Source: a virus
Lineage: Duplodnaviria; Caudoviricetes
Length of the DNA: 40,782 nucleotides
IMG/VR virus record: IMGVR_UViG_3300044677_000023
Coordinates: 1-40,782 of that record
Strand: one strand, 5' to 3'
Part shown: one piece after another, positions 1 to 40,782 of the stretch
Layout of the letters: the number at the start of each line of letters is the position of its first letter
Numbering within the stretch: position 1 is the first letter of the stretch
Notes under the pieces: model-generated
Told to the model about the DNA's origin: nothing
What the model saw: only the letters and a program-made list of their open reading frames with translations
Database searches by the model: none
Program-made: the position numbers and the translations under genes

Positions 1-1311
1 CACTTCGGCTTTTGCAACGGCATCGGTCGAGGCCAGCGAGTTGACGAACACATGGATGCCGTCATTGCCCGAAAACGCCGTGAGACCGAGGTCGGAGACG
101 ATGAACCATTGCGTCGCCAGCGAGCCATCGTCATCGCCGCCCGAACCGGGCCCCTTGGCCTTGGCGGTCATCACGTAGACGCCGGGCTGCAGGTCGCCGA
201 GCGCCTGGTCGACCGGGAATGCGGTGGTGACGTCCTGATTGAGCGTGGTAGTAGTGGCGAGTTCGCCGGACCAGACCTTTACGCCGCGCTCATTGCCGAG
301 ATCGTCGAGCTGGTAGCTGGAGAGCGCCTTCTGGAAGTCGCTGCCGATGACCGTGTTGATCAGGTTGCGGTCGCCGATCCGGAACACCTGCACCGAGACC
401 GAAGGCGTATTGACGCTGACCAGCGGGATGCCGCGCTGGCCGGTGCGCGGCAGCACGTAGGCCCGGCCGGTAAAGCGCACGAACGGTTTGCGGTCGCGCA
501 CGTAGATATTGAATTCGGCGGATTTGGGCAGGCTTTCCTTGACCGTCGACGGCAGGCCGGCGCGCAGATTGATGTTGTAGCGCTCGCCGTGCTTGAGGCC
601 CTCGGCGCAGAGCTGTTTTTCTTCCGAGGACAGCGCCGGCTTGTCGCTCCCCGCCAAAGCGAGGAACGGCGAAAAGTCGGTGCGCTTGGCGAGATCCTCG
701 GAGAACTGGAAGCACGCGCGCGGCGAGGCCGAATCCGAGTCCACGGTGTAATCGAGCAGCCGAAACCCGTGATCGTCGCGCAGCTTTTCGTAGCTTCCGC
801 GGACTTCGGCGACTTCCTTGATGTCGAGCGAAAGCCGTAAGCTATCCAGCGCCGGACGCCACAGCTTGCGGTCAGACAGCGCACGGCCGAGCACGGCAAG
901 GGCGTCCGCCTCTTCCCCGGCATTGCCGGCACGCTGATAGGCGATGTAGGCGGCGGTCGAAGCCCGCTCGAGCAGAAAAGTCTGTTCGCTTGATGTGGCG
1001 GAGCGGATCTGGAAGATGGTGCGGGCCAGCCGCAGCCAGTTGCCGCTGTCCTCCGGCGCGACCGCGGCGATCTGTCCCAGAACCTGCAGCCCGACCCGGT
1101 AATCCCCGCGCTTGAACGCTGCATCGGAATCGGTGCGCAGCGTGGCCGCCGACTTGGCGACGGGACCTGCTTCGCTCTTGATCTGGGCTTCCAGCTTCAC
1201 GGCCGAATCGGCGAGATCGTCGCGTTTGAAGGCCTTATCCGCCGCCTGCGCCGAGACGAGGCCAAGCGCCAGCGTTGCGCAAAGTGCTGCGGCGCGAACC
1301 AAACCGATCAT
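1..1311 (-). CDS. Bacterial alpha-2-macroglobulin family protein, 5' part (runs off the window)
   Basis: Not in the ORF track because it is open to position 1. ATG at 1311 with GGAG upstream; reads MIGLVRAAALCATLALGLVSAQAADKAF...CFQFSEDL...GLKHGERY...QWFIVSDLGLTAFSG, recognised as the rhizobial A2M N-terminus with a signal peptide. Confidence 0.85.
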   Translation of the reverse strand, partial: MIGLVRAAALCATLALGLVSAQAADKAFKRDDLADSAVKLEAQIKSEAGPVAKSAATLRTDSDAAFKRGDYRVGLQVLGQIAAVAPEDSGNWLRLARTIFQIRSATSSEQTFLLERASTAAYIAYQRAGNAGEEADALAVLGRALSDRKLWRPALDSLRLSLDIKEVAEVRGSYEKLRDDHGFRLLDYTVDSDSASPRACFQFSEDLAKRTDFSPFLALAGSDKPALSSEEKQLCAEGLKHGERYNINLRAGLPSTVKESLPKSAEFNIYVRDRKPFVRFTGRAYVLPRTGQRGIPLVSVNTPSVSVQVFRIGDRNLINTVIGSDFQKALSSYQLDDLGNERGVKVWSGELATTTTLNQDVTTAFPVDQALGDLQPGVYVMTAKAKGPGSGGDDDGSLATQWFIVSDLGLTAFSGNDGIHVFVNSLASTDAVAKAEV

Positions 1312-1593
1312 GATGGACTCCCTGGAAGCGGACGAACGCCGCCTGATGGACAGAAATGCGCGAAAAGGTGACGGACTGATGGCCGGGAAGCGGAGAAGCG
1401 AAAAAGTCGCAGACGACATAGCCGTGACAGTCCAGACCACGTGCCGGTCGACGGCCGTGGCTCATGGCGAGCGTTGAGGGCGAACCGGGAGGCCCGCCGC
1501 ACTGCAGTTGTCGCGCCATCGGGCAAATTGGTTCGGTTCAGGCTTGGCAGGGAAGCGGATTTTACATATTGGCGGTGCTATCAGGGCAGCAAC

Positions 1594-1670
1594 GGTCCCA
1601 TAGCTCAACTGGATAGAGTAACGGATTTCTACTCCGTGGGTTGCAGGTTCGAATCCTGCTGGGATCGCCA
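1594..1670 (+). tRNA. tRNA-Arg (anticodon TCT)
   Basis: GGTCCCATAGCTCAACTGGATAGAGTAACGGATTTCTACTCCGTGGGTTGCAGGTTCGAATCCTGCTGGGATCGCCA: full cloverleaf, anticodon stem ACGGA/TCCGT, T-loop TTCGAAT, encoded CCA. Confidence 0.97.
1656..1670 (+). repeat. attL core CTGCTGGGATCGCCA
   Basis: Last 15 nt of the tRNA, repeated exactly at 38953-38967. Confidence 0.92.
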
Positions 1671-1672
1671 GT

Positions 1673-2782
1673 TCATTGTCCAGCTCCTGAGTTTTCAATG
1701 GGTTGATCGCTGTTTTGGCTCATGGGATCAGAGAGTGAGCCAATGCCTGTTCCCGAAACGAGCTTCGCGGCGCCCTTTGCCATCAATTTTCGGTTAGCCG
1801 CTTTCGTGTAGACCTGAGCCTGCGAGATCGACGTCCATCCGAACCATGCCATCAGCTGGTGGTCGGTAGCCCCCTGCTCCGCCAGATAGGTAGCGGCGGC
1901 CTTTCGCAACCCGTGCGAAGTGCAGCGGCTCGGCAATCCTGCCGCTGCGCAAAGATCGCGGAAATGATTGCCGAAACCGGCGGCCGTGAAGGGCTTGCCC
2001 TGCGCGGTGACCAAGAACGTTAGATGGTCGCTTGCCGGCATCGCGTCAATCGCCGCCTGCAGCGCCGGCATCACCTCAACATAAAAGGCGACGCCGGTTT
2101 TCTGCCGGCGCATTGACATTGATCCGGCGCGAACGTGTTGGCGGCCAAGGCGCACCACGTCGCATTTTGACTGCCCGGCCTGCAGCAGCAGCTCGTAAGC
2201 GAGCCGCGCGCGCGTTCCAAGCGGGTGGTGGTTTTCAAACTTGGCGCACTCCCCCGATTCCCAAGGGTGGTGCCCGGTTGTCCTCATCTTGACCAGCTTC
2301 ACTCCAGCGAGCGGGTCGGTTCTGATCATTTTCAGAGACTGGCAGTGATCCAGGAAACCCCGTAGCGCCTTTCTCCAGTTTCGTTGCGCCGATGGCGTCT
2401 TGCCATTGAGGATGATCTGCAGCGCCCCGCTATGCATCAGCGCGACACGCTTGTCGCCGTGCCCTTCGCGAAAGCGCTCCAGGATGGCCCTGCGACCGTT
2501 CTGCGAGCTCTTGGCAAGGCCCTTCGTAAAAGCGGTTGATTGGACATACGCGATGACCGCAGCGTTCACCGTGCCGGGTACAGTGCGCTTCGCGCCGATC
2601 TCGACCTTGCCGGCATCGCCCTGCAGTGCGATTTCCCGCGCGGTCATAAATTCGGGCGACCACGGCAGGCCAGGAAGCGGAATTTTTGCGTGCCCAGGGC
2701 GCCGCAGATAAAAACGCGGCTTCCCGTGCTGGTCGACGTAGCCGTGTGTGAACTTGGGGTATTTCACTTCACGGTGTCCCAT
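1673..2782 (-). CDS. int: Tyrosine recombinase (phage integrase)
   Basis: HGLRKA, FGW and VYTK motifs; N-terminal arm-binding-like region (YVDQHGKPRFYLRR); stop lies 2 bp from the att core. The true start may be the GTG of VKYPKF. Confidence 0.93.
   Translation of the reverse strand: MGHREVKYPKFTHGYVDQHGKPRFYLRRPGHAKIPLPGLPWSPEFMTAREIALQGDAGKVEIGAKRTVPGTVNAAVIAYVQSTAFTKGLAKSSQNGRRAILERFREGHGDKRVALMHSGALQIILNGKTPSAQRNWRKALRGFLDHCQSLKMIRTDPLAGVKLVKMRTTGHHPWESGECAKFENHHPLGTRARLAYELLLQAGQSKCDVVRLGRQHVRAGSMSMRRQKTGVAFYVEVMPALQAAIDAMPASDHLTFLVTAQGKPFTAAGFGNHFRDLCAAAGLPSRCTSHGLRKAAATYLAEQGATDHQLMAWFGWTSISQAQVYTKAANRKLMAKGAAKLVSGTGIGSLSDPMSQNSDQPIENSGAGQ
1715..1743. promoter_or_regulatory. Putative integrase arm-type sites (RTGAGCCAR, 2 copies)
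   Basis: TTGGCTCAT at 1715-1723 (reverse complement ATGAGCCAA) and GTGAGCCAA at 1735-1743; two more copies lie beside attR. Confidence 0.6.
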
Positions 2783-2958
2783 TCGTTGGCGTCGCCAGCT
2801 GACGAAGAATCAGCCTCTGGCTGGCCTGCCACGATAACAATTTTCCCGTCGCGCGGATCGATCTCAATGCGCCTGACGCCAACACCCGCCGCCGCCGCCG
2901 CTTTAAGGGCCTTGGTCACGTCGCCTTGCTTGAAGGTCTGAGTTCCGCGAGACATCAA
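2764..2958 (-). CDS. Putative excisionase / recombination directionality factor
   Basis: 64 aa (FKQGDVTKALKAA...RIEIDPRDGKIVIV...NEWD), overlapping the integrase start, a layout common in alphaproteobacterial elements. Confidence 0.6.
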   Translation of the reverse strand: MMSRGTQTFKQGDVTKALKAAAAAGVGVRRIEIDPRDGKIVIVAGQPEADSSSAGDANEWDTVK

Positions 2959-3122
2959 CCGGCGGCCCTCTTGGGCTGCTCAGCTTCCATTCGCGCCCGA
3001 ATGCTGCGGATAATCTCGCTGTTCTGGCTTGCCAAATTACGGGCTGATTCTTGCTCAATCCACGTTTTCACGTCCTGCGGCAGACGGACCAGGAGCGTGG
3101 TCGTCTTTTCCTTGTGGGTCAT
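2955..3122 (-). CDS. Arc-family ribbon-helix-helix repressor (Cro-like position)
   Basis: LLVRLPQDVKTWIEQESARNLASQNSEIIRSI matches the Arc pattern; ATG at 3122. Confidence 0.85.
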   Translation of the reverse strand: MTHKEKTTTLLVRLPQDVKTWIEQESARNLASQNSEIIRSIRARMEAEQPKRAAG

Positions 3123-3145
3123 GAGTTTAGCCCGCACCAAATTTG

Positions 3146-3205
3146 ATATGGCGTTTATATATCCCTAGTGCCATATTAAAGGCAACCAAAATATGGCACT
3201 AGGGA
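3146..3205. promoter_or_regulatory. Divergent promoter/operator region of the Arc/Arc switch
   Basis: Perfect inverted repeat TCCCTAGTGCCATATT (3162-3177) / AATATGGCACTAGGGA (3190-3205); partial copy ATATGGC at 3146-3152; leftward TTGCCT-N17-ATATAT (3185 to 3157). Confidence 0.8.
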
Positions 3206-3214
3206 CAAGGCTAG

Positions 3215-3523
3215 ATGGCAGCGCGGGTGAAAAAACGGTCCGACACGTCGACCAACCGGGATTCGGATAAAATAATCGTCCGGCTACCCGCTGGAATGCG
3301 AAACGCGCTCGCCGAGGTGGCGGATCGCAACGGGCGGTCGGTGAATGCCGAGGTCGTTCACGCCCTAGCGATCTACTTTGCTCAAGAGGGCATGACGGCT
3401 GACGAGCGCCTGAGGCAGGGGATTGTCGTAAAGTTGAAGGCCGCCCTTGACGGCATAATCCGAGAAGTCGCCGCAGACGAAGTGAGTAGATTTCGGCAAA
3501 AAATCGAACCGCCGGCAAAGTGA
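3215..3523 (+). CDS. Arc/Mnt-family repressor (CI-like position)
   Basis: DKIIVRLPAGMRNALAEVADRNGRSVNAEVVHAL is a classic Arc motif (NGRSVN); divergent from the other Arc gene. Confidence 0.9.
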   Translation: MAARVKKRSDTSTNRDSDKIIVRLPAGMRNALAEVADRNGRSVNAEVVHALAIYFAQEGMTADERLRQGIVVKLKAALDGIIREVAADEVSRFRQKIEPPAK

Positions 3524-3536
3524 ACGGAGCAAACAA

Positions 3537-3740
3537 ATGATCGAAGACGGAAGAGCATTCGGCGCGACGATGGCGCTGAAGCACGTTCTCAGACTGCTCG
3601 AGCGCAAGGGAGTGATCACACACGCAGAAATAATTACGACTTTGGATGACGCTTTGGAGGAGTTGCGCGGTGTCACCTCGTTAGCGCCGGACGCACACGC
3701 GGCGGCTGGCAGAGCAGTCGGTTTCCTTTATGTTCGCTAA
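3537..3740 (+). CDS. Hypothetical protein, 67 aa
   Basis: GGAG SD, follows the repressor, ends before a terminator. Confidence 0.7.
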   Translation: MIEDGRAFGATMALKHVLRLLERKGVITHAEIITTLDDALEELRGVTSLAPDAHAAAGRAVGFLYVR

Positions 3741-3773
3741 CCTGCGGCGATTTTCTGCCGCAAAGCAGCAAGC

Positions 3774-3810
3774 AAAAAAGCCCGCCGGCGCGAACCGGCG
3801 GGCTTTCATT
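3774..3810. terminator. Bidirectional intrinsic terminator
   Basis: AAAGCCCGCCGG-cgcgaa-CCGGCGGGCTTT between convergent genes. Confidence 0.8.
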
Positions 3811-3825
3811 TCAGGCGCGCCTTGC

Positions 3826-4686
3826 TTAGGCGCTAATGTCCTGGAGTATGGCCTTCATCATCACCACCTTGCGCCAGTCGTCGAACAGATCGCCACCATC
3901 GGGCCACTCCGCCATCAGCCCGGCCTTGAACCTCAGCGCTTCGATCGTTGTCGCCGGCGCGGTGACCATCGCCATGACGGCATCGTCGACCTTGTCCTGA
4001 TGTTCCTCCAAGGCTTCCTCGGCGTCGTCGACGCCCATGCTGGCACGCAACGCCACCTTGTCAGCTTGCCAGCGATCGAACGCCGCGACAATGCTGTCCT
4101 TCCGCTGCTGTGCGAGCGGCCATGGCTCGCGCGTCCGGTAAACGTCATAATCGATGCCGAGCGTGCCGATCGGTTCGACCGTCGGCGCGGAGGGCATGTC
4201 TTTCCCGTGCGTCCCCGTTGCGACGTAGCGATCATTGTATCGCATCGCTCGACGTTTCCGCATGGCCTGAATGTCGCTGACTGTGAAGTGGGTTTGGCCT
4301 TTCCAGCGGTCGACACTGCCAAATTCCTTCAGCAGCTCGAAATCGGCGGTGCGGATGAGGAGTCCAGACCGCGGCTGGTCGACGACCGCGAGATAGGCGG
4401 CCTCGAGCTCGGCAAGGCGATTTTCAAGGCTCAAGGTTTGGGCATCGAGCTGGCGCCAGCGATCGCGCAGGGCGATCAGATCGGCTACTTCGGAATGGCC
4501 GCCACACGCCGCCAGCGCGGGCGCAGCGATGGCCGCGGCGGTCGGGATGGCGACGGCAAGGCCGGTTAGGAAGGCGCGACGGGCAAGGCCCCGCGGGGCT
4601 TCTCTCGTCAATGAAGTGTGGATTGAGGTTGACGCGCCTACAGCGCGAATCGGATTTGTGTTATTGAGGATAGCAGCCTTAGCCAT
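3826..4686 (-). CDS. Hypothetical protein with Tat-like signal and lipobox
   Basis: GGAG SD; ARRAFLTG, then a hydrophobic stretch, then LAAC; helical-looking body. Confidence 0.7.
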   Translation of the reverse strand: MAKAAILNNTNPIRAVGASTSIHTSLTREAPRGLARRAFLTGLAVAIPTAAAIAAPALAACGGHSEVADLIALRDRWRQLDAQTLSLENRLAELEAAYLAVVDQPRSGLLIRTADFELLKEFGSVDRWKGQTHFTVSDIQAMRKRRAMRYNDRYVATGTHGKDMPSAPTVEPIGTLGIDYDVYRTREPWPLAQQRKDSIVAAFDRWQADKVALRASMGVDDAEEALEEHQDKVDDAVMAMVTAPATTIEALRFKAGLMAEWPDGGDLFDDWRKVVMMKAILQDISA

Positions 4687-4711
4687 GGGTAGACTCCGTG
4701 GTCGGGGTTAG

Positions 4712-4791
4712 AGCCGGGGCGGAAGTGGCAACTTCCCTCCGGCTTGCTTTTGTGATATCCTTATTTATGGCAAAGTCAATAAATGATATCC
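4712..4791. promoter_or_regulatory. Leader hairpin plus promoter with paired TGATATCC sites
   Basis: Hairpin AGCCGG..GGAAGT-ggca-ACTTCC..CCGGCT (4712-4744); TGATATCC at 4753-4760 and 4784-4791; leftward TTGACT-N16-TATCAC. Confidence 0.55.
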
Positions 4792-5006
4792 CAAAAAAGC
4801 GACGTGGCCGCCCGGCGACGGGTCGCGGCGAAGGAATCCTAGTCCGCCTGCAGCCCGATCAGCTCGCTGGCATCGATACCTGGATTGCCAAGCAGGCTTC
4901 GCCGGTAACGCGGCCTGAGGCCATCCGCGGGATGATTGACGCGACACTGCGCATCCTTTCAAAGGATCCAGGCGAGAAGCTGAATAAAAAGAAAAAACTG
5001 AAATAA
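4767..5006 (+). CDS. CopG/RHH-type DNA-binding protein
   Basis: MAKSINDIPKKRRGRPATGRGEGILVRLQPDQLAGIDTW...TRPEAIR; ATG at 4767. Confidence 0.8.
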   Translation: MAKSINDIPKKRRGRPATGRGEGILVRLQPDQLAGIDTWIAKQASPVTRPEAIRGMIDATLRILSKDPGEKLNKKKKLK

Positions 5007-5098
5007 TCGGAAGGCACCGGGACTGTCAGTCTGTGGATTGCGGGCGTCGGCGTTGATCGCCCGGTGCCGCTGGCGCGCAGCCGTGCGACGCTGAAGGC

Positions 5099-5680
5099 AT
5101 GGACAAGCGGAGCAAATACTTCGGCCTCAATGTCGCCGATAACAATCTAGCGCGCATCAATCGCACTGGCAGAACGACGTTCGGCCATTGGGTCTGGACG
5201 GCAGAGGAGGATAATTTAGTCCGTCAGTTTCATCCTGACTTTGCAAAGTTGAAAAAGCTGCTGCGCCGTCGGTCGATGATCGCGATCAAGCGAAGGGCCA
5301 TAGACCTGAGGCTGGTCAGAGCTCAACACCTCTGGACCGCCAACGAAGTAACGAAGCTCCGGCGCCGGTGGCGAGACTTAAGCAAGGCCGAATTGATCGC
5401 GGAGTTTCCGCGCCACACCTGGATATCCATCAGGTGCAAGGGATCGAAGCTAGGCCTTCGCCGGCGACCTTGGCAGCCCAAGCCGACGGGGAAGCAGCTA
5501 TTGGACCAGATACGAGAACGCGCCGCCTATCTGCACATCTCGTTACTTGACCTTGACCGCATTTGTTTTTCCCGGACTTACTTCGCGAGAAGCAGCCAAG
5601 GCCATTATTCGAGCGGCCGCAACGTCTTGCTTACCGCCGTCGCGGCGCTCGGAGGACGTGTCGAGATTGTTTGGCGGTGA
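5099..5680 (+). CDS. Basic protein with two Myb/SANT-like repeats and a C-terminal HTH-like region
   Basis: WTAEEDNLV...RSMIAIKRRAIDLRL and WTANEVTKL...HTWISIRCKGSKLGL; ends AVAALGGRVEIVW. Confidence 0.65.
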   Translation: MDKRSKYFGLNVADNNLARINRTGRTTFGHWVWTAEEDNLVRQFHPDFAKLKKLLRRRSMIAIKRRAIDLRLVRAQHLWTANEVTKLRRRWRDLSKAELIAEFPRHTWISIRCKGSKLGLRRRPWQPKPTGKQLLDQIRERAAYLHISLLDLDRICFSRTYFARSSQGHYSSGRNVLLTAVAALGGRVEIVWR

Positions 5681-5702
5681 GCGCGCAATTCGGATCAAAA
5701 TC

Positions 5703-5711
5703 TGATATAAT
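5703..5711 (+). promoter_or_regulatory. Extended -10 promoter (TGnTATAAT)
   Basis: TGATATAAT ends at 5711; the ATG at 5718 has no SD. Confidence 0.6.
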
Positions 5712-5717
5712 CCCGCG

Positions 5718-5963
5718 ATGCCCGACACTGTGACCCATTGGACCAATCAGGGAACGTTCCTGATCGAGGAAGTTTTTATAGGCGGATCTTGGAACTACCA
5801 CCTTTGGCACGAGAAAGATAAAAACAAGACCGACCTCAAGCTTTTCACAGATTTCGACACGGCGGCCGAAAGCATCGGGCAAGGCAAGCACGATGAGGCT
5901 CTGGGATTCGCAGCGTCTGCGCTAGGCGTCCCGCCGCTCGTTAAAAACTGGAACAGAAAATAG
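5718..5963 (+). CDS. Hypothetical protein, 81 aa
   Basis: Lower-GC ORF with protein-like composition, directly after the promoter motif. Confidence 0.7.
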   Translation: MPDTVTHWTNQGTFLIEEVFIGGSWNYHLWHEKDKNKTDLKLFTDFDTAAESIGQGKHDEALGFAASALGVPPLVKNWNRK

Positions 5964-6001
5964 AACTAACCGACGACGACCCCAATGAAGCCTATGACGT
6001 C

Positions 6002-6190
6002 GTGCCGATGCCTGACAAACCACATGGGCCGTCCGGCTGGTGGACCGTCACCTGCAACGGGATTCCGGTCAGGCATTTCGGGCCTGATAAAAAGGATCTC
6101 GCGCAACGCTACGCGACCGACCCGGCGTATCGCGCGAGCCTTGCGACGAAAAAGTTGTGGGAAGCTGGTCGCGATAAATCCGAGCAATAA
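6002..6190 (+). CDS. Hypothetical protein, about 60 aa
   Basis: MPDKPHGPSGWWTVTCNGIPVRHF...; followed by a terminator-like hairpin. Start may be the ATG at 6008. Confidence 0.6.
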   Translation: MPMPDKPHGPSGWWTVTCNGIPVRHFGPDKKDLAQRYATDPAYRASLATKKLWEAGRDKSEQ

Positions 6191-6226
6191 AAAACGGCCG
6201 CCCGGCATGACGCCGAACGGCCTTTT
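6190..6226. terminator. Putative bidirectional terminator
   Basis: A-tract, GGCCG..CGGC-atgac-GCCG..CGGCC, then TTTT, between convergent genes. Confidence 0.5.
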
Positions 6227-6274
6227 CCGCGACTGCCGGCAACACGCCGGTTCCGTCGAATTTGTAGAGCGCTG

Positions 6275-6469
6275 TCAGGCCGGATTGCCGCCGCCGCCCT
6301 GGGTGGCAAAGTCACCTTCAAGCGCCGAGCCCGTCTGGCGTTGCACCGCATCGGCCGCCGCGCGCAGCCGGCGAACGACTTCGGTCGTATCATAATCGGC
6401 GCTGGCGCTGCCCTTCATGATCTGGTCGCGCAGGGCATTGAGGGCAGCGACGGTTTCGGCGGCCTTCAT
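6275..6469 (-). CDS. Hypothetical protein, 64 aa
   Basis: MKAAETVAALNALRDQI...; ATGA overlap with the upstream gene. Confidence 0.6.
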   Translation of the reverse strand: MKAAETVAALNALRDQIMKGSASADYDTTEVVRRLRAAADAVQRQTGSALEGDFATQGGGGNPA

Positions 6470-6825
6470 CGCTTCGCACCTGGTCGCGGCGCAACGCCGC
6501 CGATCCCCATCTGATCCGCGACGTAGCGCCCGCGCGCCACTCTGCGCGCCTCCCGTCGATCGGCCGCGGACTGTGCCGGGTGGCATTTCGCCCCGCCAGC
6601 CCACAGCAGCACCATCATTGGCCCTGCCGCGTCGTCCTGCACGGTCGACCATTCGCGGTCACCCTTGAACCTGACCGCATTGCCCCGCCAATCGGCCATG
6701 GGCCGACCGTCGATGGTGCAGCGGATATGGATTGCTGCGCTGGCGGCCGATCGCGGCGCGGCATGTACATTCGACGCAAGGCAGGCGAGCGCAATCGCCG
6801 CCAGAAAGCGGACGGTGTTCAACAT
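6466..6825 (-). CDS. Putative secreted protein
   Basis: Signal peptide MLNTVRFLAAIALACLASNVHA; SD-like AAGGA. Confidence 0.6.
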   Translation of the reverse strand: MLNTVRFLAAIALACLASNVHAAPRSAASAAIHIRCTIDGRPMADWRGNAVRFKGDREWSTVQDDAAGPMMVLLWAGGAKCHPAQSAADRREARRVARGRYVADQMGIGGVAPRPGAKR

Positions 6826-6868
6826 TGGATTTTCCTTGTGATGAAAGGTTACAGTTTGCCGAGCGGTA

Positions 6869-7468
6869 TCAGGCCGCCGGACGCCTATTGCGGAACGTCA
6901 CGAACAGCGTGAGTGCCGCGAAAATAATTCCCATGCCGACCGTGATATAACCCCACGTCTGCGCCGCGCCTTCGGCTCTGGCGGACGCCTGCAGCACCTG
7001 CTGACTTAGAGCCGTGAATTTATCTTCGACCGATCGGATTCGAACGTCGAACCGGTCGTCCAGGGCTTTAATAAGCCCGATCACCTCGGCGCGCGGCATA
7101 AGGGTGGAAGCCTGATCTTTCAATTGGCCGCGAAATTCGTTCTGAGTATCGAGCCGCTGATTCTGCGCAACCTCTGCCTTTGTCGTCGCGCGTTCGGCCG
7201 CGATCAACGCAGCCGCTACAGCATCTTTCGCCGCCGACAAGGCCGCGTCGATTGCCTTGCTGTTATCGAAAAACCGCTGATCGGTTCGGGCGGTGCGCTC
7301 GTTGATGATCGCCAGCAGTTCGCGCCCGGTCGGCTCCGCTGCCTTGCTGATGATCGCCAGCAATTCATGGGCGGTCGGCGCTGGCGCGGCTTGCGCGAGC
7401 GCCGGCAACGGCGCCAACAGCGCAAAGACCAGGACGGCCCAGCGCACCACGTTGCCCCCTATTTTCAT
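6869..7468 (-). CDS. Coiled-coil protein with N-terminal signal peptide and C-terminal TM helix (lysis cassette)
   Basis: MKIGGNVVRWAVLVFALLAPLPALAQ..., Ala-rich helical middle, then WGYITVGMGIIFAALTLFVTFRNRR. Confidence 0.75.
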   Translation of the reverse strand: MKIGGNVVRWAVLVFALLAPLPALAQAAPAPTAHELLAIISKAAEPTGRELLAIINERTARTDQRFFDNSKAIDAALSAAKDAVAAALIAAERATTKAEVAQNQRLDTQNEFRGQLKDQASTLMPRAEVIGLIKALDDRFDVRIRSVEDKFTALSQQVLQASARAEGAAQTWGYITVGMGIIFAALTLFVTFRNRRPAA

Positions 7469-7472
7469 TTCG

Positions 7473-7754
7473 TTATGTCCGTTTTTTGCGCTCTGGCGGA
7501 TGAGCAACCGAATTGCGCAACTGCTGATCGTTTCGCATATCCTCCAGCAGCCCCTTTATGGTGGCGATATCCTTGGCGGCGTCGTGAAGCATCAAATAAG
7601 TCTGCACGTCGCCGCCGGTCATGCCGGCCTTTTTGTCGCGCTGCCCGAGGAACCGCAAATAAATTCCGGCAAACGCCACTGCTACCAGGAAAAGCGCATT
7701 CCAAAACGGCCAGTCCGCAAGCGCGTGCGACGCGTTAGCTACCGGGTCTGACAT
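7473..7754 (-). CDS. Single-TM protein (holin/antiholin-like)
   Basis: MSDPVANAS...FWNALFLVAVAFAGIYLRF followed by a short coiled coil. Confidence 0.65.
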   Translation of the reverse strand: MSDPVANASHALADWPFWNALFLVAVAFAGIYLRFLGQRDKKAGMTGGDVQTYLMLHDAAKDIATIKGLLEDMRNDQQLRNSVAHPPERKKRT

Positions 7755-8157
7755 CGAGAACCGCCCGATATGGTGTGTATGCTTCTGCGATCGTGACGAG
7801 CGCGAAGAAAATCGCCATAGGCGAGGGGAACCCTTGATCCCTTGAGATTCGGTACATCGCCAGCGTGAACGATGCCCATATGACCATGCGAACGATGGAC
7901 GCGAGAGAGCGGACATGCGGGCCGATCTTGAGCGAGCGGCCATTGACGACAAGCGCGACGGCGCCGACCAGCCCAACGAACAGGAACAGCAACGCCGTCT
8001 GGATGGCGCCTATGTTTCCGATCAGCACTTGCAAAATGCTGCCATGGGAACTGTTCGGCCATGTCAGTATCGTTGCCCCTTGCAAGATAAGGTACGCGCT
8101 GCCCAGCCATTCCAGCCGGCGCGCGTCCAGATAATTGGTGATCGGTCGTGAAGGCAT
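7735..8157 (-). CDS. Four-TM membrane protein (lysis cassette)
   Basis: Four hydrophobic segments in 140 aa. Confidence 0.75.
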   Translation of the reverse strand: MPSRPITNYLDARRLEWLGSAYLILQGATILTWPNSSHGSILQVLIGNIGAIQTALLFLFVGLVGAVALVVNGRSLKIGPHVRSLASIVRMVIWASFTLAMYRISRDQGFPSPMAIFFALVTIAEAYTPYRAVLDVRPGS

Positions 8158-8163
8158 CGCGAT

Positions 8164-8673
8164 TTAACCTGGTTGCGGAAACGCCGGCCGCACCGACGCC
8201 TGCGCGATCGTCGCCTGCACTTTGGTTACCGTGTTCGCCTTGGCACTCTTTTCCACCGGGCGAAGCCCGAAGATCGCCAGCGGAATGCCGAACGCGAGAT
8301 AGTCGAACGGAAACGGCAAGGGCGACATTACGATCCCGACAAACTTCGCCACAGCGGGCATCGTGCCCTGCAGGACGACACAGAACCAATAGAACCACGC
8401 CGGCGCGGCATAGGCCGGTCTAATCCATGACGTCCGCTTGTCCTGCCGATCGGCAAGGTTTTGCGTCGCCTGGAGCTCTGCGAATCGGCTGTCTGTCTTG
8501 AAGCCTTCGACCGTGATCTGCGTCGCGGCGGTAACGTCCATGCCGTGCTGATCGGTCAGGGCCTTTTGTTTGGCGGCCCAGCCGTCCGCCAGCGAGCCGG
8601 TGATAGAGCCGATCTGGCCCAGCGCCACCTTGGCGCCGGTGCCCATCAGCCATGCGAGAAATCCGGCGCCCAT
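8164..8673 (-). CDS. Putative holin (resembles the 3TM GTA-release holin family)
   Basis: Amphipathic N-terminus, WIRP motif before two TM segments, ending in FGLRPVEK. Confidence 0.6.
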   Translation of the reverse strand: MGAGFLAWLMGTGAKVALGQIGSITGSLADGWAAKQKALTDQHGMDVTAATQITVEGFKTDSRFAELQATQNLADRQDKRTSWIRPAYAAPAWFYWFCVVLQGTMPAVAKFVGIVMSPLPFPFDYLAFGIPLAIFGLRPVEKSAKANTVTKVQATIAQASVRPAFPQPG

Positions 8674-9315
8674 CTAACTGGCCTTTCGTTTCTTCGAGGC
8701 CTTCTTCTTCCGGTTGCTCTTGACCGGCCGCCGAGCGCGCCGAGCGCGCGCCATCGGTGCGGGTTGCGGTTCGGCCGCCACCTGGACCGCGGGAATGGGC
8801 GCAGGGCCGGGCAAAGGCGCGCGCGGGTCGACGATCGCTGCCAAGGCAGGCGACGGTGTATCGCCTTGGACGTTGTTGCTATTGCCTGCCGTCTGCACGG
8901 CAAGCGCCGGATCAATCGTGTTCGGCGGCGTCGTGGTGTGGTTCCGCAGATAATCGGTCAGGCGGCCCAGCCCGAGGAATACCAGCGGCGAATACTGCGC
9001 GGGTGACAGGGCTGATCCGGCTTCTGCCCATGGCAGAGGTATCGATGGCAGGACGCCGGTCAGGTCGATTCCGCCGCCCGGCTGCAACCATTCGCCGATC
9101 GCATTAATGGTCGGCAAGGCGACGCCGAGCCCGTCCATAAAGCGGGCGAGCATTTTCGTCCGGAGCCCCTTGAACAGCACAAGCACCTTTGTGCCGAACG
9201 ATGCGTCCTGCAGTTCCGGCGCGTGCTGGAGATAGTCGCGCCAGCGCACATAGGCCGGGCGCAAAATCCAGAAGCCGACCAGGACGGCCGCAAGCGCAGC
9301 GATAGCGTAAATCAT
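8674..9315 (-). CDS. Membrane protein with Pro/Ala linker and basic tail
   Basis: N-terminal TM, KGLRTK motif, ends RRPVKSNRKKKASKKRKAS. Confidence 0.7.
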   Translation of the reverse strand: MIYAIAALAAVLVGFWILRPAYVRWRDYLQHAPELQDASFGTKVLVLFKGLRTKMLARFMDGLGVALPTINAIGEWLQPGGGIDLTGVLPSIPLPWAEAGSALSPAQYSPLVFLGLGRLTDYLRNHTTTPPNTIDPALAVQTAGNSNNVQGDTPSPALAAIVDPRAPLPGPAPIPAVQVAAEPQPAPMARARRARRPVKSNRKKKASKKRKAS

Positions 9316-9339
9316 GATGACACCTTTTCAGTTGATCGA

Positions 9340-10878
9340 TCAGCGGCGACGCGCCGCATGTTTTTTGACGGGCCGCCGCTTCGCAGCGCGCGGCACGGAT
9401 CGCTTGCGCGGTGCGCGGCGTGCCGTCGGGGCGGGTTGCGCGGCGGGCGCTGGCGGGTTCGCCTGCCCCGTCCAGATTGAGACCGCGGTCGGCAGGCCGG
9501 GATTGCCTGCCACGGTTGCCGGCGCCGGCACCACGGCGGCCTTTGCGGCGGCGCTGCGCGCCTTCCACCACGGCACCACGAAATGCCAGACGGTATAGAG
9601 AACGGCGACCAGCAGGACGACGCCGACGCCGAGCTGCAGCCACTCGGACATGCCCCAACCCGCCTTGGCACCGTGAACTACGGCACCGCCGCCAGCACCG
9701 GCAACGATGATCTTTGCCGCGTCGGTGATATTGGTCTGGCTTTTTGTCGGGGTTTCGGCCGCGAATTTCTTCGCCTCCGCAAGCGCCTTGTTCCAGCGGT
9801 TGATAAGGCCCTGACGGAGATTCGGGCGGCCGGGCGCCACCTGGTCCTCGTAATGCTCACGCGCGGCGCGCAGCTGATCGAGCAATGCGCCCGGCGCTGC
9901 CTTCGACAATGCTTCGCGCGTATCGGTCCCGACCGAACCGTCCACCGGGACGCCGAGCGCAATCTGCAGGATCTTCGCCGCGCCACCTGGTCCGCGGTTA
10001 AAGCAGCAATCCCGCAAGTAAAACTCAACGCCGGCGTTCGTTGTCCAGCCCGCCGCAACGTCGGTATATTTCACCATGTAGTCGATCGCGGTCGCCTCCG
10101 CTTCGTCGAAGCGGCCCGCCTGGATCAGCGTTCGCAGCTGGCTTGCCTGTTCCGGGTGGTATCGGTCGTTGATCCCGGCGACTTCGTAAGTCCCGCCGCC
10201 GTCGTTCGCCGGCAATTTGTAAACCGCCAGATGGCCCTGCGCGTCGCGCCGAGCCTCGAATGACAAGATCACACGACCCATGCGGGTACGCCGGTCCGTC
10301 GTGTCGGAGGGCTTGGCTGTACCCGCTGCGATCGGAGGTGCTGATTCCACCGGACTTGCGCCGATGATCGGCGGCATGGATTGCGGCTTGCGGCCGCCGT
10401 TGTCGACGAATTCGAAATGCATCCAGTCCGGCCGGTTCTTGTACCAGCCGCCCCACATGGCGCCCTGCCGGCAGAAGGCGTCGACAATGAACTGCGGCAT
10501 GTTGCCGATCTTGCCGAGCGCGTTCTGCCCGGCGTTCAAATCGATCGCCGCGGCATAGGCGTGGTTCGACCACTTCGTTGTCGACCCGCGCACATAGCGG
10601 TGAGCGTAAGCGCCGAAATACTTTGAAGCGCCGGCCGCGTCGATCTTCGATTGATCGCGCCCGCAGTAATCCCAAATCTCGTTCAAGGCCGCGAGCAAGA
10701 ACGGAGCGGCCTTGCGGTGGAACATGATCTTTTTGACGGGCGAAACCTTGCCGGCGTCGTCCGTGTAGTACATCGCGAACGGAGGAATCACGGGCACCAT
10801 CTGCGCCGGGATTTGCCCCGCGCCCGGATCGCCATAAAAGGCATTCCGGGCGGCCTGGTTATCCTGAGGCCACATCAT
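9340..10878 (-). CDS. Modular endolysin: M15-type peptidase + GH108-like muramidase + C-terminal TM
   Basis: SNHAYAAAIDLN and DWMHFE (M15 Zn motifs); NDGGGTYEVAGIN, FNRGPGGAAKILQIALG..DGSVG and GLINRW (GH108/PG-binding-3-like). Start MMWPQ at 10878 by ATGA overlap. Confidence 0.85.
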   Translation of the reverse strand: MMWPQDNQAARNAFYGDPGAGQIPAQMVPVIPPFAMYYTDDAGKVSPVKKIMFHRKAAPFLLAALNEIWDYCGRDQSKIDAAGASKYFGAYAHRYVRGSTTKWSNHAYAAAIDLNAGQNALGKIGNMPQFIVDAFCRQGAMWGGWYKNRPDWMHFEFVDNGGRKPQSMPPIIGASPVESAPPIAAGTAKPSDTTDRRTRMGRVILSFEARRDAQGHLAVYKLPANDGGGTYEVAGINDRYHPEQASQLRTLIQAGRFDEAEATAIDYMVKYTDVAAGWTTNAGVEFYLRDCCFNRGPGGAAKILQIALGVPVDGSVGTDTREALSKAAPGALLDQLRAAREHYEDQVAPGRPNLRQGLINRWNKALAEAKKFAAETPTKSQTNITDAAKIIVAGAGGGAVVHGAKAGWGMSEWLQLGVGVVLLVAVLYTVWHFVVPWWKARSAAAKAAVVPAPATVAGNPGLPTAVSIWTGQANPPAPAAQPAPTARRAPRKRSVPRAAKRRPVKKHAARRR

Positions 10879-11585
10879 GACTTGCGCTCGTGATGCGGCT
10901 TGCGAAATTCCGAGCGATGGCCGCGGCGGTCCTCGTTGGCGAAACGTTTCTCTTTCGCCTTCGAGCCGAACACCTCTTTGACCTTGCCCCCGGCCATCAC
11001 GATCATGTAGCCGCCCTTGGTCATGCTGAACGGCTTGGTCAGCTTGCCGAGGTGGTCGAACTTCGTTCCCTTCGGATGCTTGAAGGGTTCGAACCATGAC
11101 GGGTGGACGAAATTCGACATGGTGACACCGTTCACCAGGAACGTATCTTCCTCGACGGGATCGCTCATTTCATAGGCGTACATCTTGCCGTCAGTGTTCT
11201 GCGCCCACAGATTCGCCAGCGGGTCGATCACCATTTCGAACAGCTCATGACAGGCCGTCACGCTGACCAGTTGCTTGTCGTCCAGCGTCGTCTTGACGAA
11301 CACCTTTGAAATCGGTTGCCCGTCTTTCGTCAGATCGTGATACCCGAGCGCGCCGGCTTCGTCGGCAGTGTCGAGATAATAGAACTGCCATTCCCCGGGC
11401 TTGGGCTTGTCCGTGTTGTAGAGCGTGACGGGATAGCCCCACACCGGCAGGAAGAATTGATCGTAACAAGCCTGCAGCGCAGTAGTCAGTTTGTCGAAGG
11501 GCACGCCGAGCGGAACGGTTGCCTGGTTGACGCAGGCAATGCGCACGGCACCGCCCTGCCCGGCTTGGGCAGCGAGTTTGGTCAT
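10875..11585 (-). CDS. Hypothetical zincin-like protein (HExxE)
   Basis: GALGYHD...VTACHELFEMVIDP...YEMSDPVE; GGAG SD. Confidence 0.7.
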   Translation of the reverse strand: MTKLAAQAGQGGAVRIACVNQATVPLGVPFDKLTTALQACYDQFFLPVWGYPVTLYNTDKPKPGEWQFYYLDTADEAGALGYHDLTKDGQPISKVFVKTTLDDKQLVSVTACHELFEMVIDPLANLWAQNTDGKMYAYEMSDPVEEDTFLVNGVTMSNFVHPSWFEPFKHPKGTKFDHLGKLTKPFSMTKGGYMIVMAGGKVKEVFGSKAKEKRFANEDRRGHRSEFRKPHHERKS

Positions 11586-11630
11586 TTTGGGTTTCTCCAG
11601 CTGAAGCGGCGGGAAGGCCGCGGAAAACAG

Positions 11631-14423
11631 TTAACGCACGCGCCTTGCCTCGATGGCGCCGAAGGCCGTCAAAGTGTTCACGGTGAAATTTGCATTTATT
11701 ACGAGGAAAACATTCGTTGTGCCTGACAGACTAATCCGCGTCATTGGCGTGTCCTGTGACACGCCGCTGGCATAGGATCCTCCGATCGCGCCCGATCCAC
11801 CGTAATAAACCGATGAATATTTGCCCGGCGTCGAATTATATGCGCCGCTGACGGTCGAAACGCCCGCGAAAACCGAGTTTATTTGCGTCGTCGCGGCGGG
11901 TAGAAAATACACCGTCCCCCAAACATCCCAATCGCCAGCCGCCAATGACAGGGTGACGACATTTGCGCCTGTGGCGGTGGTGAGTGAAATGGCCGCGCCG
12001 CCGGCCAAAGTGGCGCTGTTATATTCTCCAATCTTGCCCGCCGCGGCGTCGTCGTTGGTCGCGGTCGCTGCTATTTGACCGGTTACAGAGTAGCCGGTGG
12101 CCCCGATGGTGCCACCACCACCGAATGCAATCGTGCTGGCATCGGTGCCAGAGAATGTCAGCGTGTTGTTGAAGGTTAGGGTCTTGCCGGCGCCAAACGT
12201 GAGAGTGCCGGAGCCTGCGGTCCAAGTATTGCCGTTATAGCTCTTGTTGGTCAGCGCCTGCGCATCAGTCGTACCGACTATCGTGCCCGCGGGCAGCGCT
12301 TTGCCGCTGTCCTGGATCACCTTTCCGCCGGCCCCGTTGAACGTGGCGAGATTGCCGGATACGGAGGCCGCAGGGCCGATAACGGCCCCGTCGAGATTGG
12401 ACTGAACAATAACCCAATTGCCGCCGACGGCCGCTTGAGTGCCGGCCGCGGTGCCGTCCACGAAGCACAGCAGCGTATCGCCGGATTCCACGTTCGCACC
12501 GGACACGCCGCCGATCTTGCCGGCGACCGCGACCTTGTAGAACGCGCCCGCGTCGGCGGCGGGATAGTTCGGATTCGCCGAACAGTCGATCCCGCCCTTG
12601 ATCTCGACCACGTCGAGCGCCGCGACGCGCGCGGCGAGATAGGCGACAACGGCGGCCTGCGTCGGAATGCGCGTGTTGCTGTTCGCGGCAAGGGTGACGT
12701 CAGTGTCAATGACATTGGCGGCGAACATTGCCGTAGTGATGCCGCTTAGCGTGTTGTTGGCGGCGTTGAACACTTTATTGGTCAGCGTCTCCGCGCCGGC
12801 CAGCGTCGCAAAATCGTTGTCCGTCAGTGCCGCGTTGAATTGCGCGGTGGTGCCGGAAAGCGCATTGGTGCCGAGCGATATTCCCTTGTTTGCCAGCGTG
12901 TCCACCGTCGACCGGCCGACATAGGTGTCCGTTCCTTGAAATGTCAGAGCCGCATTGGTGCCCGCGGCAATCGACATAGTGCTGAGCAGCTGCACGTTGA
13001 TGCCGTTGCCCATTCCGAGCACAGCCGTCGCTCCCGCTGCATTAATGCCGACGTTGTTAAATACTTGCGCGGCGACACTTAAAAAAGTCTCGGTAAGGCC
13101 GGTTGAGTAGCGGCCGGTCGGCGGAATGATGGTGCTGAGGCCGAGACCAACCGGCACTTCGGATTTTTGAACGAGATTTAGTCCCGGCGCCGAGATCGCG
13201 ATCGGGAAAAGCCCCGTCAGGAAAGAGCAGCTATGGAAATCGAATGTCCCGCACGTCGCGTCGATATTGAACGCTTCAAGATTGGCCTTGAGCGCAACGA
13301 AGGTCAGCGTTTCAACAAGCGGGTTCACCACGCCATGCAGCTTGACGCCGTTGCGGTCCCCCATAAGGCTGTTGTTGACACGGACGCCGGTGATGCGCTG
13401 GTTCGATTGAATGTTGATCGTGTAGGCCAGCACGCCGGCGACGGAGTCGGGGTTCTGTTCCGCTTTAATCCCGGAGAACGTCAGGCCGTCGGAGGTGAAG
13501 GCGGCGGCGGTCTGTATCCACCGGAAGCCGTCCGTACCGCCTTGCCAGTTTTGCACGCCGCGGAAATGGTTGTTCGTCAGGACTTTGGCCGCGTCGGTGA
13601 CAAGGATCAGTGGATTGGTGCTGCTCCCGTCGAAGTGCCCTTCATAATTGCAATCCACAAAATCCCAACTGTCCAGCGTGATGGTGCTGTTCGGGTTTCC
13701 GTTATGCACTTGCGGCAGGTCGGCTGCAGCGGTGAGACCCCGCACGCGGCTGGTATCGCGTCCGTTCGTTCGCAGCCCGATCGAACCTACGCAGTTTGTG
13801 CCGGCAATCGGCCCGCCGCCGGTAAACAGCCCCGTGCCCGGCGGGTAGTGGCCTATCACTACGTTTTCGACTTCGCACCATGAAACGTCGATCAGGTCGA
13901 GCGCAACCTTATTGTCCGTCGAATTTGACGACCCAAGGCTGATATTCCTGATGCTGTTATTGTATTGCTGCGCGTTGGCGCCAACCTGAACGACCGTCCC
14001 CGGCCCCCCTTCGAAAATAATCCAGGTGGAGCCCGGTCCTGCCCCTTCGATATGAATGTTGCCGTAGTCGGCGAGCACGCCGGCCGTCGTCTTGTAGACA
14101 CCCGGGCCAAAAAACGCGGTGCCGCCACCTTTGGCCTTCAGCGCCGCAATCATTCTGTTTATCGCGGCGGTATTGTCGGGGACATTCCCCACAGGCGCAA
14201 TCGCCGTAGTCGGAATGCCGCCGAACATTTCCGGCGTGTAGACGTCGCGGCCCTTGAGCGCGGCTTCAAACGTGGTGGGGACGGCGCCGAGCCCGTTCGG
14301 AGTGAACGAAAGGAAATTGTCCGCCAGAATGCTCCGTACACCTGTCGGCCCGTCGAGCAAAACCGTATCCACGGACGTTCGGCTCGTGACGCGCGTTTCA
14401 TCTTTTGGGCGCTTAAGTGCCAT
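11631..14423 (-). CDS. Tailspike / tail fibre with pectin-lyase-like beta-helix (depolymerase candidate)
   Basis: PEMFGG..DNTAAIN..GGGTAFFGPGVY (Pectate_lyase_3-like cap), beta-helix-type rungs, then LTNK fibre repeats. Confidence 0.85.
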   Translation of the reverse strand: MALKRPKDETRVTSRTSVDTVLLDGPTGVRSILADNFLSFTPNGLGAVPTTFEAALKGRDVYTPEMFGGIPTTAIAPVGNVPDNTAAINRMIAALKAKGGGTAFFGPGVYKTTAGVLADYGNIHIEGAGPGSTWIIFEGGPGTVVQVGANAQQYNNSIRNISLGSSNSTDNKVALDLIDVSWCEVENVVIGHYPPGTGLFTGGGPIAGTNCVGSIGLRTNGRDTSRVRGLTAAADLPQVHNGNPNSTITLDSWDFVDCNYEGHFDGSSTNPLILVTDAAKVLTNNHFRGVQNWQGGTDGFRWIQTAAAFTSDGLTFSGIKAEQNPDSVAGVLAYTINIQSNQRITGVRVNNSLMGDRNGVKLHGVVNPLVETLTFVALKANLEAFNIDATCGTFDFHSCSFLTGLFPIAISAPGLNLVQKSEVPVGLGLSTIIPPTGRYSTGLTETFLSVAAQVFNNVGINAAGATAVLGMGNGINVQLLSTMSIAAGTNAALTFQGTDTYVGRSTVDTLANKGISLGTNALSGTTAQFNAALTDNDFATLAGAETLTNKVFNAANNTLSGITTAMFAANVIDTDVTLAANSNTRIPTQAAVVAYLAARVAALDVVEIKGGIDCSANPNYPAADAGAFYKVAVAGKIGGVSGANVESGDTLLCFVDGTAAGTQAAVGGNWVIVQSNLDGAVIGPAASVSGNLATFNGAGGKVIQDSGKALPAGTIVGTTDAQALTNKSYNGNTWTAGSGTLTFGAGKTLTFNNTLTFSGTDASTIAFGGGGTIGATGYSVTGQIAATATNDDAAAGKIGEYNSATLAGGAAISLTTATGANVVTLSLAAGDWDVWGTVYFLPAATTQINSVFAGVSTVSGAYNSTPGKYSSVYYGGSGAIGGSYASGVSQDTPMTRISLSGTTNVFLVINANFTVNTLTAFGAIEARRVR

Positions 14424-14428
14424 TGTGT

Positions 14429-15343
14429 TTATGCTCCAGCAAACAGGGCAAAGTTGGTGATGAGGACGGGCGCAACGTTCTGATGAGGAATGTTGCCGGT
14501 GTTGTTTGAGGTGACGGCCGCGGTGCCGATGCCGATCGTCCCGGTCGACGTGATGGTGTTTTTCGTCAGGTTGTCGAACTGTCCGGAGCCGACGGCCGAT
14601 GTGAAATTGTCGGAAACTCCACCGCGCAGAACGTCGGCGACGGTCGACGCCACGCTGACCGCGACGCCCGCGGTATTTGCGGACGTGATGCCGGTCGGCA
14701 GGTTGGCAAGCGCCAGCGCGATTGCTTCGGAGCCACCTGCGCCGCCCAGCGTAGTGGTCGGAAAACCGCTGCTGGCAACGGTCAACCGGCCGGCTGCAGC
14801 GCCGCCCATATTGTCAAGGGCCGCGAGTCCGCGTCCGCGCAGATCGGCGATTCCGAACGTCGTCGAACCGTCGCCGTTATTGTAGAACGTACTTCCGGCC
14901 GCGATCTCGACTTGCGCCACCGCCCAAAGGTCGGCGAAAGTGACGCGGCTCAAGGTCTGCCCGAATGGCAGAACGCTCAACGGCGGCGGCGCGATCCGCG
15001 ACCAGGGGATCAGTTCGCCGATATAGCGCGATGATTTGAGAATACCGGAGCCGGTAAATTCCGCGATCTGCACGCCGTTGATCGACACGCCGATGCCGTT
15101 CGCGGTTTTGAAAAACCCGAAGTTTTCCGAGCCGTCGAAAGTAAGGCCCGGCGTTGCAACACTGCCGGCATAAGCCTGCAGCGGGCCGGTCATCGGCGCG
15201 TTGCCGTTCTTCGATAACCGCGCGGAAAGAGCCGCCGCGATATCTTCGAAAATCGGGTTGTGCTGGCTTGGCGTAATCCTCGCCCCGGGCGTTGCGAGAT
15301 AGCCCGCCGGTAGCGAATACACGCCGTTTGCGTCTGATGGCAT
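14429..15343 (-). CDS. Tail fibre protein with tail-collar domain
   Basis: MPSDANGVYSLP head; IGELIPW...GQTLSRVTFADLW...GDGSTTFGIADLRGR...PHQNV. Confidence 0.85.
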   Translation of the reverse strand: MPSDANGVYSLPAGYLATPGARITPSQHNPIFEDIAAALSARLSKNGNAPMTGPLQAYAGSVATPGLTFDGSENFGFFKTANGIGVSINGVQIAEFTGSGILKSSRYIGELIPWSRIAPPPLSVLPFGQTLSRVTFADLWAVAQVEIAAGSTFYNNGDGSTTFGIADLRGRGLAALDNMGGAAAGRLTVASSGFPTTTLGGAGGSEAIALALANLPTGITSANTAGVAVSVASTVADVLRGGVSDNFTSAVGSGQFDNLTKNTITSTGTIGIGTAAVTSNNTGNIPHQNVAPVLITNFALFAGA

Positions 15344-15360
15344 TACAGGCTTACCCCATG

Positions 15361-15392
15361 AAAAAAGGCCCCGGGGAAAAGAGGGGCCTTTT
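15361..15392. terminator. Bidirectional intrinsic terminator inside the late region
   Basis: AAAAAAGGCCCC-N10-GGGGCCTTTT. Confidence 0.75.
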
Positions 15393-15423
15393 GGAATTGC
15401 GGGAAATCGGTTAAGGGGAACGG

Positions 15424-15606
15424 ATGGTCAGGATTTTGGTCGCCGTCGCGCTGCTGCTGGCGTTCGTCACTGGAATGAAATTCGCGCTGCAGTCCGCTTT
15501 CGCCACGCTCGGCTTTTGGCCGGGGATGGCGATTTGTCTTGTCGTCGGTTGTTCCGCTATTGCTGCTGCGTTTGCCTACGATCGCGCATCATCGCGTTCG
15601 CAATGA
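15424..15606 (+). CDS. Small two-TM protein on the opposite strand (moron)
   Basis: 60 aa, two hydrophobic helices, purine-rich SD; convergent with the ejection gene. Confidence 0.7.
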   Translation: MVRILVAVALLLAFVTGMKFALQSAFATLGFWPGMAICLVVGCSAIAAAFAYDRASSRSQ

Positions 15607-17632
15607 TCGCCGTCGCCAGCGCGCCCTTGTCGCCGACCGATTCCCCAATTGCCTGGTTCTGCGTTCGCCGTCCCATTGCGTCGACGATCGCTTGAAAATA
15701 TTTATCCCGCTGCGGACCTTGCGCCGAAAGAATGTCGGCGATCTCGCCATAGGATCGCGTCGGGTCGGATCGGGTCAGCGCGTTGAAAGCGGCCTGCGCA
15801 ACCCTTTTGACGCCGGTCACCGCTATTCCGGTCGCCGTCGAATTTGGATTGAACAACGGCGTTTCGGTCGACGGCTCCGGCTTCATGGCGTCTTTCGCCG
15901 CCGTGCGCTGCGCGGTTTGCGAGTTTTCAACCACTTTGTTGAAGGTGTCGCGGAATTTTAGATTGCGATCGACCGTGCCGACCAAATCATCCGCCGCGTC
16001 CGCGCCGTGAACGGTGCCGATCTTCACGGTATTCCATCCGCCTTCGCCTTGCAGTTCGGTCCGCAGCGCCTGCAGGTCGTTCGCCTTGGTGCCCAGCGCC
16101 CTTTCGATATTGCCGCGGCTGCCCTTTGCAAAGGCGATCTGTTCGCCGGGGTCGAGCCGTGAAAACTCATCGGTGAAGCGTTCCGGCGAAGCGGTCGTTT
16201 TGCCAGCGCCGAGATATTTCGTTCCAAGGTCGACGGCTTCGCCACGGCGGGCGAGCGCGGCCGATGCCCGGTTGGCCGCAAGATAGCCGGGGACCTGCGT
16301 TTCCAGCGCGCTGTTCAATTCGCCGCGCAAGTGTTTCAGCGCGCCCTGCTGGCGCTGCAGCGCGCCGGCCGGCACGCCAAGCCCGGGCGCGTCGTATTCA
16401 ATGACGTTGTCGAGCTCGCCTTTGACCTTGTGCAGAATGCTGGCGTCGTTCTCCGAAACCGGAACGTCGCGGAATCGCTCGTTGCCGAGCCGGTCATATT
16501 GTGGATATCCCTCTGCATCGAGCAGCGGCTGCTTTTCCTTTCGCAGCATCATTTCCTTAAGATTGCCCAGCGCCTTGTTTTCCATGCTGCCAACCGGCGA
16601 CGACCTAATCATGCCGTCCAGCTGCAGCAGGATAGGCGCGGTTTCCACCGGCGGCGCTTTGTCGAGCGCGGCCGGATAGTGCAGCGCGTCGACTTCCGCC
16701 CGATGCGCGCGGATCGCGTTGGTGACCGTCTGAGGATCCTCGGCGGGTCCCAGCGCGCGGTTAACGTCGGACATGATCCTTTGATTGGTGCCGGTGTTGC
16801 GATCGGTCAGCATCTTCTGCAGTATCGTCCGGCCTTCATCGCTGGACAATGACGCGCCCTGCGCCTTGCCGAGCATGGCAGGCCCGGTATCCGCCAGCAT
16901 CGCGTCGGGTCCCAGCCGGTCGATCTGCGTCTGCACTGCGGCCGGCGTGTCGGCTTCCATGGCGCTTACAAGGTGGCCGGTGGCCGGCCGCGAAATGCCG
17001 TCCGCTTTACCCCTGATCGCATTGGCGACCTTCTCGACACCGGTCCCGACGACTTTCGCGGCGCCTGGTAGCGTCCCGCCGATCGCAAAGCCGAGCGCCG
17101 AACCAACTGCCGCGTCTTTCGCGGTTTGCGCCGGGTCGGTCCAGTCTTTCGATTCCGCAGCGCCTTGAATGCCGCCGAGCCCAGCGCCGGTCAGTCCGCC
17201 GAGCAGCGACTTGCCGCCAAGTGACAGAGCGCGCGCGGCCGCGCCGAATGCGCCGATAGGCAACGCTGCGCTGCCTACAATGTTGGTTGCCGTCGACGTG
17301 ATCGGGCTGTCATTGTGGAACGCGTCGGTTTCGTTGCGCTGCGCTTCAAGGTTGCCCGAATAGTCGCCGAACTTGCCGCCGATACCGGTCGCGGCGCCTG
17401 CAGCAGCTGCGCCGCGATCCATCAAGCCGAATGTGACGCCGTTTGCGAGCGCCCGAACAATGTCATCCGCGCGTGACATTATCCTGCCGGCCGGTGCCTC
17501 GGTTGGCGCGACCGTCTTTGCGCCGCCATCGAGCTCCGCGAGCAGCCGCGGATCAGTGACGGCCTTTGCCGCGCCCTGGTCCGCCGCTTCAAGCTGCGCC
17601 AGCAATGCGGGATCAGTGACCGGGCCTGCCAT
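15557..17632 (-). CDS. Ejection / DNA transfer protein (P22 gp16 position)
   Basis: 691 aa, Gly/Ala-rich (ANGVTFGLMD) then helical; repeated VTDP.LLA.L at the N-terminus; gene order. Confidence 0.75.
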   Translation of the reverse strand: MAGPVTDPALLAQLEAADQGAAKAVTDPRLLAELDGGAKTVAPTEAPAGRIMSRADDIVRALANGVTFGLMDRGAAAAGAATGIGGKFGDYSGNLEAQRNETDAFHNDSPITSTATNIVGSAALPIGAFGAAARALSLGGKSLLGGLTGAGLGGIQGAAESKDWTDPAQTAKDAAVGSALGFAIGGTLPGAAKVVGTGVEKVANAIRGKADGISRPATGHLVSAMEADTPAAVQTQIDRLGPDAMLADTGPAMLGKAQGASLSSDEGRTILQKMLTDRNTGTNQRIMSDVNRALGPAEDPQTVTNAIRAHRAEVDALHYPAALDKAPPVETAPILLQLDGMIRSSPVGSMENKALGNLKEMMLRKEKQPLLDAEGYPQYDRLGNERFRDVPVSENDASILHKVKGELDNVIEYDAPGLGVPAGALQRQQGALKHLRGELNSALETQVPGYLAANRASAALARRGEAVDLGTKYLGAGKTTASPERFTDEFSRLDPGEQIAFAKGSRGNIERALGTKANDLQALRTELQGEGGWNTVKIGTVHGADAADDLVGTVDRNLKFRDTFNKVVENSQTAQRTAAKDAMKPEPSTETPLFNPNSTATGIAVTGVKRVAQAAFNALTRSDPTRSYGEIADILSAQGPQRDKYFQAIVDAMGRRTQNQAIGESVGDKGALATAIIANAMMRDRRQTQQQ

Positions 17633-19833
17633 TACAGCGCTTTCTCAAACCAGTTGCCGTCCTGCTTGACGTAGGTTTTGCCGCCGATCACTTTTTCCGT
17701 TGGTCCCGGGGTTGCGGGTTTCAGCGGCGCGGCGCTCGCCTCCAGCCGCGACGCGACCGCAGCGTCCGCAACCGGCGTCATGCCGTCCTGCCCCTGACGA
17801 TACCAGGAGTATCCGCCCTTTGCGGTCGACGGCAATTTGACGAATTGCGAGCCGTCGCCTTGCGGCACCGGTGGCGCGACGCTGAAACTCGAAAGCGGGC
17901 GCGGGTTGGCGTGCAGATCGGCGTTCCATTGCTTTTGGAAACCGTCAAGGCTGTGATTATTATTGCGCCAAAAATCCTCCTGCGCCTGCAGAAAATCGCG
18001 CTTGATCGCGATGCCCTGCCGGTTCACGTCGAGCAGATACTTGTTGCCGGCGTCGCTGGTTTCCAGCCCGGGATTTGCGCGCTGTGCCATATCAAATTCG
18101 ACCTTGAGCACACGGCTGCCGCCGATCGCCTTCGCCATGTCGCCGGCCGCTTTGATGCCGCCCTTGTTGAAGGTTTCAAGGCTGGTCGTCTTGGTCGGAT
18201 CGCTGCCAAGGTCGATGCCCCAATTCTGCGCGATGTAGTCTTTCGTTCGCGCCCAATCCAAGCCGAGTTTGCCAAGCTCGCCACCGGTCGGCAACTTGCC
18301 GCCGTTGCGGTCGATCGCCGCCTGCATCAGCTGGAAATTGCGATCGGCGTCGTCGAGCGCAGGCATCAAATCGTTCTGGCCCTTGCGAACGGTTTCGGCG
18401 TCCAGCTTGCTTGCTTCCTCGAGCCCCTTCTTTTCGCCGCCGATCGTGTTGGTGATATTGGTCGCGCCGGCCCGCGCCTTTGCGGTCGACCACGTATCGT
18501 AACCCATCGGCGCCGGCCGTTCCGGCGTCGGGACGAAGTTCTTCGTATAATAATTGTATTCCGAAACGCTGGTCGGCGCCTTGTCCGCGGCCGAAAGAAC
18601 CGTGACCTTGCCCGTGGCGTCGCGCTGCACAAGGTTGCCGTCCGTGTCGCGGCTTGGCGGCGAGAAAGTCGGATCGCGTTTCAGCGCGATCGTGCGCTGC
18701 CCCGTGGTTCGGTTCACGTCCCAAATGTTGCCCTGCGCGTCGGACTCCTGCGCGTGAACGTCATGCGGCTTGATCTGCGCGGCGAGCCCGGCCGCCATGC
18801 TGGGCGGCGTGAACGGGTTCGATAGCGCTCGAACGATCGCATCCACGCCTGGCCTGCCCGCAGCCGGCGCGCTGGTTGGCGCCGGCATGGCCTGCGCGAC
18901 GGTTTGAACGCCAGGTGATACGGCGGGCGCGTCCTGACCGGGAATAAGAAAGCCTTGCGCCGGGCGCGCTGCAGTCGGAATTGCGGCGGGGTCGGCAGAC
19001 GCGACCTGAACACCGCGCGCGGCCGGTGCATCATCGGGCGAATAGAAAACATGATCGCCAATCTTGGTGCCGTCACCCTGCGCCCAACTTGGCATAGGCC
19101 GCCCGAGTGCAGCCTGCGCCGCCGGTGCGACGAAGTGCGTCGCGCCTTCCGTCGGGTCGTCGCCGAAATAGGCCGCGTCCAGCGCCTTGCCAGCGCTCGC
19201 ATAGCGGGGATCGTTGGCCGGAATCGCCGCCATCTTGTCGCGGCCCGCCGCCGTATTCCATGGCTCAAAGGCGTTCGGCTTTTGAATGACGCCGGGGAGA
19301 GTATCGCCACCATAACCGCCATCGACGGCGCGGTTGCGCATGACGGCGGCGACGCCGGTCTGTCCGGCAAATGGCTGATTCCCGGCCTCGGCTACAATGG
19401 TCCGGATGGCCTGATCGCGGGCGGCACCGGACGGCGGGTCAAGCGGGCTTGGCTCATCGTTGCTGTAAATCTTGCCCGGCTCGGTATCCGCCACAACGGG
19501 CGCGGCCGGGCCTGCAGCGTTCACTGGCGCGGCCGCAACCGTCCCAGCGCCTGCCGGGTCCAGCTGCGCGCCCTTGTAAGCCGCCACGGCGCCGGCGATG
19601 GCGTCACGGGTTGCGGCCGCCTGGTCATCATCCGCCTTGCCGGCCTGATAGGTGCCGACCAGCGACTGCGCGACGCGGTTGATGCCCTGCCATGGCGACC
19701 TGATCGGGCTGGTATCCATGCCCTGCTGCATCATCGCTTCCGCGATCCTGCGCTGCGCTGCCAGCCGGCCCGGGGTTACCTGTTCGCCACCGCCGCCCCA
19801 AACGAAAGGCGCGGCCGTTTCAGTTTCCAACAT
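17632..19833 (-). CDS. Ejection protein with SleB/Hydrolase_2 cell-wall hydrolase domain
   Basis: RTIVAEAGNQ..GVAAVMRNR..QKPNAFEPWN..DPTEGATHF..IGDHVFY. Confidence 0.85.
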   Translation of the reverse strand: MLETETAAPFVWGGGGEQVTPGRLAAQRRIAEAMMQQGMDTSPIRSPWQGINRVAQSLVGTYQAGKADDDQAAATRDAIAGAVAAYKGAQLDPAGAGTVAAAPVNAAGPAAPVVADTEPGKIYSNDEPSPLDPPSGAARDQAIRTIVAEAGNQPFAGQTGVAAVMRNRAVDGGYGGDTLPGVIQKPNAFEPWNTAAGRDKMAAIPANDPRYASAGKALDAAYFGDDPTEGATHFVAPAAQAALGRPMPSWAQGDGTKIGDHVFYSPDDAPAARGVQVASADPAAIPTAARPAQGFLIPGQDAPAVSPGVQTVAQAMPAPTSAPAAGRPGVDAIVRALSNPFTPPSMAAGLAAQIKPHDVHAQESDAQGNIWDVNRTTGQRTIALKRDPTFSPPSRDTDGNLVQRDATGKVTVLSAADKAPTSVSEYNYYTKNFVPTPERPAPMGYDTWSTAKARAGATNITNTIGGEKKGLEEASKLDAETVRKGQNDLMPALDDADRNFQLMQAAIDRNGGKLPTGGELGKLGLDWARTKDYIAQNWGIDLGSDPTKTTSLETFNKGGIKAAGDMAKAIGGSRVLKVEFDMAQRANPGLETSDAGNKYLLDVNRQGIAIKRDFLQAQEDFWRNNNHSLDGFQKQWNADLHANPRPLSSFSVAPPVPQGDGSQFVKLPSTAKGGYSWYRQGQDGMTPVADAAVASRLEASAAPLKPATPGPTEKVIGGKTYVKQDGNWFEKAL

Positions 19834-20873
19834 CAAGCCGCCTCCAGCATTGAATAGTCCACCATATCGAAGCCGCTCGGATGCATCGCGACCGCGGCCG
19901 GGAGGATCCTGCGAACCTCATCCGCCATCACGCCCTGCCGGCGCTCGCCGAAAATATCGTATTCATACCAGGGCAGGCCGTGGCGCGTGACGCCGATCTG
20001 CACCACGTTCGATTTCAGCCGCCGATCGGACATCAGCATCAGCGGCGCGGCGGGCTTCAAGAAACTGAGGCCGGCCGAACCAAGCGTTCCGGCAAGGCCA
20101 AACATGCCGCCCATCTGCGCATTCTGCTGCTGCATGTTGGTATTGTACTGTTGCGTTTGCGCGTTGAAATTGTTGTTCACCATGCCGCCGTAGTCGACGC
20201 CGGCAACGCTGGACGTCGGCGTGCTGGAGAAAGCCGGATTCGAAACCTGCGATCCGGACATGAGCGCGGTGATCTCGTTGATCGGCTGGTTACGTTCGGT
20301 CAGCGCCTCTTGCGTGCCTTGCTGGCGGCCGGACAAATAAAGCTGGTTGAAGGCGTCGTTTTTGCTGTTGCCGAAATTCGTCATTTCAGCATTCCACGCC
20401 GCCGAGCCGGGTTGAATGCCCTTATTGGCGAGACTGGTCCGCAGCGCGTCCTCACTCTTGGCGAATTGAGGATCCAGGCGTTTGGCGCCCATCGCGTCGA
20501 TCTTATCTTCCGTCGCCGTGTTCAAATTGATATTGGTGCCGAGAAGATCGCCGATCTTCGCCGACTGATCGACGCCGATGTTTCCGAGGTTGGTCTTGGT
20601 CCTGTTGGTCAGGTCGAGCAACGCCTGCTCTGCCGGCGATAGCGTCGTGGTCGCCGTGAACCGCGGCACCGAATGCACCTTGCCATCGGCGCCGGTGTAA
20701 GTGCTGGTCCCGGTCTGGTCATATTTGAGCGAGCCGGTCGGCGTGGTCTGGTCCGTCATATTCAGGAGTTGCTGCGTCGTGGCAGTGTCCTGGTTCATTT
20801 CGCCTTGTACCTTGGCGGTTGCCGCGGGATCAGGCGCAACGGGCTGTTGAACGTCAGGTTTGAAAATGCTCAT
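19833..20873 (-). CDS. Virion/ejection protein with C-terminal peptidase S74 chaperone domain
   Basis: SDRRLKSNV...GVMADEV..ILPAAV...GFDMVDY. Confidence 0.8.
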   Translation of the reverse strand: MSIFKPDVQQPVAPDPAATAKVQGEMNQDTATTQQLLNMTDQTTPTGSLKYDQTGTSTYTGADGKVHSVPRFTATTTLSPAEQALLDLTNRTKTNLGNIGVDQSAKIGDLLGTNINLNTATEDKIDAMGAKRLDPQFAKSEDALRTSLANKGIQPGSAAWNAEMTNFGNSKNDAFNQLYLSGRQQGTQEALTERNQPINEITALMSGSQVSNPAFSSTPTSSVAGVDYGGMVNNNFNAQTQQYNTNMQQQNAQMGGMFGLAGTLGSAGLSFLKPAAPLMLMSDRRLKSNVVQIGVTRHGLPWYEYDIFGERRQGVMADEVRRILPAAVAMHPSGFDMVDYSMLEAA

Positions 20874-21259
20874 TTGAACTTCCATTCCGAGCGAAGCACG
20901 CCCAGCAAGGTTGCGTCCCTGCCGACGCCGAAACCATCACGCTTAATGCCCTCGACTTTCGCGCCGAGCCGTAACGCCAATTCGACAACGCGCGGCTGAT
21001 CCGTCGTCATTGACAGCCTGCAGCTGCCGAGTTGGTCAAAAACATAGCGGCCGATCGACCGCACGAAAGCCGGCGTGAATGCTTCGAGATTGCCGACCAC
21101 CATCACGTCGCAATCCGCGCCGTTGAAATTCCGGAAGATCGCGCCCGCGACGATCTCGCCGTTTCGTTCGACGCCCATCGCAGTGAACGGCGGAATCACA
21201 ACCTGCTCGTTTCGTTGACCGACAAACAGAGCGACGCGGTTGTCCGTGACGATTGTCAT
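20870..21259 (-). CDS. GNAT-fold virion assembly protein (P22 gp14 position)
   Basis: YVFDQLGSCRL...RLGAKVEGIKRDGFG...LGVLRSEW; ATG at 21259. Confidence 0.75.
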   Translation of the reverse strand: MTIVTDNRVALFVGQRNEQVVIPPFTAMGVERNGEIVAGAIFRNFNGADCDVMVVGNLEAFTPAFVRSIGRYVFDQLGSCRLSMTTDQPRVVELALRLGAKVEGIKRDGFGVGRDATLLGVLRSEWKFK

Positions 21260-22863
21260 GTGACGATATCGCCCATGTCGTAGGTCATTTCGACCTGGAC
21301 CAACTCGACGTCCGCTGGCGCAAGGCTCCCGCTTGTGATCTGGATCGCCGGGGCGATCGAGCAACCGCTGCCGCCGACCGATTGCCACTCGCGGTAAATG
21401 TTGGGCTCTTCGGATATGCCCCATGTGCTTTCATTCCACAGTGCGCCGCCCCATACGCCCGCATCCGAAATAACAGCCGGTGCCGGCGACGGCGGCAGGT
21501 TGACGGTGAAATCACTCTGCAGCGAAAGCCGCGGTAAAACCGGTGCGGGCGCTTTGATCGTGGCGCGCATCAGCAGCGATGTTTTCATATTCAGCGGCGT
21601 CTTGAGCGGGTCGAACTGCGGCACGCAAACCGACGTGAACGAAACGCCGTTGTCGGTCCCGGTCACTTCCGCCTCGATGATCTTGCCGCCCGTCGATCCG
21701 AAGAAAAGCCGGTCGCCGAACAGCTGCAGGCACGTCCCGTTCCAGCCGGTATAGGGCGCCCACGCGCCGGTCCGCGCATTGGCGGCAAACATCTGCGGCG
21801 TTTCGTCGATCGTCGGCGGGGCCACCAGCACCATTTGCTTTGTCGGCCAAACCTCGCAAGCCCAAGGGCGGGCGGACCGCGACGCAACCGCGTCATTCCA
21901 TGCGGTTTCGATCGGATAGGAAACCGCCGACGGCGACAACGCGGAATAGTCGCGCTGGATCGCCGCAGACAACGGCACGAATCCGATATCGGTCGCAATG
22001 ACCAGGTCACCACCGGCGCGGATATGCGCCTTTGCGCCGAGCGGCTTTCCAATCCGGTACACGCCGACCTTTGACCAATTGACCGCGACGCTGGGATCAG
22101 TCCCCTGGTAGATCGCGGCTTCGCCTTCCGTGGTGACAAAGACGCATTGCTCCGACAACCCGCTGCCACCGGATTCGAGCGACCAGGACGATCCGAACAA
22201 CAGTGAGCCGCCGCGCGGAAACACGCCGCCCAGCGGCAACTCCACCACCGCACCACCGATGCTATCGGCCGGCAGGTAGTACGCACTCAGCGAGTCCTGC
22301 TTGATGAAAAAAATGCGGCGTTGGTGCGACCAGACATAGGACAGGGCTCGGGGGTCGACGCCCGTTATCGCCGGCGCCGTCGACCAGTTCGTCCCGTCGA
22401 ATACCTGCGGCGTGTCGACGCCGTTCACGGCGCGCAGGAATACGCCGCCCGGGGTCGCGAACTGAACAGCTGACCAAAACCCGCTGTTGAGATTGCCGAC
22501 GGCCGGCGCGACCACTGCGCCCGATCCGGTGATATCGTAAAGTGCTGCGGATGTGGCAGCGAACAACCTCGCATTGTTGCCGTTCACATAGGAAAACATC
22601 GAAACAGTATCGAGCGAGCCGTTTCCGATCGTGGCAAAATCCAGCGAGCCGCGGCGCATCCGGATTCCGGTAGCGGTCGGAAACCAGTTTTCCAGCACAT
22701 GAGCGCCGTTGACCTTTGAGCCGTCCGGCTTTCGCGCGCCGGGCGTGGCTAGGTTCTGGTTTCGAATCCATCCACCGACCGGCGCCGGGAAGTTCGCTGG
22801 CTTCGCTATTCGCGGCTTCGGTTCTGATCGCGCGGCGGGCTTGCGTAGCGCGGTGCGCATCAT
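21256..22863 (-). CDS. Tail nozzle / tubular protein B (P22 gp10-like)
   Basis: 535 aa, beta-rich, FPAPVGGW and LENWFPT motifs; gene order. Confidence 0.75.
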   Translation of the reverse strand: MMRTALRKPAARSEPKPRIAKPANFPAPVGGWIRNQNLATPGARKPDGSKVNGAHVLENWFPTATGIRMRRGSLDFATIGNGSLDTVSMFSYVNGNNARLFAATSAALYDITGSGAVVAPAVGNLNSGFWSAVQFATPGGVFLRAVNGVDTPQVFDGTNWSTAPAITGVDPRALSYVWSHQRRIFFIKQDSLSAYYLPADSIGGAVVELPLGGVFPRGGSLLFGSSWSLESGGSGLSEQCVFVTTEGEAAIYQGTDPSVAVNWSKVGVYRIGKPLGAKAHIRAGGDLVIATDIGFVPLSAAIQRDYSALSPSAVSYPIETAWNDAVASRSARPWACEVWPTKQMVLVAPPTIDETPQMFAANARTGAWAPYTGWNGTCLQLFGDRLFFGSTGGKIIEAEVTGTDNGVSFTSVCVPQFDPLKTPLNMKTSLLMRATIKAPAPVLPRLSLQSDFTVNLPPSPAPAVISDAGVWGGALWNESTWGISEEPNIYREWQSVGGSGCSIAPAIQITSGSLAPADVELVQVEMTYDMGDIVT

Positions 22864-23657
22864 ACGTTGATCCGCCCAGGAAAGACCGGCTGACCGGCGT
22901 CTATCCGATTGCGCTGCCTGCCGACCACGAGAATGCGGGCGCCCTTGTCAGTCCCGGCCGCGGTCGCCAGCGCCGTTTCGTAATTGGTCAAATCTTCCGC
23001 GTATTCCATCCGCTTCTGCGCGCGCCAGCGCCAAATCAGGCTGAGGGTCAAGAGCCGTTCGGGCAAAACGAAAACGTCGTTATCATCGGTAAAGGCCGGC
23101 TTGCTGAGAAACGGCACACCGTCCGACAGTTCGTCGGCGTGCTCATCTGACAGATGGTTGCCGTCCTCATCGATCAGGATATTTCCGCTGCCTCCCGCCA
23201 GCAGCGCGGCGCTATCGGCAATAATATTGTTGCTGATATAGTAATAGCTGGCCTGTTCGCCGGTCGGCATCGGCGGAAAAATCTGCAACTGTCCACTAAG
23301 GATGATCCACGCGCCGGGCGCACCGAGCGGCGTCGTCTGCTGCAAATAAATCCACTCGTTTTCATCGTCGACCTTGCGGAACGACCGGCCGCGCCAATTG
23401 AGCGAATGGACTTCACCGTCTTTCAACATGCGGCCATAATCGGCCGCCAGATCGAACGCGACCGTTAGTCCGTCGCCGGCGTGCGTCTGCAACACCTTGA
23501 GTTTTTGCCAGTCGTAATACTCGGCGATATCGGTCGCGGCTTCGGTCGCGAGCTCGCCGAGCTCAAGGCCGAAACTGTCATCATTGGAAAACAGGCTGGC
23601 CGGCCGGCGTGCCAGCAGCCTGATTCCTGCCGATTGCGCCGCGCTGAGAACGGTCAC
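22860..23657 (-). CDS. Head-tail adaptor / tubular protein A
   Basis: YDWQKL, PERLLTLSLIWRW and YAED motifs; lies upstream of the nozzle gene. Confidence 0.7.
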   Translation of the reverse strand: MTVLSAAQSAGIRLLARRPASLFSNDDSFGLELGELATEAATDIAEYYDWQKLKVLQTHAGDGLTVAFDLAADYGRMLKDGEVHSLNWRGRSFRKVDDENEWIYLQQTTPLGAPGAWIILSGQLQIFPPMPTGEQASYYYISNNIIADSAALLAGGSGNILIDEDGNHLSDEHADELSDGVPFLSKPAFTDDNDVFVLPERLLTLSLIWRWRAQKRMEYAEDLTNYETALATAAGTDKGARILVVGRQRNRIDAGQPVFPGRINV

Positions 23658-23663
23658 GCGGGC

Positions 23664-24032
23664 TTACTTCTTTGCCTTGGCGCGGGCCTTCTTCTTTGCG
23701 GCAGGCTGCTTTGCCTTTTTCGCCGGTGCTTGTTTCTTCGGCGCCTTGGCTTTGGCCTTCGGTTCGGTCTCCTTTGCTGGGAGGTTGCGCGCCGCCAGTT
23801 GCGGCGCGTCGCCAGCAGCGGCACGGGTCGCCAACTCCGACGGCTGCTGGGCGCCGCCCTTGAAGGCGTCAAACGCCACCTTGTAGCGTTCTGCCCAGGT
23901 CTGCGCCGGGACCGAGCCGGCGATAACCTCGTGAGCGGGGAACACGCCGAAATTTCCGGGGGACAATTGAACCTCGATAACCTCGTTAACGAGGCCGTCG
24001 TGTTTTCGGAACGTTACCTTGTCGATGTCCAT
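23664..24032 (-). CDS. Hypothetical protein with Lys/Ala-rich tail; paralogue of the neighbouring gene
   Basis: GGAG SD, ATG at 24032; ends KAKAKAPKKQAPAKKAKQPAAKKKARAKAKK. Confidence 0.75.
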   Translation of the reverse strand: MDIDKVTFRKHDGLVNEVIEVQLSPGNFGVFPAHEVIAGSVPAQTWAERYKVAFDAFKGGAQQPSELATRAAAGDAPQLAARNLPAKETEPKAKAKAPKKQAPAKKAKQPAAKKKARAKAKK

Positions 24033-24060
24033 GGCCTTCTCTCCGCTGAATGTGCCGGCG

Positions 24061-24819
24061 TCAATCGCCGACGGGTTCGGTTTCTTTGGTCGCCAGTTCG
24101 GCCGCGCGCGCGAGCAGCGTTTCGCGGCTGATATTGCCGCGTACCGGTTCACCGGTCTTTTCCTTGATGAAGGCTTTCAGCTCGGCGTCGCTGCATTCCT
24201 CCAGCGGCTTTTCGATCTTCGGCGTCACTTCCTTGCCGTCCGCTGCAGCGCCGCCGATAGGATGCTGCCCCTGCGACTGCTGCGCCTGCATTCCCTCGAT
24301 CATCTGCCGCAGCCGCTCGATTTCGAGCGCCATCGACGTTACCTTGGCGCTGCCGTTCGCATTGTCGAGATACGCCTGCGCCTGCGTCTTAAACTCGCGG
24401 CCGCCGACGCCGAGCGTCTTGAGGTTTGCACCATCCAGGCCGGCCAGCTGTTCGGCCGTGTGAATGTTGAGCGCGCGCAGTTCCATGCGCTTGCCTTCGG
24501 TCAGGAAAGGCAGGTCCGCAAGCGTGGTGCCGGCGACGGTCTGCGGCAATGACGATTTGAACTGCGCGTATTGTGCGGAAAAGGCCTGCTTGTAAGTAAT
24601 CGGGTGCTTCAATTCGCGCGTGCTGTTCGGCTCGACTTCATCGGCCGGGAAGCAACCCCAAACCCGGTTTTCACCGGGGAAACGAATGTCGCAAACCTCA
24701 AGGTCGTCATAAATCGGGCGGCCTGCCGTTTGCGTCTTGCCTTCAATCAACATCTGATGATTGCGAAACGTGACAATGATCTTCTTGTCGTTTTCGCTCT
24801 TCATTTCGACCTGTGGCAT
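24061..24819 (-). CDS. Conserved phage protein (HhH-like core, small C-terminal helical domain)
   Basis: GRPIYDDLE..., LRALNIHTAEQLAGL; position after the capsid genes. Confidence 0.75.
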   Translation of the reverse strand: MPQVEMKSENDKKIIVTFRNHQMLIEGKTQTAGRPIYDDLEVCDIRFPGENRVWGCFPADEVEPNSTRELKHPITYKQAFSAQYAQFKSSLPQTVAGTTLADLPFLTEGKRMELRALNIHTAEQLAGLDGANLKTLGVGGREFKTQAQAYLDNANGSAKVTSMALEIERLRQMIEGMQAQQSQGQHPIGGAAADGKEVTPKIEKPLEECSDAELKAFIKEKTGEPVRGNISRETLLARAAELATKETEPVGD

Positions 24820-24944
24820 GGTTCAAATTCCTGAGAGAGGGTGCAAGAGGGGAAAAGTATTGTCCGCGATCCGGATAATACTTTCAGCAATGCCGCCGCG
24901 GTCCTGATCTGGCACCGCGGCGGGTCGTGAGTTCGATCAGGGGC

Positions 24945-25466
24945 TTAAACGATCTGGCCCTGCAGCGACGGGCGGTCGATCTGGATCATGCCGAAACCAG
25001 CGGATGGCGTGCCCGTGGTGGTCGACACGATCGCATTGATGATCTGCTCGCCATTCACCTGCGCGTCGTCCACGCTGCCCGGCGTCGCCGCCAGCATGAA
25101 CACGGCCGCGCCAGGTGTCATCGCGTTCGGCGCCTGAACAACGGCCGCGCCGCTGATCTGATACCAGCCATATTGGCTGGCGACGTTCGCCGACATGGCG
25201 ACCGCTACCGGACCATTGCCGCCCGTTGCCGGCGCGATCGTGGTCGTTTTCAGGAATTGGTCATAGGTGACCACCATCCCGAGCAGCGTCCCCGCGACGC
25301 CCTTAAGGTAGATAAACTCCCCCTCGCCATAGGTCGGATCATAGGCGCGGGCAATTTCGCCCAAACGGCCCGGCGTGCTGCGGCCTGCAGCCGCCGTTCC
25401 GGGATCGGCGAGCGTGGATGCGATCGGCGGGCGACCGACGCGCGAATCTGAGAAAACGTAACCCAT
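24945..25466 (-). CDS. Capsid decoration / cement protein candidate
   Basis: GEGEFIYLKG, YGWYQISG; immediately downstream of the major capsid gene. Confidence 0.65.
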   Translation of the reverse strand: MGYVFSDSRVGRPPIASTLADPGTAAAGRSTPGRLGEIARAYDPTYGEGEFIYLKGVAGTLLGMVVTYDQFLKTTTIAPATGGNGPVAVAMSANVASQYGWYQISGAAVVQAPNAMTPGAAVFMLAATPGSVDDAQVNGEQIINAIVSTTTGTPSAGFGMIQIDRPSLQGQIV

Positions 25467-25564
25467 AGTCGGCTCCTTTTGAATGACGGGGAATAGCGAA
25501 GCAAAGCAACGGGCGGTCCGCAGCGGATGGTTTCGCGGCGGACCGCCACGGCGTCAGGAGGGCA

Positions 25565-26575
25565 TCAAGCCGCCGGGTTGGAGTCGGACATCTTCCACTG
25601 GAACAGCGGATTGGTCATGGTCAACTCGCCCATGAACCCGATGTAATTGATCGACGCGTCCTGATTGATCGGCATCATGGCCTTGCCGATCTTGTTGAAA
25701 TTCCGCTCCGGGTGATAGCGCATCCGCAGATTGTCGGTATCCAACCCGTAGGTGGTATTCGCCGGCATGTTCGAACCAATGCCGCCGTCCTGGACAATCT
25801 CGACCGTGCGCCCGGCGCCGACATACATCAGCGACTGAAAACCGAGCTTGCCGAGCCGTGAGCCTTCCACGCGCTGAATCGGCGTGGTCGCCGCGTCATA
25901 GGCGCCGTAGTGTTCCGGCGACATCAACAGCAAGTCCGCCGCCGACTTGTTGCGGGATCGCTTCGTCAGAATGTAATTGAGAAACGGGCGGATAGTGTCC
26001 TTGGTGACCTGCGTTCCGATCGCGGTGTTACCGGTCTGAACGTCGAACGAGTAGGTTTGCCAGACGGCGTTTGACCGCGGAATGCCGCCGTAGGATCCTG
26101 AGTTGACCACGGTCGGCACCGCGAGCTGCAGGCCGCCGAGTTCTTTTCCGCCGAACCGCGTCCCGTTGCCGTGCAGCGAGATATCGACTTCGTCGACAAG
26201 TTCGCGCTCGCCGGCGTCGATATGCGCTTCCATCACATCATAGAGCTGGTTGGTGCCCATGTTGTTCAGGATTTCTTCGTTCGAAAGAACGACGGAGACC
26301 GCGCACATTTTCGGCCGGTACTCGGCATCGTTGAACAGTTCGGCCGGGATCGGATTCAGATTGTCATAGCCGTTGTACCAGACGGCCGATCCGGTCTTAG
26401 TGTAGAGCAGCGTTTCGCGGATCGCAGGGCCGGAATAGGGAACCCATTTACCCTTGTCCTTGAGCGTGGACAACAGGACGTTCGAATTTGAAACCAGGTC
26501 TTGATAGCCGGAGCTGCGATCCTCGAGCGCCAGCGAAAAGATTTCCTGATTTTTCTCCGTAGATGAAAGCGCCAT
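25565..26575 (-). CDS. Major capsid protein
   Basis: 336 aa after the scaffold; DLVSNSNVLL, YNGYDNL, HGNGT..GKELGGL and GELTMTNP features. Confidence 0.85.
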   Translation of the reverse strand: MALSSTEKNQEIFSLALEDRSSGYQDLVSNSNVLLSTLKDKGKWVPYSGPAIRETLLYTKTGSAVWYNGYDNLNPIPAELFNDAEYRPKMCAVSVVLSNEEILNNMGTNQLYDVMEAHIDAGERELVDEVDISLHGNGTRFGGKELGGLQLAVPTVVNSGSYGGIPRSNAVWQTYSFDVQTGNTAIGTQVTKDTIRPFLNYILTKRSRNKSAADLLLMSPEHYGAYDAATTPIQRVEGSRLGKLGFQSLMYVGAGRTVEIVQDGGIGSNMPANTTYGLDTDNLRMRYHPERNFNKIGKAMMPINQDASINYIGFMGELTMTNPLFQWKMSDSNPAA

Positions 26576-26601
26576 TGTGAAGCCTCTTTGAGAAAGCGGA
26601 A

Positions 26602-27813
26602 TTACACACGCGCAGAAGCGCGTCTAAGTGATTCCTTGATTGAGGTGGGGCGCGTCTGGTCAACCGGGTCTGAGCCGGAACCGTTTCGAGCGCCTGCGAT
26701 TGATCTTTGACCCTTGCCGGTCTGATCCGACGAGGCTTCCGCCGCGGCTGCTGAGGCCGCCAGCGTGGTATCGGTTGCCGGCGGTTTGCCCGCCGATAGT
26801 TCAGGAAACTTTGCCAGCGCCCCCTGATAGGCGTCGTCCAGTGTCGCGCCGTCGCGTACTGCCTCGGCAATGTGCGGCGCAAGCAATTCGAAGTGTAGCT
26901 TACCTGCCGACCATTTCGCTATATGATCGTGCAGTTCGCGCTGTTCCTGCTGTTGAAACGTCTGCGTCACGCCTCCGACCCGTTGCTCCAGGCGGGCAAC
27001 CGTCGCTTTCAATTCCCGAATTTCGCCGTCGGACTGTGCGGCGCGCTGGTCCGGCGCCTGCCCCATGACGACTTCCGCCACCTGCCGCAGCGAAAACCCC
27101 ATATTGCTACAAATCGCTTCCAGCCCTTTCAGCGGATTGGTGCGCAGCAAGTGTTCTGTGTTGACGTATTTCGTCAGCGCCGTTCGCAGATTGGTGCCGT
27201 TCTTCGACGCGAGTTCGTCGAAGTCTTTTACCGTGTCGTATTTCTGCGCGCCGACGCGATGCTTTTCGATACCGGCTTCCAGCTCACGCTGCATCCGGTG
27301 GACTTCGGCCTTGACCGGTTCCGGCGCGGTTTCCCATGCCGTCTTGGCATCGGGCGAGAAGCGTTCCGGCGCGGCGTGCTTGACCGCACCGGCCGCTTGG
27401 CCACCGGGCTTTGCGGCTGCAGCTGCGGCCGCCGCCTTGGCTTCTGGCGTTGTCGCAGCGGCCGCGGCAACGCGTGCCGCTTCTGCGGTATCCGCCGCCG
27501 TCGGCTGCTTGCCGTCCTTTGGCGCGAACTTGCCGCCCTCGCCTCGCGCCAGCGCCGCGCCCTTGCTCAAATCTTTCGGGTCGCCCGCCTTGTCGCCGGG
27601 CTTACTGCCATCGTCCGGATTTTCCTTGGCGACCTTCTCCGCTGCGGCCTTCAAGGCTTCGCGCGCAGTCGGCGGCGCTTTCGGTTCGACAACGTCACCT
27701 TTGCCGCCGCCCGTGGTGCTTTCGTTTGAAAGCGGCACCGGAATGGCAACGGCCGGTTCGATCGCGACTTGGCCGGCTGCTGGTGCCGCGGCTGCGGCTG
27801 CTACATCGCCCAT
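26602..27813 (-). CDS. Scaffolding protein
   Basis: Low-complexity N-terminus with RGEGGKFAPK, coiled coil, TLDDAY; directly upstream of the capsid gene. Confidence 0.75.
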   Translation of the reverse strand: MGDVAAAAAAPAAGQVAIEPAVAIPVPLSNESTTGGGKGDVVEPKAPPTAREALKAAAEKVAKENPDDGSKPGDKAGDPKDLSKGAALARGEGGKFAPKDGKQPTAADTAEAARVAAAAATTPEAKAAAAAAAAKPGGQAAGAVKHAAPERFSPDAKTAWETAPEPVKAEVHRMQRELEAGIEKHRVGAQKYDTVKDFDELASKNGTNLRTALTKYVNTEHLLRTNPLKGLEAICSNMGFSLRQVAEVVMGQAPDQRAAQSDGEIRELKATVARLEQRVGGVTQTFQQQEQRELHDHIAKWSAGKLHFELLAPHIAEAVRDGATLDDAYQGALAKFPELSAGKPPATDTTLAASAAAAEASSDQTGKGQRSIAGARNGSGSDPVDQTRPTSIKESLRRASARV

Positions 27814-27844
27814 GGTGTCTTTTCCCTGTCTGAGAGGTTGCGAA

Positions 27845-28498
27845 TTAAGTTCCGTCGTTCTGCCGGGAGAGGATGGCGCCGGCCGCGCCTGGTAGGAGCA
27901 CGCCGAGTCCACTGTTCTTTGCGATGAAGGCCCAATCTGCCGGCGTCATGTATTGGCTGCTCGGGGCCGCGGCCGGGGCCGCTTCCTCGAATCCACCGAT
28001 CGCGCGCGACTTGTCGGTTGCCCATTTCGCCTGCGTTCGTGCGAGCAGGTCATCCCATGAACCGCGCGGCGCATCAGGCTGCTTGAAGTCCCAGCCCTGC
28101 GCCGATTTGCCGGTTGCCATTCCCGCGGAGCGCCGCTGGTTCGCCAATTCCTTGAACAGATCGGCATTGCCAACCATCCGCATTCGGGCAAGGCCGCTGC
28201 CCAGCGCGTTTTCCGGAACGCCGCCGAGGCCGCCCGTCGCCATCAACCCGCCGAGCTCGGCCGCGCGGTTAATCACTTCCGGATTTGTCCGGCCGTCGTC
28301 GCCTGTCATCGAAACGTTGCCCTGGTACACGTCACCCGGCAACGTCGCGGCGCTCAGGATCGATCGGGCAATGCGCGCCGGCCACGTATCACCCAAACCG
28401 AACGACGCCTTGGCGGGAGGCGCAGCGGCTTGCGGCTGCTGATCGGGTGCCGCTGCGATCACGTCCATGATTGACCTGATCGCAGCCTCGTCTGCCAT
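27845..28498 (-). CDS. Hypothetical protein, 217 aa (possible packaged cargo)
   Basis: SAATLPGDVYQG N-terminal block, Gly-rich segment, hydrophobic C-terminus. Confidence 0.7.
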   Translation of the reverse strand: MADEAAIRSIMDVIAAAPDQQPQAAAPPAKASFGLGDTWPARIARSILSAATLPGDVYQGNVSMTGDDGRTNPEVINRAAELGGLMATGGLGGVPENALGSGLARMRMVGNADLFKELANQRRSAGMATGKSAQGWDFKQPDAPRGSWDDLLARTQAKWATDKSRAIGGFEEAAPAAAPSSQYMTPADWAFIAKNSGLGVLLPGAAGAILSRQNDGT

Positions 28499-28506
28499 GA
28501 AGCGCT

Positions 28507-28851
28507 CTACTTGCCCGGGAAAAGGTTGCGCTCGCCGCGTTCGACACGGACCTTGGCACGGTCGATCGTGGCCTTGATCTGCTTGCGGTCAATCTTCGGC
28601 TTGACCTTTCTCCGAAACCGCGCCGGATCGTTGCCAACCTCTGTCACGTCATTGGCGCGATAGGACGCGCGGATCGCGGACTTGCTGTCATACACCTTGC
28701 CGTCAACCTGCGATTCCACCGGGTCCATGGTGTCGCTAATCACCATGGGAAACGCCAGATCGGAACGTTTCGCCGGTCCGTGCAGGATCCTGCGCGGCGC
28801 TGGGATTTCCTTTGAAAAGTCGATGTTGGCGAAATTCTCTCGATATCCCAT
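28507..28851 (-). CDS. Conserved phage protein downstream of the portal
   Basis: PMVISDTMDP..DGKVYDSKSAIR..TEVGND. Confidence 0.75.
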   Translation of the reverse strand: MGYRENFANIDFSKEIPAPRRILHGPAKRSDLAFPMVISDTMDPVESQVDGKVYDSKSAIRASYRANDVTEVGNDPARFRRKVKPKIDRKQIKATIDRAKVRVERGERNLFPGK

Positions 28852-31148
28852 CAACCCGGCACTCCCGCGTGAGCGACGGCCTGCGCAGCGCCAACTATGC
28901 CGCGCGCCTGCAGCGCTGCAATCTCGAGCCCGCCCTTTTCCATTTCCTGGGCATGCCGCGCCGCATCGTCGGCGCGCTTCGCGTCGAGAATTTCAATCTG
29001 CTTATTGGTCAACGCGATCTTGCCGTCCCGTTCGATCTGCCGAGCCGCCATCGCGTCCGCTTCGCGCTGTTCCAAAATCTTGCGCTTGGTCGCATCGTTG
29101 GCGGCCTTGTTCTGCGCGTCGATCAGCTTCGCCTGCGCTTCCGCCTGGACGCGCTGCGATTCCGCCATGCGTTCGGCGTTGTCGGCTTGCTGTTTGGCCT
29201 GTTCGCCCTGTTGCTTCGCCTGCGCTTCCGCCAGTTTCGGATCGGGCGGCTTCGGCTGACCAGCGCGCGCGACCATGGCATCCGCGAATTGGTCGATAAT
29301 GCCTTCCATTTCGCGGCCGGTGCGGAATTGCCCTGTAACGTATTTCATCATCTGCGCCGCCACCGGCGCGGCTTCCGGCATGGTCTGCACCAAAGGCAAG
29401 GCTTCCTTCATGAAGCCGCCGAAAGCCGTCGTGTACTCGTTGGCGCGCTGCTTGTGCGCGTTTTCGTCCGGCGCGATCGTGCTGTCCGTTTCGATATCGA
29501 GGACAAACGGGCGGACCTTCTGTTCCCGCAGCATCTTCATCACGGCTTCAATGGTCGGCACCTTGCCAAGCTGTTCGATCTGCCCCTGCAGCTGCTGCGC
29601 CTGCCCCTGTACCTGCACCATGATCTGCTTTGCCTGGTCAGGGTTGGCCTTGACCATCTGCTGAATTTCGGGATCGGTCTGCGCGTTCCGCAGATCGGCC
29701 CGAACGTGATCCAGCTGTTGCTGCAGCGGCGCGATCTGCTTTTTAATCAGCGCGTCGGTCATCATGTCGAGTTGCGACATATCGAGCAGCGTTTCCTGCT
29801 TGAAGTTTTCGGCCATGATCTCGGCGGTGATCCGCGTAATATCGCGCGCCATCCGGACCATTTCGTCCTGCCGGTCGCGAATCCGGATTTGCCCGTATTG
29901 GCTCTTGAGGTTTTGCGCGCCAAGCGTTTCGCTGGCGGCCGTCTGGCCTCGCATGATGTCCGAAAGGCCGGTGATCTGATAAACGTCGTCGATCAGCTGC
30001 TTGCGGAGCGCCACAAGCCCGGTGACCGTCTTTGCGATCATGTCCAGCGGTAGCCACAGAACTAAATCCTTGGCACCGCCGCCACCCGAAAACGCCGCCG
30101 ACCAGTTGTTGATCGGTATCAGGATTTGATTGTCGTCGGTTCGCTTGATCGCTATTTCGATCGCGTCGCCGATATCGCCGGATGCTGCCGGGTAGAAGCC
30201 GCGGACGCGAAGCGCATCGGTCAGTGCCGATATGCGCGCGGTCAGCGAGTTGATTTCCTCGAGCTGGTCTTTGTAGAACAGCATGTCCGGAACGGGTATC
30301 AGCGTGCGGCGCTGCAGGGTCGAATAGGCCGGGCGCGGACACGGGAAAAAACCCTCCAGCGTCAAATGCGGCTCGCATTCGTCAAGCACCATGTCGCAGC
30401 CCGGCGAAACCCAAACCACCTTGTTGCGTGACTTCGACCACAGTTCCCAAACGCCGGCTTTCATCCCGCCCTGGTCGTCGTCATCGTCCTTTCGCTTGGT
30501 GTAGGTACAATCCTTATAGGCATCACCGGAATACTGCTTGAAGCGCCCGCGCATATCCTTCTTCGCAAGCCAAGAGCGCTTCGCGACCCAATCGACCTCT
30601 TTCCATTTCTGCGCGGGATCGTGCGCAAAATCCTTGCGGTCCGCATGGTCAATGCAAACGCGTTCCGTGATCTTGGCGCCCTTGCCGCTGGTCTCGTATC
30701 GCAGCCACGCCACGCCACGCGCCGAAACCGTAATGTCATCGCGGATCGCCCGCATGACGGAATCGATATCTTCACGGTCGAACGCGACGTTGGTCGCACG
30801 CTCCAGCAGCTCGGCGCCGGCACGCGGTAGCGGCTTGCGATCCTTGAAGCGGGGAACGACAACCGAAACCGGCGGGCGCGAATAGATGGACGGCCCGAGG
30901 ACGGCGATATTCGCCCAAAACAGTTGAAATTCCGGGTCTTTTACATCGGCGGCCAACCGCTCCAGGTTGGCATATTGCTTGTCGATCCCGTCGCATTTGT
31001 CCTGGTAAAACTGGAAATATCGCTGACTGTCGGCGATCAGCGCCAGCCAATTGCGCGACGACTTCGGCTTGCCGGCCTCGGCGATGTCGTCGGCTGGCCC
31101 GGTTTCCGCGCCTTCCGTTTCATCGTCGTTGCGGTCGGTATCGATCAT
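28851..31148 (-). CDS. Portal protein (P22-like, with Gln-rich C-terminal barrel)
   Basis: About 765 aa after TerL; FFPCPRP, ITGLSDIMRG, ETLGAQNLK and coiled-coil C-terminus. Alternative start TTG at 31154. Confidence 0.85.
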   Translation of the reverse strand: MIDTDRNDDETEGAETGPADDIAEAGKPKSSRNWLALIADSQRYFQFYQDKCDGIDKQYANLERLAADVKDPEFQLFWANIAVLGPSIYSRPPVSVVVPRFKDRKPLPRAGAELLERATNVAFDREDIDSVMRAIRDDITVSARGVAWLRYETSGKGAKITERVCIDHADRKDFAHDPAQKWKEVDWVAKRSWLAKKDMRGRFKQYSGDAYKDCTYTKRKDDDDDQGGMKAGVWELWSKSRNKVVWVSPGCDMVLDECEPHLTLEGFFPCPRPAYSTLQRRTLIPVPDMLFYKDQLEEINSLTARISALTDALRVRGFYPAASGDIGDAIEIAIKRTDDNQILIPINNWSAAFSGGGGAKDLVLWLPLDMIAKTVTGLVALRKQLIDDVYQITGLSDIMRGQTAASETLGAQNLKSQYGQIRIRDRQDEMVRMARDITRITAEIMAENFKQETLLDMSQLDMMTDALIKKQIAPLQQQLDHVRADLRNAQTDPEIQQMVKANPDQAKQIMVQVQGQAQQLQGQIEQLGKVPTIEAVMKMLREQKVRPFVLDIETDSTIAPDENAHKQRANEYTTAFGGFMKEALPLVQTMPEAAPVAAQMMKYVTGQFRTGREMEGIIDQFADAMVARAGQPKPPDPKLAEAQAKQQGEQAKQQADNAERMAESQRVQAEAQAKLIDAQNKAANDATKRKILEQREADAMAARQIERDGKIALTNKQIEILDAKRADDAARHAQEMEKGGLEIAALQARGIVGAAQAVAHAGVPG

Positions 31149-31150
31149 GC

Positions 31151-32515
31151 TCAAACCCTGATTTTGACGCCGCTGCGCGGTGCGGGCGGGCCCGGCAAGG
31201 TCACTTGCCCAGGCAAAAGAATTTTCTTCGGCTCAACGATAATGATCGGCGCGTTTTTCCAGGAGAGCGCCAGATACCGCAGCGCGTCGGCTAGGTGGCA
31301 GGTCCAGTCGTGAACCTCGCTCGCCTTGAACGCCTTTTTGTCGTCGTCCCATTCCCGCCGATACTGTTCGACCGCGGGTATTCCGACTTCTTCGCAACGC
31401 GGATGGAAAACAGCTGTCTTGAGCGTCGTCCGGACCGCTTGAATGCCGTCCATCTTGCCGGCAAGCGGAACCAGCTGCGGATTGAGGCCGTGCGCCTGCA
31501 TCTGCTCGACGCGTGTCCGGCCGGTGCCCCATTCCTTGACCTTGGCATCGTGCGGGACAAAATCGATACCGGGCGCGTAGCCCTTGCCGTGAACAATCTC
31601 CGCGTAGTGGTCGACGCCGCAGCCTGAATTTGTGTAGCAGTCGATCAGGTACGGAACGCCGGCAACAACCTGAAACCACCAGACGCTCGTGTCGTCGCGG
31701 ACGCCGATGTCCCAAGCGCGATGCACGGGCTGGCCGGGGATCGGTTCAAACTCCCGAATCCGCCCCGAGTTGCGGACCTTGAGCATTTCGCGCGCATAAA
31801 ACGTGCCCATGATCGCGGTATTGAACGAGCAAAGATATTCTTGCTCGAAAAGCGCGTTGCCAAGATCTTCACCGTAGAGGGCGATATATTCCGCCAGCGC
31901 CTCGGCGATCTCCTCTGCCGATAGCGCGCCCGTCGCCGTGATGCTGCTCAGTTCGGAAAACCAGCGCTGCGGATTGCGCTGCGCGTGGTCGAACATCGTT
32001 TTGGCGTGGTTGCGACCGAATGGCGTCGTGATGAATGCCGCCCAGCCGTTGTTTTCCTCCAACATCGGCCGGTGATATGCCCACGCTGCAGGGTTCGCGC
32101 GGCTCCACTCCGAATACACGATACCGGCGACGCCGGCGCCGACCGTCGCATTGTAGCGATCGGAGCCGATAATCTGCCACGTTGACCCGCACTTAAGGCG
32201 GATGAACATTTCGTTTTCGTTGACGCTCTGCCTGATGCCGGGCGGGAACGCCTCGTCTATCCTCCTTTTTCCGGTGTGTGCGTTAACGGCTGTCCAGAGC
32301 GCTTTGCGGCCCTGCTCGAATTCCGGAAGGCAATGCCAATATGACGCAACGCGCTGATGCGCGAGCTCGCAAGTCGCCTGGAGCGCTATTTCGTCTTTGC
32401 CCCATCGCCTATGGGCAATCTCGATTGCGCGCTTGCCACCGTCGACCAGATATTCATGGAACGCCCGCTGATAGGATCTAACCCGGCGTTCAATTACCTT
32501 TGGGGTCTGATTCAT
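31151..32515 (-). CDS. terL: Terminase large subunit
   Basis: HRRWGKD Walker A, VYSEW, ITTPFG, QEYLCSF, WDIG..D and HLADALRY. Confidence 0.93.
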   Translation of the reverse strand: MNQTPKVIERRVRSYQRAFHEYLVDGGKRAIEIAHRRWGKDEIALQATCELAHQRVASYWHCLPEFEQGRKALWTAVNAHTGKRRIDEAFPPGIRQSVNENEMFIRLKCGSTWQIIGSDRYNATVGAGVAGIVYSEWSRANPAAWAYHRPMLEENNGWAAFITTPFGRNHAKTMFDHAQRNPQRWFSELSSITATGALSAEEIAEALAEYIALYGEDLGNALFEQEYLCSFNTAIMGTFYAREMLKVRNSGRIREFEPIPGQPVHRAWDIGVRDDTSVWWFQVVAGVPYLIDCYTNSGCGVDHYAEIVHGKGYAPGIDFVPHDAKVKEWGTGRTRVEQMQAHGLNPQLVPLAGKMDGIQAVRTTLKTAVFHPRCEEVGIPAVEQYRREWDDDKKAFKASEVHDWTCHLADALRYLALSWKNAPIIIVEPKKILLPGQVTLPGPPAPRSGVKIRV

Positions 32516-32807
32516 AGACCGTCTGGAAGATCACGTTGCCCGCGCTGTCCGGATCGACCGCGATCTGAAGCGGCAACACCCTGCCGAGCAGCGACGCGAA
32601 AGACTTCGGCTCGTTCCAAGCAAGATATTTCAGGTAACCGACAAGCTGGCCGCGGCCCTTGTTGTTGTTCCCGACCGCCTCCGCGGCATGGATAATCGCC
32701 TCTTTCAAAAGCGCGGTTGTCTTGTTCGGCGTGCCCTTGACGCGTCCCTTGCCGGCGTTCGGCGGTTTGGCTGTCTTTCCCGGTGCGGACGCTGCTTTGG
32801 CATTCAT
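32490..32807 (-). CDS. terS: Terminase small subunit
   Basis: GKGRVKGTPNKTT...FASLLGRVLPLQI; overlaps the TerL start. Confidence 0.75.
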   Translation of the reverse strand: MNAKAASAPGKTAKPPNAGKGRVKGTPNKTTALLKEAIIHAAEAVGNNNKGRGQLVGYLKYLAWNEPKSFASLLGRVLPLQIAVDPDSAGNVIFQTVYESDPKGN

Positions 32808-32846
32808 GGCTTTGGTCCCCGGGGTCTGAGCCCGAGGATCCTCTGG

Positions 32847-33398
32847 TTATTCGAAAGTCGGGACGGTCCAGTCGTTGATATCGGTATTGGTCAGTTCTTC
32901 GATCGACACACCTGCGCGCGCGACGCTGCGATTGATCTCAGCTGCGCGGCTGCTGAAAACCGTGAATTTCTTTATCGTGGCCTTGTCGGCGGCCGTGCGC
33001 TTGTTGACCGGTTTAAGCGCCGCGTCGCCGTATTCCATGCTCAGCAGCCGCGCGCGGGCCGGTGACAGCAGCTTGTCGATCGCCGCCTGCCCGGCCGCGT
33101 TCAATTCGATCAGCAGCACTTGCTTGCGCTCTGCCAATGTCGGCGGAGCGGGGGGCGGCGGGGTATCGTCGACGATCTCATATGGCGCGATCTCGAAACG
33201 ATCGGGCCCGCGATCTTCGACCGGTCCTGGTTCCGGCACGCGCTGGATAAGTCGGTCCAGGAGCTCATTAGCAATCGGCGCTGGCTGATCCGGCTCGCCC
33301 AAGCGATGGTCGGAAAGCGCGGTCCGGTGCGCATCGAGCGCAGCGCGGAATGCTTCCGGAGATTCGAACTGGCTTAACCGGACCTGGATCTTATCCAT
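32847..33398 (-). CDS. Hypothetical protein (tail-fibre-chaperone-like features)
   Basis: TGATG coupling to the upstream gene; PPPPAPPTLAERK followed by a helical domain. Confidence 0.65.
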   Translation of the reverse strand: MDKIQVRLSQFESPEAFRAALDAHRTALSDHRLGEPDQPAPIANELLDRLIQRVPEPGPVEDRGPDRFEIAPYEIVDDTPPPPAPPTLAERKQVLLIELNAAGQAAIDKLLSPARARLLSMEYGDAALKPVNKRTAADKATIKKFTVFSSRAAEINRSVARAGVSIEELTNTDINDWTVPTFE

Positions 33399-33691
33399 CA
33401 GCAGTCCAGCAACGCCAACGCGGTATTCAAGCCCTCGACTGCGCCGTCCAGGTCGCCGAGGGCGCTCTGCAGGGTGGGCGCTTGCCCCGGCTTGCCGTTG
33501 TTGCGTTCGGCTTCGCTGATCCCGCCAGCAACGCCAGCGGGTGTTAGATATCCGAGCATGAATGTGTGCCCTGCCACGCGAGAGGCTGCGGCGTTTACGG
33601 CGTCCCGGGTACTCAAAATTCGCTCGATATCACCGCGGAGCCTGATAGAGGTGCCGGCTTGCGCGCACTGCAATGACGACGTGTCGGGCAT
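33398..33691 (-). CDS. Hypothetical protein, 97 aa
   Basis: GGAG SD, ATG at 33691 (MPDTSSLQ). Confidence 0.6.
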   Translation of the reverse strand: MPDTSSLQCAQAGTSIRLRGDIERILSTRDAVNAAASRVAGHTFMLGYLTPAGVAGGISEAERNNGKPGQAPTLQSALGDLDGAVEGLNTALALLDC

Positions 33692-33707
33692 TTGATCGCT
33701 CCATGAA

Positions 33708-33806
33708 CGACAAAGCCCGCCGCGGCGATGTGCCGGGCGGGCTAGTTTCTCCGTTGGGACTTCCAACTATCACCAGCCTGTCAACCATCTGCCCCCAAAA
33801 GTCAAG
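33708..33806 (-). promoter_or_regulatory. Candidate late promoter followed by a terminator (pR'/tR'-like)
   Basis: TTGACT and TTGACA hexamers on the - strand near 33779-33805, then hairpin AGCCCGCC..GGCGGGCT plus TTGT (33743-33710). Confidence 0.55.
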
Positions 33807-34752
33807 AGGCCGCACCCTTTTCAGTTAACGGATATCTGACCGGTCCTACCCTTTCCGATCTCAGCGGCGGGCCCTTGCGGTCGCGCAACGGTGCGAGCGG
33901 TAGCGTCCCCCATGCACTGACATTATTGCCTGCTGCCGGCATTACCGGCTTCAGCCCGGCAATGGCTTCGACGGAGTCGCGCCACGGCGTTAACGATGCT
34001 TTCGGTGGCAATGGTGCGAACTTTTCGAGTCGGAGCGTCCGCGCCAGCGTGGCCAGGCCGTGATGCCATGCGACATAGTCGGCGCGGCTTGAAAGGATTG
34101 ATATCGGCGAAGGCGTCCACCGCAGCGGGCAATAGGCGCCGAGGCTGTAGAGGTTCTTTCCCTTGCACTCCCCGAAGATAGCGGCATTCGTGCCCTTGCG
34201 CGCCGGCGTCGGAAACGGTCGCGGTGATTCTTCGATCCAGTCCGGCCGCGTGCCCTTGACGGCGTGCATCGTTACCAACGCAGCTGTGCGAATGCCGCCG
34301 ACCAACAGCACATCACGCGGACTGTCTCGTTCAACATATGGCGCCGCGCCGTCCTTGTACCAGGCTTGTATCGCTCGAGCGCCGCGCAGGCCCCAGCTCG
34401 CTTTCGGCTTCCGTACGGGCGCGGTATTTCGTCGCGCCACATCGTTGACCGATACCAGGCCGGCCAGTTCGGCCGCGATGGCTTCGAAGCTCCGATCCCA
34501 ATCGATCACAAGATCCTCGAGACTGCTCGCGGCCTTTTCGATCAGCAGGGCGTCGGGGTCTGGCAATCCGATATAGGCGTAGCGCTGCGCGCCGCCGCTA
34601 TGGCCGCGGTCGATCTCCATCCCGCCGCGTTGGCCTTGCTCGGCCATCTGGTCCCATAGCCCTTCGGCCGCCGACGTTTGCCGCTTCGACAATTCGTCGC
34701 GGTACGCCCACAGCAGCAGCGTCTCGATATCGATCGGCGTCTTTTCTCGCAC
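33802..34752 (-). CDS. Hypothetical protein in the late-regulator (Q-like) position
   Basis: IDIETLLLWAYRDELSK, PDPDALLI, RPDW and RADYVAW; last gene before the late promoter candidate. Confidence 0.65.
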   Translation of the reverse strand: MREKTPIDIETLLLWAYRDELSKRQTSAAEGLWDQMAEQGQRGGMEIDRGHSGGAQRYAYIGLPDPDALLIEKAASSLEDLVIDWDRSFEAIAAELAGLVSVNDVARRNTAPVRKPKASWGLRGARAIQAWYKDGAAPYVERDSPRDVLLVGGIRTAALVTMHAVKGTRPDWIEESPRPFPTPARKGTNAAIFGECKGKNLYSLGAYCPLRWTPSPISILSSRADYVAWHHGLATLARTLRLEKFAPLPPKASLTPWRDSVEAIAGLKPVMPAAGNNVSAWGTLPLAPLRDRKGPPLRSERVGPVRYPLTEKGAAS

Positions 34753-34789
34753 TTGCCCCGCCTTATGCTTCTGGTTGGTTTGCCGGTTT

Positions 34790-35317
34790 CTACAATGCGC
34801 GTGGTGATCCGGCTTCCGCCTGGTCGAATGTCATTTCGTGTTGCTGGCAATAGCGGGCGAAGGCGCCGCGATGCAGTTGGGATAACCTGGGCGGTCTACC
34901 GGTGCGGCTGCAGTTCGCCGGCTTGCCGCAGCATGACCAGCCCTGCGCGTCCGCGACGCCGCACGGCACCACGGCCGCCGAGGGGTGAACAGGTGCGCTC
35001 GTGTGCGCCTTTGTTCGCGGCCGGTGCGCTATGGTCGCCAGTGCGGCGTCTGTACGATCGGCGTCGGCGACCGCTTCTATTGCCGCGCCCGTTTTCCGCC
35101 ACTCCTGAAACAGCGGGAACGAGCTCCACAGCGCAGCCGGTATCACGAACGGCGTTGCGCCTGGTCTGCGGGCCATCACGTAACCTTTCGCGCTCGCAAG
35201 GTACGTGATCCGGCTCAAATGCGGTTCGGCGCCGACGTTGTTGTGTCCGAACCGATCCCGTCGAAAATCCTTGTCGAGGGCGACGCCGGCAGCCGGTGGT
35301 GACGCTTTGCGCTTCAT
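34790..35317 (-). CDS. Hypothetical protein, 175 aa
   Basis: GAGG SD, ATG at 35317; KGYVMARRPGATPFV and a Cys/His C-terminus. Confidence 0.55.
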   Translation of the reverse strand: MKRKASPPAAGVALDKDFRRDRFGHNNVGAEPHLSRITYLASAKGYVMARRPGATPFVIPAALWSSFPLFQEWRKTGAAIEAVADADRTDAALATIAHRPRTKAHTSAPVHPSAAVVPCGVADAQGWSCCGKPANCSRTGRPPRLSQLHRGAFARYCQQHEMTFDQAEAGSPRAL

Positions 35318-35440
35318 GATCCAACCTCGCAGCAGTTGCCACTACTTTGCTGGCGGCGAACATGCGAGACCGGCATTCTATCGCGCTGGTTTTTAATACA
35401 CCGTGAAATGTCACTCACGCGCGCTTGAAGGCGCGCCGCA

Positions 35441-35540
35441 ATGACGGGATGACGGGTCATGACGGGTTTCCAGTATTGGTTTGATTGTGCGCGCATACAT
35501 GGGTCAAATAGGAAAACCCGTCATAATGTGTCACCCGTCA
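35441..35540. repeat. Iteron array, putative replication origin
   Basis: ATGACGGG at 35441, 35449 and 35459, facing CCCGTCA(T) at 35517 and 35534 across an AT-richer spacer; downstream of the D5 helicase. Confidence 0.75.
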
Positions 35541-35567
35541 CGATCTCGGGCGGCATTGCCCTTGTCG

Positions 35568-35951
35568 CTAGTTGTTGAGTTTCAGGCCGAAAATCTCGCG
35601 CATTTCTGACGGGAGCCGCTTTGCAGCGTCCTGTCCGGACGGGCTTCGCGCCCATTCGTCACTTTCTTCCGCGGTGGCGTCGAACTCGCCGTTGGCGACG
35701 CGGGCGGCGAACTTAGTGAAGCCTGCGACCGTCAGTTCCGAATAGAGCTGGGTGATTGGGCAGGCATACGTCTCGGCATAGTCATCGAACTCGCCCGTTG
35801 CCGCCCGATTTGCGAAAGCCTCATACTTTGCCGCATTGTCCGGCGACGCTATCGCGGCAACCTTTCGAAGCTCGGCGGCCAAAATATCCCGCGTCCTCAT
35901 CGGTCCAGCCTTCGCCGTTGGTTGCGGTTTCTGCATCTGCGTCGTCTCCAT
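35568..35951 (-). CDS. Hypothetical protein, 127 aa
   Basis: Internal repeat RAATGEFDD / RVANGEFDA. Confidence 0.7.
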   Translation of the reverse strand: METTQMQKPQPTAKAGPMRTRDILAAELRKVAAIASPDNAAKYEAFANRAATGEFDDYAETYACPITQLYSELTVAGFTKFAARVANGEFDATAEESDEWARSPSGQDAAKRLPSEMREIFGLKLNN

Positions 35952-35959
35952 GTGTCTGT

Positions 35960-37351
35960 CTAATCGGGTTGCTTTAATTTGAGCCGGACACCTTTGAAGC
36001 CCCTGCCCTTCGAATTTTTGTATCGATCGGGCACCCGCTTTTCGAGGTTGCCGACGAAGGCCTTTTGCGTTTCAGGCTTTTCGCCGGCTTGCTTTGCGAA
36101 CGAACACCACGACAGATGTAGCGCCGTGCTGGTCTCCATCATGCGGTCGTTGCCGGCCTCGACGTCGCAGCACGTCGCCAACCATTGTCCGAGCAGATCC
36201 TGGTCGTTGAAGTAATCCTCAGTCGCGGCAAGCACGCGCTGCGGCCTCACAAGGCCGTGCTCCTGCCAGTCGAGGCAGCCGTCGACCATCCAGCGAAGGA
36301 TGCCCGGCCATTCGCCCCGCAATTTATCTTCCAGGCTGTGATCCGGCTTTTCTGGCCGGTGGAGGAACGGCACAATATTGAACCGCCGCCGCACCGCCGC
36401 GTCGACGTTTTCCAGCCGCGGCCGATGATTGCCGATGATTGTCAGCTTGAACGTCGGCCTGTACCGGAAAAAGTCACCTCGCATGTAGCGCGCCGAAACC
36501 TCGTCGCCGCCCGTGAGCAGCTTTATCCTTGTCTCTGCCTAGGCGCGGCCGTGTTCGGTTTCGCTCGCTGCAACCAGCCGCGCGCCGCACAGCGCCGCCA
36601 ACTCGGTCGGATGGCGATCGCCGATCGAGACCGTGAAGGTGTCGCTCGGTGCCGGCGTTGAATAATCGGCCATGATCCCGGCCACGGTGTTCAGAAAGAC
36701 GCTCTTGCCGTTGCCGCCGGGCCCGTGCGCAAACACCAAAGCATGTTCACGGATATCGCCGGTCAGGCAATAGCCCGCCCATTGCTGCAGAAACCGCTCC
36801 ATATCCCGGTCGCCGCCCGTGGTTTCGCGCAAGAAGCACTCCCAAACCGGGCAATCGTTGCGCGCGCTCGGCGCCACCGCAGTTGCTTTCGTGATCCCCT
36901 CTGACGGCGCGCTCGGCCGCAAGGCCCCGGTTCGAAGGTCAACGGTGCCTTCCGGCGTGCCTAAGAGATATGGGTCGCGATCCCAGTAATCTGCGGTCAC
37001 CGCAAAGGCGGCGTCACTTTGTGAAAACTTCTCGACGCCGGTCGCGAACGCCGTTTTGCGAAATTCCTTTAGCTCCTTGAGTTCCTTTCCCTCACTCACC
37101 TCGCGCGCGATCTGCCGAACAAATTCGAAGGCGCGATTGATCTCGTCCCGACGCCAGCGGGCGCCGTCGAACTCGAACCATGATCGGGTGCTGTGGCAAT
37201 ATCGGAGGCGATCGGCGTAGCGCCTGGCGAAGATCCCCGCGATGCCGTCTTGGGTCAGCACACCGGTGTTCCGGCCGACTTCCGCGACGACATGCTGCGC
37301 GTCGGCCTTCCGCCGGCGTTCGTCGTCGAGTGAGACCACATCTTCGTTCAT
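35960..37351 (-). pseudogene. P4/D5-family SF3 helicase interrupted by an in-frame TAG (36539-36541)
   Basis: The two ORFs share a frame: HGPGGNGKS...SETEHGRA*AETRIKLLTGGDEVSARYMRGDFF...IIGNH...RRRF. The stop sits where the family normally has Trp. Confidence 0.85.
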
Positions 37352-38832
37352 GCCGTTGTCCGCGCCTCGAGCTCGCGCGCGCGATGCCAAGCCCAGCCCG
37401 GTTTGAAGCCGCGGGCCATCTCAACAATTTTCGCTCGCGCCGGCGTGTCCGACCATGCGACCACTTGCGAATAGCTCATCCGCCGCAGTTCGGTGGCAAG
37501 GCCGGGCGTGCTTGTCAGCTCTCGCCATAGTTCGAGAGAATCGGCCGCGGCAGGCCTGGGCGGGGCGGCGCAGATAGCGCAAAACGGGCCGGGCCGGTTC
37601 ACGGCGCTGCAGGCCTCGCACCGTCGAAGATCATACCGCCGGCTTTGCTTTGAGCGCGGGATACCCTGCAGACTCCAGCGGTGCGGCTCGTCAGGAAGAC
37701 CATGCTTCAAGACGTTGCCGGCGTGATCGAGCACGATCGCGCGATCTTTACCGGGAGAGCTGCGCAGTACCCTGCCTATTTGCTGCTGATGCAATACCAG
37801 GCTTTGCGTCGGCCGCAGCAGGATCGCCGCCGCTAGGACCGGGACGTCGACGCCTTCGCCAAGCAAATTGCAGTTGCATAGGACTTCAATTTCCGAACCG
37901 AGGCCGCGTATCAGTCGCCTGCGCTCACCATGGGGTGTTTCGCCGTCGACGTGCGCGGCTCTAAAACCAGCTGCGGTAAAAGCGGTTTTGATTTGTTCAG
38001 AATGGCGTCGATCGACCGCGAACACTATCGCGGGACTGCCCGGGCATCGATGCGCGTAGTCTTGAACGGCGCAGTCGATCAGCGCCTGGTCGGACATTAC
38101 AGCCGACAGCTGGTCAATTGCGAAGTCGCCAGCTCGTGTCCTGATGCCTGACAGATCGGGCAGCCGCGCCGGCGTATAGACGATCGCCGGCACAAGATGC
38201 TTCGAGGCGGTCAGCGCGGCGACGCTGGGCCCGCAGATCATCGCTTCGCAGGTGTCCAGAGGTTTGCCGTCAAGACGCTGCGGGGTAGCCGTGACGTGCA
38301 GAAAATCGGCATCGGGGAAAGCGTCGAGCGCTCGGCGCCATTGAGGCGAAACGGCGTGGTGACACTCGTCGACCACGACCAACTGAAAGTTATACTTCGT
38401 CACTGCGACGCGGCCGACCAGCGTCGCAACCATCGCCACCTGGACCGCCTCGTCTGTTTGCGGGGCGTCGGGTGCGATGAAACCGTGCTGCACGCCCATC
38501 GATGACAGCGCAGCCGAAACCTGTTCGAGGATCTCCTGCCGGTGCACAATAATCAGAGTGCGCTTGCCGCGGCTAAGGGCCGATCTGGCGATGTAGCAAA
38601 AAAGCACCGTCTTACCGCCGCCTGTCGCGAGCTGGAAGAGGACGCGACTTGCGCCGGCACGGAACAGCTTGCGCAGCCGGACGATGCCCAAGGCCTGATG
38701 CGGCCAAAGGCTGATTTCAGTTTGAGGGGATTTGCCCGGGCTCGAGACTTCGGTTAAACGATGGTCGTGAAACTCGTCGTATATCGAAGAACCCGCCCCC
38801 AGCGAAGGGCGGGTTTTTTGCGAGCCGGCCAA
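37348..38832 (-). CDS. SF2 DEAD/DEAH-box helicase with C-terminal Zn finger
   Basis: LATGGGKT, DECHH, TATP, EGVDVP, QQIGRVLR and CEAC..CAIC; GGAG 7 nt before the TTG at 38832. Confidence 0.9.
   Translation of the reverse strand: MAGSQKTRPSLGAGSSIYDEFHDHRLTEVSSPGKSPQTEISLWPHQALGIVRLRKLFRAGASRVLFQLATGGGKTVLFCYIARSALSRGKRTLIIVHRQEILEQVSAALSSMGVQHGFIAPDAPQTDEAVQVAMVATLVGRVAVTKYNFQLVVVDECHHAVSPQWRRALDAFPDADFLHVTATPQRLDGKPLDTCEAMICGPSVAALTASKHLVPAIVYTPARLPDLSGIRTRAGDFAIDQLSAVMSDQALIDCAVQDYAHRCPGSPAIVFAVDRRHSEQIKTAFTAAGFRAAHVDGETPHGERRRLIRGLGSEIEVLCNCNLLGEGVDVPVLAAAILLRPTQSLVLHQQQIGRVLRSSPGKDRAIVLDHAGNVLKHGLPDEPHRWSLQGIPRSKQSRRYDLRRCEACSAVNRPGPFCAICAAPPRPAAADSLELWRELTSTPGLATELRRMSYSQVVAWSDTPARAKIVEMARGFKPGWAWHRARELEARTTA
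38790..38819 (+). terminator. Intrinsic-terminator-like hairpin in the first helicase codons
   Basis: AACCCGCCC-ccagcgaa-GGGCGGGTT followed by TTTT. Confidence 0.55.
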
Positions 38833-38858
38833 TCAGGTGCTCCACCGGTTCCGGGCCG

Positions 38859-38919
38859 ATGAGCCAACGTCGGGAAAAGCCCTTTTAGGCCTATCCGCCT
38901 CGATAGGCCGGTGAGCCAG
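38859..38919. promoter_or_regulatory. Putative arm-type sites and palindrome in the attR arm
   Basis: ATGAGCCAA at 38859-38867, GTGAGCCAG at 38911-38919, GGCCTATC-N6-GATAGGCC at 38888-38909. Confidence 0.6.
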
Positions 38920-38952
38920 CCTAAGCCTTTGCGGACGGCCAGCGTTCGCCTT

Positions 38953-38967
38953 CTGCTGGGATCGCCA
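38953..38967 (+). repeat. attR core CTGCTGGGATCGCCA
   Basis: Identical to the tRNA 3' end (1656-1670); phage genes lie to the left and host-type genes to the right. Confidence 0.92.
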
Positions 38968-39002
38968 TCAAGCCCTCTCTTCTCTTCGCAACCAGCCAGA
39001 AC

Positions 39003-39197
39003 CTATTTCCGCCCCAGCTCCTCGCGCTCAAGGACGAGCTTGTCGAGCTCAGCCGTCTGCTGGGCAATCCGGTCGGCGGTCCGCTCTTCGTTTTGGCCGC
39101 CCGAGGCGCCGGCGGCCTGCTCGATCAGCTGCCGGATGTTGTCGCGGAGCACCGCGATTCGGTCGTCCAGCTCTGAAGGCGAAAGATTGCTCGGCAT
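39003..39197 (-). CDS. Host hypothetical protein, 64 aa
   Basis: GGAG SD; MPSNLSPSELDDRIAVLRDNIRQLIEQAA, coiled coil. Confidence 0.75.
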   Translation of the reverse strand: MPSNLSPSELDDRIAVLRDNIRQLIEQAAGASGGQNEERTADRIAQQTAELDKLVLEREELGRK

Positions 39198-39441
39198 CGG
39201 CGCGGCTCCAATTTTCGTCACGGCCCGTCACAGAACCCTAACCTCCGCAGCGGCCACTTCCTACCGAAAAACCCCAGCTTGTTGCGCCACAAGCCCTGCC
39301 TCCCGCCATTTTCCGGCCCGGACGAAACAATTCTCCTACCCCACGAAACCATTTTGGGTTCCCGACGCAATCATCCTGAAACCGTCGCCGGGGCATTCTC
39401 TCGCTCAAGGATACGCCGAAAAGGCGACCGGGGAGCTTCAG

Positions 39442-39642
39442 ATGAACCATTCCATTTACAGTGCAGACCGCTCGACCCACCTCAAGATCGTCATTGTCGC
39501 CCTCGTGGCCGGCATCGCGGTGGCGGGTTTCGGCATCTCGGCGCGGTCCGGGTCCGACGACGGCACCACCCAGACCGCCCGCGTCATGAAGGCCGGCAAG
39601 CCGGTGGCGATCACCAGTTCGGGCGCTTCACTCGTCCGCTAG
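39442..39642 (+). CDS. Host small membrane protein
   Basis: GGGGAG SD; MNHSIYSADRSTHLKIVIVALVAG. Confidence 0.8.
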   Translation: MNHSIYSADRSTHLKIVIVALVAGIAVAGFGISARSGSDDGTTQTARVMKAGKPVAITSSGASLVR

Positions 39643-39653
39643 GAGTTTACGCC

Positions 39654-39761
39654 ATGTGGACGGAAACCGACCAACTCAGCAACGCAGGCATGGACCCTGC
39701 CATCTGGTCGATCGTGGCCGCGGTTGGCGTTGCGATTTTCTACGTTGCTTGTCTCGCCTGA
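39654..39761 (+). CDS. Small single-TM protein, 35 aa
   Basis: AGGAG SD, ATG at 39654, one hydrophobic helix. Confidence 0.55.
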   Translation: MWTETDQLSNAGMDPAIWSIVAAVGVAIFYVACLA

Positions 39762-39930
39762 CCGGCTGACCTTCCCTCCCGGCTGATGGTATCGCCGAAG
39801 CGGGTCGTCAGCCGCTTTCGGCTGGTTAACCCCTGGTAACGTCCGGCCAGAAAATCCGCCCGAAATCGGCGCCTGCTCCTTAAAATTTTAGGCTTATTGT
39901 CCTCCAAAATCGCGAAACCGGGGACGGATC

Positions 39931-40155
39931 ATGTCGAGCCAAAAAGCCTTGCCGTTGCAGATAGACAGCGGGCACTGCCGCGCCATCTGCGATGAAATCG
40001 GCGACCGGCTCCGTATCCTTCTCGACAGAGAGGCCGGCGAGATTCCGCAGCGGTTGCGCATGCTCATCGACCGGCTTGCCGAGTTCGATAGCGTCCCGGC
40101 CCCTTCGATCGTGCCGGCCATGGACGATATGATCGTGTGGACCAACGCTGCCTGA
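39931..40155 (+). CDS. Host hypothetical protein, 74 aa
   Basis: HCRAICDEIGDRLR..IPQRLRMLIDRL; loosely NepR-like pattern. Confidence 0.7.
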   Translation: MSSQKALPLQIDSGHCRAICDEIGDRLRILLDREAGEIPQRLRMLIDRLAEFDSVPAPSIVPAMDDMIVWTNAA

Positions 40156-40260
40156 TCTGTCCGGCAGCCAACCAATCCCCGCCATCGTCATCTCGGAATC
40201 GCCGCGCCCCGGCCTTGATTGCGCTGGGCGGCAGCCTCATTGCGGTGGCACCACGCCCAA

Positions 40261-40488
40261 ATGAATTGTTCCGCAGCCCTCCGATGGGCCCTTCTGTGCC
40301 TTGCGTGCCTGGCGCTACCGGCTTGCGCCGGCGGCCGAACGCCGGGCGAAACGATTGCCGACATGCCGCACTGGATGGGCGGCCTGCCGGAGGGCACGCC
40401 GCCGCGGCGCGGCACTCCCGAATATGACGCGATGATGGCAGCGCGCGCGCAGGAAGCCGCACGACCGAAGACCGAGCAGCCGAAATAG
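40261..40488 (+). CDS. Putative lipoprotein
   Basis: LACLALPAC signal; DMPHWMGGLP..PPRRGTPEYD. Confidence 0.7.
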   Translation: MNCSAALRWALLCLACLALPACAGGRTPGETIADMPHWMGGLPEGTPPRRGTPEYDAMMAARAQEAARPKTEQPK

Positions 40489-40628
40489 CCGGCCTTCTCC
40501 CTCCTTTCGGAACCCGGTGTTGCTCCAAATCATCAGTCGGATTCCGATTTTTCCCGCCGGTTCGAAATCCTTTTGACTGTGCGGCCCCGCCTGTCGTTTC
40601 TGTCCCCAGGGGCGCAAGGACAGATGCG

Positions 40629-40748
40629 ATGATCGAGACAGTTACAGCATTTTTCGGCTTCATCAGCGCCAGCATTTTCATTGCGCACGCTTATGAAGGC
40701 TATCGTTCGCGGCCGGTGCTGCAAAGGGAACGATTCCGAAAGCTTTAA
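40629..40748 (+). CDS. Small membrane protein, 39 aa
   Basis: AAGGA SD; MIETVTAFFGFISASIFIAHAYEGYRSR (below the ORF-track cutoff). Confidence 0.55.
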   Translation: MIETVTAFFGFISASIFIAHAYEGYRSRPVLQRERFRKL

Positions 40749-40782
40749 TAAATTCGGTCCAGCATCGCGGTCGGCAGGTGCA

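Follow-up and report, generated by a model that had tools for sequence, protein, structure and literature searches.

The closest described systems are the following. In Tn916, the replication and DNA-processing genes are cut off from their promoter while the element is integrated, and once it has excised, transcription reaches them through the circle joint. These genes are insulated by a terminator near the end, and the gating is described as the work of the promoter Porf7, the terminator T1, and the antiterminator RNA canT (PMC11658703). In the myxophages Mx8 and Mx9, attP lies within int, and integration alters the 3' end of int (PMC6070905). Mycobacteriophage BPs has its attP in the repressor gene, from which integration removes a C-terminal degradation tag, favoring lysogeny (PMC3694055). 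In ICEclc, excision joins the promoter Pcirc to int (PMC5812530). The regulated gene integrity treated in PMC10111431 is that of target genes and not of the element's own genes.

An open reading frame that spans attP

We analyzed a 40,782-nucleotide stretch of viral DNA (the window) that represents a 37.3-kb prophage whose head and tail genes are podovirus-like. The prophage is integrated at a tRNA-Arg(TCT) gene, which stays intact in the lysogen and was the sole match in an Rfam search of the window. A tyrosine integrase adjoins this intact tRNA, and the tRNA 3' end is directly repeated at the far end, so the element is a tRNA-targeting tyrosine-integrase prophage. Its host is probably Bradyrhizobium or a near relative, because those integrase homologs that carry names come from Bradyrhizobiaceae, where this tRNA stretch is found as well. 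At another locus (L054), a sequence resembling the far-flank host gene directly follows the tRNA. The features discussed below are collected in Table 1.

Table 1. Positions of att-site, recombination, and replication features in the window.
Feature	Position	Strand	Remarks
tRNA-Arg(TCT), integration target	1594..1670	+	ARAGORN, Rfam
att core, integrase-side copy, 15 bp	1656..1670	+	tRNA 3' end
Codons 1-2 of attP-spanning ORF	1671..1676	-	ATG (1676-1674) overlaps int TGA as ATGA
Tyrosine integrase, 369 aa	1673..2782	-	PHROG 1, PF00589; oriented toward tRNA
Shine-Dalgarno-like AGGAG	1684..1688	-	Within int 3' end, 7 nt before ATG
IHF-like site	1693..1705	+	Putative function; one mismatch to the IHF consensus, WATCAANNNNTTR
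Two arm-type-like repeats, int 3' end	1716..1742		TGGCTCA at 1716, TGAGCCA at 1736; putative integrase arm sites
Excisionase-like ORF, 63 aa	2764..2955	-	Putative role, from position; no Pfam/PHROG match
Divergent Arc-like regulator pair	2955..3523	2955-3140 -, 3215-3523 +	PHROG matches
D5/P4-type helicase	35960..37390	-	In-frame TAG at 36541-36539; points inward
Superfamily 2 helicase (ResIII + Helicase_C), 494 aa from TTG	37348..38832	-	Points inward
GC-rich hairpin, terminator-like	38785..38820		Predicted folding; helicase codons 5-16
Far part of attP-spanning ORF, 44 codons + TGA	38833..38967	-	TGA at 38835-38833
GGAG inside bridge ORF	38840..38843	-	7 nt before helicase TTG
Two arm-type-like repeats, far end	38860..38918		38860-38866, 38912-38918; attP ORF reads through both
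att core, far copy	38953..38967	+	Supplies five codons of attP ORF

The recombination genes are tightly packed. The excisionase-like ORF overlaps the stop of the Arc-like gene with its start (TGATG) and the start of int with its end, and the Arc-like pair is likely the switch that holds a putative early promoter. The order arc > xis-like > int at one end and helicase > D5 at the other places all of these genes on the minus strand, codirectional across the joint; after att joining they form an overlap chain on this one strand, arc > xis-like > int > bridge > helicase > D5. Elsewhere in the prophage, the ∼6 kb between the Arc-like pair and the lysis genes (3537-9300) carries 10 tested ORFs without a PHROG match, several of them on the plus strand, and is possible cargo.

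A preliminary description of the window had proposed that excision creates an ORF across attP that leads from int to the helicase. On recomputation, the AGGAG, the ATG, and its ATGA overlap with the int stop were found where that description had placed them. The frame opened by this ATG stops after 15 codons in the lysogen, and joining the att cores instead gives 46 codons, as claimed; its TGA abuts the in-frame helicase TTG, and the GGAG ahead of that TTG is present. The int TGA ends 2 nt before the core, which is therefore not inside the int coding sequence. At the far end, a host TGA stands in frame just before the core in the lysogen, and therefore no host frame enters the far ORF. The warning that such a frame may arise by chance is borne out for this single stretch, whose 39 codons stayed open in 32% of 20,000 base shuffles and are unremarkable taken alone. 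A function for the peptide read in the lysogen was considered and rejected, as its length varies with the frame (13, 35, or 68 codons from the core). A sigma-70 scan of 38400-39400 found no promoter, which is weak evidence given its E. coli-type consensus.

Start codons and open frames in relatives

Does the arrangement recur in related elements? An ATG, GTG, or TTG was present 5 to 9 nt from the core in 31 of 35 distinct integrase ends (20 ATG), compared to 24 of 107 tRNA-Arg loci without an integrase hit (8 ATG; Fisher P = 3e-12). The start was at or beside the int stop in 27 of the 35 ends, and Shine-Dalgarno-like words were present in most of the relatives' integrase ends. Conceivably, the ATG and Shine-Dalgarno sequence could be by-products of integrase and IHF sites plus the TGA stop, with the open frame due to chance. 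TGA preceded by A, G, or T automatically makes a start codon, and the shuffles of the window's own frame agree with such a reading. However, the base before an int TGA within 25 nt of the core was A in 19 cases, G in 6, and never C or T (n = 25), whereas host frames had A in 34, G in 41, C in 54, and T in 23 (n = 152), in a tally made by hand that excluded L420 (C; its stop lies 60 nt upstream) and L013, where the stop falls past the core. The start position also varied among 5, 6, 7, and 9 nt from the core. Moreover, in more distant integrases that end in TAA or TAG, an ATG directly follows the stop (L301, L308, L309, and L315); therefore, the start is not a mere by-product of TGA. Together with the frame counts given next, the conserved start largely refutes the by-product reading, to which we assign very little probability.

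The attP sites of relatives were rebuilt by locating and fetching the second cores and joining the ends in scripts, and native attP sites were also used. Relatives share a far-end layout of core, 34 nt, arm repeat, and second arm repeat, and the repeats in the window have the same spacing. Although the far arms of the 20 elements are only 31 to 71% identical, the frame set by the start was open through the second arm repeat in 19 of them, compared to an expectation of 6.5 (shuffling with the motifs fixed) or 6.1 (dinucleotide shuffling) of 20. Five of the 20 pairings combine ends from different contigs, and for five elements (G197, G172, G002*, G003, and L285) position decided which start was used. 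The count does not include G504 (which has no canonical start), the far ends L416 and L417 (which have no int side), or the tandem/partial-tRNA junctions L384 and L378, closing at 20 and 37 aa. In a strict set with both ends on one contig and a start overlapping the int stop, 10 of 11 frames were open (P = 2e-4), and 9 of 10 remained so when the window itself was removed (P = 3.5e-4). The exception among the 20 was G393, whose frame is broken after 19 codons.

The open frame was not always the same one. As set by the start, 8 elements use frame 0, 11 use frame 1, and 1 uses frame 2. None of the 11 frame-1 elements had frame 0 open (pairing permutation P = 4e-5), and frame 1 was open as well in 6 of the 8 frame-0 elements. 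For pairs added after the rule had been fixed, the four with a canonical start were all open; the fifth, G504, has ATA at the start position and a frame 0 open for 40 codons. The frame label changes ∼4 times on a tree of 28 integrases, from which 7 partial integrases were left out, and because the elements are related and frame switches on this tree are few, these P values overstate independence. Integrases only ∼38% identical, at other tRNA-type cores, show the same design (L308, L315, L316, and L347). In these distant viral loci, for which both ends were found, the frame runs for 87 to 167 codons and the others close within 10 to 26; L315 and L316 are near copies, and in L347 other starts nearer the core close early. 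A search with a combined arm motif matched 0 of 414 loci.

Since relatives keep this layout, the open frame exceeds chance, and the conservation of the Shine-Dalgarno sequence, start, and frame that the preliminary description asked about was found. At the level of sequence comparison, the layout of a start at the integrase end and a startless open frame at the far end is confirmed as real and conserved in relatives, in three frames.

The peptide sequence is not conserved. The peptides are unrelated across the three frames, and their lengths range from 42 to 287 codons. The peptide of the window is probably a by-product of the att DNA sites, because the conserved residues map only to the core and arm DNA repeats. 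One could instead suppose that the 46-aa peptide is itself a functional product signaling excision; in favor are the conservation of the frame and the conserved domain that the ORF of some relatives contains. However, the lack of relatedness among the peptides of the three frames, the confinement of conserved residues to the repeats, and the absence of a PHROG match for the attP ORF make a functional peptide highly improbable. In some relatives, the attP ORF is a full protein.

In G180, G273, and G132*, the attP ORF is a 149- to 218-aa member of one unnamed family, and P0255 and P0258 show, by eye, this family behind a frame-1 arm peptide. The family, often encoded at the far att end (L401:5571-6221, L405:330-956, and L431:1501-1944), has 29 database hits without a Pfam match (P0241-P0269), several of them entries with host-derived or truncated N termini. 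Another small domain is fused after the bridge both in frame 0 (G353*) and in frame 1 (L284; E = 3e-10). The database protein P0264, read at the protein level, begins M-R directly before the core-encoded residues, as the int ends of G005 and G353 predict.

In the viral contigs L284 and L285, where no tRNA adjoins, int is followed by a single core and then by the far arm; these junctions may be excised forms or tandem insertions. The native junction ORF is open and overlaps the next start in both, with 83 aa in L284 and 54 aa, in the third frame, in L285. In L284 it leads via overlapping ORFs to an HTH_36 protein. The 7.4-kb contig L284, which at 1207-5471 has int, a native attP-like junction, an HTH_36 Rep-like gene, and, by eye, a capsid-like ORF, looks like a capsid-forming satellite.

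Other observations concern the use of the tRNA site. Close relatives of the integrase (L389 and L394) occupy another tRNA-like sequence, one whose 3' end is similar, and retain SD-ATGA in frame 0. The IHF-like word of the window also occurs after the tRNA 3' end in many loci that lack this integrase (among L004-L123), which suggests that other integrase families use the same tRNA site. Tandem or nested insertions at the same tRNA-Arg (L396 in G064, L397 in G197, L384, L378, L419, and L420) carry partial tRNA copies of up to ∼40 bp.

The junction with the next gene

In the window, the helicase appears to begin where the bridge ends. Against a start well downstream, no in-frame ATG, GTG, or TTG other than TTG 38832 precedes codon 48, which is already inside the Pfam ResIII match (beginning at residue 40). 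The closest helicase homologs begin at the equivalent place, with a poorly conserved extension of 40 to 55 aa whose start is often 3 to 4 codons ahead of a QN/QK motif. Gene callers supplied these starts, and for other homologs they chose a later ATG. Two of the refuting conditions named in the preliminary description, a frame not conserved in relatives and a helicase start well downstream, therefore did not hold. In the close helicase relatives L363, L126, and L376, a small ORF upstream has its stop within ∼15 nt of the helicase start, and the bridge occupies the position of this ORF in the window.

The bridge and helicase are in frame, and such fusions exist in the relatives G180, G273, G132*, and G003 (149 to 287 aa). 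The bridge TGA might accordingly be a recent nonsense codon, or be read through, in a helicase once fused and starting at the int-side ATG; the D5 gene also has a nonsense codon. We regard this as improbable, since the TTG has a Shine-Dalgarno sequence 7 nt ahead of it, the starts of several of the closest helicases fall 3 to 4 codons before the same QN/QK motif, and the three sequencing runs covering the TGA codon gave no other letter there.

Our preferred interpretation is that the attP ORF is an excision-made translational bridge from int to the helicase and that expression of the replication genes is likely confined to the excised circle; we consider this reading probable, with roughly two chances in three in its favor. 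Under it, derepression at the Arc-like pair would lead to expression of xis and int, and excision would join the ribosome-binding site and start to the startless far frame, giving the 46-codon ORF. A single early transcript would then cross attP. Ribosomes would restart at the ATGA and cover the 135-nt recombination arm, which would limit Rho termination; a second restart would follow at the weak TTG, shortly before the GC-rich hairpin. In the lysogen, the helicase operon would be severed both from the upstream transcript and from the ribosomes that feed it, keeping the replication genes silent until excision.

The main rival to coupling is anti-polarity alone, in which the ORF would be selected to keep ribosomes over attP against Rho termination while the helicase uses its own Shine-Dalgarno sequence and the abutting stop is incidental. 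It fits the peptide's lack of conservation and variable length, the GGAG of the helicase itself, and the 10 of 23 bridge stops in relatives that have no close next start. On the other hand, the TTG is weak, the Shine-Dalgarno sequence and TTG of the helicase are predicted to be partly paired, and stops met next starts more often than in controls. Counting overlaps of up to 20 nt led by a Shine-Dalgarno sequence, 13 of 23 bridge stops did so compared to 106 of 473 control stops (P = 6e-4). For strict junctions alone, with the bridge stop at -4 to +3 of a start that opens at least 45 codons, the excess was modest (9 of 23 versus 93 of 473; P = 0.03). We judge anti-polarity alone to be unlikely. 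The 101-nt helicase start region folds no better than its shuffles (z = -0.66).

A stop/start junction is present in part of the relatives, and the link from int to a helicase, which is present in the window, does not hold throughout the relatives, in which the next gene is not always a helicase. Most next ORFs after bridges have no Pfam match. Replication-type genes occur within 1 to 4 ORFs in L315 (Toprim primase, AAA_25), L284 and G064 (HTH_36), and G004* (AAA_25), and the next gene is not replication related in G353* (cold-shock domain) and L285 (YspA SLOG). A search with the helicase profile placed no relative beside a tRNA or this integrase among the loci listed, and single-protein scans of viral contigs found no close relative; the helicase had a match in 13 of 401 Bradyrhizobium genomes. 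Among the loci fetched with the profile, only the window held both this integrase and this helicase, and the exact int-bridge-helicase junction was therefore seen once.

Several elements have an A-run and then a GC-rich hairpin shortly after the start of the gene that comes behind the bridge: the window (38785-38820), L395 (∼6500-6530), L407 (∼500-530), and L402 (∼510-550). Related helicases have this arrangement at their start as well. It is possibly a translation-sensitive attenuator. The hairpin of the window has its better T run on the plus strand, opposite the helicase, and is absent from the terminator-scan calls.

Is this copy intact? The in-frame TAG of the D5/P4-type helicase corresponds to Trp in the 82%-identical L124 homolog. 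Contigs of runs X1 and X2, which may derive from the source sample, span the TAG with no other letter, an X3 contig ends on it, and the nonsense codon is real. The design is real in the clade, but with this codon the present copy of the prophage may be defective, including for replication. Contigs from three DNA runs extend through 38953-38967 into the host sequence and show no attP joint or loose end at the far junction; contigs drop rare variants, so a missing attP joint there does not mean that there is no excision.

Significance and comparison with known systems

More broadly, a widespread clade of alphaproteobacterial tRNA-targeting integrases could use attP as a universal translation switch. 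The int end would donate the start, and the head of an operon (helicase, primase, Rep, or cargo) would be decapitated on integration and restored on excision, with the arm kept stop-free in the frame that the start sets. We lean only slightly toward this generalization. Such a design offers a simple, hard-wired ordering of excision before replication at the level of translation, free of any regulator, and bears on how prophages and satellites avoid in-place replication. It predicts a second evolutionary constraint on att arms, namely, that one frame contain no stop. Genes of this kind escape annotation in integrated genomes, where gene callers assign them host-derived or truncated N termini, and the design is relevant to Bradyrhizobium integration vectors that employ these att sites.

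The literature searched, which leaves out most subscription papers, yielded no account in which a start codon is donated across attP. The locus resembles Tn916 in having its replication genes at the end opposite the (here putative) promoter and codirectional across the joint. However, Tn916 as described gates transcription (Porf7, T1, and canT), whereas at this locus a translation start and its reading frame are separated by the att site (PMC11658703). As in the account of Mx8, attP lies within a phage coding sequence, so that recombination rewrites a gene (PMC6070905); unlike in Mx8, int stops short of the core, and the gene that is split is an ORF distinct from int, divided behind codon 2. 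As reported for BPs, the state of recombination sets which form of a phage gene exists (PMC3694055), but here integration removes the start, and the product sequence is not conserved. The Arc-like genes, moreover, lie at 2955-3523, away from att, and the attP ORF does not match a repressor or any other PHROG family, so the arrangement is not of the BPs type. The likeness to ICEclc is that excision connects a gene at one end with an expression signal located at the opposite end (PMC5812530); unlike in ICEclc, it is int that donates a Shine-Dalgarno sequence and start codon to the far-end genes. The att-split translation start belongs with the excision-gated expression known from Tn916, Mx8, and BPs and differs in form from each of them.
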